From a virus, in the IMG/VR virus record IMGVR_UViG_3300045988_018139: a stretch of 45,605 bases of DNA; one strand, given 5' to 3'. How positions within the stretch are numbered: the stretch's first letter is position 1; the number at the start of each line of letters is the position of its first letter. The translations under genes were made by a program, and so were the position numbers. Positions 1 through 45,605 of this stretch are shown here, in pieces. The notes beneath the pieces are model-generated. The model ran no database searches and was not told the DNA's origin. It saw only the letters and a program-made list of their open reading frames with translations.

Positions 1-77
1 CGGGCTCTGGATGTATTTCTGGGCACCGGCCTTTGCCAGCGGCACGCTGGAATAGGTTTCAAGGTCAATGCTGAGAT
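1..77. repeat. Terminal direct repeat: 1-77 is identical to 45529-45605 (circular-contig overlap)
   Basis: The same 77-nt string (cgggctctggatgtatttctgggcacc...aaggtcaatgctgagat) is read at both ends of the window. The unique length is therefore 45,528 bp. Confidence 0.95.
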
Positions 78-84
78 GGTGCAT
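1..84 (-). CDS. 5' end of the family-A DNA polymerase gene, continuous with 43624..45605 across the circular junction
   Basis: The frame of 43624..45605 stays open through the junction to ATG at 82-84 (revcomp), which is preceded by TAAGGAGG (88-95, revcomp). It encodes MHHLSIDLETYSS..., an ExoI D-x-E motif that the ORF-track start at 45573 (GTG) cuts off. Confidence 0.85.
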   Translation of the reverse strand, partial: MHHLSIDLETYSSVPLAKAGAQKYIQSP

Positions 85-94
85 GTGGGCCTCC

Positions 95-472
95 TTATGC
101 GCCGAAAGCGGCGTCTTTGGTGTAGAGCTCCATGATGTTCTCCGTGTTCACGCCACGGGCCTCCAGCTCCTCCATCATGGCCTTAAAGAGCGGGGTGCCG
201 GTCACATACTGGACCAGTTCCTCAGAGGAGAGGCTGGTGGCGTTGTGGAGAGATTTCTTGCGGACGTCCTCCCCGTTGCCGTTGGGGTTCCAGGCCTCCT
301 GCTCCTCAAAAGTGGCGTCCTCAATGTCGTTGACCAGCATGGCCTGGACACGGGCGGGTTTCTGCACCAGCATCTTGACCGTGTTGAGCAGGTGGGCGGT
401 TTCCATATCCTTGACTTCCATGGCCAGGCCAAAGGCTCCAATCCAGAGCTTTCCATCAAAGCGGGTTTTCAT
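95..472 (-). CDS. Hypothetical protein (125 aa)
   Basis: AAGGAGG lies 8 nt upstream of the ATG at 470-472. The gene is packed between the DUF2815-like gene and PolA. No motif recognised. Confidence 0.7.
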   Translation of the reverse strand: MKTRFDGKLWIGAFGLAMEVKDMETAHLLNTVKMLVQKPARVQAMLVNDIEDATFEEQEAWNPNGNGEDVRKKSLHNATSLSSEELVQYVTGTPLFKAMMEELEARGVNTENIMELYTKDAAFGA

Positions 473-496
473 CGGTATGTCCTCCTTTTGTCGTTA

Positions 497-1213
497 TCAC
501 ATGGGCTGGCCAGTGATGGGGTTGATGCCGTTGTTGCCGTTCCAGGGCGGGGTGTTGGCGGGAGTGGGGGCCGCACCGTAGCCGGGAGCTGCCGGAGCTA
601 CACCATAAGCGCCGGGGGTGGCGGGCATTGCCGCCCCATAGTTGGGGGTGGCCGGAGCGGCAGGGGCCGCACCAATCCCGGCAAAATCAGAGGCGGCGGA
701 GGCCTGGCCGCTCAGGGGCTCCCCGTCACGGGTCTTGAGGACGTTGCCCAGGCCGCAGCCGATGCCCTTGTTGCCGCTGTTGGAATAGCCGAAAAAGCGG
801 ACGGTCACCCGGCCATACATGCCGCTGTAAATGTCAGAGGGGGCCAGCTCACAGTTGATGTTGTCGATGCCCACCACCTGGGGCTTGTTCTTGGTGGAGG
901 CGGTCAGGACCCAGTGGCCCTTGCACTCATCGCCAAAGGGGACGCCGGAGGGCCGGACACCATCACCGTCATGGATGGGCACCTTGAGCATGGGAGGCCG
1001 GGCCCCGTTCCACACCTTGGTCAAGGCATCCTGGGCGGCGGCGTTGATGGCGGCGTCAATGTCTGCCTTGGTAGCGGTGTCCGTCTTGGGAATGAGCAGG
1101 GTGACGGAATACTTGGGCTCACCGCCCTGCTTGGCGGCTCTGGGGGTGGTCAGGCTGCAATAGGAGAGGCGCACCTCGCCGGTCAGCACTTTCATGGGGT
1201 CATTCTGATACAT
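497..1213 (-). CDS. DUF2815-family ssDNA-binding-like protein with a Pro/Ala/Gly-rich C-terminal tail
   Basis: The translation (MYQNDPMKVLTGEVRLSY...KYSVTLLIPK...GYSNSGNKGIG) is typical of DUF2815 proteins that accompany DUF2800, PolA and VirE in phage replication modules. AAGGAG precedes the ATG at 1211-1213. The upstream part of the listed ORF looks like read-through. Confidence 0.75.
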   Translation of the reverse strand: MYQNDPMKVLTGEVRLSYCSLTTPRAAKQGGEPKYSVTLLIPKTDTATKADIDAAINAAAQDALTKVWNGARPPMLKVPIHDGDGVRPSGVPFGDECKGHWVLTASTKNKPQVVGIDNINCELAPSDIYSGMYGRVTVRFFGYSNSGNKGIGCGLGNVLKTRDGEPLSGQASAASDFAGIGAAPAAPATPNYGAAMPATPGAYGVAPAAPGYGAAPTPANTPPWNGNNGINPITGQPM

Positions 1214-1257
1214 AGTCTTTGTTCTCCTTTTTGATAGATTGCCTTGTGTGTTGCGTA

Positions 1258-1836
1258 TCAAAGGGCGGTGTCCGCCCATATCGCCTTGATTTTCACCCAG
1301 CGCTCATGCCGGGCTTTGGCGGCCTTGACCTTGCGGGTCAGGCGGTTGTTGTTCTTGAGGGTTTCCACCACGGCGGGGTGACGGCTCTTGGGGTTGCTCA
1401 CCTTGCGCCAGCCGTCTGTAAATTCACGGGAGGCCAGTTTCCAGGCGTCCTCACTCTCCTGGATGGCTTGCTCCAGGTAGGCGGTCAGCCGGTCAATGGC
1501 CTGCCAGTTATCGAAGTCCCAGAGGTGCATCAGCTTGAACAGTTTGCGGGTGTTGGTGATGGTCAGGTCACAGAGCCGGTCAAGGTAGATGTCCGCCCGG
1601 AAAGTGTCCGCCTGGATGTGGACCAGAGTGTCCGGGTCAGTGAACATGGGGCAGTCCTCACAGCGGTCCCGGTCCGGGAGGGCGGAGATGTAGCTCCTGG
1701 GCTCCGCCACCTTGTATTGCACGGACCTGGAGCAGCACGGGGACACGGGGAAAACCGGGTCATGGTCCTTGCAGTCCAGGGGGACAAACGGGCGGAGGCG
1801 GGGCTGGGCGTGGGCACAGGTGTTGTATTTAAGCAT
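1258..1836 (-). CDS. Hypothetical protein, Cys-rich N-terminus (192 aa)
   Basis: The ATG at 1834-1836 overlaps the stop of the upstream nuclease gene, suggesting coupling. No family recognised. Confidence 0.6.
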   Translation of the reverse strand: MLKYNTCAHAQPRLRPFVPLDCKDHDPVFPVSPCCSRSVQYKVAEPRSYISALPDRDRCEDCPMFTDPDTLVHIQADTFRADIYLDRLCDLTITNTRKLFKLMHLWDFDNWQAIDRLTAYLEQAIQESEDAWKLASREFTDGWRKVSNPKSRHPAVVETLKNNNRLTRKVKAAKARHERWVKIKAIWADTAL

Positions 1837-3019
1837 CGGCGGCCACCCCGGCGAAGTCAGCAGCGGCGGGGCTGTATGCCTCCCGCTTGTCAGACGCAGG
1901 GGCAAGAGTGGGCTTGCCCAGGGGCTTGGTCACAAAGCTGCCGATTTTCTCCGCAAACTCCGCCTTGCCCATGAGCTTTTCCAGCTCGGTGAGGGTCTTG
2001 GGCTTGCGGTCATAGACCAGGGCCTCATCATAACCGGCGGCAATGACCGCCTGGATGGCGGCGTCCTGGTCGGTAAAGGTCCGATTGCTCCGGCCCGCCA
2101 CCAGTTTCCATCCGGGGATTTCCTTGCCAGCCAGCAGGGCCTCCGTGGCGTATTCCTCCAGGTCTTTGTACCATTGGACCAGCAGCTTTCCCCGTTCCAG
2201 CAGGTCACCGATTTCAGCATCCGTGAGGACCTTGCCCTCACCCTGGGGCTGTTTCCCGGCGGGCACACAGTCCTTGAAGTCCTCCAGGGCGGTGTTGACG
2301 TTGGCACGGGCCCGGCATTGAGCCTTGCCACGGCAAAAGCGGCAATGGTCACCGGGGACAAACTCACCCAGGCCGGAGTAGGCTTTCTGGGCAATGGGTT
2401 TGATGCTGTCCCCCCAGGCCCGCAGCTCATCAACGGTGATTTCATCCGTGGTGTAGCTGTCCAGCCGGGGCTGGTCAATGGTCATGCGGACCCGCTTGAT
2501 GGTGTCCCCGAACACGGGGGCGTAGCGGCGGAGAGCGCCCAGGGCATAGAGCCGCATTTGGGGATTGCCCACAGCGGACACGGGGACGCCCTTGCCGTGC
2601 TTGTAGTCCACGATGCTGAGGAGGTCGCCGCCGATGATGCAGCAGTCACAGGTGCCAAAGCCCTCCGGCACATAGTCCGAAAAATCCACCTGGACCTCAA
2701 CGGCCACGGTGGGGGCGGTGTCATAGGCCATGACCTGCTCCGTGATGTGCTCCAGGTAGAGGTCCGTGGTCTTGTCCATCTCCGGGTTGTAAAGCGGGTC
2801 TTTCTTGAGCTTGTTGAGCCGGGTGTTGTAGGTCCGGGTGCTCATGGGGGTGCATTTCTTGGTGACCTTGAGCTCACCAATGGCGTGGGCCAGGCGGCCC
2901 TCCTCCGCATATTCGCTGGTGCTTTCCGGCAGCCCCTCCTCAAAACGGGGGGCTGCCGTGCATACCATCCAGCGGGCGGCAGAGGATGCCGAAAGCAGGG
3001 CGTGCTTGACAGGGGGCAT
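1829..3019 (-). CDS. DUF2800-family PD-(D/E)XK (Cas4/RecB-like) nuclease
   Basis: It has an IVDYKHGKG core and a C-terminal Cys cluster (CRFCRGKAQC). AAGGAGG RBS is present. The neighbours are those usually found with DUF2800. Confidence 0.8.
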   Translation of the reverse strand: MPPVKHALLSASSAARWMVCTAAPRFEEGLPESTSEYAEEGRLAHAIGELKVTKKCTPMSTRTYNTRLNKLKKDPLYNPEMDKTTDLYLEHITEQVMAYDTAPTVAVEVQVDFSDYVPEGFGTCDCCIIGGDLLSIVDYKHGKGVPVSAVGNPQMRLYALGALRRYAPVFGDTIKRVRMTIDQPRLDSYTTDEITVDELRAWGDSIKPIAQKAYSGLGEFVPGDHCRFCRGKAQCRARANVNTALEDFKDCVPAGKQPQGEGKVLTDAEIGDLLERGKLLVQWYKDLEEYATEALLAGKEIPGWKLVAGRSNRTFTDQDAAIQAVIAAGYDEALVYDRKPKTLTELEKLMGKAEFAEKIGSFVTKPLGKPTLAPASDKREAYSPAAADFAGVAADA

Positions 3020-3031
3020 TGTGGCACCTCC

Positions 3032-3553
3032 TTAAATCTGAGCGCCCAGGGCCCGGAGCTCGGTGGCGAAAGCGCCATACTGCTCCGGCTGGAGCTGGGT
3101 GACGGCCTGCACGCCGTAGCGGCCCAGCAGGGCCAAAAGCTGCTCCATCTTCCCGGCGTCCACCAGGGAGGCACCTGCACGGGAGATTTGGTCCAGGGTG
3201 TAGGCAGGAGCGCTGGTCACCGGAACAGCGGGGGCCGGGGTGCTACCAGGGGCGGCAGATGTCGGGCCAGCAGTCGGCGCACTGGTCACAGGCATGGGAG
3301 AGGGGCTGGGGGCCGCCACAGGGGCCGCCATAGTGGGGGCAGGGGTCTGGGTAGGGTTTACCGGCGCAGGGCTCACAGGGGCCGCAGGAGCGGGCGCAGG
3401 GGCCGGTGCCGGGGTTGTGGGATAGCCGGACACGGGCAGGGGCTCATCAGGGACAAGCAGCGCCGGGTCGGGGCCGGAGGCAATGGCCTCCGCCAGCTTG
3501 AGGATAGAGGCGGCCAGGTCGGGGGCCTCAACGGTGATTTTCATTTCCATCAT
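3032..3553 (-). CDS. Hypothetical protein with a long Pro/Ala/Thr linker
   Basis: AAGGAGG lies 9 nt before ATGATG at 3548-3553. The protein has a structured N-terminus (MMEMKITVEAPDL...), a PAPAPAP-type linker and a helical C-terminal domain. Confidence 0.6.
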   Translation of the reverse strand: MMEMKITVEAPDLAASILKLAEAIASGPDPALLVPDEPLPVSGYPTTPAPAPAPAPAAPVSPAPVNPTQTPAPTMAAPVAAPSPSPMPVTSAPTAGPTSAAPGSTPAPAVPVTSAPAYTLDQISRAGASLVDAGKMEQLLALLGRYGVQAVTQLQPEQYGAFATELRALGAQI

Positions 3554-3647
3554 GGATGTCATCCTCCTTTGTTTCGTTTTCACAATCGCATTTCTCGCCG
3601 GGGTCCAGGTTGGCCCCGCAGTTCGGACAGGTCCAGTAGTACGGCAT
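3528..3647 (-). CDS. Small zinc-ribbon-like peptide (39 aa)
   Basis: Translation is MPYYWTCPNCGANLDPGEKCDCENETKEDD..., with CxxC...CxC. It sits directly after the SLT gene stop and has a GGAG upstream. It is below the ORF-track cutoff as an independent ORF. Confidence 0.4.
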   Translation of the reverse strand: MPYYWTCPNCGANLDPGEKCDCENETKEDDIHDGNENHR

Positions 3648-3654
3648 GGGGTCA

Positions 3655-4335
3655 TCACTCCAAAATGCTTGTCCAGTATTCAAAGCGGGCCATGACCTTG
3701 CGGGAGTGTTCGGTGCTGTATGTACCAGACGCCCACAGAGATTGAGCGCCGGAGGGGCCGCAGTTGTAGGCCATGACGGCCAGCTCCGGCTCCCCGTAGG
3801 CGGTGAGGTAGTCACCCAGCAGCATGACACCGGCCTCAATGTTCCCGGTGTAGGTCATGGGGTCAATGCCTTGCTCCAAAAACCACCCATGATTGACCTG
3901 GTTGATTTGCATGAGGCCGTAGTCATTGGTGCCACTTGTGGCATCCGGGTCAAAACGGCTTTCCACGTCCGCCACGGCCAGGGCCAGAGCGTAGGGGACG
4001 CCGTACTCCTCGCAGCAGGCCTGCATGGTTTCCTGGAGGTCGTAGGCCAGGAGGTTGCCGTCCGTCACAATGTCATCCCGCCAGAGGACCGGCTCCTCCG
4101 TGGGAGCCGGTGTTGCCGTGGGGGTTTCCGTGGCCTCTGGGGTCGGGGTGGTGCTCTCCAGCACCGGCTCCGGGAGGGTCATGGCGGCCTGGCTGGTGTG
4201 CCTGCCAGTAAAGAAACCGGCGGCGAAAATGCCAGCGCACACCAGCGCCAGCACAATGACCGGGCCGTAGTTCGGGCGGCGTTTCCGCCTGGCCCGGTGA
4301 CGGGGGGCTCTCTGGCCATATTCACAGATGGTCAT
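3655..4335 (-). CDS. Membrane-anchored lytic transglycosylase (SLT domain)
   Basis: SLT catalytic signature VADVESRFDP...NDYGLMQIN is present. There is an N-terminal basic stretch plus a TM segment (PVIVLALVCAGIFAAGFF) and a Thr/Pro linker. The ATG at 4333-4335 is preceded by AAGGGGTG. Confidence 0.8.
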   Translation of the reverse strand: MTICEYGQRAPRHRARRKRRPNYGPVIVLALVCAGIFAAGFFTGRHTSQAAMTLPEPVLESTTPTPEATETPTATPAPTEEPVLWRDDIVTDGNLLAYDLQETMQACCEEYGVPYALALAVADVESRFDPDATSGTNDYGLMQINQVNHGWFLEQGIDPMTYTGNIEAGVMLLGDYLTAYGEPELAVMAYNCGPSGAQSLWASGTYSTEHSRKVMARFEYWTSILE

Positions 4336-4347
4336 GGAGTTCACCCC

Positions 4348-4932
4348 TTACTTGCCGATGCGGCGGAAAAGCTCCTCCGCCAGCTCACGGGTGCTGTACT
4401 GCTCCAGCGGGTTGCCCTCAACCTCCACGGTGTAATTGGAGGGGAGGAGGAAAGCGGGGCGGGACCCGAAGGTGAGGGTGCAGAGGCGGCCGCTGATGCT
4501 GCCATCGGAGTACAGCCCCATGACCCATGTGTCATCCTCATTGACCTTGGGGGTGCTCCAGGGCGTCACGGACCACTCAAAGCGCTCCGGGATGGGGATG
4601 ATGTCCGCATACTTGCGGAGCTCGTCCAGGGACAGCGGGGCCACCTTGCACTCACAGGTGCCGTACTCCTTAGAGCCGTTGAGGGCGGTGAGGTCCACGG
4701 TGCGGGTGATGACCTCATCGGGGTTGCCGTCCGTGAGGCTCCGCAGGTAGGGGCCGTTGAGGTGGGCCCGCAGGGAGCTGGATGCAAAGTTGTTGTCAGA
4801 GCCAAAGGCGTGGCTCATCTGCTCCAGGTGCAGGAGCAGGGTGCCGTCCTTGCGGTGCTCCAGCACCAGGCAGGGCTCCCCGTGGTAGTCCACGGTTTTG
4901 CCGGGGGCGATGTTCAAAAGAGCGGTTTTCAT
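4348..4932 (-). CDS. Stand-alone DGR target protein (DUF6273/C-type-lectin-like variable domain), carries VR2
   Basis: AAGGAGG lies 8 nt before the ATG at 4930-4932. The C-terminal WSTP...GLYSDGSISGRLCTLTFGSRPAFLLPS is paralogous to the VR1 region of 11491..13299. The nucleotide match to TR is described under the VR2 feature. Confidence 0.8.
   Translation of the reverse strand: MKTALLNIAPGKTVDYHGEPCLVLEHRKDGTLLLHLEQMSHAFGSDNNFASSSLRAHLNGPYLRSLTDGNPDEVITRTVDLTALNGSKEYGTCECKVAPLSLDELRKYADIIPIPERFEWSVTPWSTPKVNEDDTWVMGLYSDGSISGRLCTLTFGSRPAFLLPSNYTVEVEGNPLEQYSTRELAEELFRRIGK
4453..4519 (-). repeat. DGR variable region 2 (VR2), matches TR 14574-14640
   Basis: Hand alignment covers 67 bp with 15 mismatches. 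Every mismatch is at a plus-strand T of TR, which is A on the coding strand. It shares the GC-rich 3' end GGGTCCCGCCCCGCT with TR and VR1. Confidence 0.8.
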
Positions 4933-4945
4933 GGTGGTGTCCTCC

Positions 4946-5152
4946 TTACTGTTCGGTTTCGTCCTCATCATCGTCCCCGGAGATGTCAATGAGGTTTTCC
5001 GCCTGGACGATGATTTCAGAAACGATTTGACGGATGGGCAGGCCGGTCTTGAAACGGAGCCGCCGGACCACTTTTTCCGCCTCCGGGGTGAGCCGGACGG
5101 TGCCGATGCACTCATCGGAGCTTGTCCGGGTCCTCAAAATAATGGGTTTCAT
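4946..5152 (-). CDS. Small ribbon-helix-helix-like (CopG/Arc-type) protein with acidic tail (68 aa)
   Basis: AAGGAGG precedes the ATG at 5150-5152. The segment TVRLTPEAEKVVRRLRFKTGLPIRQIVSEII looks like beta-alpha-alpha. The gene is hidden inside a longer spurious listed ORF. Confidence 0.55.
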   Translation of the reverse strand: MKPIILRTRTSSDECIGTVRLTPEAEKVVRRLRFKTGLPIRQIVSEIIVQAENLIDISGDDDEDETEQ

Positions 5153-5201
5153 GGTGTGCCTCCTTTGATTTTGTGAAAAGCGGTGATGCGGGTATGTAAC
5201 C

Positions 5202-5444
5202 TCAGCGGCTCTGCTTTCCCCTCCGCTCAAGTTCCTGTTGCATCCTGAGCTGGGCAAGGGTAGCATCATACTGCAATCGCTGGTCCGGGAGGCGGACCCC
5301 AGAACGGCCCCGGCGCAGTTCCGTGTAGAGCGTGGACAGCGGCACATCAAGGGCCTCTGCCATGTCTTTGACCGTTTTGCCTTGCTCCCAAAGCTCCTGG
5401 AGTTCCTGCCGGGCCTGGAGCGTTGCGAAAGCGTAGCTCGCCAT
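5202..5444 (-). CDS. Small helix-turn-helix DNA-binding protein (80 aa)
   Basis: The segment GKTVKDMAEALDVPLSTLYTELRRG is HTH-like, resembling IS30/sigma region-4 type. AAGGAAG RBS is present. Confidence 0.6.
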   Translation of the reverse strand: MASYAFATLQARQELQELWEQGKTVKDMAEALDVPLSTLYTELRRGRSGVRLPDQRLQYDATLAQLRMQQELERRGKQSR

Positions 5445-5510
5445 GTTTTCACTTCCTTTCCTATGGGGTCAGGTTGTCTGGTGGGCTCCGCCTGAGCGGA
5501 GCCCGTTGAC

Positions 5511-6125
5511 TTATTTGCGCCATTCAGCACCCAGGAGGCCACAGATGGAGGTGGGGAGGTCAAAGGGGATGACCTTTTGCTCATTGCACTTGTCCAGCAT
5601 GGCGGTGATGCCCGCCAGCATCCAGTCATCAACATCCTCCTCACGGTCCGTGAGGATGTCCACCGCCTGGACAAGCTCTTTGATGCACTCCAGCATCACT
5701 TTGGCGTTGTTTTCAGCGGTGAGCACCATGCACTTTATCTGTCCATCATCGGGCTCGGCCTGCATGGCTTTGACGGCGGCATCCTCTTTTTCCTTGTTGG
5801 CCAGCTCCTTGACGTACTCCCCGGTAAACCAAAAGGTGACCCTCTGGAGCCGCTTGGCAAGTTTCTTGCGCTCATCACTGAGCTCCTGGGTGGGCTCCTG
5901 GGTGGGTTGCTCAATCCAGATGTTGACCGTTTCAAGGTGGCTGCTGTCCAGGTTTACCTCCAGCCGGTCACCCAGGTCACAGATGTAATCACAGTGGTGG
6001 CCCTCAGCAGTGCTCCGATAAACGGGGTAACCAGCCCGGCTGCTGCTGTGCTCATCCTTGACGTAATCAGTGGGGAAAATCTCATTGACTTTGTTCCAGG
6101 CCTCCTGCTTGCTGGTGACTTTCAT
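5511..6125 (-). CDS. Hypothetical acidic protein (204 aa)
   Basis: AAGGAGG precedes the ATG at 6123-6125. The N-terminal 70 aa of the listed ORF cross an AT-rich non-coding island and are rejected. Confidence 0.65.
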   Translation of the reverse strand: MKVTSKQEAWNKVNEIFPTDYVKDEHSSSRAGYPVYRSTAEGHHCDYICDLGDRLEVNLDSSHLETVNIWIEQPTQEPTQELSDERKKLAKRLQRVTFWFTGEYVKELANKEKEDAAVKAMQAEPDDGQIKCMVLTAENNAKVMLECIKELVQAVDILTDREEDVDDWMLAGITAMLDKCNEQKVIPFDLPTSICGLLGAEWRK

Positions 6126-6192
6126 GGTGCATCCTCCTTGATATAAAAGAAAAAAGATTAGCTCGCTGGCACCTTTCGGTGCCTGCAAACTA

Positions 6193-6221
6193 ATCTTAGT
6201 GCTTACCTGGCTAAAAGTCAA
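6193..6221 (-). promoter_or_regulatory. Putative sigma70-type promoter TTGACT-17-TAAGAT for 5511..6125
   Basis: The hexamers are read on the minus strand: -35 at 6216-6221 and -10 at 6193-6198, with a 17-nt spacer. Confidence 0.35.
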
Positions 6222-6265
6222 TAGAAATTTGCATAAAACAAGAAAAAACGGCAATCCGCACAAAT

Positions 6266-6290
6266 AAAAAGCGCCCCTATTGGGCGTTTT
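6266..6290 (-). terminator. Terminator-like hairpin after the transposase gene
   Basis: CGCCC-ctatt-GGGCG is flanked by an A-run and a T-run. On the minus strand it is followed by TTTTTATTT. Confidence 0.35.
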
Positions 6291-6313
6291 CACAACAAAA
6301 TAACATGGCAAGC

Positions 6314-6352
6314 CAGCCGGATGGGTAAATCCCATTCGGCTGCTTTTTCTTT
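6314..6352 (+). terminator. 12-bp-stem hairpin plus T-run, oriented as a plus-strand terminator facing the 3' end of the transposase gene
   Basis: The stem is CAGCCGGATGGG-taaat-CCCATTCGGCTG (one G-T pair), followed by CTTTTTCTTT. Confidence 0.4.
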
Positions 6353-6367
6353 ATGTGCCGCCAATCG

Positions 6368-7408
6368 TCAGGCGGTCAAGAGCTCTTTCTCAAAGAGCAT
6401 GGCCGCCGATTTCCACCCCAGCAGCTTGCGGGGGTAGTTGTTCACCCACCTCTCTGCCGCCCTCACCTCCTCCGGCTTTACGGTGTCAAAGCTGGTGCCC
6501 TTGGGGAAAAACCGTCTAATCAGCCGGTTCATGTTCTCATTGGACCCCCGCTCAAAGGCGCTGTATGGGTGGCAGAAAAACACAATGGTCCGCTTGCCCT
6601 TGCGCCGGTGGGCGGCCTCGATACCCTCGAAGTCTTGAAATTCGCAGCCGTTGTCCACCGTGATGCTCTTGAACAGCTTATAGAACAACTTGCCAAAACG
6701 GCGCTCCAGGCTGTTGATGGCCTTGACCACGCTGGCCGCCGTGTGGTCCTCCAGGAGCATCACAATGCCCATGCGGGTCCGGCGCTCGGTGAGGACCAGC
6801 AGGGCTTTTTTGGAGCCCTTGCATCCCATGATACTGTCCATCTCCCAATGGCCGAAACTGCCCCGGCCTTTGACCTCCTGGGGGCGGTTCTCAATGCTTT
6901 TCCCGTGGGAGCTCCGGGCGGCCTGCTGTCTGCTTTTGGCGGAGTAGTGGCGGCGGCCCTTATTGTGCAGATGCTCTGGGGTGAGGTGGAGGAACACGTC
7001 CCCACGGTAGATGTAATTATAGAGCGTGTTCTCACATATCACGGTGTTATAAACCTCACCGTTGTTGCGGATTTCCGCAAGGGCGGCTCCGGGGGCAAAG
7101 CCTTGAACCATGACCAGCTCCTCCAGCCGTTGGACCAGGGCGTGGTCTTTGCCAATCTTGAGGTCCCGGCCTTTTTCTTTGAGAAAATCCCGGTATTTTC
7201 GCTCTGCCACTTCCGGGCAGTAAACCTCAATAAACTCATATTCGGAGGTTTGCTGGATGCAGAGGCCCCGGTTGATTTCATAGTAGATGGACCGCTCACA
7301 CTTGCCCAGAGCGCTGGCAATGGCGGTTTTGGTAAAGCCTTTTTTGAGCATCCGCTCCAGGGTCAGGCGTTGGTCCCAGGTGAAATGCTTGGCGTCTTTA
7401 TGGTTCAT
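6368..7408 (-). CDS. IS30-family DDE transposase/integrase (346 aa)
   Basis: N-terminal HTH (GFTKTAIASALGKCERSIYYEINRG) and catalytic-core segments GHWEMDSI...ITVDNGCEF...RGSNENMNRLIRRFFPKG are typical of IS30 transposases. GGAGGTG RBS is present. Confidence 0.9.
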   Translation of the reverse strand: MNHKDAKHFTWDQRLTLERMLKKGFTKTAIASALGKCERSIYYEINRGLCIQQTSEYEFIEVYCPEVAERKYRDFLKEKGRDLKIGKDHALVQRLEELVMVQGFAPGAALAEIRNNGEVYNTVICENTLYNYIYRGDVFLHLTPEHLHNKGRRHYSAKSRQQAARSSHGKSIENRPQEVKGRGSFGHWEMDSIMGCKGSKKALLVLTERRTRMGIVMLLEDHTAASVVKAINSLERRFGKLFYKLFKSITVDNGCEFQDFEGIEAAHRRKGKRTIVFFCHPYSAFERGSNENMNRLIRRFFPKGTSFDTVKPEEVRAAERWVNNYPRKLLGWKSAAMLFEKELLTA

Positions 7409-7420
7409 GTTGCACCTCCA

Positions 7421-7453
7421 AAAATAAGAAAAGCGGGGCGTTGCCGCCCCGCT
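7421..7453 (-). terminator. Rho-independent terminator after XRE gene 7466..7717
   Basis: A perfect 9-bp stem AGCGGGGCG-ttgc-CGCCCCGCT (7432-7453) is followed on the minus strand by TTTTCTTATTTTT. Confidence 0.75.
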
Positions 7454-7465
7454 CCAATCTGCCGT

Positions 7466-7717
7466 TTATGCCGCCGTGTATTGCTCCAGCAGCTTGACGG
7501 TCACCTCATCTGTCAGGATGTCCCCCAGCTTGCAGTCCAGGGCAAGGCAGAGTTTCAATAGTGTGGCCAGCTTGGCCCCGTTGAGGTCTTTCACGCCCTG
7601 CTCATAACACTGGAGCGTCCGCACATTGAGCCCGGCGGCACTGGCCAGTTGGGATTGGGACATCCCGGCGGCCAGACGGGCGTTTTGCAGTTTGCTGTTT
7701 TTCTTGGTGTCCATCAT
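7466..7717 (-). CDS. XRE-family (Cro/CI-type) HTH regulator
   Basis: HTH segment RLAAGMSQSQLASAAGLNVRTLQCYEQG is present. GGAGGTG lies 5 nt before the ATG at 7715-7717. The listed ATG at 7732 would be nearly leaderless. Confidence 0.8.
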   Translation of the reverse strand: MMDTKKNSKLQNARLAAGMSQSQLASAAGLNVRTLQCYEQGVKDLNGAKLATLLKLCLALDCKLGDILTDEVTVKLLEQYTAA

Positions 7718-7739
7718 GCTCACCTCCGCCATGCCCTTA

Positions 7740-7768
7740 TTATACTACTTTAGTTGTATAGTGTCAAT
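7740..7768 (-). promoter_or_regulatory. Consensus sigma70 promoter TTGACA-17-TATAAT driving 7466..7717
   Basis: Both hexamers are perfect on the minus strand: -35 at 7763-7768 and -10 at 7740-7745, with a 17-nt spacer. Confidence 0.7.
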
Positions 7769-7770
7769 AA

Positions 7771-7806
7771 AAAAATTTGAGCCCGGTGCAATCCGGGCTC
7801 TTTTCT
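7771..7806. terminator. Bidirectional terminator-like hairpin between the two XRE genes
   Basis: GAGCCCGG-tgcaat-CCGGGCTC (7780-7801) is flanked by an A7 run and TTTTC. Confidence 0.6.
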
Positions 7807-8102
7807 CAGTCATCGGCTTTGTGCTGCCGCAGCCGGTCTGCCAATTCCGCAAGGATGGCCACATCCCGCTCATCCAGGCCGGTCACGTTCACTGTATGCA
7901 GGGGCTCAACGCCCAGCAGGTAGTCCGTGGAAACGGAGAACAGCCGGGCCAGGTCCACCAGGGATGCCGGGGACGGTGTAGAAAGTCCCTGCTCCCAGGA
8001 GTTGACGCCGTTCCTGGTTATACTCAGCCGCCGGGCAAGGTCTGCTTGGGTCCAGCCCCGTGCCTGCCGGAGTTCTTTTATTCGTTCTGCTATCACCAGC
8101 AT
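7806..8102 (-). CDS. XRE-family HTH regulator with C-terminal extension (candidate repressor)
   Basis: HTH segment IKELRQARGWTQADLARRLSITRNGVNSWEQG is present. The start is ATG at 8100-8102 or the in-frame GTG 6 nt downstream, which is better spaced from GGAGG. The N-terminal 73 aa of the listed ORF are rejected. Confidence 0.75.
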   Translation of the reverse strand: MLVIAERIKELRQARGWTQADLARRLSITRNGVNSWEQGLSTPSPASLVDLARLFSVSTDYLLGVEPLHTVNVTGLDERDVAILAELADRLRQHKADD

Positions 8103-8118
8103 CACCTCCACAATGTAA

Positions 8119-8146
8119 ATTATAGTGTGCTCGTTTGACTTGTCAT
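8119..8146 (-). promoter_or_regulatory. Putative promoter ATGACA-16-TATAAT for 7806..8102
   Basis: Read on the minus strand. The -35 region overlaps the tandem TTGTCA/TGACAA repeats at 8134-8152. Confidence 0.5.
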
Positions 8147-8167
8147 TGTCACTTTGGGCTCCAATAC

Positions 8168-8196
8168 TTGACACAATGGTGGTGAAACCGTACAAT
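8168..8196 (+). promoter_or_regulatory. Putative promoter TTGACA-17-TACAAT for the plus-strand cassette, divergent from 8119-8146
   Basis: TTGACA is at 8168-8173 and TACAAT at 8191-8196, with a 17-nt spacer. AAGGAGG follows at 8206-8212. Confidence 0.55.
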
Positions 8197-8220
8197 GGAG
8201 ATGCAAAGGAGGCGGTGCCA

Positions 8221-8487
8221 TTGTTCACGGAGGATGAAAAGCGTTTCCTTGATGCGCTTGAGGCCGCTCTGGTGACGGCCAGAAAGAGCCCGGCGGTTAA
8301 TATTACCCGCATGGCAGACAAGGCGCTTTCCGTGCGTTCTCGACACGGCTATTTAGGTAAAATCAAGTTGCAGGGCCGGAAAACATGGATGCAGTACATG
8401 ACCAGCCTTTACAACGCAGAGGTGGCGGAAAACCGCCCGCTTGAGGAATACATCAAGCTCCTCAAGTATTGGGTGCGGGCCGCATGA
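8221..8487 (+). CDS. Hypothetical protein (about 88 aa), first gene of the plus-strand cassette
   Basis: The in-frame TTG at 8221 lies 8 nt after AAGGAGG. The listed ATGs at 8125 and 8176 lie upstream of or inside the predicted promoter and have no RBS. No family recognised. Confidence 0.5.
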   Translation: MFTEDEKRFLDALEAALVTARKSPAVNITRMADKALSVRSRHGYLGKIKLQGRKTWMQYMTSLYNAEVAENRPLEEYIKLLKYWVRAA

Positions 8488-8502
8488 CAGGAGGATTTTG
8501 AG

Positions 8503-8895
8503 ATGTTTGGCAAAAAGAAAAAGGAGCTCCCGGCGGGGGCCCGCATGATGCACTATGAGGGCTTGCGTGGATTTAACCAGGACAGCCCGTGTTTTATGGA
8601 GCAGACGGAGACCGGGCTGGTGTTCCGGCAGGTGAATGGCCCGGCAGCCACCTTGCCGCTGGAGAAATTGACGGGCCTGGAGCAGATGCCGGAGCGCAAT
8701 TTCATGGCCCGGTATCACGGCACAGCGGCCACCACGGCCCACGGGGCGGCGGTCAAGTGGTTTGCTGTGTTTCACTATACAGCCCAGGAGGGTGAGCGGA
8801 TGCTGGCCTTTTGGTACACAGAGCCCAAAACCGGCAACGCTCTCCGGGAGCTTGCGGCGCAGGTTGGAGCGTCTGCCCAGGACTACACCCTGTAA
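8503..8895 (+). CDS. Hypothetical protein (130 aa), possibly a small PH-like/beta-rich domain
   Basis: AGGAGG lies 8 nt before the ATG at 8503. No confident family assignment. Confidence 0.6.
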   Translation: MFGKKKKELPAGARMMHYEGLRGFNQDSPCFMEQTETGLVFRQVNGPAATLPLEKLTGLEQMPERNFMARYHGTAATTAHGAAVKWFAVFHYTAQEGERMLAFWYTEPKTGNALRELAAQVGASAQDYTL

Positions 8896-8902
8896 AAGAG
8901 CA

Positions 8903-8947
8903 TAAAAAAAAGAGCCGGAGAGGTGTGACCCTCTCCGGCTCTTTGCG
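8903..8947. terminator. Bidirectional rho-independent terminator between convergent genes
   Basis: A perfect 13-bp stem AGAGCCGGAGAGG-tgtgac-CCTCTCCGGCTCT (8911-8942) is preceded by A8 and followed by TTTGCGTT. Confidence 0.8.
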
Positions 8948-9262
8948 TTACTCGGTCTTTTTCTGGTCAAGCTGGGCAATGGCCTCTTTCAATTTATCAA
9001 AGCCGAACATGGCAGCATAGGCCACGAAAAAGCCCAGGACCACAGCGGCCACCACCATATACCAGACGATGGCAACGCCCTGGGTTTCGCAGTATGCGAA
9101 AAAGGCCACCAGGGTCAAGGCCATGGCGATGAGCACCGCCAGGATATTAGTGGGCAGCTTGTCCCAGGTGAGCTTTTTGAGCACCTGCACCACAATGTTG
9201 GTGACAATCACCAGGACGCCCACGATGCTGAGGATGACGGACCAGTCAAAGATGTTTTCCAT
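8948..9262 (-). CDS. Holin-like membrane protein (104 aa, about 3 TM segments)
   Basis: Three hydrophobic segments and a charged C-terminus. It sits immediately downstream of the endolysin. AAGGAGG RBS is present. Confidence 0.7.
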   Translation of the reverse strand: MENIFDWSVILSIVGVLVIVTNIVVQVLKKLTWDKLPTNILAVLIAMALTLVAFFAYCETQGVAIVWYMVVAAVVLGFFVAYAAMFGFDKLKEAIAQLDQKKTE

Positions 9263-9283
9263 GAGTTTTTCCTCCTTTTTCTG

Positions 9284-10321
9284 TTACCCCACCAGAGTGA
9301 GGTCTTTGCTGTTGACGGCGGCGGTCACCACGCCGTTCTGGCCGATAACCACACGGGAGCCGTCCACCTGCATGACGGTGTAGGTGCCGGTGTAGACGAA
9401 AGAGGCCAGGGAGCCGCCGGTGTAGGTCTTGGCCCCTTTGTTGACCTTGACCTTGGAGCCCACGGTGATGGCCCCCTCCACCTGGATGTCCGCAGCATCC
9501 ACCCAGCCGTAGACGGTGGAGCCGCCGCCGGTGACTTTGATGAGGTGATAGGGGTGCTTGGCGTTCTTGGCAATGGCCGTGACCTTGGCCTTGCCGGGCT
9601 TGCAAGCGGAGCCGTTGGTGGCGTTGGAGCTCACATAGTGCTTGGTGCCGGTAAAGGTCACGGTGTCACCCACAGCGGCCTCCAGGGCGCTCCCAGAGGC
9701 CGGGGTGTCTTGGGACCCGCCCCCGGTGTTTCCGCCCGTGGAGGCCCCCGTGTAGTCCACATAGGGCAGCTTGCCGTGCTTGGTCCACCGGCGGGTGTTG
9801 TAACCAGACTTGCTGCCGATGTTGCCGACGGCGGTGATTTGGACCTTGTTCTCCCACTTGGGGGTACACTCCACCGCCAGGCCGTCCCCAATGTAGATGC
9901 CAATATGGCCGGACATCCAGACGGCCTCACCGATGACCATATCAGCCCAGCCGGTGGTGCTCACCCCGGTGCATTTGGTTATCATGGTATCAGCGCCGAT
10001 GTCCGGCACGCCGTTGACGGCGTAGCTGGCCCCGCCGTAGGTCTTGGCGGCGTTGCCGTTCCAGCCCCAGAGGATGCCTTTGATGAGGCAGACGCAATCA
10101 AAGCCATACACGGGCGGGCTCTGGTTGGCGGCGGCCTTAATCATGGCCGTGCGGGTGGCATCTTTGTTGTAGGAGTGGTTGTTGCAGTAGCGGCTCACGT
10201 TGGAGCCAGTCAGAGGTGCCCCAAAGCACCCCATGACATACAGCGTCTTGTAGTTCTTGGCGATGTCCACGGCCTTGTTGACAAGCTCCTGGGCAGTCAT
10301 TTTGCTCATACTATGTACCAT
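9284..10321 (-). CDS. Endolysin: NlpC/P60-type cysteine peptidase with two C-terminal SH3-like wall-binding repeats
   Basis: Catalytic Cys context FDCVCLIKG and His context GHIGIYIGDG are present. Two repeats of about 65 aa (…VTFTGTKHYV…GWVDAADI; …VKVNKGAKTY…AAVNSKDL) follow. The start may be the second ATG at 10309. Confidence 0.75.
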   Translation of the reverse strand: MVHSMSKMTAQELVNKAVDIAKNYKTLYVMGCFGAPLTGSNVSRYCNNHSYNKDATRTAMIKAAANQSPPVYGFDCVCLIKGILWGWNGNAAKTYGGASYAVNGVPDIGADTMITKCTGVSTTGWADMVIGEAVWMSGHIGIYIGDGLAVECTPKWENKVQITAVGNIGSKSGYNTRRWTKHGKLPYVDYTGASTGGNTGGGSQDTPASGSALEAAVGDTVTFTGTKHYVSSNATNGSACKPGKAKVTAIAKNAKHPYHLIKVTGGGSTVYGWVDAADIQVEGAITVGSKVKVNKGAKTYTGGSLASFVYTGTYTVMQVDGSRVVIGQNGVVTAAVNSKDLTLVG

Positions 10322-10327
10322 CCTTTC

Positions 10328-10573
10328 TCAGTCTTTCAGCACGATTTCAGCGATGCGGACAGCGACATCCGCCCCATACTTATCCGCAAACTGCTTGAGA
10401 AACCGCTGGGCGTATTTGGCCCGGTTTTCGTTTTTGGCTTTCCAGAAATAGAAACCGCCCCAGGCCCCGTTGGTCAAAAGAGAGGCCCCGGCCAGGCCAG
10501 CCAGGGCCGTGACATCAAAGCCCAGATAATTGGTGACGATGGTGGCCACGCACAGCATGACGGAGATGGTCAC
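10328..10573 (-). CDS. Class-II holin-like protein (2 TM, charged C-terminus)
   Basis: Two hydrophobic helices are followed by KAKNENRAKYAQRF. It lies directly upstream of the endolysin. The start codon is uncertain (GTG at 10573 or ATG at 10558) and no clear RBS is seen. Confidence 0.55.
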   Translation of the reverse strand: MTISVMLCVATIVTNYLGFDVTALAGLAGASLLTNGAWGGFYFWKAKNENRAKYAQRFLKQFADKYGADVAVRIAEIVLKD

Positions 10574-10602
10574 ATGGGCCCAGAGCAGCTTTTTTGAGGT
10601 GT

Positions 10603-10680
10603 CTATTTTTCACGCCCTCCTTTCCAGTCCCTCCAGAGGATTTCAACCATGCCCAGCAGGGCCAGGAAAAACAGCCTCAT
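10603..10680 (-). CDS. Possible 25-aa membrane peptide (MRLFFLALLGMVEILWRDWKGGREK)
   Basis: It is not in the ORF track because it is too short. GAGG lies 8 nt upstream of the ATG at 10678-10680, and it fills the gap between two lysis-cassette genes. Confidence 0.3.
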   Translation of the reverse strand: MRLFFLALLGMVEILWRDWKGGREK

Positions 10681-10688
10681 GGCGGGCC

Positions 10689-11021
10689 TCAATAAATAGC
10701 GTGGATGCCCTGCACGGTCAAAAAATCTTTCTGCTCATGTTTGACCTTGCGGGCGTATTCCAGGGCGGCGTGCATGTCCCCGTTGCAATGGGCATCTGGG
10801 ATGCGCTGGACGGCCACGGCGGTGGCCTCCGCCAGCGCCAGCGCCGCCCTGGTGTTCTGTATCAGCAGGACCTCATTTTGTTCACGGGCGGCCTCCCGCT
10901 TGTCCTGCACGGCCTCCCGCTTGCTGATGCGCCGCTGGAGCAGCCAGAGCCCCAGGGAGGTGACAGCCGTGGGGATGCCCAGCAGAGTGAGCAGGCCGCC
11001 CAAAGATAGCTCAATAACCAT
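10689..11021 (-). CDS. N-terminally membrane-anchored protein (110 aa), lysis-cassette associated
   Basis: TM segment LSLGGLLTLLGIPTAVTSLGLWLL is followed by a helical region. AAGGAGG RBS is present. Confidence 0.6.
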   Translation of the reverse strand: MVIELSLGGLLTLLGIPTAVTSLGLWLLQRRISKREAVQDKREAAREQNEVLLIQNTRAALALAEATAVAVQRIPDAHCNGDMHAALEYARKVKHEQKDFLTVQGIHAIY

Positions 11022-11032
11022 GCGGTCCTCCT

Positions 11033-11491
11033 TTACTCGCTGGCCTCAGTCCAGCCATAGACGCCGGGCTCCCAGACATTGCCGTCAAGGTCAGAGGTCC
11101 AATGCTTGCTGTTATGGCTCACCTTGGCCCCTGCTGCATAGGCATCATGGGACCCCAGCGGCTGGCTCCAGGCGGGCCACTCCTCCGCAGGGTCACTGGT
11201 GATGGACCACAGGGAGGCGGCATTGGGCGGCTCCCATCCCGTCTGGGAGGTGTGGGCCTGCACGCAGCGGTAGAGCTTGCCCTCATACTGCCGGAGCTGG
11301 CCCACGGTGTAGTTGACATTGGCCGCCCATTCGGAAAAGAGGCTGGCTTGTTCGGATGCGGTAATGTCGTCAATGCTCCCGGCCTCTGCCAGCACCACAA
11401 AGGCGATGGCGGCGGCGTCATTGCGCTGCTGTTCGTAGCGCTGGGCCTCATGGAGTTCCTTGAGGCTGGTGGTCTTGGTCTTGATAGCCAT
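11033..11491 (-). CDS. Protein with two CBM5/12-like carbohydrate-binding repeats
   Basis: YTVGQLRQYEGKLYRCVQAHTSQTGWEPPNAASLW and AGAKVSHNSKHWTSDLDGNVWEPG resemble chitin-binding type-3/CBM5_12 repeats. A TAATG overlap links it to the upstream gene. Confidence 0.65.
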   Translation of the reverse strand: MAIKTKTTSLKELHEAQRYEQQRNDAAAIAFVVLAEAGSIDDITASEQASLFSEWAANVNYTVGQLRQYEGKLYRCVQAHTSQTGWEPPNAASLWSITSDPAEEWPAWSQPLGSHDAYAAGAKVSHNSKHWTSDLDGNVWEPGVYGWTEASE

Positions 11492-13299
11492 TACTGAAAA
11501 GCACCTCCGATGTTGGAAATGTAGCCGCCGGTGTTGCTGGACCCCCGGCTCACAGTGACCTTGAAATTAAAGGCAAAGCCGTTGGTGGCGGTCTGGTTGG
11601 TGAAAACGTGGTTGTTGCCGTTCTTCACGTCCTGGGTGGCGTCCTCCCAGACGGGCTCCGTGTCGTTGGCGTTGTTGGTCACCAGCACCTCCAGGTCAGC
11701 ATCCGCCGGGATGGAGCCCAGGATGTTGAGCACCATGACCGTGATGGTGTCATCGGCGTCCAGGGGCTCCGCCAGGGTGATGGAGGCCTCATAGACTGCC
11801 TTGGTAAAGGTCACGGTGTAGGGGGTGCTGTCCGCTTTGCCGTCATTGGCCACCACCTTGATGGTGTGCTGGCCGTTGAGAACCTTTTGCCAGTTGGCGG
11901 CGGTGACACACTGGACGGTGTTGCTCTGCTCCAGGGTGGCGGTATAGGTCCGCTTGAGCACGTCATCCAGATACTCTTTGACCGTCACGGTGTCCCCGTC
12001 TGCATCGTCCACGGAGTAGGTCAGGTCAAAGCCCTCCGTCTTGGTCCCCAAATCGGAGCCGGAGGCCGTGGAGCTGGTGATGGTGGGGAGGTTGTTGTTG
12101 TCAACCGTCCGGGTTTCGCTGGTCACATAGGAGCTGGTGGAGTTGTAGGTGTCGTAGGCCCGGACACGATAGGCCACCGTGTTCCACCCGGAGGTGATGG
12201 TGTCCGTGTAGGCCAGGCCGCTGCCCTTGTAAATCTGGGTCCAGGAGCCGCCGTCCACTTGCCGCTCCAGCTCATAGCCGCTGAGGTTGCCGTCACTGTC
12301 AGAGGCCTGGGTCCAGGAGATGGCCAGGTTGCTGCCGCCACGGACAACAGCGGGGACGGTGATGCTGCCGGGAGCGCCGGGGGCCCGGTTGTTCGTGACC
12401 GTCACGGTGCTGCTGGTACGCCAGCCGCTCTCAAGCCCGGCGCTGTCATAGGCCTTGACCCGGTAGGCCACGCTTTCTGTGCCAAAGGCCACGGTGTTGC
12501 TGGTGCTGGTGGCGCTGCCCTGGTAGATTTGGGACCAGGAGCCGCCGTCCGTCTGGCGCTCTACAATGTAGCCCTCAAGGTTGTCCTCAGCGTCCGTGGA
12601 GGCCGCCCAGCTCACTGTGATGCTGGTGCCGCCGTTGATGCTCTGGGGGACGGAAATGCTGGCGGGCGTAGACGGGGCGGTGTTCTGAAACACAGAGCCG
12701 TCATCGCTCACATAGAGGGAGGAGGGGAGAGTGAAAGCGGGGCGGGACCCGTCGGTGCCGGTGCAGTAGTTGTCGTAGATGTTGCCATTGGAGTACAGCC
12801 TCCAGGCGACGCCGGTGCTGTTCGTGTACGGGGAGCGGGTCCATTGAGTGGTGGCGCTGCCCCCTTGATAGGCGATTTGTAAAGTGGACGCAATGGGCAG
12901 GGCGGAGCCCTCCACGTTGGCGTAGGTGTGAGATTGCCCCAGCTCGGTGAGGGACAGCAGGAAAACAGCATCGGACCGGGTGGTGACGGTGTTGTTACCG
13001 TTGCCCGGCGTGTAGCGGTAGGTGGTGGTGCCCATCGCCTCCTGGATGTCGGCGTCCAGCAGCGCTTTATAGGTGCTGTTCAGCCAGGACCGCATGGTGC
13101 AGCTTGCCCAGGCGTTCACGTTGGAGCTGTGCCAGGCCCGCTGGTCATACACGTCCTTGCGGACCACCAGGGTCCTCCCGGCTCCGTTGAGCGATTGCTC
13201 ATAGTTGTGGCAGGCAACATAGAAGTCAACCAGCGTGCCGTTTTCTTTCAGCTTGATAATACTGCCGGTTGCCTTATTGCCCAGGGTGGTTGTGGCCAT
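11491..13299 (-). CDS. DGR target 1: fibre/receptor-binding-like protein (DUF6273/CLec-like variable domain, two FN3-like repeats, C-terminal domain)
   Basis: VR1 lies at codons 155-188. Two FN3-like repeats of about 95 aa follow (…ITVSWAASTDAEDNLEGYIVERQTDGGSW… and …LAISWTQASDSDGNLSGYELERQVDGGSW…). AAGGAGG RBS is present, and a TAATG overlap links it to the RT gene. Confidence 0.85.
   Translation of the reverse strand: MATTTLGNKATGSIIKLKENGTLVDFYVACHNYEQSLNGAGRTLVVRKDVYDQRAWHSSNVNAWASCTMRSWLNSTYKALLDADIQEAMGTTTYRYTPGNGNNTVTTRSDAVFLLSLTELGQSHTYANVEGSALPIASTLQIAYQGGSATTQWTRSPYTNSTGVAWRLYSNGNIYDNYCTGTDGSRPAFTLPSSLYVSDDGSVFQNTAPSTPASISVPQSINGGTSITVSWAASTDAEDNLEGYIVERQTDGGSWSQIYQGSATSTSNTVAFGTESVAYRVKAYDSAGLESGWRTSSTVTVTNNRAPGAPGSITVPAVVRGGSNLAISWTQASDSDGNLSGYELERQVDGGSWTQIYKGSGLAYTDTITSGWNTVAYRVRAYDTYNSTSSYVTSETRTVDNNNLPTITSSTASGSDLGTKTEGFDLTYSVDDADGDTVTVKEYLDDVLKRTYTATLEQSNTVQCVTAANWQKVLNGQHTIKVVANDGKADSTPYTVTFTKAVYEASITLAEPLDADDTITVMVLNILGSIPADADLEVLVTNNANDTEPVWEDATQDVKNGNNHVFTNQTATNGFAFNFKVTVSRGSSNTGGYISNIGGAFQ
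12736..12835 (-). repeat. DGR variable region 1 (VR1), matches TR 14574-14673
   Basis: Hand alignment covers 100 bp with 13 mismatches. All are at plus-strand T of TR, which is coding-strand A and mostly falls in AAC codons. Confidence 0.9.
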
Positions 13300-14327
13300 T
13301 AGATTTCCTCCTTTAGAATGTTCTGCACACGGTCCCGCACCTGCTGGCGCAGGGACCAGGTGTTGCCGTGAGCGGCGTGGGCGTCCCAGGCCTGCCAGCT
13401 TTGCAGGATTTTCTCACGGGTCACAAGGCCCGCTGGATAGTCCTGCTCCCACCGGCGGAGCTTGGAGCGCATACGCTTGATGCTGCTGTGCCGCAGCTTG
13501 CGGATGACCTTGCCCTCCTCGGTCAGATAGGTGTGAAAGCCCAGAAAATCAATCCCATTGCGGATGGGGAAAATCTGGGTTTTCTCATTGAGCTCCAGCC
13601 CCAGGCTGGCCATAAAGGCCCGGATTTCCTTGAGGCAAAATTGCAAGTAGGCCTTGTCCGGGTGGATGAGGAAAAAGTCATCCATGTAACGGCCATACCA
13701 GCGGATGCGGAGCTTTTCTTTGACAAAGTGGTCAAATTCATCCAGGAACAGCAGGGCAAAAAGCTGGCTGGTTTGATACCCCAGCGGCAGCCCGTCCGTG
13801 CTGTCTATGTAGGTACACAGCAGGTCATAGACAATGGGCTCAAGGTCCAGCTTTTTGAGCTTTTCCTTGAGCCGGTCATGGTCTATGGAGGCGAAAAAGT
13901 GCCGCACATCTGCCTTGAGGACCCAGCCCTCCGATGTGCGGTATTTGTTCCAGTATTCCGTGAAAAATCCACGCAGCCGGTCCAGGCCGAAGTGGAGCCC
14001 TTTGCCTTTCTGGGATGCGTAGTTGTCCAGGATGAAACTGTTGGTAATCCGCTCATAGATGAGGTTATCCACCAATGCGTGCTGGACCACTTTGTCAACA
14101 AAAGCCGGGGCCTGCACAAGCCTTTTCTTTGGCTCGTAGGCATAGAACACCCGGAACAGCCCCGGCCTGTAAATCTTGGTTTGCAGGATGTAGACCAGGT
14201 TGACGATGTTGGCCAGCAGGTGGACCTCATAGTGTGCGGTGGCGGCCCTGGAGCGCTTGCCCCGCCTGGCCGCCAAATAGGCCTTGTAGAGCACCGCAAA
14301 GGTGCATATCTGTGAAAATTTAAGCAC
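13299..14327 (-). CDS. DGR reverse transcriptase
   Basis: RT motifs are present, including RYMDDF (YxDD box) and the DGR-typical LPLGYQTSQ ([I/L]GxxxSQ). TR is immediately upstream and avd is adjacent. The listed start is GTG. Confidence 0.9.
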   Translation of the reverse strand: MLKFSQICTFAVLYKAYLAARRGKRSRAATAHYEVHLLANIVNLVYILQTKIYRPGLFRVFYAYEPKKRLVQAPAFVDKVVQHALVDNLIYERITNSFILDNYASQKGKGLHFGLDRLRGFFTEYWNKYRTSEGWVLKADVRHFFASIDHDRLKEKLKKLDLEPIVYDLLCTYIDSTDGLPLGYQTSQLFALLFLDEFDHFVKEKLRIRWYGRYMDDFFLIHPDKAYLQFCLKEIRAFMASLGLELNEKTQIFPIRNGIDFLGFHTYLTEEGKVIRKLRHSSIKRMRSKLRRWEQDYPAGLVTREKILQSWQAWDAHAAHGNTWSLRQQVRDRVQNILKEEI

Positions 14328-14573
14328 GGGTTTTGCACCCCTGAGAAAACATACGGGCGGCCCCCTGTCAGTCCGGCGGCGGGCCTCCCTCTCCTTGTGC
14401 GCCGTGTAGGTGCCGCAGGGACAGGACCAGTAGCACCCCGCCGCCTCATAGTGCGGTGGGGTGCATCAGCGCAATGTATTTGCCTTGAGCTCAAGGCTGG
14501 ATGTGACCTCCTTTGATGTGATGGATAGCGCTGCTTTCGGCTTTGGGCCTACTCGGTCGGGCCTTACCATCAG

Positions 14574-14673
14574 AGCGGGGCGGGACCCGTTGGTGTTGGT
14601 GCAGTTGTTGTTGTTGATGTTGCCATTGGAGTTCAGCCTCCAGGCGTTGTTGGTGTTGTTCGTGTTCGGGGAG
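14574..14673 (-). repeat. DGR template repeat (TR), non-coding
   Basis: On the minus strand it is rich in AAC triplets (…AACACGAACAACACCAACAAC…AACATCAACAACAACAAC…). It matches VR1 and VR2 except at adenines. It lies between avd and the RT. Confidence 0.9.
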
Positions 14674-14733
14674 GTAGGGGAAAATAAACAGGTCACACCC
14701 AAATACACGGCCTTGGTGGCCGTTGTATCTGAT

Positions 14734-15282
14734 TTAATGGGGCCGCAGGGCCTCCGCCATTTGCAGGGCCATTTGCCCCATCTTGGCAAGCTCCTGGGCC
14801 GCTTTGGCCTCCCGGAGAGCGGCGGCACGGTTGCCGTCCGATTTTCTCCAGTTGAAGGCCTTTTGCCGGACCGGGCGCACCAGCTCCGCCCAATAGTGGC
14901 ATTGGTCGCCGGTGATGTATTTCTTTTTGAAACTGAGGTTGATGAGCTGGCCCATGGTTTCACACTCAATGAGCACCCCGTCCAGGTCCTTGAGCCGTTC
15001 CTCATACTCGGTTTCAAAATAGCGCCCATTGGCGGCCACGCAGCCCTTGAGGATGCGGATGGCACAGCCCTGGAGCTCGGCACACAGGTGGAAAGCCTGG
15101 CTCTTTGGAAAATGCGGCTTTCCCACGTCCTGCACTTTCTCATAGAGGGTTTTCTCCACCATCTGGCCGTTTTCCATCACATAGGCCTTTGTGCGCCTGT
15201 ATTCCGGGTCTTTCTGCTTGACCCGCTGGATGGTGTACTCCAGCAAATCAGAGGCAAGAGGGATGATGTCATAGCTTGGCAT
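14734..15282 (-). CDS. avd: DGR accessory variability determinant (Avd-like four-helix-bundle protein)
   Basis: Its position directly upstream of TR-RT fits Avd. The helical protein has an Avd-like FPKSQAFHLCAELQGCAIRILKGCVAAN segment and a basic C-terminal segment (NWRKSDGNR). At 182 aa it is longer than classical Avd. Confidence 0.7.
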   Translation of the reverse strand: MPSYDIIPLASDLLEYTIQRVKQKDPEYRRTKAYVMENGQMVEKTLYEKVQDVGKPHFPKSQAFHLCAELQGCAIRILKGCVAANGRYFETEYEERLKDLDGVLIECETMGQLINLSFKKKYITGDQCHYWAELVRPVRQKAFNWRKSDGNRAAALREAKAAQELAKMGQMALQMAEALRPH

Positions 15283-16019
15283 TAAAACTCAATCCTCGCA
15301 TACGTTTCATTCCAGACGCCCGTGACCACCAGCCCGGTGAGGGTTTCAAAGGTCACCTCAAAGCTGTTGCCGGTCACGTTGGTGCCATATTTCAGCTCAA
15401 GGGTGGAGAGGCGGCTGTCTATGCCCGCCATGGTCACACGGATGTCTGGGTGGGAGTTGGTGTCGGTGTCGTGTTCGGAAACGGCGTCCACAATGTCCTG
15501 GCGGATGTCGGCATGGCTTGCGGGGTCCGTGTTGTGTTCGGCAATGGCCGCCTCCAGGTCCTCCGGGCTCACCGTGTCCAGGGACGCCGTGACGGTAAAC
15601 TCCAGCACGGAGCTGTCCACCACAACGATGTGCATGAGCATGGTGAGCCGCCCGTCCACGCCGGTGGAGATTGCCACCTTTTCCGTGTCCGGGGTGTTGC
15701 AGATGGCAATGAGGGTGCCGTCCTCATCAAAGAGGCCCATTTCACGGACAATGAAGTTGCCCACGCTGTCATCAATGATGATTTTCACGTCCATCATGTT
15801 GGGCACCGTGGGGTTTTGCTCCGCAGACACGATGGGACCCCGCCACAGCTCCCGCACAAGCTCAGTCTGCTCCGTGCTGGGCACATAGTAGCTGCCCCCG
15901 CCGTCACCGGCGGCGGCCTGGGTGATTTTCAGCTTGGTCCCTGCCAAAATGCAGTTGGTAATGAGGGTGGCCCCTGCCGTGGTGATTTTAGTGCCGTATT
16001 TTCTCTCCTGGTCAGGCAT
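15282..16019 (-). CDS. Tail fibre protein (N-terminal collar-type domain plus His-box fibre repeats)
   Basis: N-terminus TKITTAGATLITNCILAGTKLKITQAAAGDGGG is present. The motif EHxTDxxSHxDIR occurs twice. The ATG at 16017-16019 overlaps the upstream stop. Confidence 0.7.
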   Translation of the reverse strand: MPDQERKYGTKITTAGATLITNCILAGTKLKITQAAAGDGGGSYYVPSTEQTELVRELWRGPIVSAEQNPTVPNMMDVKIIIDDSVGNFIVREMGLFDEDGTLIAICNTPDTEKVAISTGVDGRLTMLMHIVVVDSSVLEFTVTASLDTVSPEDLEAAIAEHNTDPASHADIRQDIVDAVSEHDTDTNSHPDIRVTMAGIDSRLSTLELKYGTNVTGNSFEVTFETLTGLVVTGVWNETYARIEF

Positions 16020-16653
16020 TTTCGCTTTCCTCCTGTTCGTATGGATAAATCTCAAGTTTGGCGTGCCATTCAATGGGCCCGGCCCCGATGACGCCGCCGG
16101 AGCTCTCCAGCTCATTGGTGAGCATCGGCCACAGGTCCATGTGCAGGGAGCGCTCCGTGTAGGCCCCCAGCCGGACGCCGCCGGCGGATTGCAAAAGGGC
16201 CGTCATCATAATCAGGATGTTGGCGGGGCGCACCGTCAGCAGCATGTCAAGGATTTCCTCCGCCATGCGGCCCGGCTCCGGCAGCACCGTGTAGTCAAGC
16301 TGGATGTCCAGGGTGTAGTCCTGGAGAGATACGGCATGACCATCCGGGCCACATAGGCCGTCCAGCCAGTTCCGCAGCCAGCGCATGGTGTAGGGCAATT
16401 CCAAATTCCACTTGGCTTTGATGCGGGCCTTGCGGGCCTCCAGGGTGTCTGTGTCTTTGGGATAGAGCCGCAGCTCTTGCTCCCACACAGCCACGCCGTT
16501 CTCATCGGCGTCCTCCAGGAATTGATTGGCCAGCACCAGGGCCATGGCATCCCAGGCCAGGGAGATTTCCGGCTCATTGGCCCCGTTGATGGTCTGAAAC
16601 TCCAGCGCCTCCCGGAGCACCGGGGGGAGATAGTCTAAAAGGCGTCTATCCAT
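16012..16653 (-). CDS. XkdU/DUF2313-like baseplate/tail protein
   Basis: N-terminus LLDYLPPVLREALEFQTI and the position after baseplate J fit this family. Confidence 0.65.
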   Translation of the reverse strand: MDRRLLDYLPPVLREALEFQTINGANEPEISLAWDAMALVLANQFLEDADENGVAVWEQELRLYPKDTDTLEARKARIKAKWNLELPYTMRWLRNWLDGLCGPDGHAVSLQDYTLDIQLDYTVLPEPGRMAEEILDMLLTVRPANILIMMTALLQSAGGVRLGAYTERSLHMDLWPMLTNELESSGGVIGAGPIEWHAKLEIYPYEQEESENA

Positions 16654-17869
16654 CGGTGACCTCCCCTCTGGCCGGGATGCTGTCCGGGCCCAGGGCCAGG
16701 TTGCTCTCCTGGCCGTTGATTTTGGTGCCGCCGATGTCCGTCACCATGTTGGAACACTCGGAGAGGATGCGGCTTTCAATCTGTGAAATGCGGACGGTCA
16801 AAAAATCGGAGCTGGCCCAATCCTGGGACAGCTCCACAAAATAGGCGTCAATGACGGCCTCCACATAGCTCTTGACAGCCTCCCAATCCCACCCGGAGGC
16901 ATAGGTCAGGTGGAGCTCAATGTCCACCTCCTCCGGCGTCACGCCGGTCACGTGGACCACATGGCCGATGGGAGCCAGCCCCAGGCCCTCCCCAGCGTTC
17001 TGCTCCGGGTCAATGGCGGTCTGGATTTCCTCCAGCAGCGTGGGTGTGGGGGCTTTGTAGTCGGAGGCCATGATGACCAGCTTGACAGTGCCGCCCACCG
17101 TGAGCTTTTTCTCTTTGGCCGCCGTGTAGACAGCCGTGAGCCAGGCGGCCACCGTGCCGCTCACCGTGGAGATGGTGCTGGTGTACCAGGCATCAACGGC
17201 CTCATCCGGGATGAGGCTGGCCGGGGCTATATCGCCATTCCAGACGGGGTGGATTTTTAGGTCCCCCACGCCGTTCATGGCCAGCACCTTTTCCCGGTAG
17301 TCGGCCTGGTTGCCGCCAAAGGCCTGAGATTGGAAACTGTCCAGCACCCGTTGGCGGAAAGCCTCCGTTTCCTCCTCATCATCGCCAGGGATGAGGAGTT
17401 CCACAAGCTCCGCACGGGTGAGCCCTTGCACATATTCCACCGGGATGAGGGTGCCGCCGTAGGTGTTGGCGGCAGCTCCGGGGGTTTCGCATGTGACTTG
17501 GTGGCTGAGGCCGGTTTCCGTGTCATCCTCCGGGTCCATCCGGGCGGTGACCACAAAGTTGAGGTCATCGCAGGAGAAACGGGTCCCCACCGGCACCTCA
17601 ATGTTAAACTCCGCCCGATAGACGGCGGGGCTGGCCGGGTAGGGGTCCATGTTTCGGTCATGGGCCCGCTTGATGAGGTATTCACGGGGAGCCGTGGCAA
17701 TGTAGGTGGCCTGAAAAACAAAGTCCGCCGCAATGTAGAGCTGGGCCAGCTCCGCCATGGACGGGGCCACACCGTTCATCACCATGGAGCCCTCACGCTT
17801 ATCCACCGGGGAGGTCACCCTGGAGAGCGCCCTGGCCAGCAGCGCCTCATAGGTCATGTTCTCAAACAT
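16646..17869 (-). CDS. Baseplate J-like protein (XkdT-like)
   Basis: Its size and the N-terminal MTYEALLARALSRV...DKREGS pattern fit Baseplate_J. Synteny agrees. Confidence 0.75.
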   Translation of the reverse strand: MFENMTYEALLARALSRVTSPVDKREGSMVMNGVAPSMAELAQLYIAADFVFQATYIATAPREYLIKRAHDRNMDPYPASPAVYRAEFNIEVPVGTRFSCDDLNFVVTARMDPEDDTETGLSHQVTCETPGAAANTYGGTLIPVEYVQGLTRAELVELLIPGDDEEETEAFRQRVLDSFQSQAFGGNQADYREKVLAMNGVGDLKIHPVWNGDIAPASLIPDEAVDAWYTSTISTVSGTVAAWLTAVYTAAKEKKLTVGGTVKLVIMASDYKAPTPTLLEEIQTAIDPEQNAGEGLGLAPIGHVVHVTGVTPEEVDIELHLTYASGWDWEAVKSYVEAVIDAYFVELSQDWASSDFLTVRISQIESRILSECSNMVTDIGGTKINGQESNLALGPDSIPARGEVTDG

Positions 17870-18280
17870 TCAGATGTCAACCTCCTTTTCGGCGCTCACA
17901 TCGCCATAGATTGTGTGGACGGTAAACCGGGCCGTGACCCAATTTCTGCCCGTTTCAAATTCCCAGCCGTCCAGGGAGGTGATGCGGTCATCCTGGAGTA
18001 AAGCCTCCGTGATGCGCCGCTTTATCTCGCTCATGGCATAGTCCTTGGGCTTACCTATCAAATCGGACAGCTCGGAGCCGTAGTTGCGGGAATAGATGGG
18101 GAAAGCGTAGCGCTCCACGTTCAAAATGAGGTAAACGGCCTGGAGCACAGCATCCTGCTCATCCGTCATGCCCCGCACTCTGTTCTGTTCAATGTCCAGC
18201 TTGTGCGTGTAGCTGGGTTGGGTTTCCACCGCAAAGGAGATGAGGTCCAGGTCATCCCCCGTGGTCGGTAAAGTCGGCAT
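17870..18280 (-). CDS. XkdS/DUF2634-like baseplate protein
   Basis: Called by synteny and size. The ATG at 18278-18280 overlaps the upstream stop. Confidence 0.6.
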   Translation of the reverse strand: MPTLPTTGDDLDLISFAVETQPSYTHKLDIEQNRVRGMTDEQDAVLQAVYLILNVERYAFPIYSRNYGSELSDLIGKPKDYAMSEIKRRITEALLQDDRITSLDGWEFETGRNWVTARFTVHTIYGDVSAEKEVDI

Positions 18281-18684
18281 TACTCTCTCGCCTCCCATCT
18301 GCCCAGGACTATGTACTGCTGGCCGCCGTCACAGCGTAGGAGGATGACTTTCTCCCCCATCTGGAGGGCGTTGTGGACCATCCACTTTTTCTTGCCCTGG
18401 TAGCGGTGCTTGTGGGGCGCAAAAGAGGCGTCCCCGGCTCCGCCGCTGGTTTCCTCGGTTTCGTGGAAGTCCGGCAGAGTGGTCATTTCCACGGCATAGT
18501 CCCTCACGGCGTCCGTGAGGATGAGCTGGGCCTCGGTCAATATTTTCTTTTGGTCAACGGTGATTTCAAGCGGGGATGTAGATGTCACATAGCCATAGCC
18601 CCCGCTCATGGGAGCGCCAGCCTGGACGGCCTCAACGGCGGCCCGCTTTACCAGCCGCACCAGTTCATTGATGTCAAGTGACAA
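18280..18684 (-). CDS. XkdR/DUF2577-like baseplate protein
   Basis: Called by synteny. The probable start is TTG at 18682-18684, 6 nt after GAGGTG. The longer listed ORF overlaps the upstream gene. Confidence 0.5.
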   Translation of the reverse strand: MSLDINELVRLVKRAAVEAVQAGAPMSGGYGYVTSTSPLEITVDQKKILTEAQLILTDAVRDYAVEMTTLPDFHETEETSGGAGDASFAPHKHRYQGKKKWMVHNALQMGEKVILLRCDGGQQYIVLGRWEARE

Positions 18685-19639
18685 ACGTACCACCTCGCAT
18701 TTTGAGCTCCATGAGGTGCTGCTCATTGTTGAAAGTGTGCTTGACCTGCTCCACCATGAGATAGCTGGACACATTCATGTCACCCAGCCCCAGCATGACC
18801 ACCAGCAGGGTCCCAGCCCTCACCCGGATGTCCCCCAGCACGTCTTTGAGCTTGAGGGTGCGGGTCTTGGTGTTGTATAGGCTGAGGAGGGCGTCCGCCA
18901 TGGCCTTGGCGTTGGTGGTGCTGTCCAGCTTTTCATAGTATTGCAGGACACCCCATTGGTTGATGTTGGAGCTGTCCTGGGCAACGAAAATTTCTCTTGC
19001 CCCGGTGTCCTTGTTTTCATAGGAGAGCTTGATTTTGTCATAGGTCTGGGAGGCGATGGAGCTTTTATAGTCAAAGTCCCCCGCCGTGTCCTCATCAATC
19101 AAGAGCCCCAATTTCATGCTGCCAATGTTTTTGAGGGTCAGCTTGCCCACGTCATCATAGAGCACATACATCTGGGACGTGGCCTTGAGGGTTTCGTCCA
19201 ATGCGGTCTGGATGATGTCAAAGAGGGTCTTGTTGTCCTCCACCCGGCTCCCGATGGTGTAGCCCGTATCCTCCAGGTCACCCACGTTGAGCTGGAAGTC
19301 CTCCGCAATCATGCGTATCACATCGGCGGCGGTCTTGTTGGTGTAGACATAGGTGTCTTTGTTCTTGAGGTAGTAAAGCTGGTCATACACAGTTATTTGG
19401 ATGATGTCATCGGTGCTGCCCTTGCGGGATTTCTCAAACACAAAGCCGTAAAAGACGGGGGTGCCGTCCACGGAAAAACGGCAGGGGTCCCCCTCTTGAA
19501 AGCTCAGGCCCGGCGTTTTGACCACCTCGGCAATGAGTTTGCCGGGCTGGCCTTGCCGCTCCCACTCAATGCTCACATTTTCAACCACGGGGGGCAGCAT
19601 GATGGTCCCCTGGTGTTGTATCAGCAGCTCATAGGTCAT
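18674..19639 (-). CDS. XkdQ-like tail/baseplate hub protein (late-control-D-like)
   Basis: An ATGA overlap links it to the upstream LysM gene. Size and position match xkdQ homologues. Confidence 0.65.
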   Translation of the reverse strand: MTYELLIQHQGTIMLPPVVENVSIEWERQGQPGKLIAEVVKTPGLSFQEGDPCRFSVDGTPVFYGFVFEKSRKGSTDDIIQITVYDQLYYLKNKDTYVYTNKTAADVIRMIAEDFQLNVGDLEDTGYTIGSRVEDNKTLFDIIQTALDETLKATSQMYVLYDDVGKLTLKNIGSMKLGLLIDEDTAGDFDYKSSIASQTYDKIKLSYENKDTGAREIFVAQDSSNINQWGVLQYYEKLDSTTNAKAMADALLSLYNTKTRTLKLKDVLGDIRVRAGTLLVVMLGLGDMNVSSYLMVEQVKHTFNNEQHLMELKMRGGTFVT

Positions 19640-20280
19640 GGGATGGTGAGCACCTGCCCCACATAGATGAGGTTGGGATTGCTGATTTTGTCCGTGTTCG
19701 CATTGTAGATTTTGTTGTACTCCGCCCCGCTCCCATAATATTTGGCGGCGATAGCCCATAGGCTGTCACCGGCTTTGACCGTGTAGGTCTTAGCCGTGGG
19801 GGCGGTGCTGGCGTCCCGCTCTTTCTCCACCGTGACGGTCTGGGTGCCGCCGGTTTCCTGGGGCTCCTCAACGGTCACGGTTTTGGTGCCGTAGTCCCGC
19901 CATTGCTTGAGGTTGACATCTATGGTCACGTCCAGGCCCTTTTTGCCGTCCTCGGTGATGTTGTAATCCTCCACGCTCACTTTGATGTTGGTGTCAAAGA
20001 GCATCCCCCCGGAGGGAGACGCCCGGACCAGCATGAATTGGGTGGTTTCTTTGTTGGTTTTCAGCCGCTCCAGCAGGCCCATGTAATAGTCTGGGGAGCG
20101 GGAGCCCGTGAGCATGGGCAAGTCAAAGGGCACGGTGATTTCCGTGAGGCCAGGGGCCCGCAGGAAATTGACCTCCCCCTCATTCAAGAGGACCAGGGTT
20201 TTGTTTTTGCCCTTTATTTTCACCTGGAGCTTTTCCGGGGTGGGCCATGCGGCCCCGCCCAGATAGCAGGTATAGCTCAT
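19636..20280 (-). CDS. LysM-domain tail protein (XkdP-like)
   Basis: A C-terminal LysM domain is present: YTVKAGDSLWAIAAKYYGSGAEYNKIYNANTDKISNPNLIYVGQVLTIP. Confidence 0.8.
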   Translation of the reverse strand: MSYTCYLGGAAWPTPEKLQVKIKGKNKTLVLLNEGEVNFLRAPGLTEITVPFDLPMLTGSRSPDYYMGLLERLKTNKETTQFMLVRASPSGGMLFDTNIKVSVEDYNITEDGKKGLDVTIDVNLKQWRDYGTKTVTVEEPQETGGTQTVTVEKERDASTAPTAKTYTVKAGDSLWAIAAKYYGSGAEYNKIYNANTDKISNPNLIYVGQVLTIP

Positions 20281-20339
20281 CTTGATGCCCTCCTTTTTTC
20301 CATTGGAAAAAACTCTGTATTTCCGGCATGGGGCAGGGT

Positions 20340-22493
20340 CTACGCATGGACGCCCTCCGCCGCCGTCAGCAGGGCCTCTGTAAAGCCGTCTGTGAGGGTG
20401 GAGATTACGCCGTCCAAATCGGCCCCGCCCTCAATGCGGTTGGTCATGCCGGTCATGTCAATGCGGACCTCTGCCGTGGTGAAACGGTTGATTGCATCCC
20501 GTTCCGCAATGTCCCGCAGATACTCCAGCTCCTCCGTGGAGGCGCTGAGAGCATCGGCGGCGGCTCCGGTGTTGGCGGCGGTCTGGCCGGTGTTGCCCAA
20601 AAGGTCATCCATGGCAAAATCACCGTAGTTGCTCCCGGTGCCCAGGCCGGTGCCGTAGTCGGTAGCGGCTCCCAGGTCGAAGTCAAACAGGCCGCTCACA
20701 GCGTCAGAAACGCCGCTTGCTACACCATCGCCCCAATTTGCCCCGGCGTTGAAAGCATCGGACACCCAGCCGCTCTGCCAGGTGTCAAAGGTGCTCATGC
20801 CCTCACTGAAAGCATCCCCTACACTCACAAAGTCCTTGATATTGCCGGAGGCCTCCGCCGCTTTAGAGGCGTAGTCGCTGGCGGCGTTGGTGATGCCGGA
20901 ATAGTCAAATTCTACAAAGGGCAGCTTGTTCAGTGCCTCGCAGATACCGGCCACAACGGTGAGCGCCGTGGAAAGCAGGTTGTAAAACCAGGATTGCACG
21001 CCGGAGATGACATTGCTGAAAGCAATGCCGATGTTTTGAGCGCAGGCTCCCAGGGCGTTCCAGATGCCCAAGGCAATATTGGCCACCGTGAGGCCCAGGT
21101 TGACAAAGAATTGAATGACAACATTGATGCCGCCAGCGATGACGCCAAAGCCGCTGTTGGCGATGCCGGTAAACTTGGCAATGGCCGAACAGGCGGCGTA
21201 TATGGCCGCCACAAGGGCAATGACCGCCACCACAATCCAGGTGATGGGGCAGGCCGCAAGGGCCGCATTGAGCCCGTATTGGGCCGCTGTCTGGGCAAAG
21301 GTGGCCCCGGTGCTCATCATCAAAGCCGCCGCTTTCACGCCCTCTGCCAGCGCCATGGCGGCATTGATGCCGTTGGTGATGAGCGCCACGGCATTGTAGG
21401 CGATAAAGGCCGCCACCAGGCCGTACACAATGGGGCTTATCCAGCTCCAGTTGTCCACCACAAAGGATGCACCGTTGATGAGGAGGTCCAGGACGCCGGT
21501 GGCCACACTGGCCAGCATGGCCAGCCCGTTGATGGCTCCGTCAATGACCGTGTTAAACTGTGCGCTGTTGGCCACCTGATTGAGCCGTGTGAGCACGGGC
21601 TCAAAGGCCGCCAGGGCCGTGTTTTGCATCTTGGTGCAGATTTGGGCCCAGGTCATGGGCATACTCTCAAACTTGGCATTGGTTTCATCTGCCACAGAGA
21701 GGAGGGCGTTTTTCACCACGTCTGCCGTGATGAGGCCCTCCTCCGCATAGGATTTGATGGAGCCCTCTGCCACGCCCATGTAGCTCTCAATGGCACGGGC
21801 GATGCCGGGGGCGTTCTCCAGGATGGAGTTTAGCTCCTCACCCCGGAGAGCACCGGCGGCCATGGCCTGGGTGAGCTGGAGCATGGCCGCAGACTGGCCC
21901 TCCGCCGTAGCACCGCCAATGACAAATTGCTTATTGACTTGCTCCATAAAAGCGATGAGCTCATCATTGCTTTCAAAAGCCCGGCCAGCGTTTGCGCCCA
22001 TGCTGGCAATGGCGGAGGCGGTGTCCAGGTAGGCCGCCCTGGAGCGCTGGGCAGATGCCATGATTTTCTGCTCCAGCTCATCCACAGAGCCCCCGTCATC
22101 CACAAGGAAACTGAGGCGGGCCGTGGTGCTGGTCAGCTTATCAGACAGCCCCAGGAGCGCTTTTGCGCCCGCTCCGGCGGCCAGCGTGGCCACAATGCCT
22201 TTGACCTTGCCCAGCAGCCCATCCGCAGCGCTCGTGCCGTTGCGGAGGCCCTTGTTGAGCACTTCCTCCTGTTGAGCCGCCCGGCGGTAGCCCTCCGCCA
22301 TGTCATCAACCTCACGGTTGGCCTCCACAAGCGCAGCTCTGGCCGCCTGGATTTGAGCCGTGTCCACAGCCCGCCCGGAGGCACGCTGGACCTGCTCAAA
22401 GGCATTGAGGGTGGTGTTGAGCGCCGTGTTGATTTTTCTGAGCACGCCGCTGATGCCGTCATTTAGGACCATCTGGGACCTGATTGTTGCCAC
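20340..22493 (-). CDS. Tail tape measure protein
   Basis: 717 aa, Ala/Gly-rich and helical, with a central block of hydrophobic segments. It follows the chaperone genes. GTG start after GGGGGTG. Confidence 0.85.
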   Translation of the reverse strand: MATIRSQMVLNDGISGVLRKINTALNTTLNAFEQVQRASGRAVDTAQIQAARAALVEANREVDDMAEGYRRAAQQEEVLNKGLRNGTSAADGLLGKVKGIVATLAAGAGAKALLGLSDKLTSTTARLSFLVDDGGSVDELEQKIMASAQRSRAAYLDTASAIASMGANAGRAFESNDELIAFMEQVNKQFVIGGATAEGQSAAMLQLTQAMAAGALRGEELNSILENAPGIARAIESYMGVAEGSIKSYAEEGLITADVVKNALLSVADETNAKFESMPMTWAQICTKMQNTALAAFEPVLTRLNQVANSAQFNTVIDGAINGLAMLASVATGVLDLLINGASFVVDNWSWISPIVYGLVAAFIAYNAVALITNGINAAMALAEGVKAAALMMSTGATFAQTAAQYGLNAALAACPITWIVVAVIALVAAIYAACSAIAKFTGIANSGFGVIAGGINVVIQFFVNLGLTVANIALGIWNALGACAQNIGIAFSNVISGVQSWFYNLLSTALTVVAGICEALNKLPFVEFDYSGITNAASDYASKAAEASGNIKDFVSVGDAFSEGMSTFDTWQSGWVSDAFNAGANWGDGVASGVSDAVSGLFDFDLGAATDYGTGLGTGSNYGDFAMDDLLGNTGQTAANTGAAADALSASTEELEYLRDIAERDAINRFTTAEVRIDMTGMTNRIEGGADLDGVISTLTDGFTEALLTAAEGVHA

Positions 22494-22547
22494 GGTTTCA
22501 CCCCCTTTTTAAGAATTAGGCCCCCGCCATACAGCGGGGGCCCCGGT

Positions 22548-22757
22548 TCACTTCCGTTTTGATTTGCCTTTTCTCATCTTGCTTTTCAGTTCTGCCTCCC
22601 GTTTCTTTTCGTCCTCGCCCCGCACCTGGATGGATGCGATGACAAAGGCCCGCTCCTTGACAGGCAGGTCTAAAAACTTGGACGGCTCCCAGCCAAACTT
22701 TTGCAGGCAAAAATGGGCAAAATTGGCCTCCGGGTCACCGTCCAGAATTAGTTTTTT
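22548..22757 (-). CDS. -1 frameshift extension of the tail assembly chaperone (fusion product 23173..22548)
   Basis: The -1 frame is open from the slippery site to TGA at 22548-22550. It has no ATG/GTG/TTG start before the slippery site (the only in-frame ATG is 9 codons before the stop). It encodes LILDGDPEANFAHFCLQKFGWEPSKFLDLPVKERAFVIASIQVRGEDEKKRE... Confidence 0.65.
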   Translation of the reverse strand, partial: KKLILDGDPEANFAHFCLQKFGWEPSKFLDLPVKERAFVIASIQVRGEDEKKREAELKSKMRKGKSKRK

Positions 22758-23173
22758 GCCTCGGCCACCATGTCATCATCGGTCTTGAAACCGTTGACCT
22801 GGAAAACCTCCGTGACATAATCGTCAAACTCGCCGCCGATGAGCAGCTTGCCAATCAGCTCCTCCGGCTTGGCCACGCCCCAATCGTTCTGGAGCGCCGC
22901 ATTGTTGAGGTCCGGGAACACGGTGCAGCGGGCGGCCACCTTGGCCTGGAAAGTGTAGGTGTCAAGCTGCTGGGTGTACTGGCCCTTTTTACCGGGCACG
23001 GGGACCTGGCGGATGCAGCCGGAGCGGATGCGGGCATACTCATCGGCAGAGATGCAGCAGATTTCCCACTCCATGGGCTTGCCGTCCTCCCCCTTGATAC
23101 GGGGGGAGGCGGCATATTTGTGGTTTTCAATCTGCTCAACATTGGCACGCATGAAAGCGGACAGGTTACTCAT
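22748..23173 (-). CDS. Tail assembly chaperone (XkdN-like)
   Basis: Its position between tube and tape measure fits. AAGGAGG RBS is present. The N-terminus is MSNLSAFMRANVEQIENHKY. Confidence 0.75.
   Translation of the reverse strand: MSNLSAFMRANVEQIENHKYAASPRIKGEDGKPMEWEICCISADEYARIRSGCIRQVPVPGKKGQYTQQLDTYTFQAKVAARCTVFPDLNNAALQNDWGVAKPEELIGKLLIGGEFDDYVTEVFQVNGFKTDDDMVAEAKN
22751..22757 (-). promoter_or_regulatory. Slippery heptamer A_AAA_AAC for -1 programmed ribosomal frameshift
   Basis: Read as gca aaa aac taa at the end of the XkdN-like gene. This is the canonical X_XXY_YYZ form in the conserved chaperone position between tube and tape measure. Confidence 0.65.
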
Positions 23174-23204
23174 GGATGATTTCCTCCTTTTGTGTTATGC
23201 GGCC

Positions 23205-23678
23205 TTACATGTAGGCCGGGTTGGTGTACTGTTCGGGACGGGTAAAGCTGTCACAGTAGCCCTCAATAGACTGCTCGACAAAATCACCCTCTGCATTGAA
23301 CATGGACAGCAGCACATCACCGTCCAGGATGCAGTTGTTGTAAATCTTGGTGCTCCGGCCCACGGTGGTGGCGGGGTCATCATTGGAGGTCTGGATGTCA
23401 AAGGTGGGCATCACGCCGGTCTTGATGAAGTTCTCCACCACCAGGTCAAAAATCTCCGTGCATTTGTAGATGGTCATGGAGAAAGACAGGGCAACGGTCT
23501 GAGCCTTATGGCCCACCACCACGCTGCCCAGCTTGTAGACCTCGGCGGTGTTGACAGAGGCCGTGCCCTCAAACTCCTTGGCCATAAGCATGGAGTAGCG
23601 GGTGCCGTCCAGGGTGACAAAACACTCCGCAAAATTGGCGCTCACAGCGTCCTGGGTGTTCATAATCGGTCCAGGCAT
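23205..23678 (-). CDS. Tail tube protein (XkdM-like)
   Basis: 157 aa, immediately after the sheath gene. AAGGAGGG RBS is present. Confidence 0.75.
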   Translation of the reverse strand: MPGPIMNTQDAVSANFAECFVTLDGTRYSMLMAKEFEGTASVNTAEVYKLGSVVVGHKAQTVALSFSMTIYKCTEIFDLVVENFIKTGVMPTFDIQTSNDDPATTVGRSTKIYNNCILDGDVLLSMFNAEGDFVEQSIEGYCDSFTRPEQYTNPAYM

Positions 23679-23693
23679 TTCTCATTCCCTCCT

Positions 23694-25019
23694 TTACTGG
23701 ATGATAACGCTCATGTAGAGCTGGGCCATGGCGTTGACCACGTTGAGCCCATTGACCACGCAGAGGACGGCCTTTTTGCTGTCACCCTGCTCACAGGTCA
23801 CAATCTCCGGGTCAAAGTTCTCCACGGCACGGATGTCATCAAGTTGCTGGATGAGCTTGGTGATGTCCCCCCAGAGGGAGGCACGGCCAGAGGCGTCATT
23901 GGGCACGGTGCCCAGATACTTTTGACCGAACAGCACCGCCACGTCATTGGCAATCTGGTCACACACCCGGATGGTCTGGTTGCTCTGGAAAATCTCCCCC
24001 TTGGTGTCGGACAGGGTGAGCAGGGTGTTGATGTCCTCAAGCACTCTGGTGTCCCCGTTGACGTTATGGAAGATAAACTTGCCAGCCTTGAGGGCCGCCT
24101 CCAGCTCCGCCTGGGTGTAATCCGTGTCAATGGTCAGCTCCCCGTCATACTTGAAGTTGGTGAGGGACTTATTGACCGCACAGCCAGCCTGAGCACCGGC
24201 CACCCAATACACCAGGGAGTGGGTGGGCACGCTGGCAATGGTGGAGTGGGTCACCGTGTTCCACACGCCAATGATGCCCTCATAGTCCGCCGTGGACGGC
24301 TGCCAGGCCACAAGCTGGAATTTGCTGCCCACCTCATCACGGACCCGGCTGCAAAACTGCTGGTAAAGCCGCACGGTGGTGGGGTCAGATGCCGGGCAGC
24401 ACAGGGCATTGTAGGCATAGGGCTCAATTTTGTCCAAAAAGGCCTGGTGGGCCTCGCCGTTGATGGTGGTGGCGTCTGCGCCGCTGGTCAGGGGCATCCC
24501 GGCAGAGGCCTCCAGCTCCGCCTCCGCCTTGAAGTCCACCCAATCATTGCTCACCAGAGCCGTTGCGTCCTCAACGGTCTGAGTGTCAGCGGCCACGCCG
24601 TCCACATAGGTGGTCACGTCCCACAGGTCCGGCTCGTCCACGTTGGCGGCCACCACAATGGTGATGTCGTTGCCTCTCACGCCGCCATACTTAGCCGTGG
24701 CCAGGGTGTTGGAGGCCTTGACGGCCCCGGAGCCCAGGCGGTAGCAATAGACGGTGGTGGCATGGGTGAAAATCTCCCGCAGGGGGAGCATCTTGGGGTG
24801 GTCATAGCCATAGCCGAAAATGGTTTTGCTGTTCTTCTGAAACTCCCCGGAGGTGACAGGGAAAACCGTGCCCTCCGGGCCCCAGCTCAGCTCAAAAGGC
24901 GCTGCCGCATAGCCTCTGTCAGAGAGGGCCGCAGACGCCCTGGGCACACTGGAAAAATTGACATAGTAACCGGGCAGGACCTTGTTTTGGACCTGCCAGG
25001 TGCCGCCGCCCAGCGCCAT
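23694..25019 (-). CDS. Contractile tail sheath protein
   Basis: N-terminus MALGGGTWQVQNKVLPGYYVNF is typical of phage sheath proteins. Length is 441 aa. Confidence 0.85.
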   Translation of the reverse strand: MALGGGTWQVQNKVLPGYYVNFSSVPRASAALSDRGYAAAPFELSWGPEGTVFPVTSGEFQKNSKTIFGYGYDHPKMLPLREIFTHATTVYCYRLGSGAVKASNTLATAKYGGVRGNDITIVVAANVDEPDLWDVTTYVDGVAADTQTVEDATALVSNDWVDFKAEAELEASAGMPLTSGADATTINGEAHQAFLDKIEPYAYNALCCPASDPTTVRLYQQFCSRVRDEVGSKFQLVAWQPSTADYEGIIGVWNTVTHSTIASVPTHSLVYWVAGAQAGCAVNKSLTNFKYDGELTIDTDYTQAELEAALKAGKFIFHNVNGDTRVLEDINTLLTLSDTKGEIFQSNQTIRVCDQIANDVAVLFGQKYLGTVPNDASGRASLWGDITKLIQQLDDIRAVENFDPEIVTCEQGDSKKAVLCVVNGLNVVNAMAQLYMSVIIQ

Positions 25020-25020
25020 A

Positions 25021-25215
25021 TTAGTTCACCTTTCCTTTCATGTACTTCTCAATCAGCCCGTCCACCTCGTTCAAGGTGTAGGCCTTGCCGTCCTCCAGCA
25101 GAGCCCGGATGAGGTCCCGCCGGTTGGCATATCGCTTGGAGGCCACAAGCTGCTCCTTTTTGTAGGTAGCGGCCTCGGTGGCCTTTTCGGCGTTTGTGGT
25201 CTTGGCTTGCGCCAT
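25021..25215 (-). CDS. Hypothetical small protein (64 aa)
   Basis: Tightly packed between structural genes. Confidence 0.55.
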   Translation of the reverse strand: MAQAKTTNAEKATEAATYKKEQLVASKRYANRRDLIRALLEDGKAYTLNEVDGLIEKYMKGKVN

Positions 25216-25217
25216 GC

Positions 25218-25640
25218 TTATCCCTCCATTTCAATATCAAGAGTTTCCATGAGGGTCTGCTCCTGGGGGATGTAGACGTGGTGGTCATAGCTCACCATCA
25301 CATGCAGGACGCCCTCCTCAATGGACCACTCGCAATTTGTGCAATGGATGAGGTCCCCCTCCGGGGTGGTGATGTCCCGCAGCAGCATGATGAGCTGGTC
25401 CGCCACCCCACAGCACTCCGCCGCCCCCACTTTGGGGTAGTAGATGACATCCAGTGTGGGGGTGCGGAGAAACCGCTCCCCCACCTGCCTGGATTGCCCA
25501 GCGGAGGGCATGACCACATTGAAGTCCCCAGGGTTGAGGCCCTGCTTGACGTTCCCGCCATGCACCTGCACGGCAGGAAAAGCGGCGTGCAGCGCAAGGC
25601 TCACGCCGTCATAGATACTGCTAAAACTGATTTCAGACAT
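25218..25640 (-). CDS. Head-tail joining / tail completion protein (family uncertain)
   Basis: Called by synteny only (XkdJ position). Confidence 0.5.
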   Translation of the reverse strand: MSEISFSSIYDGVSLALHAAFPAVQVHGGNVKQGLNPGDFNVVMPSAGQSRQVGERFLRTPTLDVIYYPKVGAAECCGVADQLIMLLRDITTPEGDLIHCTNCEWSIEEGVLHVMVSYDHHVYIPQEQTLMETLDIEMEG

Positions 25641-26124
25641 TGAAAGCCTCCCTCAGCAGCGCCTCCAGCTTTTTCTCAATCACGCTGGGGGCCACCCGCT
25701 CCAGGTCCCGCTCGGATAGGGTCAGGAAATATTGACCCGCCACCCAGCCGCCTCCGCCAGCCGTGCGGTGCCCAAACTCCACATAACTTGCATAGTGGAC
25801 CGGGTTGATGACCTCAATGTAAAAGGTCCGCCCCCGTTTGAACACCGGCAGGGCGTTGGCGTAGGCCGTGGGGTCCACCTTGCCGCCGCCGGAGGCCTCC
25901 GCCTCCGTTTTTGCAGTCCAGCCCCGGCGCAGGGTGCCGCCCTTTTTCCCGCTGCTCCGTGGGTATTGCCCCACGGGTGTGCGGGGGATGACCAGGGCCA
26001 GCAGCCGGGCCGCCAGCTCTTTGGACACGTCCTCACAGAATTTGTCCAGGTCCATGTCCTGGAGCTTTTGCAGGTTGTCCCGGAGCCGCTGGAGCTGCTT
26101 ATAATCGACATTGCCCCAGCGCAT
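25633..26124 (-). CDS. HK97 gp10-family head-tail component
   Basis: The pattern DKFCEDVSKELAARLLALVIPRTPVGQY...GGTLRRGW...YASYVEFGHR is typical of gp10-like proteins. A TAATG overlap occurs at 26124. Confidence 0.7.
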   Translation of the reverse strand: MRWGNVDYKQLQRLRDNLQKLQDMDLDKFCEDVSKELAARLLALVIPRTPVGQYPRSSGKKGGTLRRGWTAKTEAEASGGGKVDPTAYANALPVFKRGRTFYIEVINPVHYASYVEFGHRTAGGGGWVAGQYFLTLSERDLERVAPSVIEKKLEALLREAFNV

Positions 26125-26492
26125 TAGGCCCACTCCTTGAAAAGCTCCAGGGGCACCTCCTGGTGGCAGGTGTAAACGGCGGGCTTGCCACTCCTCTCAT
26201 AGTCACGGGTGACGCCGTTCTGGGTCACCGTGATTTTTGACCCCTCCGGGATGTCCACAGAGGGGTCAATGTAGAGCGTCACGGTCTGGGCCACCAGCGC
26301 TGCCTCCTGGGTGGGCTCTGTGCTCTTGACGGTCTGGTGGGAGATGCGGCAGGGCAGGCCGGAGGCTGTCACTTGTTCCACCGGCTCCGTGCGGCCATTG
26401 GCAGGGTTGAGAACACCCTGCCGCACGGTGATGGTGGCCAGGCCCGTCCAAAGGCTCTGGATGGCCTTTTTGTAGGCGGCGGGGATTACCAC
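26124..26492 (-). CDS. Head closure / head-tail adaptor protein
   Basis: Called by synteny. GTG start lies 5 nt after GGAGG. Confidence 0.55.
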   Translation of the reverse strand: MVIPAAYKKAIQSLWTGLATITVRQGVLNPANGRTEPVEQVTASGLPCRISHQTVKSTEPTQEAALVAQTVTLYIDPSVDIPEGSKITVTQNGVTRDYERSGKPAVYTCHQEVPLELFKEWA

Positions 26493-26884
26493 CGCAGCCT
26501 CCGAAAAGCCGCCATGATGCTCTCTGCCGGGTGCCTGAGCTGGTCCAGCAGAGCGTCAAAGCGGCTTTCTGCATTGCTCGCTCCATCGCTGGCTCCGGCA
26601 AAGGTCACGGAGATGTCCCCCTCCGTGATGCTTTTGGCGGGGGCATCAAAATCAAAGCCCTCACCCAGCCCTCCGGCGGCTTTCTTATCAAACAGAAATT
26701 GACCGGCCACCATATCCACAAGGGTATAAAAAAGAGGAGGCGGGAGCTCTCGGTGGTTGATGTTCGCCAAAAGCTCCGCCTCACACTTGTGGATGAGGTA
26801 TTCAAGGCCGGTTTTGTCAGCGTCCGTGACGGTGTAGCCCAGCATGGCCAGCCGGGCCACCACGGCCTCATACACGGTCATCAT
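26486..26884 (-). CDS. Head-tail connector (gp6-like) protein
   Basis: Called by synteny, directly after the capsid gene. Confidence 0.55.
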   Translation of the reverse strand: MMTVYEAVVARLAMLGYTVTDADKTGLEYLIHKCEAELLANINHRELPPPLFYTLVDMVAGQFLFDKKAAGGLGEGFDFDAPAKSITEGDISVTFAGASDGASNAESRFDALLDQLRHPAESIMAAFRRLRW

Positions 26885-26889
26885 TGTCC

Positions 26890-28062
26890 TTAGCCTCTGG
26901 AGAGGATGCGGGCAATGGGGATGGCCTTGTGGGCGATGTAGGAGCGGTCGTTTTCCTCCGCCTCGCCAGAGTGGACCAGGACCCAGTTGGCACCGTTGGA
27001 CAGCTCTGCATCCGTGGGGGAGAGAGTGGTCTGGCTGGCCTTTTCATAGGAGATACCATAGGGGGCAAAGACCTTGCGCTGACGGGTGTAGAGAGTGTCC
27101 ACGCCGCCGTCCGTCTTGGGGTCACGGGCCATTTCATAGGGGACCTTGGCACCAATGTCCTCAAAGCTGATTGCACCCTCACCCAGCACATAGGTGACAT
27201 ACTGAGTGCCGGGGACCACATAGCTGTCCGCCGCCGGGGTGCCCTCGCCAAAGTAGGGGGTGACCTCCGCCTGGTTAATCTGGCCAGCGGTAGCGCCGGA
27301 GGCCTTGACCTGGAGCGCTCCCTCATCGGAGGCGCTGGCGGGGAAATAGCCGTCCGTGGCGGGCATCCCATCATCCACCACAACGGTCTTGCCGTTCCAG
27401 GTGTAGAGGGTCAGGTCACGGGTCACGCCGTTCTTGTCGGTGTACTTGAGAGCGGTGAGCAGGTTGAGGTTTTCCAGGTTGGTGGCCACAACGGAGTGCA
27501 TGAACACCAGGGAAAAACGGCGCTTGCGGTCACCGCAGGCCTGGGCGGTGGCGCTGTTCATGGTGGTGGCCTCCATGTTGCCCGCCACCTCATAGGTGTG
27601 CTTGGACACAAACTCGGCGCTTTGGCCGCCGGTCATGGCAAAGACGCCCTTGAGGACGGCCAGGATGGTGTCCTGGTCAATGTCCTGCCAATACTCGGAA
27701 ACCTGCTGGGCCACATTGTCCATCCAGTCAATGCCGCCGGTGATGTCAAAGGAAAAATCCTTTTCAGTCCAGGCCTTGGCACGGCCTACCACCACAACAC
27801 CCTGCTCAAAGGTCTTGGTGGAGGTGGCGTCAATGTCGGTCTGGCCGTCATAGTTCACGGCATCGCCGTCCAGCAGGCCCCGCATGGCGATGCGGGCATA
27901 GCCGGTGCCGCCCTGGGTGCTGAAAACGTCCCGGATGTCGGGGTTGCCTGCCAGCGCTCTGGATTTCCGCATTTCATTGAGGCGGGTGCGGGGGATGCGG
28001 TCCACCGCATACTTGAAAGCCTGGGGATTGAAAGACTTGGCATCAAACTTGGTGTTAGGCAT
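26890..28062 (-). CDS. Major capsid protein
   Basis: 390 aa, following the scaffold gene. AAGGAAG RBS is present. The composition looks like a highly expressed gene. Confidence 0.8.
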   Translation of the reverse strand: MPNTKFDAKSFNPQAFKYAVDRIPRTRLNEMRKSRALAGNPDIRDVFSTQGGTGYARIAMRGLLDGDAVNYDGQTDIDATSTKTFEQGVVVVGRAKAWTEKDFSFDITGGIDWMDNVAQQVSEYWQDIDQDTILAVLKGVFAMTGGQSAEFVSKHTYEVAGNMEATTMNSATAQACGDRKRRFSLVFMHSVVATNLENLNLLTALKYTDKNGVTRDLTLYTWNGKTVVVDDGMPATDGYFPASASDEGALQVKASGATAGQINQAEVTPYFGEGTPAADSYVVPGTQYVTYVLGEGAISFEDIGAKVPYEMARDPKTDGGVDTLYTRQRKVFAPYGISYEKASQTTLSPTDAELSNGANWVLVHSGEAEENDRSYIAHKAIPIARILSRG

Positions 28063-28085
28063 AGTTCAATCTTCCTTTCTGAAAA

Positions 28086-28445
28086 TTAGTCGGTGTTGGT
28101 CTTGCGTTTACGGCCCTTTGGGGCCTCTTTGGTGCCGGTGGCATCACTGTCCTCCGGCTCATCCTCCGGGCCGTCCTGGGCCGCCTCTGTGCCCGCAGGG
28201 GCCAGACGGTCCATGACTTCCTGGACAATGGCCTCCGCAAGTTCCTGGGTCAGCCGGATGGCCAGCTCTTTGGCCATGGCATCCGTCAGCTCTTTCACGG
28301 AGGAGATATTGTCCGCAATGTACTGCACCACGGCCTCCTGGGTGCGGGGCAGGGATGCGGCGGGCTTGCCGGTCAGCTTGGCCGCCAGATTTCTCAAGGC
28401 GTCCTCAAAAGACACGGCTTTTGTGGGGGTTGTAATGTTTCGCAT
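28086..28445 (-). CDS. Hypothetical protein with acidic then basic C-terminal tail
   Basis: The ATG at 28443-28445 follows GAGGTG. It lies between scaffold and capsid. Confidence 0.55.
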   Translation of the reverse strand: MRNITTPTKAVSFEDALRNLAAKLTGKPAASLPRTQEAVVQYIADNISSVKELTDAMAKELAIRLTQELAEAIVQEVMDRLAPAGTEAAQDGPEDEPEDSDATGTKEAPKGRKRKTNTD

Positions 28446-28456
28446 GATTGCACCTC

Positions 28457-29107
28457 TCAATCCAGCTTTGCGTCAGGATTTTCGGCCAGGTACGCCGCCA
28501 GCTCAGAGTAGGACATCTCAGAGGGCTTTTTCCCCTCTCCGGGTTTCCGCCCGTCACCGCTCTCTCCGGGTTTCCAGCCCTCATACTTGGGGGCGCTCCC
28601 AAAGAGAAAGTCCGTGGAGGCGTCCTTTTTCAGAGCCTCAACTTTGGCGGCCAGTGTGATGCTCTCATCGCCCACCTTGGCCACCACCTTGCCGTCCACA
28701 ATCTTGGCGTCCTTGAGGTAGTCGGCCAGGACCGCTTTGACGGCCACGGTGTTCTTGGCTCCGGCGGCGGTGAGCTCGGCATCCACGGCAGAGGACAGCC
28801 GGACAGCGACCAGCTCTTTCTCATAGTTGGCCCGGTCCGCTTTGGCCTGCTGCTCCAGTTCGCCAATCTTGCGGGTCAGCTCCTCATTGTCGCCAGCGGA
28901 CTTTTTCAGCTCCTCAAGCTGCTTGGCGTGTCCCTTGGCGGCCTCCTCAAGCTGGCCCACCTGGGCCTCCAGCTCCTTGACACGGGTGTTTTTGGCGTTG
29001 AAGTCCGCACGGGCAACAAAGTCTTTGCCAATCGCCTGGCAGGCGGCGGCATCCATCTCCTCCGTGTAGGCCTCGCCAATGATTTCCTTGAGCCATAAAA
29101 GTTTCAT
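28457..29107 (-). CDS. Capsid scaffolding protein (GP20-like, coiled coil)
   Basis: The coiled-coil-rich sequence (KELEAQVGQLEEAAKGHAKQLEELKK...) and its position upstream of the capsid gene fit a scaffold. Confidence 0.75.
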   Translation of the reverse strand: MKLLWLKEIIGEAYTEEMDAAACQAIGKDFVARADFNAKNTRVKELEAQVGQLEEAAKGHAKQLEELKKSAGDNEELTRKIGELEQQAKADRANYEKELVAVRLSSAVDAELTAAGAKNTVAVKAVLADYLKDAKIVDGKVVAKVGDESITLAAKVEALKKDASTDFLFGSAPKYEGWKPGESGDGRKPGEGKKPSEMSYSELAAYLAENPDAKLD

Positions 29108-29206
29108 GTGTGTTACCTCCTGTTATCTGCTTTCCTTGTGTCCGGCCAGTCCCGGTATGGCAGCGCCCCTGGTAGTTTCCGCCGGGGCCCAGCGGTATTT
29201 GGGTAT

Positions 29207-29237
29207 GAAAAAAGCACCGTGCTTTTCAGCACGATGC
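29207..29237 (-). terminator. Rho-independent terminator after the 83-aa ORF
   Basis: On the minus strand the hairpin GCATCGTGC-tgaaaa-GCACGGTGC is followed by TTTTTTC. Confidence 0.6.
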
Positions 29238-29250
29238 TTTCATCATCGGG

Positions 29251-29502
29251 TCAGTTGAGGACATCCGGGTCCGGGTCCTCCAGCTCTGTCCAGAGCTCGG
29301 TGAGCGGCGTGTCACCCTGGAGGTCCGTGAGGACCTGCTCAATGGTGGCATCCGCCGGGGGTGAAAAGGCGGCGTCCTCCAGCTCATAGACAAAGCCGCC
29401 GCCCGGCTCCTCCCAGAAAAAGCTCCCGCCGTTCTTTTCGGCGTAGGCCGTGACGGCCTCCTGGAGCTCCTTGTGTGCAAAGTATTCAACGGGCGTCATC
29501 AT
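29251..29502 (-). CDS. Small acidic protein (83 aa), candidate immunity/inhibitor for the MuF C-terminal domain
   Basis: An ATGA overlap links it to the MuF stop. It is strongly acidic and is followed by a terminator. The function is inferred from context only. Confidence 0.6.
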   Translation of the reverse strand: MMTPVEYFAHKELQEAVTAYAEKNGGSFFWEEPGGGFVYELEDAAFSPPADATIEQVLTDLQGDTPLTELWTELEDPDPDVLN

Positions 29503-31265
29503 ATCATCCCTTTCAATAGTTTCTCAAACTCCGCCAAAGCGGTGGGGAAATACTGCTGCATCAATGCGTAGCGGTCAGCGTCAAACTGAGCCGCAAACAT
29601 GTGGGCAAAGGCCTCCTTTTCCAGCATCCCGGAGTATGTCCAGTAAACGGTGCGGTGGCCATAGTTGCCACGGGCCCTGTTGCGGGACAGCCCACCGAAC
29701 AGGTCAGAAACGGCGTTGTGCGTTGCATCCATGAGCTCCTGGGCCACGATTGCATAGGCGTCCGTCTTTTTTCTGGTGCCGTGCGCTTTCATGGTGGCCT
29801 TGATGTAGTTGTCGAAGTCCGCCCGCAGGGCGTTTCCGAAGTCTGCCGATTGCAGAGAGGTGAAACCGCTCCCTGGGCAAGACATAAAATCAACATAATG
29901 ACCGTGCTCATGGAAAAAGGTGGTTGCCGGGCCTCTGGGGTCGGTCATGTCGTTTGCAAAGTTCATGTTGACCTTTTGCGTGCGGCTGTCAAAATGCGGC
30001 GTGCCGGAGAAAGCCCCATCCGCCACGGAGCCGGGCTGCACATAGCGGTCAAAGACGGCTTGGGCGGTCTGATTTCCGGCGGAGTAGTGCTGCTCCAGGG
30101 CGTCCGTGTAACCGCTTGGAGCCGTGGGCAAGCTCTGCATCACGCTCTGAAAATGAGTGCCTGCCGTTGTGGCCATTGTACCACCAGCGGAGGCCGTTGG
30201 CAAACCTGGGGTTGGTCCCTGCACAAAGCTCTGCCGCCATTGCTCAAAGGTGGTGTTGGTGGGGACCTTTCTGGTGGTGCCGTCTGGGTTGCGTGTCCAG
30301 CGCTCTCCCAGGCCCACCATGTCCTCAAAGTAGGGAGCCGTGCAGCACCGGCACCACGGATGAAACGGCGGAGCGGTGAGCCCCACCTGGTAGTCCGACA
30401 TTTTGAACACCTTGCCGTCCAGCGCAGAGCACAGCCCGCAGGTGTCCCGGTCAAAGGAGGCCACAATCACATAGCGCTCCACGCCCAGGGAGTTGAAACA
30501 GTCCTTTTGAGCGGCGCTGGAGAAATAGGCGCTCTCTGTCATCACCAGGCGGCCCGCTTTGGAGCGGGACACCTCAAACTGCTTGGAGATGGCGGAGATG
30601 GCCCGGTCAGGAGCCTCCCCCCGTATAATCATTTGGGTGAGCTGGGTGTTTACGCTGTTCACAAGGCTCTGCTTGTTGGTCCAGCAGCGGTCACGGAAAG
30701 TCTGGCCGTCCGTGGTCCATGGCCGGGAGAGCACCTTTGTGATGGTGCCCTCGTTGACGGCCTGCATGGTCCAGCCCACGCCCAGGCCCCTTTGGACCTC
30801 ATAGGCCGTGTGGTAAAAGCTCCCGGCGTAGGATTGCCGAGCAGCCCGGTCTATGTAATCAAGCTGGTTGGAATATAGGAGCTCCGCCTGCTGCTGGAGC
30901 TGGATTTTGAGAGCGTCCAGCCGGGAGATGTGGACCCTGGCGCTGGCGTTCTCCAGCTCTTTCATCCAGGCCCCGGTGAGGGCGTTTTCCTCACCGTGCT
31001 TGATGTACTCCTCCACAGTCCAGCGAAACTCCGCCAGCTCATCACTGTTGAGCAGGCGCTTGGCGTCCGCCAGGGTGATGTCATTGTTGGCAGCAAAACG
31101 TCTGTACCAGGTGGAGAGCTGCCGCTCAATCTCTGCCTCAGCGGCTCGGAATTGGGCGTCCAGGTTCTCCACATAGGAGTAGGATTGGTCCAGCAGGGCG
31201 TCCTCCATGTTTTTCATGCGCTGGGCCCAATAGTCAGCGTTGCGCTGGAGGTTATTCCTGGGCAT
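29499..31265 (-). CDS. Head morphogenesis protein (SPP1 gp7/MuF family) fused to a C-terminal HExxH zincin-like domain
   Basis: MuF signature LTAPPFHPWCRCCTAPY lies at aa 299-315 of the listed ORF. After a Pro/Gly/Thr linker there is a domain of about 215 aa carrying FFHEHGHYVD (nt 29898-29912). The start is ATG at 31263-31265 or GTG at 31274. Confidence 0.8.
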   Translation of the reverse strand: MPRNNLQRNADYWAQRMKNMEDALLDQSYSYVENLDAQFRAAEAEIERQLSTWYRRFAANNDITLADAKRLLNSDELAEFRWTVEEYIKHGEENALTGAWMKELENASARVHISRLDALKIQLQQQAELLYSNQLDYIDRAARQSYAGSFYHTAYEVQRGLGVGWTMQAVNEGTITKVLSRPWTTDGQTFRDRCWTNKQSLVNSVNTQLTQMIIRGEAPDRAISAISKQFEVSRSKAGRLVMTESAYFSSAAQKDCFNSLGVERYVIVASFDRDTCGLCSALDGKVFKMSDYQVGLTAPPFHPWCRCCTAPYFEDMVGLGERWTRNPDGTTRKVPTNTTFEQWRQSFVQGPTPGLPTASAGGTMATTAGTHFQSVMQSLPTAPSGYTDALEQHYSAGNQTAQAVFDRYVQPGSVADGAFSGTPHFDSRTQKVNMNFANDMTDPRGPATTFFHEHGHYVDFMSCPGSGFTSLQSADFGNALRADFDNYIKATMKAHGTRKKTDAYAIVAQELMDATHNAVSDLFGGLSRNRARGNYGHRTVYWTYSGMLEKEAFAHMFAAQFDADRYALMQQYFPTALAEFEKLLKGMI

Positions 31266-32787
31266 CGCCGTCACCGCCGTCCTGGCCGGTCACGGGGTTG
31301 CCGCCAGAGCCGCCCCCGCCGTTCTGCCGGTTGGCCATAAAGGCGGCCTGGTAGGGGTCCGCCATGGCCTCCTCCTTTTCCTCCTTGATGCGCTGGAGCT
31401 CCTGCTCCGGGTCAGACACCCAGGGGTGCATTTTCACGATGGTTTCATCGGAGAGGATGCCCACAGAGTTCTTGCAGTTATTGATGGCCTCAGTTTCGTT
31501 GATGAGGACATCCCGGTCAAAGATGACCTTGACCTCCTCACCCTCAAAGCTCCGCTGGCCGGTGTTGGCCAGGTGTTTGTTGACAAACCAAAGCAGTTCC
31601 TCCATGGAGGCTTGAAACTCCATCTCAATGCCGTTGGCATCCAGGTCAACGGCAGAGTACATGCTCTGTATATTCATCTGGTTGGGGTTTCCGCTCATGC
31701 GGTCATCCTTGGCATCGTAGCCCCTGGCGTTCTCAATGATGGCGTCCTTGAGCAGAGAGAGCAGCACCTTGTAGTTTTCGGCGTTGACCTCAATCTGGAG
31801 CGTGTCCACGCCGCCCTCAGAGCCCTCAAAGGAGCGGACCTTGATGATGCCATAGGTGGCCAGGTTGGCCCGGAGCCGCCCCAGGTCCTCCCCGTCATAG
31901 TTCTTGATGACCAGGATGGTGGAGTGGATGTCCTCCTCCATCTGGTTGGCAAAGTTGGAAATGACATCGTTATAGGCATCTTGCAGACACTTGACCCTGG
32001 AGAGCAGGGGGATTTCATGGTGGGAGCTCTTAAAGCACACCAGGGGGATGCGCTCCCAATTATAGCCGGTTTCCTCGCCGGTCTGTGGGTCCGTGGTGGT
32101 GATATACGGCCCGGAGCGCTCATAATCGTCCGGCACCAGCGTCCCGTCATCATTGCGGATAAAGCAATCCACCCCGCCGCCGTGCATGACCTCCACCTTG
32201 ACCACATCCTTGGTCTGTTCGGTTTCGTCATACTCCAGCACCACATAGACGTGGACGGCAGCATCCAGGATGGTGTGGTCAGCATCCGCCCAAAAGGGCA
32301 GGACCTCATCCGCCGGAAAACGCTTGAAAGCCAGCTCCCCGTTTTCGTAGTAGGGATAAAGCCAGCTTTTGCCGCCTATCCAGGCCCCCTCACCAATGTT
32401 GTGCATGGTCCGGCGGAAACGGGGGCCGAACACAGAGGCCAGCGCCGCCGCATATTCCTTGTTTTCTGTGTCGAAAGAAAAGGGCTTGCCAAAGGAATAG
32501 TTGGTTTTCTGGTCCACCATCTTGGCATAGATGTTGTTGACCAGCCGGTTGTTGGGCAGGTGGTCCAGCACCTTGACCTTTCCGTCATCGTCCAGGGCAA
32601 TGCGCTTGCGGTGGAGCACGTCCTGGGCCCCGTCATAGTAGGCCTCGCCGTCAAGCTGCCGCTTGCGCTCTTTGGAGCCCAGCCAGGCCGTGATTTCAAG
32701 CTCCAAAAAGCGCTTGTCCGTCATGCCCCGGCGGAAATTCGTGGCCGCCCGGCCCACGCAGTCATCCCGTAAATTAAGCACCACCAC
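31252..32787 (-). CDS. Portal protein (SPP1 gp6-like)
   Basis: About 510 aa, located between TerL and MuF. N-terminal pattern is ...RQLDGEAYYDG...HRKR. GTG start lies 9 nt after AAGGAGG. Confidence 0.8.
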   Translation of the reverse strand: MVVLNLRDDCVGRAATNFRRGMTDKRFLELEITAWLGSKERKRQLDGEAYYDGAQDVLHRKRIALDDDGKVKVLDHLPNNRLVNNIYAKMVDQKTNYSFGKPFSFDTENKEYAAALASVFGPRFRRTMHNIGEGAWIGGKSWLYPYYENGELAFKRFPADEVLPFWADADHTILDAAVHVYVVLEYDETEQTKDVVKVEVMHGGGVDCFIRNDDGTLVPDDYERSGPYITTTDPQTGEETGYNWERIPLVCFKSSHHEIPLLSRVKCLQDAYNDVISNFANQMEEDIHSTILVIKNYDGEDLGRLRANLATYGIIKVRSFEGSEGGVDTLQIEVNAENYKVLLSLLKDAIIENARGYDAKDDRMSGNPNQMNIQSMYSAVDLDANGIEMEFQASMEELLWFVNKHLANTGQRSFEGEEVKVIFDRDVLINETEAINNCKNSVGILSDETIVKMHPWVSDPEQELQRIKEEKEEAMADPYQAAFMANRQNGGGGSGGNPVTGQDGGDGDAQE

Positions 32788-32793
32788 CGTGCA

Positions 32794-32967
32794 TCACCTC
32801 CTTTGCCTGATTGTCTGGGGGGGGGGGTTGAAACCAATGGGCCGGGCCTTGCTCTTTTCCAGCGTGAGGGTCTGGCCTGGGAGCTCCACCTCAATCCGCA
32901 AGGTGCGGTATGGCAAGCGCTCCGCCCATTGTTCGATTTTGTTTAACACATATTGCTGCTCAAACAT
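32794..32967 (-). CDS. Small hypothetical protein (57 aa) containing a C11 homopolymer
   Basis: The ATG at 32965-32967 follows GAGGTG. It lies between TerL and portal. Confidence 0.45.
   Translation of the reverse strand: MFEQQYVLNKIEQWAERLPYRTLRIEVELPGQTLTLEKSKARPIGFNPPPQTIRQRR
32817..32827. repeat. G11 homopolymer (C11 on the coding strand, encodes N-PPP-Q)
   Basis: Counted directly from ...ttgtct ggggggggggg ttg... Confidence 0.9.
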
Positions 32968-32975
32968 GGCACACC

Positions 32976-34199
32976 TCAAAAACTGAAAAGTTGCGGCCCA
33001 AAGACCTTGTGGACAAAATAGCGCACATCGTCCATGGCGTGGTCATTCTCTTTGATGGGCCGGTCCATGGGGGCCTTTTCGTCCCAGCGGTAGAGCCCAA
33101 ACTCCCGGATGCAGTCCGTGCAGCCGGAGCAGATGAAAATGTCCCCGCTTTGGAGCCGTGTGGCCACATTGCGGATGCCGTCCAGCACGGAGTTGGAGGC
33201 CTTTTCCACATAAAAGCGGCCATGCCGCCGGATGACCTCAATGAAACTGGCCGCTGAGGGGTCCACGATGACCGCCCGGATGGGCAGGTTGCCTGCCAGC
33301 TTTTCCAGCCCTGTGTAGTGCTCCTCATCGGTGCGCTGGCGTCCCTCTTTGCGGCTGTCAAAGTAATATTCCCGGATGCGATACCATTTCCCGGCAGCCC
33401 GGCCCCAGAGGCCCATGCTGGTGGGGTTGATGGTGCCATAGTCCACGGAAATGTAGTAGCGGTCATAAGGCCGGGGCTCATCCGGCACCACATGAAAATC
33501 CTTGTTGAACATGGTATAAATCAGCCCCTCCGCCACCACCCAGAGGCCCCGGATAAAGCGGTCATAAAACACGCCGGAGTATAGGCTCTCATACCTGGCC
33601 TTGACGGCGGCGGAGAGGCTGAGGTTGTCATCCATGGTGAAATGGAGGTGCAGCATGTTCCGCTTGGCGGCCTCCACAATCCATGTGAGATAAAACCAAT
33701 GGGACGGGCCCTCCGGGTTGCAGTTAAACCAGAGCTTGGAGCCCTCCACGCTGCACCGGGCACAGGCCTGCTCCACGAAAGAGCGGGGCATGAGGGCCAC
33801 CTCATCCAGCAGCACGCCCGCCAGGGTGATGCCTTGGATGAGTGAGGCGCTGCTCTCATCCCGCCCGCCGAACAGGTAGAAGTTGTTGGAGCGCCCGGCG
33901 GCGCTCACCACAATCTTGTTTTCGGTGCGGTATTCCCGGAAAGAGAACACCCCGGCCAGCCAGGTGGGCAGGTTGGTGGTCACGTTGCGCCGCAAGCTCT
34001 CAATGGTCTTGCCGCAGAGGGCGAAGTTTTGACCTTGAAAGCGGCACATGGCCCACATGACAAAGCCCACCGTCATGGCCACCGTCTTGCCGGAGCGGAT
34101 GGAGCCGTCACAGATGATGCCGTCATAGTCCCCAAAGCCCGGCCTATTCCACCAGGTCATGGCCAGGTTTTGCCGGGGGCTCAATTTCTGGTATCTCAT
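32976..34199 (-). CDS. terL: Terminase large subunit
   Basis: Walker A motif DGSIRSGKT is present. It has a PBSX/Terminase_3-like layout with a C-terminal nuclease region, and overlaps terS. Confidence 0.9.
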   Translation of the reverse strand: MRYQKLSPRQNLAMTWWNRPGFGDYDGIICDGSIRSGKTVAMTVGFVMWAMCRFQGQNFALCGKTIESLRRNVTTNLPTWLAGVFSFREYRTENKIVVSAAGRSNNFYLFGGRDESSASLIQGITLAGVLLDEVALMPRSFVEQACARCSVEGSKLWFNCNPEGPSHWFYLTWIVEAAKRNMLHLHFTMDDNLSLSAAVKARYESLYSGVFYDRFIRGLWVVAEGLIYTMFNKDFHVVPDEPRPYDRYYISVDYGTINPTSMGLWGRAAGKWYRIREYYFDSRKEGRQRTDEEHYTGLEKLAGNLPIRAVIVDPSAASFIEVIRRHGRFYVEKASNSVLDGIRNVATRLQSGDIFICSGCTDCIREFGLYRWDEKAPMDRPIKENDHAMDDVRYFVHKVFGPQLFSF

Positions 34200-34698
34200 C
34201 CGTGCCTATCTCCTCTCTGGTGCTTTCCTCAATCACCTCAAAGATGTTGTTTTCCTGCTCATTGCCGGAGCCGTTGTTGGCATCAAAGACGCCCAGGTGC
34301 TTGCCCAGCAGCTCCAGAGCCCTCACCTTGTCGTGGAGCTTGATTTCCGTGCCATATTGGCCCTCCTTGATGGAGGCAACGGCCTTTTTCTTTTCCTCCG
34401 GCACCTCATCCGTGGGGGTCAGCCGGACCAGGCCGTTGTGGGTGATGGTTGCAAAGTCGGTGCCGTTGGCAAAGGCGATGGCGGCCAGCTCCTCCAGCAC
34501 CCGCTCCTGGGTGATTTCCAGCTTGCCCCGGAGCTTTTCCTGGCGCTTTTGGATTTCGGCGGAAACGTTATTTTTCGTTATGAGTTGCCGCCCAATGTTC
34601 GGGTCCTTATATCCGGCCCGTCTTGCGGCGGCGGTGGCATTGAGGTCCACCAGGTACTCATCCACAAACCGCTTTTGCTTGTCAGTCAGCTTTGCCAC
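34144..34698 (-). CDS. terS: Terminase small subunit
   Basis: KLTDKQKRFVDEYLVDLNATAAARRAGY is the Terminase_2 signature. The likely start is GTG at 34696-34698. The hydrophobic N-terminal extension of the listed ORF is rejected. Confidence 0.8.
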   Translation of the reverse strand: MAKLTDKQKRFVDEYLVDLNATAAARRAGYKDPNIGRQLITKNNVSAEIQKRQEKLRGKLEITQERVLEELAAIAFANGTDFATITHNGLVRLTPTDEVPEEKKKAVASIKEGQYGTEIKLHDKVRALELLGKHLGVFDANNGSGNEQENNIFEVIEESTREEIGTDEIPEIEPPAKPGHDLVE

Positions 34699-34903
34699 AC
34701 TCACCACCCCAAAACATAGTAAAAGGCCGCCTCCCCCGCACAGGGGAAAGCAGCCCGAAAAAATCATAGGTGAATGGCGGCAGGGGTCTGGTTTTCACTT
34801 CCGTCACCCTGCCGCCACCCTCAAAGGAGGTAATACCATGATGAGGCATACACCCGCAATATCAGTGTAACATAAAGACAGCGGACAAAACGGACAAATT
34901 GCT

Positions 34904-35299
34904 TTAGTTCCGTTCCAGATAGCGTTGCACAGCTTTCCGGCATCCATCCTCAGTGTTACCCCCGCCGACACAAGCGGCCACCTGCCGCCAGGGGAGTCCG
35001 TTGACAAAGCGATAGGTGAAAATCTGCCGGAGGAGGCTGTCATCAATGCCGGAGATGTAGCGCTCCAGGCGGCTCCGCTCATAGAGGCATTGCTGGTGCT
35101 TGGCCTCTATGATGCCCCGCAAATCGGCAATCTCCGCCGCATATTCGCCCACCTTGTCCGTGACGCCGGGGGAGTGAGGCATCCCGGTGAGGACCTGGGC
35201 CCCCGGCAGGGCTTTGGCCTCAAGCTCCTGGAGGCGGCGCTTGTCCATCTCAATCTCCCGGTTTAAGTAATAAAGCTGGGACAGTTCTTTCAAGGTCAT
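34904..35299 (-). CDS. DUF1492/sigma-70 region-4-like late transcriptional regulator
   Basis: The layout KELSQLYYLNREI...MPHSPG...SRLERYISGIDDSLLRQIFTYRFVNGLPWRQVA matches phage DUF1492 regulators, which sit just upstream of terS. The start is ATG at 35299 or GTG at 35320. Confidence 0.65.
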   Translation of the reverse strand: MTLKELSQLYYLNREIEMDKRRLQELEAKALPGAQVLTGMPHSPGVTDKVGEYAAEIADLRGIIEAKHQQCLYERSRLERYISGIDDSLLRQIFTYRFVNGLPWRQVAACVGGGNTEDGCRKAVQRYLERN

Positions 35300-35640
35300 G
35301 CTTTCTTTTCCCCCGTCCACACCGGCTGACAGTTGCCCTCACCCATCATGCACACCTTGGCGCACACCTTGCACGGGTCACCACCGGCCATGACAAAATG
35401 CAGGTCCTTGATGGCCTTGTCCACCATGCGCCGCAGGTCTGCCAGCTCCTCCAGGTCCTCCCGTGCGTAGGAATGAGCCTCAAGGCTGGCGATGTTCGCC
35501 GCCTGGTCCTCAATCTGCCGCTCCAGGGCCTCCATTTTCTGCCGGTCCACCTCCTGCCGGATGGTCAGCCGGGCGTTTTCCCGGATGAGCTCATCACAAT
35601 ACACCTGGTCACCGTTCAAAATCACAGTTGGGTTATTCAT
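35296..35640 (-). CDS. Hypothetical coiled-coil protein with C-terminal Cys cluster
   Basis: An ATGA overlap links it to the SNF2 gene stop. Confidence 0.6.
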   Translation of the reverse strand: MNNPTVILNGDQVYCDELIRENARLTIRQEVDRQKMEALERQIEDQAANIASLEAHSYAREDLEELADLRRMVDKAIKDLHFVMAGGDPCKVCAKVCMMGEGNCQPVWTGEKKA

Positions 35641-37037
35641 GCCACACTCTCCTTTACCTTGCGTATTCTGGCCTTGAGGGCCCGCATGACAGCCTCATGG
35701 GTGTCTGCCCGGTCCCGTATGGTGGCCATGACATCCTCATCCTCACAGCCCTGCACAATGAGATAATGCACAAACACCTTTTCGTAGGGGGAGCCCTGCC
35801 GGTACAGGCGGCAGTTGCCCTGGTCGTTCAGCTCGAAACTCCAGTTTAAGCCATACCATACCACATGGCGGCCACCGGCCTGGAGGTTGAGCCCGTAGGC
35901 GCAAGAGGCCGGATGCACCAGCAGCACATCCACCTCTCCGGCGTTCCAGGCCTCCTCATCCTCCACGCCCTTATACACCCGGACCCGCAGCTTGTCCGCC
36001 CGGCCCCGGTTGTACTTCTCCAGGCGCTCCAGGATGCGGTCCTTGTCGTGCTGGTAGCCGTAGAATGTGAGGCAATGCTCCCCATTGAGTTGCTCCAGCA
36101 GCTCCGTGTAGGCCTCCAGCTTGCCGTCATGCACCGGGACCACCTTGCCGTCATTGCCATACACGGCCCCATTGCAGAATTGCAGCAGCTTGCCCACCAG
36201 GACCCCGGCGGTGCCCGCCGTGATGATGTCCTCATCCACCTCCAGCAGCAGGTCCCGCTCAAACTGGTCATAGGCCTTTTTGGCCTTGGGGTCCAGCATG
36301 ACGGGGATTTCATGCTGGATGAAGTCCGGCAGTTGCAGGTAGTCCTCCGCTTTCATGGAGATGCAGATGTCGGAGATGGCACCCAGCACGGCGCTCTCCG
36401 CTCCGTCCTTGGCCTTGTAGGAAAAAATCTGGGTCCGGCTCCGCTGGTCCGGGTCAAAGTATCTCTCCCGGTAGGCGGAAAGCGTGGGCCCCAGACGGGC
36501 CCCGCCGTCCAGGAGGTACACCTGGGCCCATAAGTCAATCAGCCCCTTGGAGGACGGTGTGCCGGTCAGCAGCACCACTTTCTTAATAAACCGGCGGATG
36601 CGCTTGGCCGCCTTAAACCGCTTGCTCTGGGGGTTTTTGAAACTGGTGCTTTCATCGAAAACCACCATGTCAAACGGCCAGGCCTGCTGGTAGTAGTCCA
36701 CCAGCCACTCAAAGTTTTCACGGTTGATGACATAGACATCCGCCGGAGTGTTGAGGGCCTTGATGCGCTTGCTGGCGCTCCCCAGAACGGTGGACACCCG
36801 GAGATGCTGGAGATGGTCCCACTTAGCTGCCTCCTTGCTCCAGGTGGCCTCCGCCACCTTTTTGGGGGCCACCACCAGGACCTTGGCCACCTGCCAGCGG
36901 AAATATTTGAGGATATTGACCGCAGACAGGGTGATGACCGTTTTGCCCAGCCCTGGCCGGAGAAACAGCCCTACCGTGGGGTCCTCCACCACCCGCTGGA
37001 TGCAGTAGGCCTGGTAGTCATGCGGTATGTACTGCAT
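35637..37037 (-). CDS. SNF2-family DEAD/DEAH helicase
   Basis: Motif I LRPGLGKT and motif II VVFDEST are present, plus a C-terminal helicase domain. The ATG at 37035-37037 lies 9 nt after GGGAGG. Confidence 0.85.
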   Translation of the reverse strand: MQYIPHDYQAYCIQRVVEDPTVGLFLRPGLGKTVITLSAVNILKYFRWQVAKVLVVAPKKVAEATWSKEAAKWDHLQHLRVSTVLGSASKRIKALNTPADVYVINRENFEWLVDYYQQAWPFDMVVFDESTSFKNPQSKRFKAAKRIRRFIKKVVLLTGTPSSKGLIDLWAQVYLLDGGARLGPTLSAYRERYFDPDQRSRTQIFSYKAKDGAESAVLGAISDICISMKAEDYLQLPDFIQHEIPVMLDPKAKKAYDQFERDLLLEVDEDIITAGTAGVLVGKLLQFCNGAVYGNDGKVVPVHDGKLEAYTELLEQLNGEHCLTFYGYQHDKDRILERLEKYNRGRADKLRVRVYKGVEDEEAWNAGEVDVLLVHPASCAYGLNLQAGGRHVVWYGLNWSFELNDQGNCRLYRQGSPYEKVFVHYLIVQGCEDEDVMATIRDRADTHEAVMRALKARIRKVKESVA

Positions 37038-37314
37038 CACCAAAAACCTCCCTCAGAAACTCTTTCACGGCGTCCATCCCATAAAGCACCCGGACATCCG
37101 CCCCCCGTTTCTCCAGCTCACTCCTCTGCCATTTCTGCATCTTGGCCAGCCTCCCAATCTCTGTTTTCAGCTCAACATAGACGGTCTTGCCGGTGGGTGT
37201 TATGACGATGCGGTCAGGGACGCCCGGATTTCCGGGAGAAACAAACTTATAGCACAGGCCGCCGTGCTCTTTCACCTTGCGGACAAGGTAACTCTCAATA
37301 CTGCTTTCCCTCAA
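37018..37314 (-). CDS. VRR-NUC domain nuclease
   Basis: GVPDRIVITPTGKTVYVELKTEIGRLAKMQKWQRSELEKRGADV matches VRR-NUC. The start is probably TTG at 37312-37314, 9 nt after GGAGG. The listed start at 37323 is also TTG. Confidence 0.75.
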   Translation of the reverse strand: MRESSIESYLVRKVKEHGGLCYKFVSPGNPGVPDRIVITPTGKTVYVELKTEIGRLAKMQKWQRSELEKRGADVRVLYGMDAVKEFLREVFGDAVHTA

Positions 37315-37341
37315 TTTCCTCAACCTCCAATCTGAGGGGGT

Positions 37342-37586
37342 GGAACATTTGGAACATTACGCGCGTACATATACGCATACAGGCGGTTTAGAGAGTTTTT
37401 ATACTCTCTATTTCCTCTATTTTTCAATCAATAGAATTAAATGTTCCAATGTTCCACATAGTCAAAAAAGCCAGTGTTTACAAGGGTTTAGCCCGGAACA
37501 TTTAGCGGAACATTTAGCGGAACATGTGCCGGAACATTGAAACGCCGTTTTTAAGATGTTCCGGGCAATGTTCCGCCCAATGTTCC
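37342..37586. repeat. Iteron-like array: 11 copies of GGAACAT in dyad-symmetric blocks (candidate replication origin or regulator binding array)
   Basis: Forward copies start at 37342, 37351, 37495, 37507, 37519 and 37531. Reverse copies (ATGTTCC) start at 37441, 37449, 37556, 37568 and 37580. Two blocks have 12-bp phasing, with units CGGAACATTTAG and AATGTTCCG. An AT-rich core with the hairpin TAGAGAGT-n6-ACTCTCTA (37389-37410) lies between blocks. Confidence 0.85.
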
Positions 37587-37590
37587 GGGG

Positions 37591-39993
37591 TCAAAAGGCC
37601 CTCCGGCGGAGGAAACCACGCTGCTTTCCGCAGTAGCCAAAGCGCATGGAGTTCTTGCTTTTTTCCCAATTCGGGCAAGCCTCAATGATGCTGTTGATTT
37701 CCGCCGTGTCGGAGTAGCGGATGTCCCGCTGCTTGCCGTCCAGGGCCTCGCACCACACTTCCAGGGCACACACCCGGTCCCGGTCCACCAGCTTGACCTC
37801 ACCCTGCACGGCTCCGCCCCAGAACATGCGGCGGCGGTCCAGTGGCCAGCTCTGCCAGTCCTCCGGGACCTGCCGGTCTAAAAAATCCAGGATGACGCCC
37901 TCCCTGGTGCTCACCTCACGGTGCTCCTCCTGCTTTTGCTTGGCGGCGTCCTCCAGCTCCCCTTTGAGGAAAAGGGGCTCCCCGGTCCTCCAGCGGACCA
38001 CGGCCTCCGCCCATAACTGGTCAACCTCCTCCGGCAAATCGGACCACACCTTTTTTGTGGCCGGGGCCACGCCCACGTCCACGGGCCAGAAACGACGGTT
38101 GCCGGTGCGGTCTTGGAGATAGTCAGAGGTGTTGGTGGTCCCGAAGAACACGCAGCACCGGGGCAGCTCTTTGACGTGGCGGCCATAGGCGGCCCGGAAA
38201 CGGTCAGCCCGCAGGGAGAGAAACTGCTTGATGCGGGCAATGTCCGTGCGCCGGAAAGCATCCAGCTCCGCAATTTCCACCAGCCAGACGCCCTGGAGCA
38301 GTTCAGAGGCCTCCTTGCCCTCAAAGGTGCGGATGCTGTCATTGAACCAGCCCCGGCTCATCTTATCCAGCAGGGTGCTTTTGCCCAGGCCTTGCGGCCC
38401 GGAGAGGATGAGCATGGTGTCATATTTGGTGCCGGGGACCATGGCACGGGTCACGGCGGCGGTGAAAGCCTTGCGGGTCACGGCTCTGGTGTAGGGGGTA
38501 TCAGCGGCCCCCAGGTAGTCGATGAAAAGGGTGTCCAGGCGGGGCGTCCCGTCCCAGACAAGGCCCTTGAGATAGTCCTGTATCTCATTGAACGCATGGG
38601 CGGTGGAGTGCAGGGAAAGCGCCCCGTCAATCTTGCCGTTGCCGGTGATGTGGTGGTAGCGCTCCATGTACCAGTAGAGGCCCTGGTTGTCGTTGTCATC
38701 CCAAAAGCGGCGCTCCGTGCGGCTGTCCCAGGGGAGGGCCCCCAGGACCTCACCACGGCCCGCAAATTGGTTGAGGGCAAACTTGCCTTTGAGGAGCGGG
38801 TCATGCTCCAGGATTATCCACACATTATCAATGGTCGATTTGGGGAGCCCCGTCTGGGTATTCACGGCCAGCTTGCCCATCCAGTTGGCTGGGTCCTCAT
38901 CGTTGGTGCCCTCCACACCCTCAAAGTCCTTGACGGCCTCCTGGTAGCGCTCCTGGCTCATCAGGGCGGCCACATCGGCGTCCTGGACGGCCAGCTCACA
39001 CATGGCCTTGTAGGAGGGCAGGCGGTTGGTGGGCGTGCCCGGCTGGGCCTCATCGTCTTTGTCCCCAAAGCGATGGAGGCGGACCATATCAAAGGCATTG
39101 ACCAGGCGGTTGCTGCACGGGTCGGTGGCGTGGTGGCTGTAAAGGAATTTGCCGCTGTCATAGATGACGGCGCCGCCGGTGGTGGAGCCGCCCAGGTAGG
39201 TGTAGCGGCCCGGCATATTGTCCACCGGCTCATAAATGCCGGGGATGAGCTCATCCATGGCCCGGTAGATGTCATAGGTACGGCAGAACGCCCCCACCAC
39301 GCCGGTCTTGGCCTCCGGGTCACCCTGCTTGACGGCCAGCTTTGGCAGGCTCAGAGCGCCCGGCACCTGGGGCCAGGTGGTGCAGTCGGTCCAGTCATCG
39401 TATTTGGCCAGCAGGCCGTTGGCGGAGAGCAGGGGCTTGTCTTTCCACACATAGATGTATTGGCTGTCAGCACAGCAGGATGGCCAATACATGAGCCGGG
39501 ACACCTCAAAGGTGGTGGGGTCACACAGCTCCAGGCCGATGAGCTCCGCCATTTTGCGGGCGATGGGCTCATATTCATCCGCTGTCATGGTGCGGTCCGT
39601 AGGGAGCAGGACACGCAGACGGGGAGCTGCTGGGCTGTGCTTACGGGTGGAATAGATGCAATAGCCGCAGCCCAGGGCCTCCACCCGGCGCAGGACATCC
39701 TCCGTGCCGCCGGAGGGGATGTTGTCCAGGTCCAGGGTGACCACATCACGCCCGGTCACGTTGTTGGCCTTGCGGCGGGGCCCGGACAGTGTGCCGGCCA
39801 TAAAGCCGCCCACGTCCTTGAGGTCATCCTGCTGGGCCTTTTTCATATTCAGATATTCCGCCAGGGTTTCCGTGCCTCTGGCCGGGGCCTGGAGCCGGGC
39901 CCAGAGCTCTGAGATGAGCATGGTCTGGGGCTGCCAGGTCATGGCCCGCCGGTTGCTCCCGGCGGAGATTGTTATTTTGCGGTCATATTGCAT
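37591..39993 (-). CDS. Primase-helicase, VirE (virulence-associated E) family P-loop NTPase with N-terminal primase-like region
   Basis: 800 aa. Walker A ILSGPQGLGKST is present, and the VirE-type C-terminal half contains RFRAAYGRH...FFGTTN. Confidence 0.8.
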   Translation of the reverse strand: MQYDRKITISAGSNRRAMTWQPQTMLISELWARLQAPARGTETLAEYLNMKKAQQDDLKDVGGFMAGTLSGPRRKANNVTGRDVVTLDLDNIPSGGTEDVLRRVEALGCGYCIYSTRKHSPAAPRLRVLLPTDRTMTADEYEPIARKMAELIGLELCDPTTFEVSRLMYWPSCCADSQYIYVWKDKPLLSANGLLAKYDDWTDCTTWPQVPGALSLPKLAVKQGDPEAKTGVVGAFCRTYDIYRAMDELIPGIYEPVDNMPGRYTYLGGSTTGGAVIYDSGKFLYSHHATDPCSNRLVNAFDMVRLHRFGDKDDEAQPGTPTNRLPSYKAMCELAVQDADVAALMSQERYQEAVKDFEGVEGTNDEDPANWMGKLAVNTQTGLPKSTIDNVWIILEHDPLLKGKFALNQFAGRGEVLGALPWDSRTERRFWDDNDNQGLYWYMERYHHITGNGKIDGALSLHSTAHAFNEIQDYLKGLVWDGTPRLDTLFIDYLGAADTPYTRAVTRKAFTAAVTRAMVPGTKYDTMLILSGPQGLGKSTLLDKMSRGWFNDSIRTFEGKEASELLQGVWLVEIAELDAFRRTDIARIKQFLSLRADRFRAAYGRHVKELPRCCVFFGTTNTSDYLQDRTGNRRFWPVDVGVAPATKKVWSDLPEEVDQLWAEAVVRWRTGEPLFLKGELEDAAKQKQEEHREVSTREGVILDFLDRQVPEDWQSWPLDRRRMFWGGAVQGEVKLVDRDRVCALEVWCEALDGKQRDIRYSDTAEINSIIEACPNWEKSKNSMRFGYCGKQRGFLRRRAF

Positions 39994-40328
39994 GGGGCGG
40001 CACCTCTTACTCTGGTTTTTCTCGTTCCGGGGGTCAATCGGTCCAGCCAGCGCCGGAGCTTTTCCGCCTCCACGGCGGTGGTGTTATCTCCGCCCATGGC
40101 GACATCCAGGACCTTGAGGCACAGGCGGACATCTCCCAGCTCCTCATGCAGATGCTCCGCCGCTTGGGCGTGTGTCATCGGCGTGGGATTTTCTCCCCGG
40201 AGCTTTCTGGCCATTTTGAGCGCCGCCTGGGTCAGTTCAGCCAGCTCCTCGGCGCATTGCTCCAGCACGGCGGGCAGGCCGATGGCCTCAATGACCTGGC
40301 ACAGCTCCGCATTGTCAGCCGTTTTCAT
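39972..40328 (-). CDS. MazG-like nucleotide pyrophosphohydrolase-fold protein (tentative)
   Basis: The pattern EQCAEELAELTQAALKMARKLRG...HLHEELGDVRLCLKVL resembles MazG-type EExxE/helical motifs. Confidence 0.5.
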   Translation of the reverse strand: MKTADNAELCQVIEAIGLPAVLEQCAEELAELTQAALKMARKLRGENPTPMTHAQAAEHLHEELGDVRLCLKVLDVAMGGDNTTAVEAEKLRRWLDRLTPGTRKTRVRGAAPCNMTAK

Positions 40329-40534
40329 CTAAAACACCTCCCGGTCTTTTTGTCCTTGATTTCAATGCGGGCCAGCAGCTCAAAGCCACTTTCCGCAATG
40401 ATAAACTTGAGCACCTTGATGAGAAAATTGACCTTTCCCTCCAGGGCGGCGTCCTCCTGCATGATAGGCCGCAGGGCGTTGTATGCGGTGGGGTCAGGGT
40501 AGCCCTCACCGTTTTCCCAGGGTTTAGGGGTCAT
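40325..40534 (-). CDS. Hypothetical protein (69 aa)
   Basis: GGAGG RBS is present. The ATG at 40532-40534 overlaps the upstream stop region. Confidence 0.5.
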   Translation of the reverse strand: MTPKPWENGEGYPDPTAYNALRPIMQEDAALEGKVNFLIKVLKFIIAESGFELLARIEIKDKKTGRCFR

Positions 40535-40913
40535 CTCGCAGCACCTCCTCTTGCCATTTTTCAACGTCAATGCCTTTTTCCTTGAGCTTGTAGCGCTCCG
40601 GGTAGAGGTCATCCATCTGGTAATACTCCCTCATCCGGCGGTGTTCCCTGGCCATTGCCAGGTAGAAGTCATGGAGCCGCTTTTCCCTCCAGCCGTAGTG
40701 CTGGAATAGGGTCCAGAGCACCATGGTGTCCAGGTCAAGGGAAAAGCGGGCATCCGCCTCAAGGCATTGTTGGTTTATTTCGTGCATCATGGCGCTCTCC
40801 ATGGCCGGGGTCATAATGCCCCGGCCCAGGTCGGAGAGCTTAATGTTGATGCTGGGGTCCTTGGGCACCTGGACGCCCTGCTTTTGCAGCTTGCGCCGCT
40901 CCCGCCTATTCAT
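40524..40913 (-). CDS. Hypothetical protein (129 aa)
   Basis: The ATG at 40911-40913 (MNRRERRKLQK...) overlaps the upstream stop. Confidence 0.55.
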   Translation of the reverse strand: MNRRERRKLQKQGVQVPKDPSINIKLSDLGRGIMTPAMESAMMHEINQQCLEADARFSLDLDTMVLWTLFQHYGWREKRLHDFYLAMAREHRRMREYYQMDDLYPERYKLKEKGIDVEKWQEEVLRDDP

Positions 40914-41106
40914 GGCGGGCCTCACGGCGGCACTGGAGGAAATGCTCAGTGGGCTCCCAATCCTCCATGACAAAGACAGTTTCCTCCGGCCCCAGGCCGT
41001 GGAGGTCACACACAAAGTCACCCTCACCCAGATACATGCAATGGTCACACATGTTGGGGTCACAGGTCTTGGGCATCGGGCGGCGGCGTTTCTTGTTCTT
41101 AGACAT
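40906..41106 (-). CDS. Small Cys-rich protein (66 aa)
   Basis: AAGGAGG RBS is present. The translation is MSKNKKRRRPMPKTCDPNMCDHCMYLGEGDFVCDL... Confidence 0.55.
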   Translation of the reverse strand: MSKNKKRRRPMPKTCDPNMCDHCMYLGEGDFVCDLHGLGPEETVFVMEDWEPTEHFLQCRREARHE

Positions 41107-41410
41107 TGCTGTCCTCCTTGGTGGCAATCTCACCTGCACAGGCCGCATAACCGGCCAGGTCCACAAAGCTGTCCGGGCTGGAGCCGGTGGCAATCCGGGC
41201 CACCTTGAGCAGCCCCATCATGGCGGCCACGTCTTTGGCGGTGATGTGGTTGACGGCCATGACCTTGGCCAGCTCCTGGTGGGCCGCTCGGAGGTAGACA
41301 CCCCACAGCAGGCCGATGGTTTCAAAGTTGTTTTCCGGGGTGCCATAGTCCCGCTCACGTTCTCCGCAGACGCAGACACGGGCCGCCTCCAGTATTTCAG
41401 CTCTTTTCAT
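41099..41410 (-). CDS. Conserved phage protein resembling the DUF6378 family
   Basis: GERERDYGTPENNF...ITAKDVAAMMGLLKVARIATG...DSFVDLAGYAAC is the pattern I associate with DUF6378 proteins found near nucleotide-metabolism genes. GGAGG lies 6 nt before the ATG at 41408-41410. Confidence 0.5.
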   Translation of the reverse strand: MKRAEILEAARVCVCGERERDYGTPENNFETIGLLWGVYLRAAHQELAKVMAVNHITAKDVAAMMGLLKVARIATGSSPDSFVDLAGYAACAGEIATKEDSNV

Positions 41411-42035
41411 GGGGCACCTCCAGGTTATCAAACACCACGGGGACAAGCTCCTGCATCCGGTGGAGCAGCGGGACGGCCAGCTCTCTCATCTGGGGATGAG
41501 CCGCCGGAGCCGTGCGGAGTTTGAAGAAATGCCGCCATTCCCGGAGGTTGGCGGTCATCACCACCTCCGTCTTGAGGCTGTTGGGCAGCACAGACCGGGC
41601 CTCCTGGGGCGTGCAGCCAAAGGTGAGCATATCAAAATAGGCATCCTCAGCGCAGCGGCAGGCGTCCCTCCAGATGTCCCAGCCCGGCGTCCCCTCCACT
41701 AAAAAGATGGGCTTGATGACGGTGATTTCCCGGTCAAAGCCGTCTTTGGAGTAGTTGCAGTAGCGGGTGCTTTCCTGGCAGTATGAGGCCAGACGGTGCC
41801 GGACCAGTTCATGAGACACACCCCGGTCACAGATAAACTTGACGGTGATGTCATAATGCTCCAGCACGGCCTCATGGCCACGTTTGATGATGTTGGCCAC
41901 AAAGGTGGCGGCGCTGGTGTCTGTGATTTTGTTCTCCGACTTGTAGCACACCCGCCCGCACAGCTCAATGTGTTTGAGGATGGCCTGGCCGTCCAGCGGG
42001 GTGAGAATTTCAAAGCTGGGAGAGATGATTTTCAT
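41397..42035 (-). CDS. thyX: Flavin-dependent thymidylate synthase ThyX
   Basis: The ThyX motif RHRLASYCQESTRY (RHRxxSxxxxSxR) is present and the length is typical. An ATGA overlap links it to the MTase gene. Confidence 0.85.
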   Translation of the reverse strand: MKIISPSFEILTPLDGQAILKHIELCGRVCYKSENKITDTSAATFVANIIKRGHEAVLEHYDITVKFICDRGVSHELVRHRLASYCQESTRYCNYSKDGFDREITVIKPIFLVEGTPGWDIWRDACRCAEDAYFDMLTFGCTPQEARSVLPNSLKTEVVMTANLREWRHFFKLRTAPAAHPQMRELAVPLLHRMQELVPVVFDNLEVPHEKS

Positions 42036-43363
42036 GCGCTTAACTCCTCTCTGATTAAGTGGGGGCAGTTGGCCTGGACCAGCACCTTGGCCATGATGGG
42101 GACCACACTGTTGCCAATGCGGGCCACCTGTTCCTTGATGGGGTAGGGCTTGCCCTCGCAGTCATGGGTGATGATGTAATCCGCCGGAAAGCCCTGCATG
42201 AGCTTGAGCTCCGGCTCCGCTTTCAGCATCCGCAGGAAGATGTCCTTTAGGATGTATTGCTCCCCATCCAGCTCCGCCACCACGTTCACCAGGCCAAAGC
42301 GGTCCTTTGTGGTGATAGTGGCCAAAGGCTCCTCAAGGGTCTGCCCTCCGCCGGTGCCGTAGTATTTGATGAGAAAAGCGGACACCAGCCCGAAGTGGCC
42401 GGGGGAGGTGGTGATGGTGTGCAGAGGCTCCCAGCAGCTCTGGCCGATGCCGGTTTTGTAAAACTTGGTGACAAAGGCTGTCACCAGGCCATAGCGGTTG
42501 CTGGTGTCAATGGTCTTGATGGGCTCGGTCAAAAGCTGGCCTCTGGCATCCCCGGCTTTGGTTTCGCCGTGGTACTGGATGAGGAAAGACACGGCCTCTT
42601 TGTTTTTCACGATGTAGGGGGCCGGGTTTTCCACCACATACTTGCGGTATCCGTTGGCAATTCGGCGCAGAGTAGCGTCTGCCAGAGGCTTGGGCCGATT
42701 GAAGATTGACCGTCCTAAATCGGACCAGTCTATAAAGTCACCGCAGGGGACCCATTTCTCTGTGCCGGGGCAGCCCTCTTTGCTGTGCGTTGGGGCTGGC
42801 CAGATGATGGGCCGCTTGTCCCGCCTAAAAATGGCATACCACCGTTTTCTTGTGGTGGGGGCTCCATAGTCGGCGGCCACCAGTTCACGGCTGTCAAAGG
42901 CATATCCCAGGGCACACATGGCGGAGATGAATTTGTTGTAATCCTCTCCGGCTCTTTCTTTGATTGGCCTGCCGGTAGCATCCAGAGGACCCCATTGCTG
43001 GATTTCCTCCACATTCTCCATGATGATGACCTCCGGCAATATGGTCTTTGCGTGTTTGTAGACGGCCCAGGGCAGGATGCGGAGCCCCTGGTGGCGGGGC
43101 TGGCCGCCCTTAGCCTTGGAGTGGCTGGTGCAGTCCGGGGAGGCCCACATCAGGTCAACCGGCCTGCCAGCCACATATTTGGGCAGGTCAACGGTGAAAA
43201 TGTCCTCCGTCAGATGCAGGGTGTGGGGGTGGTTGACCTTGTGGATGAGGATGGCCTCCGGGTCGTGGTTGATGGCAATGTCAATGGGACGGTTGAGGGC
43301 CAGCTCAATGCCTTTGCTGGCCCCTCCGCCACCTGCAAAACAGTCAATGAGCAGTCCGTTCAT
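42032..43363 (-). CDS. DNA (cytosine-5)-methyltransferase
   Basis: Motif I DCFAGGGG, motif IV ASPDCTSHS and motif VI IIMENV are present. The ATG at 43361-43363 follows AAGGAG. The N-terminal 67 aa of the listed ORF are rejected. Confidence 0.8.
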   Translation of the reverse strand: MNGLLIDCFAGGGGASKGIELALNRPIDIAINHDPEAILIHKVNHPHTLHLTEDIFTVDLPKYVAGRPVDLMWASPDCTSHSKAKGGQPRHQGLRILPWAVYKHAKTILPEVIIMENVEEIQQWGPLDATGRPIKERAGEDYNKFISAMCALGYAFDSRELVAADYGAPTTRKRWYAIFRRDKRPIIWPAPTHSKEGCPGTEKWVPCGDFIDWSDLGRSIFNRPKPLADATLRRIANGYRKYVVENPAPYIVKNKEAVSFLIQYHGETKAGDARGQLLTEPIKTIDTSNRYGLVTAFVTKFYKTGIGQSCWEPLHTITTSPGHFGLVSAFLIKYYGTGGGQTLEEPLATITTKDRFGLVNVVAELDGEQYILKDIFLRMLKAEPELKLMQGFPADYIITHDCEGKPYPIKEQVARIGNSVVPIMAKVLVQANCPHLIREELSA

Positions 43364-43409
43364 GCGGGTGTTTCTCCTTTGTGTTTTTTTCCGCCGGAAA
43401 AAATGGCGG

Positions 43410-43607
43410 TCAATCGGGCCGGAAACCATGCCGGGCAAGGTAGCGCTCCGCCTGCTGTTCCTGAGTGAAATGGCGGCTCTTGCGGCGCTCCCGGTCCCGC
43501 CCATAGACAACGGTGGAGCCGATGCCCTGCACCAGCCAATAGTCCTTGTTGTTTTTGCGGACAAGGTTGTAATAGACGGCCTCGCCTTTATCGTTTACCA
43601 TGTGCAT
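43410..43607 (-). CDS. Hypothetical small protein (65 aa)
   Basis: AGGAGG RBS precedes the ATG at 43605-43607. Only the tail of listed ORF 43410..44138 is credible, because the rest overlaps PolA in another frame. Confidence 0.55.
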   Translation of the reverse strand: MHMVNDKGEAVYYNLVRKNNKDYWLVQGIGSTVVYGRDRERRKSRHFTQEQQAERYLARHGFRPD

Positions 43608-43623
43608 GGTCCTGGCCTCCTTT

Positions 43624-45605
43624 TTAGTCTTTGGTAAAGTAGTAGCCCACCCAGCCAGCCGCCTTGAGCGGCAGGTCAGGGGCCCAGGGGACCGGCTCCC
43701 CCATGATGGAGCAGACGGTGCCCAGCATGGCGTCCTCCGTGTCCCAGGGGGCCACATCAATGACCACCTCGTCATGGACGTGGAACACCACCGGGAGCCC
43801 GGCGGCCTCCAGCCGGTCAATGGACAGGGCCAGGCAGTCACGGGCAATGGCCTGGACGCAGTTCTCCACCAGCTTGCCGCCGTAGGTTTCAATGCGTTTC
43901 CACCGTTTGGTTTTCTGGTCCATGCCCATGTAGGAGATGGAGGGCCGCCCCCATTCGTTCTGGCCAATGCTGGGGCTGATATAGTAGAGCTTGCGGTCAG
44001 AGGGGAGCCGGATGGTGAGGCAGTCCACGCCGTTGTCATAGTCATACTCACGGGCCAGCAGCAGGCCGTTGACGCCCACGCTGCCGCCCTCGGTGATGAC
44101 CTGGACGGCGGCATTGTCCATGGAATACCACAGGTCACGGATGCGCTTGTTGGCCTCCCGCCAGCGGCTCACGATGTCCGGCAGCTCCTCCTCAGTGAGC
44201 CCCATGTCCAGGGCTCCCATGGTGATGAGGGCCCCGGTGCTGCCCTGGTAGCCCAGGGCCAGCTCTGCCACCTTGCCCTTTTGCCGGAGCGCATACTCTG
44301 GATTGCCCTTTTTGATGAGCTCCAGAGGCACCCCAAACATCTGGGAGGCAGAGGCCTCATAGATTTTGCCGTGGGTGCGGAACACCTCCAGCCGCCATTG
44401 TTCCTTGGCCAGCCATGAGATGACACGGGCCTCAATGGCGGAAAAGTCGGCGTCAATCAGTACATGGCCCTCCGGGGCCACAAAGGCCGTGCGGATGAGC
44501 TGGCTGAGGGTGTCGGGCACGCTGCCATAGATGAGCCGCAGGGCATCCAGCTTGCGGGCCTTGACCAGCTCACGGGCCAGGTCCAGCGGCTCCGTGTAGG
44601 TCCGGGGCAGGTTTTGCACCTGCACCAGCCGCCCGGCCCAGCGCCCGGTCCTGTTCGCTCCGTAAAACTGGAGCAGGCCCCGGACACGTCCATCCGCACA
44701 GACAGCGGCCTCAATGGCGTCATATTTCTTGGTGGAGGTCTTGCCCAGCTCTTGGCGTATCTCCAGCATCCGGCTCACCTGGGGGCTGTTATCGTCCCGG
44801 CCCAGCAGGCGGGCAACGGTGTCTTTTCTCAGGTCGGCCAGCTCCTCACCAATTTCCTCCTGGAGCCAGGTGGTGAGCTGGGCCACGCTGTTGGGGTTGG
44901 ACAGGCCGGAGAGCTGCATGGCCTCCGCCATGAGCGTCTGGCGCACGGTGTCCCCCAGATAGAGGGCCCCGGTGACCAGCTCCAGGTCCACGGCCACGCC
45001 CCTGGCGTTGATGATGAGGTCGGTTTCCCATTGCTTTTGCACCCAATCCGGGACCGGGAAAGCGGAGAGCCGCCGCTCAATCTCCATTTCCGTCACCACG
45101 TCCTGCTTGCAGTATTCTTTGAAAAGCTCCCATTTGGCGGGGTCATGCTGGGGCAGGTTGCGGGTCCTCTGGCCGTTGGCCTTGGAGGGCTTGCAGGGGA
45201 TGCAGAAATAGCGGATGAGCGCCTTGCCGGTGTTGAGCTTTTGCTTGTCCTGGGGGAGCCCCAGGGCCTTGCCGGTGGCGTCCAGGCCTGCCGTGTAGCC
45301 GCAATAGAGGCCGTGGAACATGGTGCAGCGCCATTGGTCCGGCGGCAGGGTGCCCATGAATTTGGAGAGGCAGCCCCACTCAAAGGGGGCGTTGTAGGCG
45401 TGCTTGATGTACTCCGGGCTGGTGATGGCCTGGACCAGCCACGGGGGGAGCCGTTCCCCCCGTGCCAGGTCGATGATTTCAACAGGCGCACCATCCAGGC
45501 TGAACGCAAAGAGCAGGATTTCAAAGTCCGGGCTCTGGATGTATTTCTGGGCACCGGCCTTTGCCAGCGGCACGCTGGAATAGGTTTCAAGGTCAATGCT
45601 GAGAT
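43624..45605 (-). CDS. Family-A DNA polymerase with 3'-5' exonuclease domain (gene completed at 78..84 across the circular junction, about 662 aa)
   Basis: The ExoI motif IDLETYS is seen only when the junction is read through. Also present are RTGRWAGRLVQVQNLP (motif A region) and HVHDEVV (motif C). Confidence 0.9.
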   Translation of the reverse strand, partial: LSIDLETYSSVPLAKAGAQKYIQSPDFEILLFAFSLDGAPVEIIDLARGERLPPWLVQAITSPEYIKHAYNAPFEWGCLSKFMGTLPPDQWRCTMFHGLYCGYTAGLDATGKALGLPQDKQKLNTGKALIRYFCIPCKPSKANGQRTRNLPQHDPAKWELFKEYCKQDVVTEMEIERRLSAFPVPDWVQKQWETDLIINARGVAVDLELVTGALYLGDTVRQTLMAEAMQLSGLSNPNSVAQLTTWLQEEIGEELADLRKDTVARLLGRDDNSPQVSRMLEIRQELGKTSTKKYDAIEAAVCADGRVRGLLQFYGANRTGRWAGRLVQVQNLPRTYTEPLDLARELVKARKLDALRLIYGSVPDTLSQLIRTAFVAPEGHVLIDADFSAIEARVISWLAKEQWRLEVFRTHGKIYEASASQMFGVPLELIKKGNPEYALRQKGKVAELALGYQGSTGALITMGALDMGLTEEELPDIVSRWREANKRIRDLWYSMDNAAVQVITEGGSVGVNGLLLAREYDYDNGVDCLTIRLPSDRKLYYISPSIGQNEWGRPSISYMGMDQKTKRWKRIETYGGKLVENCVQAIARDCLALSIDRLEAAGLPVVFHVHDEVVIDVAPWDTEDAMLGTVCSIMGEPVPWAPDLPLKAAGWVGYYFTKD

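Follow-up and report, generated by a model that had tools for sequence, protein, structure and literature searches.

A small DUF6273 protein encoded among putative early genes as a second, probably active target of a phage DGR

The viral sequence analyzed here, a stretch of 45,605 nt (IMG/VR record IMGVR_UViG_3300045988_018139) that we refer to as the window, carries a single DGR with two targets. The stretch at 4453..4519 is very probably an active second variable repeat (VR2) of this DGR, situated in a gene for a small protein of the target2 family; taken as a whole, this is the best explanation of the data. To our knowledge, DGRs are the only natural systems of targeted protein hypermutation in bacteria and phages, and phage DGRs have been read almost entirely as host-range switching devices. 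The window adds a well-documented and demonstrably active one-TR, two-target DGR in a gut phage of a new Oscillospiraceae-type lineage.

VR2 (4453..4519, minus strand) encodes residues 139-160 of a 194-aa protein and lies 10,055 nt from the template repeat (TR; 14574..14673, minus strand). Positions 14574-14640 of the TR template VR2, while all 100 nt template VR1. On the coding (minus) strand, VR2 4519..4453 and TR 14640..14574 align without gaps over 67 nt, of which 52 are identical and 15 mismatched. Every mismatch is at a TR adenine (15 of the 22 adenines are substituted, seven by G, five by T, and three by C), and all 45 non-adenine TR positions are kept identical in VR2. These values agree with a preliminary description of the window, which had reported a 67-bp match with 15 mismatches, all at TR adenines; its coordinates and counts hold, and our computed alignment contains no non-adenine mismatch within the 67 nt. 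The first such mismatch is at position 4520, so the strict extent of VR2 is 67 nt; the equivalent adenine-only run between VR1 and TR is 100 nt. An adenine-tolerant scan with TR on both strands of the whole window returned TR itself, VR1 (12736-12835), and VR2, and no third target.

The two proteins that carry VR1 and VR2 are paralogous, which raises the question of whether the likeness between TR and VR2 could come from chance or from two DUF6273 domains being ordinary paralogs, without retrohoming. However, the proteins are just 33% identical overall, yet the non-adenine TR positions are identical without exception (45/45). The probability that 15 mismatches would all fall by chance on the 22 adenine positions among 67 is 4.9e-10. 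Moreover, the TR is non-coding, lying between avd and the reverse transcriptase (RT) gene. We consider an origin by paralogy or chance extremely unlikely, as it is already refuted by these data.

The 3' end of VR2 is IMH-like (4438..4467, minus strand) and consists of the GC block GGGTCCCGCCCCGCT (4453-4467) followed by the 15 nt TTCCTCCTCCCCTCC (4438-4452). TR, VR1, and VR2 have the same GC block, which is also kept downstream of VR2 in 19 related loci. The 15 nt that follow it were described earlier as common to both VRs and absent from TR; indeed, TTCCTCCTCCCCTCC in VR2 and TTCACTCTCCCCTCC in VR1 are identical at 12 of 15 positions, but this likeness is inseparable from coding constraint, since the same 15 nt encode a conserved F-(L/T)-L-P-S strand in both DUF6273 domains. 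The IMH* at the 3' end of TR (14559..14588, minus strand) has the same GC block and then diverges into the unrelated CTGATGGTAAGGCCC. The IMH of the VRs thus differs from the IMH* of the TR as expected of a DGR, though the difference is confounded by the coding constraint. A hairpin or cruciform 3' of the VR is a known feature of the BPP-1 DGR. Here, a 10-bp stem is possible 3' of VR2 and is weakly conserved in two related loci (L016 and L017), and DNA folding of the downstream regions gave z = -2.8 for VR1, z = -0.75 for VR2 (a 91-nt fold), and z = +0.6 for TR. The VR2 value is not significant. The TR/VR relation supports VR2 as a true second variable region of this one DGR and as a functional target of homing.

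The DGR appears complete, with an RT, a putative Avd-like protein, and the TR in between. The RT (13299..14327, minus strand; 342 aa; Pfam RVT_1, 6.3e-19) fits the DGR type ([LIV]GxxxSQ and YxDD), as LGYQTSQ and YMDD were both found. Directly upstream of TR is the Avd-like accessory protein (14734..15282, minus strand; 182 aa), for which the scores against Pfam bAvd (22.5 bits, cut-off 40) and NCBIfam DivGenRetAVD (26.4 bits, cut-off 80) are sub-threshold but concordant. VR1 (12736..12835, minus strand) spans 100 nt with 13 mismatches to TR, 13/13 at TR adenines, of which this stretch has 34. It lies in the N-terminal DUF6273 domain (Pfam, 5.2e-25) of target 1, the 602-aa tentaclin-type protein (11491..13299, minus strand) that continues into Ig/FN3-like repeats. 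The FN3 modules ascribed to target 1 in the preliminary description drew no Pfam FN3 call when residues 198-602 were searched; over its full length, the protein is 55% identical to the Hoc-like tentaclin of FP_Brigit, and it is 45% identical to nd4_tgt1.

To assess variation of VR2 in nature, we used 120 homologous sequences (83-100% identity). Entropy exceeded 2 bits at residues 141, 143, 145, 147-150, 152, 153, and 155, all of which correspond to AAC or AAT codons in TR, save residue 152 (ACC). Beyond these, only residue 193 at the C-terminus was above 2 bits. Residues 146 and 154 (ATC/ACC) were moderately variable, and substitutions at the variable sites of the 120 homologs were mainly Y, S, G, D, and N. 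In two related loci (L001 and L004), divergence is 1.1-1.6% outside VR2 versus 21-24% inside, and the VR2 differences fall at TR adenines in 13/14 and 15/16 cases. Two others (L010 and L017) have TR, VR1, and VR2 in the same layout as the window. Compared with the window TR, the TR of L017, a diverged relative, has 8-9 non-adenine changes specific to its lineage, and its own VR2 mirrors them (two 5'-edge mismatches excepted), a case of concerted evolution of template and target. Locus L014 shows an assembly bubble, with one variant of VR2 on either side of an N. For L002, a 511-kb scaffold with a different DGR layout, a TR serving VR2 was not found within +/-10 kb. Altogether, these comparisons show that VR2 is actively diversified in natural populations.

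Alternatively, VR2 could be a fossil, formerly targeted, in which diversification has ceased; this would fit the report that no read-level VR variation was seen for the phages Lelie or CP11 in culture (Gulyaeva 2024, PMC11792537). However, hypervariability among the 120 homologs is limited to codons that hold TR adenines, VR2 diverges by 21-24% while its flanks differ by ~1%, and the non-adenine bases of VR2 co-evolve with the cognate TR. A fossil VR2 is therefore very unlikely, being refuted at the population level, although the individual genome of the window may differ if its RT or Avd is defective.

The VR2 gene (4348..4932, minus strand) has a ribosome-binding site, AAGGAGGA, ahead of its ATG, and 120/120 close homologs are 193-201 aa long with the same kind of start. 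Its 194-aa product had been described as a DUF6273/C-lec-like paralog of the N-terminal domain of target 1 that lacks an obvious signal peptide. BLASTP bears out the relationship (E=1e-12, 33% identity), and the protein has no transmembrane segment or signal peptide (maximum Kyte-Doolittle 19-residue mean, 0.76). It matches phrog_9958 (1.5e-39, over residues 1-193) and scores just below the cut-off for Pfam DUF6273 (22.8 bits). Over its full length, it is 33% identical to nd4_tgt2 (E=6e-28), and tblastn with the protein matches nd12, Toutatis, Lelie, and Brigit. Based on these matches, we assign the VR2 protein to the published small DUF6273 "target2" family.

Structure prediction, which had been suggested in the preliminary description, gave a DUF6273/C-lec-like fold with a pLDDT of 96.4 when AF2 was supplied with 84 diverse family representatives; a shallow alignment of 36 sequences from two subfamilies had produced an unusable model (pLDDT 46). 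In the model, the VR residues lie on strands 146-150 and 154-157, which form a beta-hairpin, and a C-terminal helix spans residues 181-193. The 10-12 DGR-randomized residues are predicted to form the surface beta-hairpin and an adjacent loop, a putative programmable ligand-binding site. Foldseek matched the model to DUF6273 phage proteins at probability 1.0 and also to DUF1566 phage proteins. The 50 best Foldseek PDB hits did not include Mtd, and the family profile had no match among PDB sequences at E<=1. The C-terminal 40 residues have no Pfam match. The helix motif L..YST.EL..E..RR is kept in many family members, while in some the helix is replaced by zinc-ribbon-like or other short tails. 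A six-frame search of the window for the tail motif returned the VR2 protein alone. Among 10 longer, multi-domain members of the family, Pfam found DUF6273 alone, plus one DUF5983. The VR2 protein is not itself a tentaclin, as it has 194 aa, one domain, and no Ig domains (the tentaclin is target 1), and it lacks the traits of Mtd, having no N-terminal beta-prism or beta-sandwich and a gene outside the tail module. Neither PADLOC nor NCBIfam gave a defense or anti-defense match for the VR2 protein and its small neighbors.

The gene neighborhood agrees with the earlier placement of the VR2 gene at a distance from the virion module, in a region of regulatory, early, and replication genes. The gene is flanked by gaps of only 12-13 nt. 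On its upstream side, at a distance of 13 nt, is a 68-aa protein (4946..5152, minus strand) that is a conserved neighbor in relatives, preceded by an 80-aa HTH_38 DNA-binding protein (5202..5444, minus strand; Pfam HTH_38, 3.6e-07; phrog_11420, "DNA binding protein"). On its downstream side, 12 nt past the stop, starts the gene for a membrane-anchored SLT lytic transglycosylase (3655..4335, minus strand). The run of RHH regulator, VR2 gene, and SLT gene proposed previously holds for the SLT, which is well matched (Pfam SLT, 8.6e-20) and has a transmembrane segment at residues 26-44. The 68-aa protein has no Pfam, PHROG, or NCBIfam match, and the label RHH is thus a by-eye reading. Relatives of the window keep the order HTH_38, 68-aa protein, target, SLT, DUF2800, ssDNA-binding protein, DNA polymerase A. 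These relatives occur in Angelakisella, Dysosmobacter, and other Oscillospiraceae-type bacteria. Since all phage genes but one are on one strand, the term "early" is applied here from the neighbors and from consensus promoter and terminator matches only.

Upstream of the putative VR2-gene operon, at 6147..6221 (minus strand), are a promoter-like site (6221..6193) and an overlapping 27-nt imperfect palindrome (6147-6173 / 6178-6204), which we infer may play a regulatory role at a module boundary. Contigs or homology blocks of relatives start or stop at 6204-6207, and the starts of many contigs lie 0.2-1.9 kb upstream of the VR2 gene, with boundaries that cluster at 6204-6207 and about 5460. A position of the VR2 gene at a prophage end was considered and rejected, because L002 is continuous across the boundaries and an Angelakisella prophage remnant starts at 5460. 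Given these two observations, the boundaries are better read as those of mosaic modules or IS30-like elements than as a proven attachment site.

The genomic position of the small target recurs beyond the window. It lies among early, regulatory, or replication genes in six phages (the window, nd4, nd12, FP_Brigit, FP_Toutatis, and Lelie) that represent five gene contexts, as Lelie and Toutatis share one, and it is never in the tail or head module. Cultured Faecalibacterium strains carry FP_Brigit, Toutatis, and Lelie as prophages, and the induction of Lelie has been achieved in experiments.

In the mechanism that we propose, the avd-TR-RT unit (13.3-15.3 kb) would make adenine-mutagenized cDNA from one TR, and this cDNA would home into either of two targets with the same GC-rich IMH end. 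VR1 would receive 100 nt of TR, in the 602-aa tentaclin-type protein beside the RT. VR2 would receive the 3'-most 67 nt of TR, 10 kb away, in the 194-aa protein, whose predicted single C-type-lectin-like domain is followed by a conserved 13-residue C-terminal helix. The VR2 gene may be co-transcribed with the early regulators, the SLT gene, and the replication genes, and its product may act inside the cell or at the envelope and not in virion receptor binding; we hold this to be about evenly balanced. As a tentative generalization, small DUF6273 proteins that serve as targets in tentaclin-type phage DGRs may be early-expressed, hypervariable binders that are cytoplasmic or envelope-proximal, and not virion receptor-binding proteins. 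Such a role would account for the location of the gene, which in unrelated lineages is found directly after the lysis-lysogeny switch or in the company of replication genes, as well as for the absence of a virion-anchoring domain in the small target. The label "non-structural" for the VR2 protein is provisional and comes only from the position of its gene and the lack of a recognizable anchoring domain.

Two other roles for the small target have to be weighed against this proposal. The protein could be a virion-associated, Mtd-like accessory receptor-binding protein that docks to the tail or head via its terminal helix, such that variation alters host range or adhesion, as hypothesized by Baykov 2023 (PMC10743442) and Egorov 2024 (10.1101/2024.10.15.618418). 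The predicted C-lec-type fold with a DGR-randomized surface hairpin would resemble known phage receptor-binding proteins, and the well-characterized targets of phage DGRs, e.g., BPP-1 Mtd, are of that kind (PMC10743442). The variable sites favor Tyr, Ser, Asp, Gly, and Asn, and nd4-like VRs likewise prefer aromatic residues, Ser, Asp, and Arg (PMC10743442). Also, the C-terminal helix motif that is common in the family could be a docking peptide; however, family members with zinc-ribbon-like or other short tails lack such a helix. The protein has neither an Mtd-like trimerization or beta-prism domain nor a tentaclin-like Ig anchor, and the location of the gene among early, regulatory, and replication genes in all six phages and five contexts, never in a tail or head module, also argues against a virion role. 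A full-text literature search for mass-spectrometry data on FP_Toutatis and FP_Brigit found no virion proteomics for these two phages. On balance, we regard a virion-associated protein as possible, though short of probable.

A different role would be that of a moron-like gene, made in the lysogen and serving in superinfection exclusion or another host benefit. Consistent with this, the membrane-anchored SLT adjoins the VR2 gene in the window lineage, an intact copy of the gene persists in an 8-kb prophage remnant of Angelakisella massiliensis with no TR or RT within 10 kb, and even DGR-less Toutatis-like phages have the small target among their core genes (10.1101/2024.10.15.618418). However, the SLT adjacency is not kept in nd4, Brigit, or Toutatis, the VR2 protein has no export signal, and PADLOC gave no match for it. 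In addition, the VR2 gene appears to sit on the lytic-direction transcript, since a Cro-like gene lies upstream of it, as does a consensus promoter directed away from the putative repressor gene, the sole oppositely oriented gene. Expression in the lysogen for host benefit is thus rather unlikely. In every lineage that was checked, the small second target has putative early genes around it. If the protein acts inside the cell, then proteins of intracellular conflict would also be diversified by phage DGRs, an idea so far suggested for Quimbyvirus only, and if the early-expressed binder that we propose is real, it would be a diversified intracellular recognition module directed against host defenses or competing phages. 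If it is instead a virion protein, then a receptor-binding module is consistently encoded outside the structural module.

The preliminary description had regarded a phage DGR with two such targets as unusual and a candidate for undescribed biology. This does not stand, as the same layout has been published for nd4, nd12, Lelie, CP11, and FP_Toutatis. A tentaclin is paired with a small, DUF6273-only target2 in nd4 and nd12 (Baykov 2023, PMC10743442). Like the window protein, nd4_tgt2 and nd12_tgt2 are small and DUF6273-only, with a C-lec-like fold, a flanking helix, and a VR hairpin near the 3' end of the gene. In these phages as in the window, the shorter VR2 draws on the 3' part of a TR that also serves the tentaclin, and the target2 gene is among early genes, downstream of an IS30-type rve gene. 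The lineages differ, in that only 6% of a 5-kb query from the window matches nd4 DNA. The nd4 and nd12 proteins are also longer (234 and 294 aa versus 194 aa), the gene after the target is exonuclease-like rather than a membrane-anchored SLT, and the tail motif YSTRELAEELFRRI of the window protein is not evident in the nd4_tgt2 alignment.

The same pairing is found in Lelie and CP11 (Gulyaeva 2024, PMC11792537), and in FP_Toutatis a second VR is located in a core gene, 17,480 nt from TR (Egorov 2024, bioRxiv 10.1101/2024.10.15.618418). Toutatis gp24, Lelie orf58, and the CP11 "small DGR target" resemble the window in having a remote second VR in a small DUF6273 core-gene protein, with a Hoc-like tentaclin beside the RT as target 1 and the layout Avd, TR, RT. 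They differ in sequence (28% identity to the window protein), in the distance between VR2 and TR (17.5 kb in Toutatis versus 10 kb in the window), and in host, which is Faecalibacterium for these phages and Angelakisella, Dysosmobacter, and other Oscillospiraceae-type bacteria for the relatives of the window. The closest annotated homolog of the window protein is FP_Brigit gp06 (YP_009797027.1; 36.5% identity over 100% of the length), which shares its C-terminal tail motif and whose gene comes third in the early operon, after cro. We found that gp06 is itself a DGR target, whereas the original description of FP_Brigit gave the Hoc-like DGR target only (PMC5883640). The end of the Brigit prophage has a serine or tyrosine-type "integrase" and no rve gene.

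More distant systems share parts of this arrangement. BPP-1 Mtd has a C-lec-type fold and a C-terminal VR, its TR is rich in AAC and carries an IMH*, and its IMH is GC-rich, as in the window; however, the tail module of BPP-1 encodes Mtd as the single target, a 381-aa trimer that has a beta-prism at its N-terminus as well as a beta-sandwich (PMC10743442). The Quimbyvirus DGR has been proposed to hit one structural and one putatively non-structural protein (Benler 2021, PMC8008677). Compared by description, Quimbyvirus ORF80/84 are like the window targets in that one DGR serves a presumed structural and a presumed non-structural C-lec target, the latter remote from the structural module and, in Quimbyvirus, within a defense-related island (PMC8008677). 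Quimbyvirus differs in being a Bacteroides phage with an apparently unrelated protein, whose gene is encoded on the opposite strand and surrounded by methyltransferase and nuclease genes. Altogether, phages that combine a tentaclin with a small, DUF6273-only target2 are already known, and the window is a further example of this kind in a new Oscillospiraceae-type phage lineage.

The window (59.5% G+C) carries nearly all of its genes on the minus strand. Its positions 1-77 are identical to 45529-45605, so it represents a circularly closed phage genome assembly of ~45,528 bp, and its "two arms" are contiguous: polymerase A (43624-45573) extends the replication module, which begins downstream of the VR2 gene. 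Read along the minus strand, the DGR region begins with a tail-collar fibre gene (15282-16115), followed by an Avd-like gene (14734-15282), the non-coding template repeat (TR, 14574-14673), the RT gene (13299-14327; RVT_1, 6.3e-19; motifs LGYQTSQ and YMDD), and target 1 (11491-13299), a 602-aa tentaclin-type protein with VR1 within its N-terminal DUF6273 domain. An adenine-tolerant scan of both strands found exactly two copies of TR besides TR itself, VR1 (12736-12835) and VR2 (4453-4519).

VR2 aligns with TR 14574-14640 over 67 nt without gaps, and all 15 mismatches fall at TR adenines, in agreement with the preliminary description. Fifteen of the 22 TR adenines in this stretch are substituted; the probability that 15 mismatches would all fall on those 22 positions by chance is 4.9e-10. 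The first non-adenine mismatch beyond VR2 is at base 4520. TR, VR1, and VR2 all end in the GC block GGGTCCCGCCCCGCT. Over the following 15 nt, VR1 and VR2 are identical at 12 positions and TR is unrelated, a pattern already noted and read as the asymmetry between the 3' end element of the VRs (IMH) and its TR counterpart (IMH*). The same 15 nt code for a conserved F-x-L-P-S strand in both target proteins; thus, the IMH reading is consistent with the sequence, yet not independent of coding constraint. Homing of adenine-mutagenised cDNA is the established DGR mechanism, and by it cDNA from one TR would reach either IMH-bearing VR. VR2 can take only the 3' 67 nt of TR, so the 5' crossover would have to fall within a few bases of codon 139-141.

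We assessed VR2 activity in nature by comparing homologues and related loci. From 5.8 billion proteins, we retrieved 1,693 relatives of the VR2 protein, the 194-aa product of 4348-4932 (minus strand). The best 120 of the 1,693 are 83-100% identical and, when aligned, near-invariant except at residues 141, 143, 145, 147-150, 152, 153, and 155 (entropy 2.0-3.1 bits, 8-12 residue types), where the spectrum is mainly Y, S, G, D, and N. These high-entropy residues are AAC or AAT codons in TR, except 152 (ACC); residues 146 and 154, with TR codons ATC/ACC, vary moderately among these 120, and of the remaining residues, only 193, at the C-terminal end, exceeds 2 bits. Over ~12 kb, two related loci, L001 and L004, diverge from the window at 1.1-1.6% of positions, against 21-24% inside VR2, where 13 of 14 and 15 of 16 differences lie at TR adenines.

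Two IMG/VR loci, L010 and L017, have TR, VR1, and VR2 in the same layout as the window. L017 VR1 (L017:3474 region) differs from L017 TR at only five adenines, all in the 3' third, and L017 VR2 at 10, which places two targets at unequal distance from the template in one genome. Relative to the window TR, L017 TR has 8-9 non-adenine changes (TTG, ACC, GTC, AAT, GGGTCTCGTCCC), and L017 VR2 shares them, bar two mismatches at the 5' edge of the repeat, and so matches the TR of its own genome rather than the window TR. This agreement is concerted evolution by continuing TR-to-VR transfer. In another IMG/VR contig (L014:4608-4700), two unlike VR2 versions are joined around an N; this assembly-bubble signature is an artefact, and it points to a heterogeneous VR2 in that sample. 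Altogether, these comparisons indicate that VR2 is active. A fossil VR2 is accordingly rejected, as are ordinary paralogy and chance as sources of the likeness between TR and VR2. The preliminary description had reasoned that VR2 would be a fossil if population reads lacked A-site-restricted variation there while VR1 varied; the comparative tests gave VR2 variation nearly confined to TR adenines instead.

The start codon of the VR2 gene is an ATG with AAGGAGGA ahead of it. Farther upstream, an in-frame ATG (5115) overlaps the real 68-aa gene, which is read in a different frame, and no homologue starts there. Pfam identifies only DUF6273 in the protein (22.8 bits, below the cut-off of 23.5), and PHROGs matches its full length to phrog_9958 ("unknown function," 1.5e-39). 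By BLASTP, it matches target 1 (E=1e-12, 33% identity over residues 47-174), which makes the two proteins paralogous. Phmmer, run exhaustively over 1.84 billion cluster representatives, yielded 795 relatives, mostly 180-240 aa, many of which share the C-terminal tail L..(Y/F)ST.EL..E..RR (window 4351-4395, residues 176-194). This tail is kept in many small DUF6273 proteins that are otherwise divergent (P0122-P0257), down to 32-36% identity; other relatives have a zinc-ribbon-like tail, a DUF5983 tail, other tails, or an N-terminal coiled coil. The conserved C-terminal helix motif of the small-target subfamily is a natural candidate docking element. No signal peptide was found among the inspected relatives, and the VR2 protein contains no hydrophobic segment (maximum 19-residue Kyte-Doolittle mean 0.76).

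AlphaFold2 gave a pLDDT of 46 with a shallow alignment and 96.4 (pTM 0.85) with 84 diverse relatives. The model comprises a beta-rich globular domain (1-170) and a terminal helix (181-193), with VR-encoded residues in the loop after strand 136-140 and in the hairpin 146-150/154-157. Foldseek matched it in BFVD to DUF6273 phage proteins (probability 1.0, TM 0.55-0.74) and DUF1566 proteins. The sole significant PDB match was 9qa6, an IgA peptidase domain of Thomasclavelia ramosa (E=4e-5, TM 0.60), so a DUF6273-like fold occurs in a secreted gut-bacterial enzyme that binds a host glycoprotein. Classical C-type lectin domains were weak PDB matches (probability ~0.2), and Mtd was absent from the top 50. 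We regard the VR2 protein as a programmable ligand-binding module.

The VR2 gene begins 13 nt after the 68-aa gene, with an HTH_38 gene farther upstream, and ends 12 nt before a gene for a membrane-anchored SLT transglycosylase (3655-4335, minus strand; SLT, 8.6e-20; transmembrane segment at residues 26-44). This SLT gene sits in the early/replication operon, outside the lysis and tail modules. Close relatives keep it, but it is missing beside the small target in the phages nd4, FP_Brigit, and FP_Toutatis. Downstream of the VR2 gene lie genes for a DUF2800/PD-(D/E)XK nuclease, an Enc34-type ssDNA-binding protein, DNA polymerase A, a methylase, ThyX, and a VapE primase. Upstream are an endolysin (9284-10321) and a holin-like gene; the only plus-strand gene (8503-8895), with divergent promoter-like sites, which we take to be a putative repressor; a Cro-type HTH gene behind a perfect sigma-70 consensus promoter (7767-7739); an IS30-type rve gene (6368-7408, minus strand) for an rve + HTH_38 DDE product (phrog_4646, "transposase"); terminator-like hairpins; and a promoter-like site (6147-6221) overlapping a 27-nt imperfect palindrome (6147-6173/6178-6204). 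This last site coincides precisely with a module boundary (6204-6207), immediately ahead of a gene for a 204-aa product: L001 and the homology to a further locus, L006, both start at 6207, and in Angelakisella the rve copy stops at 6204. Candidate roles are an early operator, an attachment site, or the terminus of an IS30-like rve module. The rve gene stands where a temperate phage would have its integrase, and nd4 and nd12 share this arrangement. Many metagenomic contigs break beside it, suggesting either a repeated element in host genomes or the prophage end. From gene order and promoter-like sites, we infer that the VR2 gene would be transcribed in the lytic direction; the genetic switch lies on one side of it and the replication genes on the other.

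Early placement recurs. In all annotated relatives examined, the small target has early, regulatory, or replication genes as neighbours and is always outside the structural module. In Brigit, the order is integrase and repressor, then cro, regulator, gp06, exonucleases, and RecT; in nd4 and nd12, the small target follows the IS30-type rve gene amid small early genes and SSB, DnaC, or exonuclease genes; in Toutatis and Lelie, it is amid methyltransferases, prohibitin, regulators, and a replication initiator. The accessible text of the published descriptions carries no comment on this placement. Brigit gp06, a 203-aa early-operon protein (L021:3948-4559), is a second DGR target. The Brigit TR (L024:15407-15488; record about 45406-45487) lies partly within the annotated Avd CDS, at its 3' end, and mismatches the gp06 VR only at TR adenines over ~75 nt; both contain the block GGCATCCGCCCCGCT, followed by CTGA in TR and TTGA in VR, and 111 gp06 homologues are hypervariable only in that VR stretch. 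The original FP_Brigit description names the Hoc-like target alone (PMC5883640).

In two other relatives, no template for VR2 was found nearby. Angelakisella massiliensis Marseille-P3217T (NZ_LT629945.1, L030:9482-17500) has an 8-kb prophage remnant between rnf-like genes and leuS, which retains the genes for HTH_38, the 68-aa protein, SLT, DUF2800, and polymerase A, followed by a truncated rve gene. Its small-target homologue is intact (85% identity) with a diversified VR, and no TR or RT lies within 10 kb; this copy is a "frozen" VR2 in a cultured isolate. The 511-kb scaffold L002 (ERZ28617497 scaffold_4) has another DGR layout, in which a 900-aa Big_3 + DUF6273 target is followed by a 152-aa protein and then a 376-aa RT. 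A search of +/-10 kb gave no TR that matches the L002 VR2, and phage genes run continuously across the rve gene.

Judging by synteny alone, we consider it roughly an even call that the VR2 protein acts in the infected cell as an early protein, and somewhat likelier than a role as a virion receptor-binding protein. The latter is the published view, an Mtd-like role having been proposed for such systems by Baykov et al. 2023 (PMC10743442), and we treat it as a tentative alternative. The recurrent early-gene position of small targets, the tight coupling of the VR2 gene to regulators and replication genes, and the lack of any anchoring or oligomerisation domain favour the infected-cell reading. 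Defence and anti-defence models gave no match to the VR2 protein. The reading in the preliminary description is partly supported: the second target that it proposed holds up in the comparative tests as real and active, and its label of "non-structural" is plausible.

The preliminary description also named this target its best candidate for undescribed biology, but the pattern has been published. The DGRs of gut phages nd4 and nd12 diversify a tentaclin, which combines an N-terminal DUF6273/C-lec domain with Ig domains, as well as a "target2" that is small, has DUF6273 only, and carries a shorter VR2 (PMC10743442); for the Faecalibacterium phages Lelie and CP11, Gulyaeva et al. 2024 (PMC11792537) describe DUF6273 targets that are "large and small," with adenine-specific population-level variation at both VRs of CP11, and call the function unclear; Egorov et al. 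2024 (bioRxiv 10.1101/2024.10.15.618418) place the second VR of FP_Toutatis 17,480 nt from TR, in a core gene found in 98.8% of 173 related phages; and a non-structural second target was earlier proposed for Quimbyvirus (Benler et al. 2021, PMC8008677). By tblastn and BLASTP, the VR2 protein is homologous to FP_Brigit gp06 (36.5% identity, 100% of length), nd4_tgt2 (33%, E=6e-28), nd12_tgt2 (34%), and Toutatis gp24 and Lelie orf58 (28%), while target 1 shares 55% identity over its full length with the Brigit Hoc-like tentaclin and 45% with nd4_tgt1. Relatives of the window lineage occur in Angelakisella, Dysosmobacter, and other Oscillospiraceae-type genomes. A specialist would readily recognise a tentaclin/target2 system here. 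Altogether, the published pattern and the homology to small targets place the window system within an already described kind.

Follow-up and report, generated by a model that had tools for sequence, protein, structure and literature searches.

The window, that is, the whole stretch of viral DNA analyzed here (IMG/VR record IMGVR_UViG_3300045988_018139, 45,605 nucleotides), carries a diversity-generating retroelement (DGR) on its minus strand. The parts are arranged in the order Avd, structured spacer, DGR-type reverse transcriptase (RT) and translationally coupled target, and a second target gene lies 8.3 kb downstream. The features are as follows:

15282..16115, minus strand: tail fibre gene, directly upstream of the element (context); Pfam Phage_tail_fib, 5.5e-37
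14734..15282, minus strand: avd, 182 aa; its start overlaps the stop codon of the tail fibre gene (TAATG); phrog_3206
14574..14673, minus strand: template repeat (TR), 100 nt with 34 adenines
14328..14573, minus strand: spacer (Sp) RNA region from TR to the RT start; conserved multi-helix fold
13299..14327, minus strand: DGR RT, 342 aa, GTG start; LGYQTSQ and YMDD motifs; Pfam RVT_1, 6e-19
11491..13299, minus strand: target 1 ('tentaclin'), 602 aa; N-terminal DUF6273 with VR1, two Fn3, C-terminal Hoc-like/Ig region
12736..12835, minus strand: VR1, aa 156-188 of target 1
12736..12750, minus strand: IMH-like, GC-rich, adenine-free 3' end of VR1, GGGTCCCGCCCCGCT, 15 nt
11033..11491, minus strand: 152-aa CBM_5_12 protein, TAATG-coupled to target 1; Pfam CBM_5_12, 5e-17
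4348..4932, minus strand: target 2, 194 aa, DUF6273-like domain only; phrog_9958, 1.6e-39 over the whole profile
4453..4517, minus strand: VR2, 65 nt that correspond to TR offsets 35-100; aa 200-221 in the long ORF 4348-5115

The positions and strand given for avd, the RT gene and target 1 in a preliminary description of this DNA were all correct, and each canonical DGR part claimed there that was tested came out positive. The identification as a DGR stood, while the single target did not, as a second target with VR2 at 4453-4517 is present. TAATG overlaps occur at three junctions, namely tail fibre gene/avd, RT/target 1 and target 1/next gene; the second of these, seen in the junction sequence, bears out the translational coupling of RT and target 1 proposed earlier. 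Membership of the CBM_5_12 protein in the element is uncertain. That the element was inserted between tail fibre and lysis genes, as had been stated, is not established, and the same position is conserved in the phages nd4 and FP_Brigit. The order avd-TR-RT-target had been recognized correctly but is not unusual, having already been published for tentaclin-type DGRs (PMC10743442, PMC11792537).

Reverse transcriptase, Avd and spacer

The RT translation contains LPLGYQTSQ and RYMDD, and both motifs attributed to it beforehand are thereby confirmed. It matches phrog_1423 at 2.8e-116. The nearest solved structure is BPP-1 bRT (8ub7, E 1.4e-32), group II intron and retron RTs together reaching only about 1e-8 (2e-8 at best). 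By its [LIV]GxxxSQ motif-4 signature, its YxDD and these matches the protein can be assigned to the DGR clade, with 54% identity to the RT of FP_Brigit and 43% to that of nd4.

The Avd protein matches phrog_3206 ('Avd protein of DGR') at E 2e-21. It stays under the cut-offs of Pfam bAvd, at 22.5 bits, and of NCBIfam DivGenRetAVD, at 26.4 bits, and bAvd was not found among the PDB sequence-search matches. The AF2 model (pLDDT 84) consists of a helix (6-21), a beta-hairpin (28-49) and three further helices (62-85, 89-119 and 125-179). Foldseek matched this model to the 2gsc/2rld family with probability 1.0 and to bAvd (4dwl/8ub7) with probability 0.95-0.97 and a TM-score to target of 0.75-0.85. 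The PHROG match and the predicted fold together identify an Avd four-helix bundle protein adjoining TR and RT. The statement that it is about 50 aa longer than usual holds against the nd4 Avd (132 aa), which lacks the N-terminal helix and beta-hairpin extension, but not among its relatives, which share a modal family length of 182-183 aa. This conserved 182-aa variant with a predicted beta-hairpin insertion is a modest addition to what has been described.

The spacer was aligned across 22 relatives, for which RNAalifold gave 59 pairs and compensatory changes in 28. Spacer cells were paired in 93.9% of cases as compared with 33-47% when the partners were slid, and the covariation score of 0.276 (0.132 for shuffles) was reached by none of 500 shuffles. 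The structured spacer of the preliminary description is thus backed by covariation across relatives, a further modest addition, and no Rfam families matched it.

Template repeat, variable regions and target proteins

The TR contains 14 AAC codons and one AAT codon in the VR reading frame. The repeat finder returned TR and VR1 as a pair of 100 nt with 87% identity. In the alignment 13 of 100 positions differ, all 13 at TR adenines (P = 1.3e-7, hypergeometric), in every case at position 1 or 2 of an AAC codon, and the codon changes yield Tyr, Ser, Gly, Val and Asp. This independent alignment reproduced base for base the adenine-only mismatches listed earlier; non-adenine substitutions, which would have spoken against a DGR, are absent from this pair. 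Homology is lost abruptly on both sides, as had been noted and is seen in the alignment: its limits are CTCCCCG on the 5' side and, on the 3' side, the end of ...CCCGCCCCGCT.

VR2 was found by an adenine-tolerant scan over the whole window. It differs from TR at 14 positions in 65 nt, 14 of 14 at TR adenines (P = 1.9e-9), and all 44 non-A positions are equal to TR. VR2 was absent from the preliminary description, and the remote second target was added in the present analysis. The same 15-mer that ends VR1 closes TR (14574-14588) and VR2 (4453-4467) as well. Beyond it the flanks diverge, with CTGATGG after TR and TTCnCTC after the VRs, a pattern kept in relatives. A strong BPP-1-type GC-rich hairpin was looked for just 3' of either VR and not found; the stems 3' of VR1 and VR2 have 5-6 bp only, lie 11-43 nt downstream and differ between the two. 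In theory, VR1 could give rise to about 1e20 protein variants and VR2 to about 1e12.

In target 1, Pfam DUF6273 covers aa 41-193 (5e-25) and phrog_9958 aa 36-200, and the match to phrog_10993 ('Hoc-like head decoration') reaches 1e-170. Around aa 208-353, two tandem Fn3 repeats match FN3con and titin A77-A78. Identity to the Hoc-like protein of FP_Brigit is 55% over the full length, and to the first target of nd4 45-48% over the C-terminal two-thirds (48% for aa 300-601, E 6e-79). The domain model is of moderate quality (pLDDT 65), and its C-type lectin matches are weak. Tentaclins have been described as proteins of 313-649 aa with an N-terminal C-lec/DUF6273 domain containing the VR, one to four Ig-like/Fn3 domains, and a C-terminal Ig 'anchor' domain with a seven-residue consensus (PMC10743442). 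Target 1 agrees in having VR1 inside DUF6273, Fn3 domains after it and a length of 602 aa within this range. The relative MT835552 is without the 600 nt of Fn3 repeats and encodes a 407-aa form.

Translation of target 2 probably starts at the ATG at 4932, which is preceded by AAGGAGG. The protein has a weak Pfam DUF6273 match (2e-4) and is 33% identical to the N-domain of target 1 (E 9e-13), 33% to the second target of nd4 and 36.5% to FP_Brigit gp06. It is a single-domain DUF6273 protein served by the same TR, with a shorter VR (65 nt as compared with 100 nt in VR1), as in the second targets of this DGR type. The remote VR2 is also present in the relatives L085, L117, L124, L126, L127, L139 and L149, and FP_Brigit gp06 carries one of 80 nt. 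The target 2 gene is situated shortly downstream of a small HTH regulator gene (5202-5444) and upstream of an SLT transglycosylase and of genes for recombination and replication. Its counterparts in FP_Brigit and nd4 are likewise located off the tail module, after lysis and regulator genes.

Diversification and its interpretation

Among 72 distinct TR/VR pairs from relatives there were 1110 mismatches at A and 20 elsewhere, a ratio somewhat inflated by the filter of at least 80% A with which the pairs were collected. Non-A substitutions in the 3' end of TR are mirrored in VR1 and VR2 of the relatives L126, L127, L012 and L017; transfer runs from TR to VR at both targets. The relative L085 is 98.76% identical to the window over 18.1 kb and has a 100% identical TR. 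The two VR1 sequences differ at 15 positions, all of them TR-A positions, the background being about 1.2 differences per 100 nt, and the VR2 sequences differ at TR-A sites only. Because the TR is identical while VR1 and VR2 differ only at TR-A positions, this comparison with relatives suggests that the element of the window was recently active.

The element is a genuine two-target DGR of the tentaclin type in a gut phage which, as judged from sequence, is apparently active in rewriting the putative binding loops of two phage proteins. The best overall explanation, which we regard as very probable, is that the DGR is functional and belongs to the late operon of a gut myovirus, assembled as a circle of about 45.5 kb, whose host is probably an Oscillospiraceae bacterium. 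It is improbable that the element is a decayed DGR in which TR/VR pairs and ORFs persist and mutagenic homing has been lost in this copy. The activity of this genome's copy is judged by comparison with relatives, and a convincing hairpin or cruciform 3' of the VRs was not seen, both of which would suit decay; however, every ORF is intact and translationally coupled, the catalytic motifs are present, and the restriction of differences from L085 to TR-A sites in both VRs, with the TR unchanged, indicates turnover since a very recent common ancestor.

Still less likely is that VR1 is the sole real target and the VR2 match is ordinary homology of two DUF6273 domains, as the homology of the domains (33% identity) and the similar sequences 3' of VR1 and VR2 (TTCnCTCnCCCCTCC) might suggest. 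Nucleotide alignment of the two target genes fails beyond the 65 nt, within which agreement with TR at the 44 non-A positions and confinement of all 14 differences to A speak for templated transfer. VR2 also follows the lineage-specific TR substitutions in L126 and L127, its differences from that of L085 are confined to A sites, and the published VR2s of nd4 and nd12 are shorter too (PMC10743442). Practically negligible is the probability that the RT is of another kind, whether from a retron, a group II intron or a defence system such as DRT/Abi, and that the repeat arose as a duplication by coincidence. Models of group II intron, Drt3a and retron RTs do give weak matches, as with any RT, but these are far under curated cut-offs (e.g., 90 bits as compared with 300). 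The E-value of the best solved relative, the BPP-1 DGR RT, is better than the others by 24 orders of magnitude, the RT has the [LIV]GxxxSQ motif, and the mismatches are adenine-specific.

In the functional DGR proposed here, the avd-TR-spacer-RT region would be transcribed, and the TR RNA would be reverse-transcribed by a complex of RT and pentameric Avd, probably primed from the structured spacer by analogy with BPP-1. TR would be copied faithfully except at adenines. The adenine-mutagenized cDNA would then take the place of VR1 in the 602-aa tentaclin, within its putatively C-type-lectin-like N-terminal DUF6273 domain, and the same cDNA, through its 3' 65 nt of homology only, that of VR2 in the small DUF6273-only protein 8.3 kb away. 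The adenine-free, GC-rich 15-mer at the end of both VRs may act as homing anchor. We infer that both targets bind ligands.

It is a tentative and rather unlikely suggestion that target 2 is a non-structural, early-expressed binding protein and not a virion receptor-binding protein, one DGR then diversifying it together with a late virion adhesin. In that case its site of action might be the host surface, or it might serve superinfection exclusion or counter host defences, and it would represent a target class so far without experimental demonstration for phage DGRs.

Relation to known systems

Related gut phages with this layout of a DGR have been described before. Two-target DGRs of the tentaclin type are known from nd4 and nd12, two gut phages (Baykov et al. 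2023, PMC10743442; OR777945, OR777946), for which the order avd-TR-RT-target, the position of a VR close to the 5' end of a long gene and a small second target with a shorter VR were published; Faecalibacterium phages such as Lelie have been described with these features as well. As in the window, the genes in nd4 and nd12 are tail fibre, avd, TR, RT, target 1, lysis genes and, about 8-9 kb downstream, target 2. Shared with the window are also a target 1 with N-terminal DUF6273/C-lec domain, VR1 near the 5' end, Ig/Fn3 domains and a homologous C-terminal part (the anchor of nd4 and nd12), a small DUF6273-only target 2 with a shorter VR2, and an AAC-rich TR. Identity between nd4 and the window is nevertheless low (RT 43%, target 1 45-48% in the C-terminal part, target 2 33%, Avd 23%), and the TR of the window has 34 adenines as compared with the reported 25 in nd4 and 28 in nd12 (PMC10743442).

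The closest named relative of the DGR is in the Faecalibacterium phage FP_Brigit (Cornuault et al. 2018; NC_047909), which shares the succession of tail fibre, Avd, RT, Hoc-like protein and lysis genes. Its gp06, labelled hypothetical protein only in the record, lies just downstream of HTH regulator genes like target 2. The FP_Brigit Avd also has a long N-terminal region, with only 29% identity to that of the window, and the phage differs in its larger genome (61.7 kb) and replication module. The Faecalibacterium phages Lelie/Toutatis and CP11 have one large and one small DUF6273 target each, with VRs at the C-terminal end of DUF6273; DGR activity signals are reported for these cognate phages, and population alignments of CP11 exhibit A-site variation in both VRs (PMC11792537). 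Their identity to the window is 41-43% for target 1 and 28% for target 2, and the phage backbones differ.

With the window, the group of two-target tentaclin DGRs from gut Oscillospiraceae phages gains a well-resolved and apparently recently active member, and the current picture of DGR biology stays unchanged. Of specialist use are a TR with 34 mutable adenines, the clear direction from TR to VR that dozens of relatives show at both targets, and the repeated placement of the small target apart from structural genes.

The BPP-1 DGR (mtd-avd-TR-brt) resembles the element in its adenine-specific TR-to-VR transfer, an RT with [LIV]GxxxSQ and YMDD, the Avd four-helix-bundle fold, a structured TR-RT spacer and a VR that ends a domain which in the window is putatively lectin-like. 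Unlike in BPP-1, where the target is upstream of the RT, the target in the window is downstream of it; the targets number two, VR1 has an internal position in a protein of 602 aa, a clear GC-rich hairpin after the VRs was not found, and Avd is about 50 aa longer. The spacer measures about 140 nt in BPP-1 and 246 nt in the window.

Cassette organization and variable repeats

The diversity-generating retroelement (DGR) and its second target comprise the following features; genes with coordinates in the cassette are those of the ORF list.

14734-15282, minus strand: Avd (accessory variability determinant), 182 aa
14574-14673, minus strand: template repeat (TR)
13299-14327, minus strand: reverse transcriptase (RT), 342 aa, with LPLGYQTSQ and RYMDD motifs
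11491-13299, minus strand: target 1 (tentaclin), 602 aa
12736-12835, within target 1: variable repeat VR1
11033-11491, minus strand: CBM_5_12 protein (carbohydrate-binding module), 152 aa, start TAATG-coupled to the tentaclin gene
4348-4932, minus strand: target 2, likely 194 aa, ATG preceded by AAGGAGG
4453-4517, minus strand: variable repeat VR2, near the target 2 gene's 3' end

Every gene named in the preliminary description was reproduced in the ORF list with its coordinates, strand and, for the RT, motifs. The TAATG coupling noted there between the RT and target 1 genes is present, and the same overlap occurs between the tail fibre gene and avd and between target 1 and the next gene. These overlapping stop and start codons embed the DGR in the late operon. 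Rfam, tRNA and promoter/terminator scans over the cassette returned nothing informative.

The top direct repeat reported by the repeat finder pairs 14574-14673 with 12736-12835 (100 nt, 87% identity). On the coding strand TR and VR1 differ at 13 positions, and the TR base is A in all 13 (A to G in eight, A to T in five); given the 34 adenines in TR, the probability of this outcome is 1.3e-7. The changes are confined to position 1 or 2 of AAC codons and lead to Tyr, Ser, Gly, Val or Asp. Similarity stops abruptly at either end of the repeat. The alignment thus bears out the adenine-only mismatches, codon outcomes and sharp homology edges described earlier, with no non-adenine substitution among the 13.

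A scan of the window that disregarded TR adenines detected a third copy of the repeat at 4453-4517 (minus strand). This VR2 corresponds to TR offsets 35-100 (65 nt) and has 14 mismatches, all at TR adenines, with 0 of 44 other positions changed (P = 1.9e-9); no nucleotide similarity between TR and VR2 was found upstream of offset 35. The target 2 product matches PHROG 9958 over the full length (1.6e-39), and its domain is 33% identical to that of target 1 (E 9e-13). The element therefore possesses two targets, one adjacent and one remote, 8.3 kb downstream and past the lysis genes. The initial reading of the region as a DGR was correct and its interpretation is supported, while its account was incomplete because VR2 was not included.

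Proteins and spacer RNA

The closest solved structure to the RT is the DGR RT from Bordetella phage BPP-1 (8ub7, E 1.4e-32), compared with about 1e-8 for RTs from group II introns and retrons. None of the hits to group II, Drt or retron models comes near its curated cut-off, and a retron, group II intron or defence RT was rejected on these scores. For the Avd, PHROG 3206 ('Avd protein of DGR') gives a match at 2e-21, and the Pfam and NCBIfam Avd models match below threshold only. When the PDB was searched with the Avd by sequence and by profile, bAvd was missed; it was recovered by fold comparison alone: the AlphaFold2 model (pLDDT 84) retrieved 4dwl and chains B-E of 8ub7 in Foldseek with probability 0.95-0.97 and a TM score to the target of 0.75-0.85, as well as the 2gsc/2rld family. 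The model is a four-helix bundle with a very long last helix and a predicted beta-hairpin (residues 28-49) between helices 1 and 2. This structure accounts for the roughly 50 additional residues noted in the preliminary description. Among the 213 related proteins, lengths of 182-183 aa are the commonest and the N-terminus does not vary, by which the long form is judged to be real. The Avd of the Faecalibacterium phage FP_Brigit (NC_047909) is extended too; that of the gut phage nd4 has 132 aa. In the FP_Brigit locus, the CDS annotated as 'Avd' (264 aa, 3694-4488) reads through the TR (4362-4489) and is therefore probably too long; the same may hold for several database proteins of 262-263 aa that are related to the window Avd.

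Pfam DUF6273 covers aa 41-193 of target 1 (5e-25) and VR1 encodes aa 156-188, so that VR1 sits where the domain ends C-terminally but still within the first third of the protein. The domain is followed by two tandem Fn3 repeats (titin and FN3con matches) and then by a stretch that hits PHROG 'Hoc-like head decoration' (1e-170). The N-domain model is of moderate confidence only (pLDDT 65, pTM 0.69). Its best fold match is the IgA peptidase of T. ramosa (9qa6, E 2.4e-6), the N-terminal domain of which is itself DUF6273, and C-type lectins match it only weakly; from this model a lectin fold is tentative, although one has been published for homologues. No record of the exact 602-aa protein was present in the assembly index, and close homologues of the N-domain are mostly 208-217 aa long. 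The possibility that a frameshift or misassembly had joined a protein of about 208 aa to a Hoc-like gene was nevertheless rejected, because MT835552, FP_Brigit and nd4 each encode fused forms. MT835552 carries the same cassette with a target of 407 aa that is without both Fn3 repeats: window positions 12088-12689 are absent en bloc from the otherwise collinear gene (6606-6621 of that locus). This absence shows that domain number can vary inside one lineage.

The 246-nt spacer between TR and the RT start is structured, as determined from an alignment of 22 relatives. The fold contains 59 consensus pairs, 28 with compensatory changes; the cells are 93.9% paired, versus 33-47% with slid partners, and the covariation score was reached by none of 500 shuffles. 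Support is good for four hairpins and for one long-range helix. The spacer also contains a nearly invariant AAAGGAGG motif (14482-14493, minus strand), which resembles a ribosome-binding site. Pairing of the TR 3' GCCCC with the invariant GGAGG of this motif is predicted and plausible; as both sides are invariant, it carries no covariation support. No Rfam family matches the spacer. No convincing BPP-1-type hairpin was found downstream of VR1 or VR2, where the stems are weak and not common to both repeats.

Related loci and signs of activity

Searching with the RT gathered 157 related loci, which come from genomes and from viral contigs. Where prophage copies have a named host, it belongs to the Oscillospiraceae and allies (Dysosmobacter, Acutalibacter, Flintibacter, Butyricicoccus and Vescimonas), the Dysosmobacter copy having 95% RT identity. 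Megablast of the cassette against GenBank phages returned MT835552 only (79% identity). Self-comparison of close loci gave 72 distinct TR/VR pairs, in which 1110 mismatches fall on TR adenines and 20 on other positions, a ratio somewhat flattered by the selection of pairs at ≥80% A mismatches. A remote VR2 of 56-66 nt was present wherever the flank was long enough (L085, L117, L124, L126, L127, L139 and L149).

L085, the nearest relative, shares 98.76% identity with the window across 18.1 kb and its TR is identical. Its VR1 differs from that of the window at 15 positions, all at TR adenines, where the background is about 1.2 differences per 100 nt, and the VR2 differences are likewise at TR-adenine positions only. 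At both targets this reads as the signature that recent mutagenic homing leaves in a population. Lineage changes in the adenine-free 3' end of TR recur in both VRs (for example GGGTCCCGTCCCGCT in L126 and GGGTCTCGTCCCGCT in L127), which shows that transfer runs one way, from TR to VR. The flanks in such loci are kept apart, with CTGATGG on the TR side and TTCnCTC...CCCCTC on the VR side.

A stand-alone 208-aa protein, 81% identical to the target 1 N-domain, is encoded at 10001-10627 of L001 (ENA ERZ24773225 NODE_1475), and likewise in L002 and L003. These contigs are podovirus-like; that of L001 has a P22-like portal and Terminase_3 and is unrelated to the window. The protein's VR equivalent has 25 mismatches to the window TR, 24 of them at TR adenines. 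No RT or TR was found in the 20.6 kb examined of this 41.5-kb contig, and neither the GenBank phage set nor IMG/VR yielded relatives. The protein is either served by a DGR elsewhere in the contig or an orphan, possibly diversified in trans.

Known elements and genome context

The cassette belongs to the already described tentaclin-type DGRs, since its layout is shared by nd4 and nd12, FP_Brigit, and the Faecalibacterium phage Lelie. It is thus less unusual than first supposed: Baykov et al. 2023 (PMC10743442) describe exactly such a two-target system in the gut phages nd4 and nd12. The first targets, which those authors named tentaclins, are 313-649 aa long with the VR near the 5' end; they start with a DUF6273/C-lec domain, continue with one to four Ig/Fn3 domains and finish with a conserved Ig domain at the C-terminus; target 2 is small, with DUF6273 only and a shorter VR2 (PMC10743442). 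The nd4 record has the same order as the window (tail fibre, avd, TR, RT, target 1, lysis genes), with target 2 about 9 kb downstream. The closest named relative is FP_Brigit (Cornuault 2018; RT 54%, target 1 55% identity), in which this analysis detected an 80-nt VR2 in gp06, directly downstream of HTH regulator genes. A study of Faecalibacterium prophages reported large and small DUF6273 targets in Lelie and CP11, and both VRs vary at A sites among genomes cognate to CP11 (PMC11792537). Because the DGR occupies the same position in nd4 and FP_Brigit, its earlier description as inserted is not demonstrated. The window's cassette departs from the members described so far in sequence (RT and target 1, 43-55% identity), Avd length and number of Fn3 repeats, and nd4 and FP_Brigit have no CBM_5_12 protein at the equivalent place. 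What is added here is modest: a covariation-backed spacer fold, an Avd variant with a predicted beta-hairpin, and clean signs of recent activity.

The first 77 nt of the window (1-77) are identical to the last 77 (45529-45605), which indicates that the assembly is circular (k=77 overlap) and the phage genome, about 45.5 kb, complete. The phage is a small myovirus. In order of transcription (minus strand) the genes encode DNA polymerase A, a methylase, ThyX, VapE primase and SNF2 helicase; terminase, portal, capsid, sheath, tube, tape measure and baseplate; the tail fibre, followed by the DGR cassette with target 1; the CBM_5_12 protein, then holin and endolysin; HTH regulators and an rve-domain integrase or transposase; a small HTH gene and then target 2; and SLT transglycosylase, DUF2800 nuclease and SSB. 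The SLT lytic transglycosylase gene (3655-4344, minus strand) lies directly downstream of target 2 in the replication/recombination region, and is an unusual gene to find beside one for a putative receptor-binding protein. The recurrent siting of target 2 away from structural genes, also among the modest additions made here, is compatible with the less likely reading that its product is not a virion protein.

A 346-aa protein (6368-7408, minus strand) with HTH_38 and an rve integrase core, under the Pfam cut-off, is IS30-like and could be the phage integrase or a resident insertion sequence. ORF 5511-6335 (minus strand) has a GC3 of 0.66, below that of its neighbours, and no convincing family match; within it, the approximately 720 nt at 5461-6181 are replaced by 57 nt in L085, and this may be a site of variable cargo (moron).

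Follow-up and report, generated by a model that had tools for sequence, protein, structure and literature searches.

The locus described here lies in a viral DNA of 45,605 nucleotides (IMG/VR record IMGVR_UViG_3300045988_018139), the whole of which is referred to as the window, and its genes follow the order terminase, portal, MuF, small ORF, scaffold, and capsid. The MuF ORF (29499..31274, minus strand) encodes 591 aa from a GTG start at 31274. The start at 31265 given in the initial annotation is the ATG at codon 4, which produces the 588-aa length called in relatives; the ORF itself opens at the upstream GTG. The features of the locus, with the evidence on which the less familiar ones are placed, are:

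31252..32787, minus strand: portal gene
30237..31274, minus strand: MuF/SPP1 gp7-type head-morphogenesis N-terminal region (aa 1–346), the conserved carrier, ending in the TFEQW junction motif (PF04233, TIGR01641, phrog_115, blastn)
29257..30236, minus strand: exchangeable cassette, composed of the linker with an internal promoter, the HExxH domain, and the small ORF (blastn homology breaks)
30175..30203, minus strand: predicted sigma-70-like internal promoter in the linker-coding DNA (positional conservation)
29502..30164, minus strand: HExxH zincin-like domain, aa 371–591 (AlphaFold, Foldseek, domain-only profile)
29898..29912, minus strand: HEHGH motif (H455, E456, H459), followed by D462 (invariance in 143 representatives)
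29613..29657, minus strand: segment GH(540)xxxY(544)W...E(554)AFAH, holding a candidate for the third metal ligand and candidate catalytic residues (conservation)
29251..29502, minus strand: 83-aa acidic partner, a putative immunity protein or inhibitor (ATGA coupling, co-occurrence, co-divergence)
29205..29246, minus strand: predicted intrinsic terminator (hairpin and T6), the 3' bound of the cassette and a backbone feature (fold energy, conservation)
28457..29107, minus strand: scaffold gene
26890..28062, minus strand: major capsid gene

The composition of the cassette is unremarkable, with a GC content of 0.589 vs 0.595 for the whole window, and the head module of the window has no recognizable prohead protease. 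Elsewhere the window encodes replication genes of its own, along with an IS30-like DDE protein. Because no Tyr or Ser integrase was found among the window ORFs scanned, a temperate lifestyle is documented for relatives only; relatives of the locus sit in large contigs of isolate genomes, including those of Acutalibacter, Paenibacillus, and Coprococcus.

The carrier portion of the protein is readily assigned. PF04233 matches aa 207–312 above its gathering score (Pfam, E 1.8e-14) and TIGR01641 matches the MuF ORF (NCBIfam, E 4.7e-22), which, with the motif PPFHPWCRCC present, bears out the SPP1 gp7/MuF N-terminus of approximately 345 aa proposed in the initial annotation. The N-terminal region is also matched by phrog_115 (E 4e-113), and the N-terminus by phrog_595, which carries the label head maturation protease and whose match leaves the HExxH domain outside. 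A linker between the MuF region and the C-terminal domain had likewise been noted and is found as GPTPGLPTASAGGTMATTAG; with an AlphaFold pLDDT below 50 for aa 353–370, the segment joining the two is disordered in the model.

The zinc-peptidase motif FFHEHGHYVD that had been read in the C-terminal domain holds up, with the HEHGH codons at 29912..29898 encoding H455, E456, and H459. Across 143 diverse representatives of the family these residues and H540 never vary, so the motif is not a chance HExxH, and D462, Y544, W545, and E554 are each kept in at least 90% of the same set. The AlphaFold model of the domain (pLDDT 87) places H455, E456, and H459 on helix 99–112 and E554 on helix 198–210 (model numbering). 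Based on this conservation, we propose that HExxH, D462, H540, Y544, and E554 form the conserved core of a zinc metallopeptidase-like domain, which would be expected to bind zinc and to act in proteolysis. The family to which the domain belongs includes 1624 representatives of clusters at 50% identity, and the domain is C-terminal in the best 150 of the 1624.

Relatives of known function can be reached only at a distance. The domain has no Pfam match at E values up to 10 and none in NCBIfam or PADLOC, and no Pfam family, peptidase models included, matches it in 108 relatives. Searches of the PDB with the single sequence, a profile of close homologues (A1), and a full-length profile (A3) returned nothing useful for the domain; among the profiles tried, only A7, a trimmed and diverse domain-only profile, reached lethal factor (E 8.5e-4 to 2e-3 over 88 positions), in a match confined to the domain's N-terminal half; the same profile gave an E value of 0.46 against PPEP-1. 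The domain–lethal factor alignment passes through HEFGHAVDDYAG. A structure search had been suggested for both proteins of the locus: for the domain, the top 24 Foldseek matches in the PDB were all lethal factor or PPEP, each of them weak (E 0.36–2, probability at most 0.72, TM 0.42–0.47), and the 83-aa protein had no PDB fold match. The suspected likeness to toxin-type zincins is retained in this form, with M34 lethal factor and PPEP-1 as the nearest solved relatives, and the weak fold and profile matches suggest that the domain may be a remote relative of the anthrax lethal factor/M34 family.

Directly downstream, the very acidic 83-aa ORF overlaps MuF exactly as originally annotated, its ATG (29502–29500) sharing the sequence ATGA with the MuF TGA (29501–29499). 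The product has 19 acidic and 2 basic residues (pI 4.05) and an AlphaFold pLDDT of 84; it matches nothing in Pfam, NCBIfam, or PADLOC, and no DNA-binding antitoxin domain is seen by these searches. The pairing with the HExxH domain is close to universal, as a coupled ORF of 64–99 aa lies 3' of 144 of the 146 complete domains (median pI 4.39, with ATGA-type overlap in 94) and the reverse search found domain and small ORF together in 34 of 34 cases. The identity matrices of the two proteins are strongly correlated (r = 0.85; Mantel, 0/500), with the small ORF diverging faster than the domain. The last residue of the small-protein family is conserved as Tyr or Asp, with Tyr the usual residue, and the protein in the window ends in Asn. 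It should be noted that the small ORFs form two BLAST clusters that hhalign does not convincingly join (probability 10%), the clusters being linked only via the duplicated protein of locus L149, which scores 35 bits to one and 12.9 bits to the other. The pattern of coupling and co-divergence is consistent with a protein that would inhibit the HExxH domain.

Comparison with related phages indicates that the domain and its partner are exchanged jointly. Of the 75 phage loci that share the MuF N-terminus (73–99% identity), the domain and the small ORF are both present in 28 and both absent from 47; no locus has just one of them. Phages with MuF N-termini that are 73–87% identical carry unrelated C-terminal domains, the alternative cassettes including PF15644 Gln_amidase (Tox-PL1), a second zincin, and a domain of uncharacterised type paired with a Cys_rich_CPCC ORF. 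In blastn comparisons with six of these loci (L172, L187, L179, L210, L219, and L173), homology stops at 30237–30322 and returns at 29240–29256, a gap from 30237 to approximately 29256 which shows that the HExxH domain and the small ORF have been replaced together. Judged by these alignments, the two are swapped as one block among otherwise collinear phages. The polymorphic-toxin/immunity architecture put forward in the initial annotation is borne out by this joint exchange, by the co-occurrence (144/146 and 34/34), and by the other carriers and stand-alone pairs described below.

The borders of the exchanged block coincide with predicted transcription signals. The linker-coding DNA contains a sigma-70-like motif (TTGCCA, 17 nt, TGg-TACAAT), which in the window is built from rare codons. 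Of 86 unique fused loci, 77 have a site matching at least 9 of 12 positions, and in 62 of these its position is fixed; 34 of 49 independent linker clusters have one matching at least 10 of 12, vs a background of 2.1%. The hexamers are kept across loci though the encoded peptide varies. This conserved predicted promoter, located inside muf at the 5' edge of the cassette, was absent from the initial annotation. Few loci (5/77) have a Shine-Dalgarno sequence ahead of the first in-frame ATG that follows it. A separate sigma-70-like site at 29527..29498 overlaps the start codon of the small ORF and was treated as chance. From its positional conservation, the junction site probably acts as a promoter.

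At the opposite border, the hairpin at 29246..29205 (minus strand), followed by T6, folds at −26.3 kcal/mol (z = −7.4), a stability equalled by none of 200 shuffled sequences. Of 106 unique regions downstream of the small ORF, 87 have a terminator-like site, with many different stem sequences among them, vs 6.8% of random windows. The terminator recognized initially is accordingly a strong and conserved prediction, but its description as private to the cassette was dropped, since in 21 of 27 sister phages the same hairpin stands behind an unrelated cassette; by this distribution it is a feature of the phage backbone and not the cassette's own. With a conserved predicted promoter at the cassette 5' edge in muf and a predicted terminator beyond the small ORF, the cassette and its two flanking signals resemble a single insulated transcription unit.

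The domain and its partner also occur apart from this phage group. Other minor-capsid proteins also serve as carriers: those identified among 108 representatives are PF06152 (31), PF04233 (22), VG15 (5), and, outside the minor-capsid type, eCIS_core (1). The last is a fusion known from one 3.8-kb metagenomic contig, and behind it a homologue of the small ORF (35 bits) is duplicated in tandem. Stand-alone pairs of domain and small ORF are found amid housekeeping genes, with RecD2, MnmA, FeoB, and oxidoreductase neighbours; one locus (L045) has a triple tandem array of such pairs, and in another (L009) one cassette remains as a remnant in a non-phage context. Three proteins with odd N-termini (P0004, P0005, and P0009) were rejected as new architectures because they are assembly chimeras, and genes in which MuF and the domain appeared 'split' (L011, L010) were set aside, as they lie on contigs with 2.3x coverage or Ns.

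Taken together, we interpret the locus as a MuF-family polymorphic toxin (effector) locus, with a probability of roughly 0.68. The MuF N-terminal domain would be a head-internal, portal-associated carrier to which the disordered linker tethers an exchangeable cargo, in this instance a zinc metallopeptidase-like domain of approximately 220 aa. The fusion would be packaged in few copies and ejected along with the DNA, after which the protease would work in the recipient cytoplasm, where the domain may be toxic. The 83-aa protein would be the cognate neutralizer (immunity protein, antitoxin, or inhibitor) that binds the domain in the producing cell, perhaps via a flexible tail, the terminal residue of which is conserved in the family. 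The internal promoter in muf would drive the cassette and the backbone terminator would close the transcript, sparing the scaffold and capsid genes read-through from it. This arrangement could allow transcription of the small ORF, and possibly of a free domain, while the late operon is not in use, a lysogen being one such setting.

The architecture of the locus would equally be accounted for if the cargo were not a growth-inhibiting toxin but an injected host-takeover or anti-defence protease, which cleaves a specific host protein (a defence or regulatory factor) and so favours infection or influences the lysis–lysogeny decision, with the small protein silencing or chaperoning it in the producer. 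The domain's resemblance to lethal factor and PPEP-1 is of interest in this regard, as both are highly specific endopeptidases. Jamet et al. (PMC5576092) have also proposed low-toxicity peptidase-type MuF cargos that influence the lysogeny decision. We nevertheless consider this account unlikely, because the stand-alone pairs amid housekeeping genes, some in tandem arrays, and the related domain on an eCIS_core scaffold suggest a general toxin/antitoxin logic over a phage-specific takeover. Conversely, those same chromosomal copies, with the remnant in a non-phage context, could be taken as signs of a selfish toxin–antitoxin (addiction) module that is nested in muf and that the lysogen expresses from the module's own promoter, to the benefit of prophage stability; the MuF fusion and virion delivery would then be incidental. 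An overlapping gene pair with a small acidic partner, found stand-alone in chromosomes and flanked here by an internal promoter and a terminator, would suit such a module, and Rhs C-terminal toxin/immunity pairs with internal promoters offer a precedent (PMC7043789). However, hundreds of clusters and no fewer than three carrier families have kept the in-frame fusion to MuF-type carriers, a persistence that argues for selection on delivery. Further, few loci have a ribosome-binding site for the free domain and the 83-aa protein has no DNA-binding antitoxin domain by Pfam, NCBIfam, PADLOC, or PDB fold, such that a pure addiction module seems decidedly improbable.

A role in head assembly itself is harder still to reconcile with these data. 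The position of the genes between portal and scaffold, in a head module without a recognizable prohead protease, and the match of the N-terminus to phrog_595, with its head maturation protease label, would be in keeping with a morphogenetic protease for head maturation or for MuF/scaffold processing and a small ORF that serves as an assembly chaperone. Near relatives with the same portal, scaffold, and capsid genes nonetheless carry unrelated domains, such as a glutamine deamidase, so the cassette is dispensable for assembly; the pair is also present outside phages and the phrog_595 match misses the HExxH domain, and this explanation is hardly credible. That the domain is not a zinc peptidase, having some other metal-dependent chemistry or no catalytic activity, appears very improbable as well. 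The failure of Pfam and NCBIfam peptidase models to match and an M34 structural similarity below significance would be understandable in that case, and HExxH enzymes with non-hydrolytic chemistry have been reported (PMC12636437). Set against this are the invariant H/E/H and the near-invariant D462, H540, Y544, and E554 across 143 diverse sequences, and the convergence of two independent methods on lethal factor and PPEP-1 as the only best solved relatives, in an alignment that runs through HEFGHAVDDYAG.

Building on the interpretation as a polymorphic toxin locus, we tentatively suggest that every MuF toxin cassette of this phage group, and probably of others too, may be an insulated unit of promoter, toxin domain, immunity gene, and terminator set in-frame in a head gene and put to dual use. 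The late transcript would produce an injected, MuF-tethered, lethal-factor-like protease, the internal promoter would provide a toxin–antitoxin/immunity module in the lysogen, and the acidic partner of approximately 80 aa would represent a new inhibitor family that blocks the protease by its C-terminal tail. This composite scheme is possible, and we hold it with less than even confidence.

MuF toxins are abundant in the Firmicutes phages of the human gut, and two enzymatic types (Apk2 and Bxa) have been studied experimentally. The locus defines a large family of putative protease type, with 1,600 or more clusters (50% identity) and a partner family of its own, through which a class of phage-delivered proteases becomes testable. 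Additionally, the predicted junction promoter and downstream terminator offer a checkable answer to a question raised by the MuF model, how a lysogen could express immunity while the late operon is silent, and because they mark the cassette boundaries they can be used for mining new toxin–immunity pairs.

The locus fits the known class of phage-delivered MuF toxins by its sequence features, and its domain and partner families are named in none of the libraries searched (Pfam, NCBIfam, PADLOC). MuF polymorphic toxins have been described by Zhang et al. 2012 (PMC3482391) and Jamet et al. 2017 (PMC5576092), and their downstream immunity proteins in PMC5576092 and PMC11699363, the latter of which covers the experimentally studied Apk2 and Bxa. 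As in these systems, an N-terminal MuF head domain precedes a variable C-terminal domain, putatively enzymatic in the present locus, and at least one small downstream ORF, here a putative neutralizer. In those systems, too, the genes belong to the head-morphogenesis module, in phages of gut Firmicutes or Bacteroidales. The characterized members differ in being a (p)ppApp synthetase and an ADP-ribosyltransferase, and no characterized metallopeptidase MuF toxin was found reported in the literature searched. A cassette-flanking internal promoter and terminator are not mentioned in Jamet et al. (PMC5576092). The Ct_MAD profile of that study was built from extensions matching the C-terminal region of COG2369, which ties Ct_MAD to the MuF-C region of phage Mu F, a PBECR RNase fold per Iyer et al. 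The canonical short MuF proteins, SPP1 gp7 and phage Mu gpF, have a homologous N-terminal domain and adjoin the portal gene, but are without an HExxH cargo domain, cognate small ORF, or cassette.

With respect to the enzymatic domain, lethal factor and PPEP-1/Zmp1 (MEROPS M34) share HExxHxxD (HEFGHAVDDYAG in lethal factor), the beta-strands that precede it, and a Tyr and a Glu further on, whereas the domain described here has a helical insertion of approximately 80 residues between the HExxH helix and the Y/E segment, a different spacing of the Y544/E554 segment, and the invariant His540. The Tox-ALF-metallopeptidase domains of PVC/eCIS toxins (PMC3482391) share a delivery context with the one relative fused to eCIS_core; they are set apart from the present family by its MuF-type carriers and by a partner that is an acidic protein of approximately 80 aa and not Imm-SuFu. 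The zincin-like MPTases of phage polyvalent proteins (Iyer et al. 2017, PMC5512222), a family with an HHpred link to lethal factor, belong to virion-packaged proteins, as is proposed for the fusion here, and have an HExxH followed by Asp three residues on, yet those proteins are giant and multidomain, in contrast to the two-domain protein with a dedicated small partner found here, whose HExxH domain has no sequence match to a Pfam model. Finally, the Salmonella Rhs toxins have internal promoters and are expressed as type II TA modules (Starsta et al. 2020, PMC7043789). They differ in T6SS/Rhs delivery as opposed to a phage head, and the promoter here is predicted and most loci lack a ribosome-binding site from which a free toxin could be made; in both systems the promoter lies in the ORF just upstream of the C-terminal toxin domain, and the toxin and immunity gene could be transcribed apart from the delivery part.

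The HExxH domain lies at the C-terminus of a MuF head protein, within the head module of a contractile-tailed phage, where the MuF ORF is situated between the portal and scaffold genes. The fusion, the coupled acidic ORF, and the hairpin reported in the initial annotation are all present in this region, which is organized as follows:

31252..32787, portal gene, on one flank of the MuF ORF
29499..31274, minus strand, 591-aa MuF ORF with a GTG start
30203..30175, minus strand, near-consensus sigma-70-like site (TTGCCA, 17 nt, TGgTACAAT)
29251..29502, minus strand, 83-aa small ORF (19 acidic and 2 basic residues, pI 4.05)
29246..29205, minus strand, hairpin with a T6 tail (folding -26.3 kcal/mol, z = -7.4)
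28457..29107, scaffold gene, on the other flank of the MuF ORF

An alternative ATG at 31265 would yield a protein of 588 aa, the length called in relatives. The N-terminal part of the MuF ORF matches PF04233 (Phage_Mu_F, E 1.8e-14), TIGR01641 (phageSPP1_gp7, E 4.7e-22), and minor-head PHROGs, while a match to phrog_4728 spans the full length. This part is followed by a Pro/Gly/Thr/Ala linker with an AlphaFold pLDDT below 50 and, at the end of the gene, the MuF stop codon is overlapped by the ATG of the small ORF as ATGA. An ORF of 124 aa without a family match (28086-28460, minus strand) separates the scaffold gene from the major capsid gene; relatives carry an ORF of 115–121 aa at the equivalent position.

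The linker, HExxH domain, and small ORF are exchanged between phages as a single unit. Searching viral contigs with the MuF N-terminus alone identified 75 loci (73–99% identity). In 28 of them the HExxH domain is accompanied by a homologue of the small ORF, 47 lack both, and none had only one of the two. The alternative C-terminal domains in the 47 loci include PF15644 (a papain-fold glutamine-deamidase polymorphic toxin), a possibly DUF4258-like domain, a different HExxH domain, and an unknown type followed by a Cys_rich_CPCC ORF. Amongst the sister phages with the same MuF backbone and alternative cassettes (L210, L179, and L172 are examples), the second HExxH type is shorter, has HEAGH, and occurs with a 65-aa ORF, and the PF15644 cassette occurs with a 69-aa acidic ORF. 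Compared by blastn with six phages carrying other cassettes, homology covers the portal gene and the MuF gene as far as position 30237 (codon W346 in TFEQW), is absent past this point, and returns at 29240-29256, just past the small-ORF stop, and thus the sequence comparison delimits the exchanged unit. By genomic criteria (PMC3482391, PMC5576092), the locus qualifies as a putative MuF polymorphic toxin, in agreement with the toxin/immunity architecture originally proposed.

The domain and small ORF remain paired well beyond these phages. Genomes and viral contigs yielded 146 ORFs in which the C-terminus of the domain is complete, and behind 144 of them an ORF of 64–99 aa (median pI 4.39) begins within a few nucleotides of the stop, 94 times with an ATGA-type overlap. 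In the reverse search from the small ORF, the domain ends at its start codon in 34/34 loci. Pairwise identities of the two are correlated (r = 0.85, Mantel 0/500), with faster divergence in the small ORF (55% identity where the domain has 82%). Carrier families among 108 representatives were PF06152 (n = 31), PF04233 (n = 22), VG15 (n = 5), and eCIS_core (n = 1). The eCIS_core case, which rests on a single 3.8-kb metagenomic contig, is a DUF4157-type protein (P0143, L149:1089-3209) with the same HExxH domain at its C-terminus; the 135-aa ORF that follows is a tandem duplication of the small-ORF fold, has two matches to the small-ORF profile (35 bits), and connects the two clusters of small ORFs.

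Stand-alone pairs occur amid housekeeping genes (RecD2, MnmA, FeoB, and oxidoreductases) in Erysipelotrichaceae and Clostridia MAGs. The Erysipelotrichaceae MAG MO.1_4 contains a triple tandem array (L045:236-3672) in which each HExxH-domain gene is paired with a small ORF of its own. With HDHGH instead of HEHGH, the middle copy may be inactive, and additional copies are present elsewhere in this MAG (L049 and L058). In GCA_045540435.1 (L009:5842-7415), a truncated Phage_min_cap2 fragment, domain, small ORF, promoter, and terminator are neighbored by genes for ProRS, a phosphoglycerate mutase, a kinase, and an ABC transporter, which looks like a cassette remnant outside any prophage. A further locus (L227:2900-3252) retains only the last ~31 domain residues before the small ORF, directly after a lysis module; here either the genome has been rearranged or the contig is chimeric. 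Three database proteins (P0004, P0005, and P0009) in which the domain is joined to parts of a methyltransferase-like protein, of DUF2800, or of a terminase look like assembly chimeras and were not counted as new architectures; the terminase peptide of P0005 is identical to the TerL of the window.

The domain itself (~220 aa, HEHGH at nt 29912-29898) had no match in Pfam (E up to 10), NCBIfam, PADLOC, or, by plain sequence search, the PDB. The family is large: among 1.84 billion cluster representatives, a profile search recovered 1624 proteins (cut-off E 1e-3), and in the best 150 of these matches the domain is always C-terminal, in proteins of about 200–670 aa. Across 143 diverse representatives, H455, E456, H459, and H540 are invariant, and D442, D462, D524, Y544, W545, and E554 each recur in 90% or more. 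The AlphaFold model (pLDDT 87, pTM 0.85) places HExxH on one helix and E554 on a later helix. All of the top 24 Foldseek matches in the PDB are anthrax lethal factor or M34-family Pro-Pro endopeptidases, at sub-significant scores (E 0.36–2, TM 0.42–0.47). With a trimmed, diverse sequence profile, lethal factor was the only match at E ≤0.01 (E 8.5e-4, 88 aligned positions), in an alignment passing through HEFGHAVDDYAG, and PPEP-1 was next (E 0.46). From profile and predicted fold we conclude that this is a putative, divergent lethal-factor-like zincin and at most a candidate member of M34 proper.

The model of the small protein (pLDDT 84) shows a compact alpha/beta fold that ends in a disordered tail, and it had no match in the PDB. 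The very last residue of its family (A6), located on the tail left disordered by AlphaFold, is conserved as Tyr in one cluster (57/63) and Asp in the other (44/45); in the window it is Asn.

A predicted promoter lies inside the muf ORF, in linker-coding DNA at the 5' edge of the cassette. Sites scoring at least 9/12 occur in 77 of 86 unique fused loci, most frequently with the hexamers TTGACA, TATAAT, and TACAAT, and in 62 of the 77 the end of the -10 box is no more than ~30 nt from the domain start. Under stricter rules, sites of at least 10/12 occur in 34 of 49 independent linker-DNA clusters, compared to a 2.1% background. The hexamers are kept while the encoded linker peptide varies, and the window's copy of the motif is spelled with rare codons (GGT 9%, TTG 6%, CCA 8%, and ACA 6.5%), which together argue for selection of the motif as DNA. 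Unrelated cassettes on the same backbone also have strong sites just past the MuF junction (30 of 38 unique cases). As a Shine-Dalgarno sequence ahead of the next in-frame ATG is rare (5/77), the predicted internal transcript would most plausibly serve the small ORF. A second sigma-70-like match (29498-29527, minus strand; TTGAGA, 18 nt, TATGAT), whose -10 box overlaps the small-ORF start codon, is probably due to chance.

Of 106 unique loci, 87 have a terminator-like hairpin with a T-tract 3' of the small ORF, versus 6.8% of random windows, with many differing stem sequences. The hairpin and T-run of the terminator described as private in the initial annotation are borne out, but its privacy is not; of 27 sister phages carrying other cassettes, 21 have the same hairpin ahead of the scaffold gene and, on this comparison, the terminator is assigned to the phage backbone.

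The window is a near-complete phage genome encoding its own DNA polymerase, primase-helicase, methyltransferase, Gp2.5-like SSB, and endolysin. Its nearest database phage (MT835552, 79% identity) is an unannotated human faecal "Bacteriophage sp." record. Genomes with relatives belong to the Oscillospiraceae, Ruminococcaceae, Acutalibacter, and Flintibacter, with more distant relatives in the Lachnospiraceae, Paenibacillus, and Erysipelotrichaceae. The ORFs scanned include no integrase of the Tyr or Ser type, and the window can therefore be described only as possibly temperate. Only an IS30-like DDE transposase or integrase (6368-7408, minus strand; HTH_38 and rve, phrog_4646 'transposase') was found, which may have arrived as an IS insertion or may serve the phage for its own integration. 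A 677-aa ORF (1712-3745, plus strand) is oriented against the majority of genes and matched nothing in PHROG or Pfam.

For this locus we infer catalysis, toxicity, inhibition, packaging, and promoter activity. In the best-supported model, MuF would be the tether through which a lethal-factor-like metalloprotease is packaged and ejected as cargo, its acidic partner would neutralize it in the producing cell, and the cassette's putative promoter, combined with the backbone terminator, would allow the partner to be made independently of late transcription. The same domain could be read as a morphogenetic protease, though replacement of the cassette in otherwise collinear phages strongly opposes this. 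Three further explanations are to be weighed against the toxin reading: a specific protease for takeover or anti-defence, an HExxH domain that is not a peptidase, and a selfish TA module formed by the cassette.

MuF toxins, among them metallopeptidase types not specified further (20% of 191; Jamet et al., PMC5576092), have already been described, as have lethal-factor-like toxin domains on PVC/eCIS systems (PMC3482391). Three features appear to be new: the HExxH domain family and its partner family, neither named in any library and both novel only provisionally; the carrier-independent and stand-alone distribution of the pair; and the conserved putative junction promoter, which with the terminator seems to frame each cassette as an insulated unit. 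The predicted promoter is analogous to the internal promoters of Salmonella rhs genes (PMC7043789), and the locus follows a logic similar to that of the characterized Apk2 and Bxa systems (PMC11699363).

Follow-up and report, generated by a model that had tools for sequence, protein, structure and literature searches.

The locus considered here raises the question of what a dense cluster of GGAACAT repeats is doing in a phage genome, between the gene of a primase-helicase and that of a VRR-NUC nuclease. The stretch of DNA analysed, hereafter the window, is 45,605 nucleotides long (IMG/VR record IMGVR_UViG_3300045988_018139). In an earlier note it was proposed that the repeats form an iteron-type origin beside the gene of its initiator or, alternatively, an operator array controlling the late operon. 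Based on homology and on covariation, we consider it probable that vegetative replication of the phage, a myovirus-type virus of gut Clostridia with a circular genome of 45.5 kb, starts at the array, and that the array is similar to the ori of the S. aureus pathogenicity islands (SaPIs). The first of the two proposals is supported by homology to the SaPI Rep proteins, by the published anatomy of the SaPI ori and by covariation across about 160 loci.

The repeat array and its setting

The first 77 bp of the window are repeated at its end, which indicates a circular assembly of 45,528 bp. Every gene in the window is located on the minus strand. Around the circle, in minus-strand order, the genes code for a DUF2800 PD-(D/E)XK nuclease, an Enc34-type ssDNA-binding protein, a family-A DNA polymerase, a C5 methylase, ThyX and a MazG-like protein, followed by an 800-aa VapE-type primase-helicase (PriRep), the array, VRR-NUC, an SNF2 helicase, a PHROG-36 regulator (138 aa), TerS, TerL, portal and capsid, and then by tail sheath, tape measure, a diversity-generating retroelement and lysin. 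The genome is that of a complete myovirus-type phage and the array is found inside its replication module. The downstream boundary of the origin region is formed by the VRR-NUC gene with its ribosome-binding site (37018..37328, minus strand; Pfam VRR_NUC; GGAGG at 37324-37328). This gene probably starts at a TTG at 37314, and not at 37323, as judged from alignment with the ATG of its relatives. With that start the spacer between PriRep and VRR-NUC would be 276 bp, instead of the 267 bp given before.

The earlier note proposed that GGAACAT be counted across the genome as a check on its enrichment. The count over both strands gave 14 copies in the window, compared with a mean of 5.8 and a maximum of 13 in dinucleotide-preserving shuffles. 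Eleven of the 14 lie within 37342-37586, a stretch of 245 bp in which 0.031 copies would be expected (Poisson P ~7e-25), and the enrichment is thereby directly established. The remaining three copies (3839, 33655 and 45315), which had gone unseen when the motif was first described, are isolated and at chance level.

The eleven clustered copies fall into four blocks, all located where they had been described. Block A (37341..37358, plus strand) is composed of two iterons, TGGAACATT, at 37341 and 37350, 9 bp apart (GGAACAT at 37342 and 37351), and lies just upstream of the VRR-NUC ribosome-binding site. Block B (37440..37456, minus strand) is 98-107 nt away, with A inverted relative to it, and holds two abutting iterons, AATGTTCC (GGAACATTGGAACATT on the gene strand), at 37440 and 37448 with an 8-bp spacing (GGAACAT at 37441 and 37449). 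Four iterons, CGGAACAT, at 37494, 37506, 37518 and 37530 make up block C (37494..37538, plus strand; GGAACAT from 37495 to 37531), and three more, ATGTTCCG (CGGAACAT[TC] on the gene strand), make up block D (37555..37587, minus strand; sites at 37556, 37568 and 37580). Both C and D have an exact 12-bp period, and D begins about 4 nt (3-4 nt) past the PriRep stop codon at 37591-37593. Block C is inverted relative to D, and the two are separated by a spacer of 17 bp with 41% GC (37539..37555, GAAACGCCGTTTTTAAG), which in distant relatives is longer and contains additional iterons.

The orientation of the blocks, A-> <-B and C-> <-D, gives two convergent pairs. The initial description, in which the inner and the outer blocks faced each other, was inexact. 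The blocks had also been called helically phased; the 12-bp period holds, but the phasing is just approximate, since 12 bp is not one helical turn and successive sites rotate by about 50 degrees. Two small ORFs overlap the repeats (37340-37540 on the plus strand and 37514-37678 on the minus strand), and indels of about 10 nt over these ORFs in relatives argue against a conserved reading frame.

Between blocks A and B there is an AT-rich core of 81 bp (37359..37439), the proposed unwinding region. Its GC content is 35%, compared with 59.5% for the window, and 60-bp windows in the array region fall to 27% GC. The 8-bp-stem hairpin that had been noticed at 37389-37410 is present inside the core, together with the inverted repeat TCTATT/AATAGA (37416-21 / 37430-35), two to three TAGAG repeats and CTCTAAACCGCCTG. 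A perfect alternating purine/pyrimidine tract of 24 bp (TACGCGCGTACATATACGCATACA, 37358..37381) is the sole alternating run of at least 20 bp in the 45.6-kb window. Another conserved non-iteron element, AAACCCTTG..GGCTTTTTT (37461..37493, minus strand), is located between blocks C and B. Only four of the eleven iterons, those of A and B, flank the AT-rich core; the other seven are found in the separate C/D cluster at its one side.

An inflection of the GC skew had also been proposed as a mark to look for. The cumulative GC skew does reach a local minimum at position 38082, some 0.5 kb from the array, despite the one-strand gene layout. The trough is shallow and local and lies inside the PriRep gene; it agrees weakly with an origin and is not decisive.

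PriRep, the adjoining primase-helicase

The gene next to the array (37591..39993, minus strand) codes for a protein of 800 aa that begins with an AEP primase-polymerase domain, continues with a VapE-type SF3 helicase and ends in a winged helix. The protein matches PHROG 256 (DNA helicase) and PHROG 9765 (DNA primase, E 1e-110), and its residues 475-692 were assigned to the Pfam VapE-like_dom (E 3e-78). In a phmmer search residues 369-729 matched PDB 7PDS, the Rep1 protein of S. aureus SaPI1, with an E-value of 2.3e-72, which establishes the homology to Rep1 directly. 7PDS is a cryo-EM structure of SaPI1 Rep1 with DNA (PMC9371898). The full-length AlphaFold (AF2) model was mediocre (pLDDT 65); in a Foldseek search with it all six 7pds chains came out on top, over the entire Rep1 chain (E 1e-24 to 3.5e-23, 32-34% identity), and the N-terminus matched AEP primase-polymerases, including the PrimPol of cyanophage S-2L (6zp9) with a probability of 1.0. 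The matches to Rep1 and to AEP primases lead to the conclusion that the protein is a fused primase-Rep, like that of SaPI5, hence the name PriRep.

The C-terminal domain (residues 687-800, encoded by 37594..37935 on the minus strand) is the proposed iteron-binding winged helix. When it was modelled alone, AF2 gave a pLDDT of 89 and a pTM of 0.81, and Foldseek matched the model to the C-terminal domain of Rep1 (TM 0.71-0.76, E 1.5e-5), with winged-helix proteins at non-significant E-values as the lower matches. This domain is the most variable section of PriRep, and its canonical recognition helix (residues 760-771) is conserved whatever the iteron class. The wing has the sequence ...MRF-GYCG-K790-Q-R792-GF, and the model of the domain would place residue 790 on the strand directly past the FGYCG turn of the wing.

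The SaPI Reps are both self-loading SF3 helicases and initiators, in which the C-terminal winged helix recognises iterons of 5-6 nt (Qiao et al. 2022, PMC9371898). The SaPI ori consists of 6-12 iterons directly 3' of the rep ORF with an AT-rich region near the centre (PMC9371898; also PMC7581432), there are at least two iterons per side in opposite directions, and each side is believed to load one hexamer, giving two in all (PMC9371898). This anatomy comes from the SaPI replicon work of Ubeda 2007/2012, as summarised in PMC9371898, and the structures are 7PDS and 7OLA. Like the SaPI replicons, the phage has a homologous SF3/VapE helicase (E 2.3e-72) with a C-terminal fold similar to that of Rep1 (TM 0.75), and its primase is fused to the helicase as in PriRep5 of SaPI5. 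Its eleven short iterons come right past the stop codon and are within the 6-12 of the SaPI definition, and the AT-rich 81 bp are flanked by A (two iterons, plus) and B (two iterons, minus) in opposite orientation. As in the SaPIs, iteron specificity appears to vary among related elements, in this case as judged from the covariation described below. Thus, every sequence-level feature of the published SaPI ori definition is found in the array.

An origin of the plasmid iteron type was also considered. Initiators of the RepA/pi/TrfA class are dimer/monomer WH1-WH2 Rep proteins which recruit the host DnaB via DnaA or DnaC. The locus does not fit this type of origin: among the annotated genes of the window none for a RepA-like protein turned up, and the sole protein that covaries with the repeats is a helicase-primase fusion.

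Relatives and the covariation of the iterons with PriRep

A search for PriRep homologues returned 7,941 matches, with prophages in dozens of genera. The comparative set was composed of 80 IMG/VR and 80 GTDB-genome loci, in which PriRep is 63-100% identical to that of the window. Those from GTDB belong to prophages of Oscillospiraceae, Flintibacter, Acutalibacter, Butyricicoccus, Vescimonas and Ligaoa, with further loci in bins labelled Synergistales and Selenomonadaceae. Lysogens in this set include Ligaoa zhengdingensis NSJ-31, Vescimonas sanitatis MH37-1 and Flintibacter muris DSM 110149. In the GenBank phage collection one unannotated fecal contig (MT835552) spans the array, and no annotated relative was found there.

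The four-block layout downstream of PriRep recurs in nearly all of the ~160 loci, so that the architecture is directly seen to be conserved. The median number of sites per array is 11 (136 distinct arrays). The most conserved feature of the array is the tandem pair of block B at 8-bp spacing, present in 119 of the 136 distinct arrays, and in 98 of 119 arrays there are one or two inverted sites beyond (downstream of) B, mostly at 100-120 nt when 60-160 nt were searched. The motif itself changes from locus to locus. At least 12 classes were found (GGAACAT, G[CT]AACAT, GTAACAT, GTAACAA, CTAACAT, CTAACAA, CTTACAA, CTTACAT, ATTACAA, GTTACAT, GTTACAA and GTTACTT), to which the GTDB set adds GAAACAT, GGTAACC, CTAACTT, GCTACAA, GTGACAA and others. 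One variant is shared by all blocks of a given locus, and the equivalent of block D carries each relative's own motif. In MT835552, an 81% identical relative, the motif copies are kept and the spacers and the copy number have changed. Together with the locus-wide single variants, this is what one expects of an array bound by a protein with an evolving specificity.

The same comparison bears on the suggestion that the blocks are neutral tandem and inverted repeats, a structured RNA or a cruciform, without a dedicated protein that reads their sequence. A 39-nt inverted repeat, 82% complementary, can indeed form between blocks C and D, and a weak, sub-threshold Rfam match resembling a miRNA precursor reflects just this C/D hairpin. 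However, copies of the motif are retained among relatives whose spacers have diverged, and all blocks of a locus shift their motif jointly, in step with one protein residue, which is not the behaviour of neutral repeats or of an RNA fold. A search of Rfam at a permissive E-value gave no family at threshold, the sub-threshold matches reflecting the inverted repeats, and on this ground a non-coding RNA was rejected. Repeats that serve no dedicated protein are extremely improbable at this locus.

Several sequences of the core are kept among relatives with differing iterons, namely TCTATT-N8-AATAGA, two to three TAGAG, CTCTAA.CCGCCTG and a GC-rich alternating purine/pyrimidine tract, the last being retained at the same position as TACGCGCGCG-type tracts. 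Conservation of the core regardless of iteron class suggests a partner that is common to the whole family, and thus a second interaction. This partner could be a conserved part of PriRep (e.g. a primase start site), the polymerase, the host RNA polymerase or a host factor, and the core could be a promoter. The family-wide core (TCTATT/AATAGA, TAGAG, CCGCCTG and the purine/pyrimidine tract) may be a second functional element with a conserved partner, such as a primase start site or a host factor.

A -10-like TATAAA and a -35-like TTGAAA hexamer are found in the conserved core, and they bear on the proposal that the array is an operator or a roadblock in the control of transcription. PriRep or another regulator would then be bound there and would act on read-through from the early replication genes, or on a core promoter driving VRR-NUC, SNF2 and the packaging/late genes, and the origin would be elsewhere or secondary. 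In line with such a role the array divides two same-strand gene blocks, block A abuts the VRR-NUC ribosome-binding site, and in many relatives the element at 37461..37493, between C and B, forms a terminator-like hairpin with a T-run. In folds of 93 relatives this hairpin is weak in the window (-5.9 kcal/mol, compared with -17.4 in L022 and -12.2 in L146). Nonetheless, a consensus sigma-70 scan of 36900-38000 found no promoter, and the sole "terminator" was an AT-rich hairpin on the non-coding strand, an outcome that says little either way. The spacing of the two hexamers is not conserved among relatives, due to indels of about 10 nt, and homologous systems use exactly such a layout as an origin (PMC9371898, PMC7581432).

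Within its final 30 residues PriRep has the motif G-x-x-G-X-Q-[RK]-G-F, in which X is K790 in the window (codon 37624..37626, minus strand). Among the ~800 alignment columns residue 790 is at the top for iteron positions 2-3, with a normalised mutual information (MI/maxH) of 0.85 versus 0.67 for the next column, and it is the best predictor of the iteron sequence. Residue 785 is best for iteron position 4 and residue 792 is tied best for position 7. The covariation is thus directly observed at the level of single residues. K790 is accompanied by GGAAC in 19 of 19 distinct arrays, including those of 65%-identical proteins from Schwartzia- and Fretibacterium-labelled bins. Y790 goes with GAAAC (4/4, or 7/7 with three displaced arrays), L790 with GTTAC (8/8), V or I790 with GTAAC (~18/20) and T790 with CT[AT]AC (~15/19). 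The iterons of A790 loci are G[CT]AAC, ATTAC or GGTAAC, those of S790 loci are (G)CTAC and those of W790 loci GTGAC, and where Q-K takes the place of Q-R, AC[T/C] takes the place of ACA. Exceptions to this simple correspondence occur among the T790/P790 loci (L108, L131, L154 and L114). The N-terminal domain of PriRep, or the small HTH proteins, had previously been suggested as the binders; the covariation favours the C-terminal domain.

Since the C-terminus of PriRep is encoded physically beside the array, linkage could mimic covariation. Three controls speak against this. As the first, neighbouring proteins were examined, and no column exceeded 0.55 in VRR-NUC, which adjoins the array just as closely, or in SNF2, the 138-aa regulator, TerS or ThyX. 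In addition, in L123, L126, L137, L140 and L142, where genes are inserted and the array is 0.35-2.3 kb off, the motif still matches residue 790, and identical residue-motif pairs recur on widely differing C-terminal backgrounds. L004 and L011, which have different iterons, have 4 differences in the first 600 aa of PriRep and 32 in the last 200, a pattern that points to a swap of the C-terminal module. Shared ancestry and linkage partly confound the covariation, a confound that is lessened, though not eliminated, by the arrays lying apart from PriRep and by the controls on neighbouring proteins.

In the same controls the helicase-initiator was the sole covarying protein, with the PHROG-36 regulator at 0.52 versus 0.85. 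Neither the candidate late regulator nor TerS, SNF2 or VRR-NUC had comparable covariation, and the alternative of the earlier note, a late-operon operator read by another regulator, finds no backing in these data. An operator or roadblock array, whatever protein is bound, is thus unlikely. A dual role is possible, in which PriRep bound at the origin has a secondary regulatory effect on read-through or on VRR-NUC translation, as block A abuts the ribosome-binding site and the terminator-like hairpin is found between C and B in many relatives.

It may also be asked whether the array is a recognition site for packaging (a pac/cos-type array). Small terminase subunits often read arrays of short repeats, and TerS (34144-34767, minus strand) is encoded 2.6 kb downstream of the array in the same transcription unit. 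Yet no TerS column follows the motif (the best being 0.45), the array does not adjoin terS, and it stays with the replication module and with the PriRep specificity residue despite gene insertions, making a packaging site very improbable. Binding by TerS and binding by the candidate late regulator were both rejected on the covariation controls (0.45 and 0.52, respectively, versus 0.85).

Proposed mechanism and comparison with known origins

If the array is the replication origin, as we favour, PriRep would dock on the 7-9-bp iterons via the beta-hairpin wing of its C-terminal winged helix, where Lys790 with Phe785 and Arg792 would determine the sequence that is read. In keeping with the SaPI model, the 81-bp AT-rich core would be bracketed by the abutting sites of B and the inverted sites of A, and at this core two PriRep hexamers could assemble in opposite orientation, the DNA would melt and the helicase would load itself, allowing the origin to fire bidirectionally. 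Primers would next be made by the AEP domain at the N-terminus and extended by the family-A polymerase of the phage (PolA). Blocks C and D, with their seven denser sites by the gene end, are most likely a high-occupancy nucleation or copy-control platform, a role we offer as speculation. The SaPI model leaves unexplained the majority of sites in C and D, around their 17-bp, 41% GC spacer, and the class-independent core.

There are also differences from the SaPIs. The iterons of the phage are 7-9 bp long and those of SaPIs 5-6 bp. Seven of its eleven sites are in a separate convergent C/D cluster with a 12-bp period, outside the AT-rich core; with C/D off to one side, the AT-rich region is off-centre in the array taken as a whole. 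The core has family-wide non-iteron sequences and the 24-bp alternating purine/pyrimidine tract, and the hosts are Oscillospiraceae and other gut Clostridia, with ~60% GC. Moreover, PICI/SaPI elements are satellites of ~10-15 kb without virion genes, whereas the window is the full 45.5-kb genome of a myovirus that encodes PolA, SSB and nucleases of its own, together with terminase, portal, capsid, sheath, tape measure and lysin. The window shares the replicon type of the SaPIs and not their element type.

The alpha protein of satellite phage P4 likewise unites in one polypeptide a primase, an SF3 helicase and, at its C-terminus, a winged helix that binds the origin, and reads the short repeated octamers TGTTCACC. 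In P4 two separate type I iteron clusters, ori and crr, lie kilobases apart and not directly downstream of the alpha gene. PriRep and its array are similar to this system in having primase, SF3 helicase and winged helix in one chain, short repeats and two clusters, and differ from it in the type of primase. The Foldseek matches listed for the full model and for the model of the C-terminal domain included no structure of P4 alpha.

Two further systems were compared. The direct repeats to which the Cch2 helicase of SCCmec binds lie immediately 3' of the cch2 gene and are the preferred priming site (Bebel 2020, PMC7581432). Like Cch2, PriRep is a Rep-like helicase with repeats in the intergenic region directly 3' of its own gene. 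SCCmec, in contrast, has just three 5-nt iterons and a separate A-family polymerase/MP primase complex (PMC7581432), whereas in the phage an AEP primase is fused to the helicase and the array is far larger and dyad-symmetric. In Enterococcus phage Abitsa a putative origin was annotated in silico, with repeated iterons around an AT-rich region and a PriRep5-like self-loading helicase (PMC13517437, 2026). Going by that description, Abitsa resembles the phage studied here in being a true phage with a PriRep5-like helicase and an iteron/AT-rich origin. It differs in having seven 10-bp repeats and an obligately lytic, siphovirus-type genome, and its origin was described without analysis of covariation or specificity (PMC13517437).

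The locus is thus of a known kind, most likely an origin of the SaPI/SCCmec type with a self-loading PriRep, and does not represent a new biological system; the gut Clostridia phages that carry it form a large family not characterised before. What is new is the apparent specificity code seen in natural variants, unusually clean and with a single residue of the wing at its centre, together with the conserved non-iteron core. To our knowledge, nothing is known experimentally about the replication of these gut phages. The array and PriRep would provide a concrete origin and initiator for very common uncultured temperate phages in Oscillospiraceae and other Clostridia of the human and animal gut. 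The natural variation also offers a ready-made, testable map between amino acids and bases for a winged helix of the Rep family, and such a map could help in designing plasmid vectors or orthogonal replicons for gut anaerobes that are hard to manipulate. For the SaPI and SCCmec proteins a residue-to-base map is not reported in PMC9371898 or PMC7581432.

We suggest, with some reserve, that position 790, with 785 and 792, could be a simple and evolvable code for the base or bases 5' of an invariant [A/T]AC core, with the conserved core region as a second element. In this code K may read GG, Y GA, V or I GT(A), L GT(T), T CT and W GTG, and a change from Q-R to Q-K may alter ACA to AC[T/C]. For S, which goes with (G)CTAC, the bases directly precede the TAC form of the core, and S may read (G)C. 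Should the code be true, there would be at least 12 orthogonal groups of origin specificity among the prophages of this very large gut Clostridia family, and related prophages would be able to coexist in one cell without cross-activation. Oscillospiraceae bacterium 44-5 carries both a V/GTAACAT element and a Y/GAAACAT element.

Conserved elements within the iteron array

Between block A of the iteron array (eleven GGAACAT copies downstream of the gene for PriRep, the fused primase and Rep helicase) and the AT-rich core lies a perfect 24-bp alternating purine/pyrimidine tract, TACGCGCGTACATATACGCATACA (37358-37381), the sole alternating run of at least 20 bp in the window. Tracts resembling TACGCGCGCG are kept by relatives at the equivalent position, and the tract could form Z-DNA or melt easily. 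A second conserved element, AAACC(C/G)TTG...AAGGCTTTT, is found between blocks C and B at 37461-37493 and in the equivalent region of relatives. In many of these (e.g., L022, L146 and L149, related PriRep loci) it takes the form of an A-tract, a hairpin and a T-tract, like a bidirectional intrinsic terminator; in the copy carried by the window the stem is mostly lost.

Variation of the array among related loci

The position and completeness of the array vary. In five GTDB prophages (L123, L126, L137, L140 and L142) added genes separate the PriRep stop codon from the array, displacing it by 0.35-2.3 kb, and in L125 no iteron array was found inside the 3-kb flank. In L114, L118, L122 and L141 the upstream blocks are degenerate, but the conserved core persists, as does block B with its two abutting iterons.

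Iteron sequence may also be mixed within one locus. Loci L004-L009, L019, L044, L047 and L049, with Ala at PriRep residue 790, the position that tracks iteron sequence, carry GTAACAT and GCAACAT copies together in a single array, and this mixing suggests that a small side chain at 790 would loosen discrimination at the varying iteron base. Two prophages with this PriRep and array can moreover occupy a single genome. Those of Oscillospiraceae bacterium 44-5 (L087 and L127) differ in specificity class, the pairing of residue 790 with iteron motif, being V790/GTAACAT and Y790/GAAACAT, and those of Flintibacter muris DSM 110149 (L086 and L088) are both V790/GTAACA. Such pairs are relevant to the question of whether diversification of specificity prevents cross-activation.

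Genome organization and accessory modules

The window carries an exact 77-bp terminal repeat (1-77 and 45529-45605), an overlap characteristic of circular assemblies, and thus represents a complete circular phage genome of 45,528 bp. The replication module spans both window ends, wrapping round the circle, with a DUF2800 nuclease (1829-3019) followed by an Enc34-type SSB (497-1279) and PolA (43624-45573), all on the minus strand.

A minus-strand ORF at 6368-7408, within a segment of lower GC content (55%, about 5-9 kb of the window) and neighboring a CI-like HTH regulator (7806-8321), matched the Pfam HTH_38 and rve integrase core domains below gathering scores, and its putative product is an IS30-type DDE transposase or integrase. 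Since neither a tyrosine nor a serine integrase turned up among the window ORFs scanned, this ORF may be the phage integration enzyme or else an IS insertion.

The window also holds a diversity-generating retroelement, composed of a minus-strand reverse transcriptase (13299-14327; Pfam RVT_1), a 100-nt template repeat (14574-14673) and a 100-nt variable repeat (12736-12835) within a 602-aa tail-fibre/Ig-like ORF. The two copies differ by 13 mismatches, and at all 13 the template has T on the plus strand, that is, A on the coding strand. The placement of the variable repeat, in the N-terminal third of its ORF (approximately aa 155-188), is unusual.
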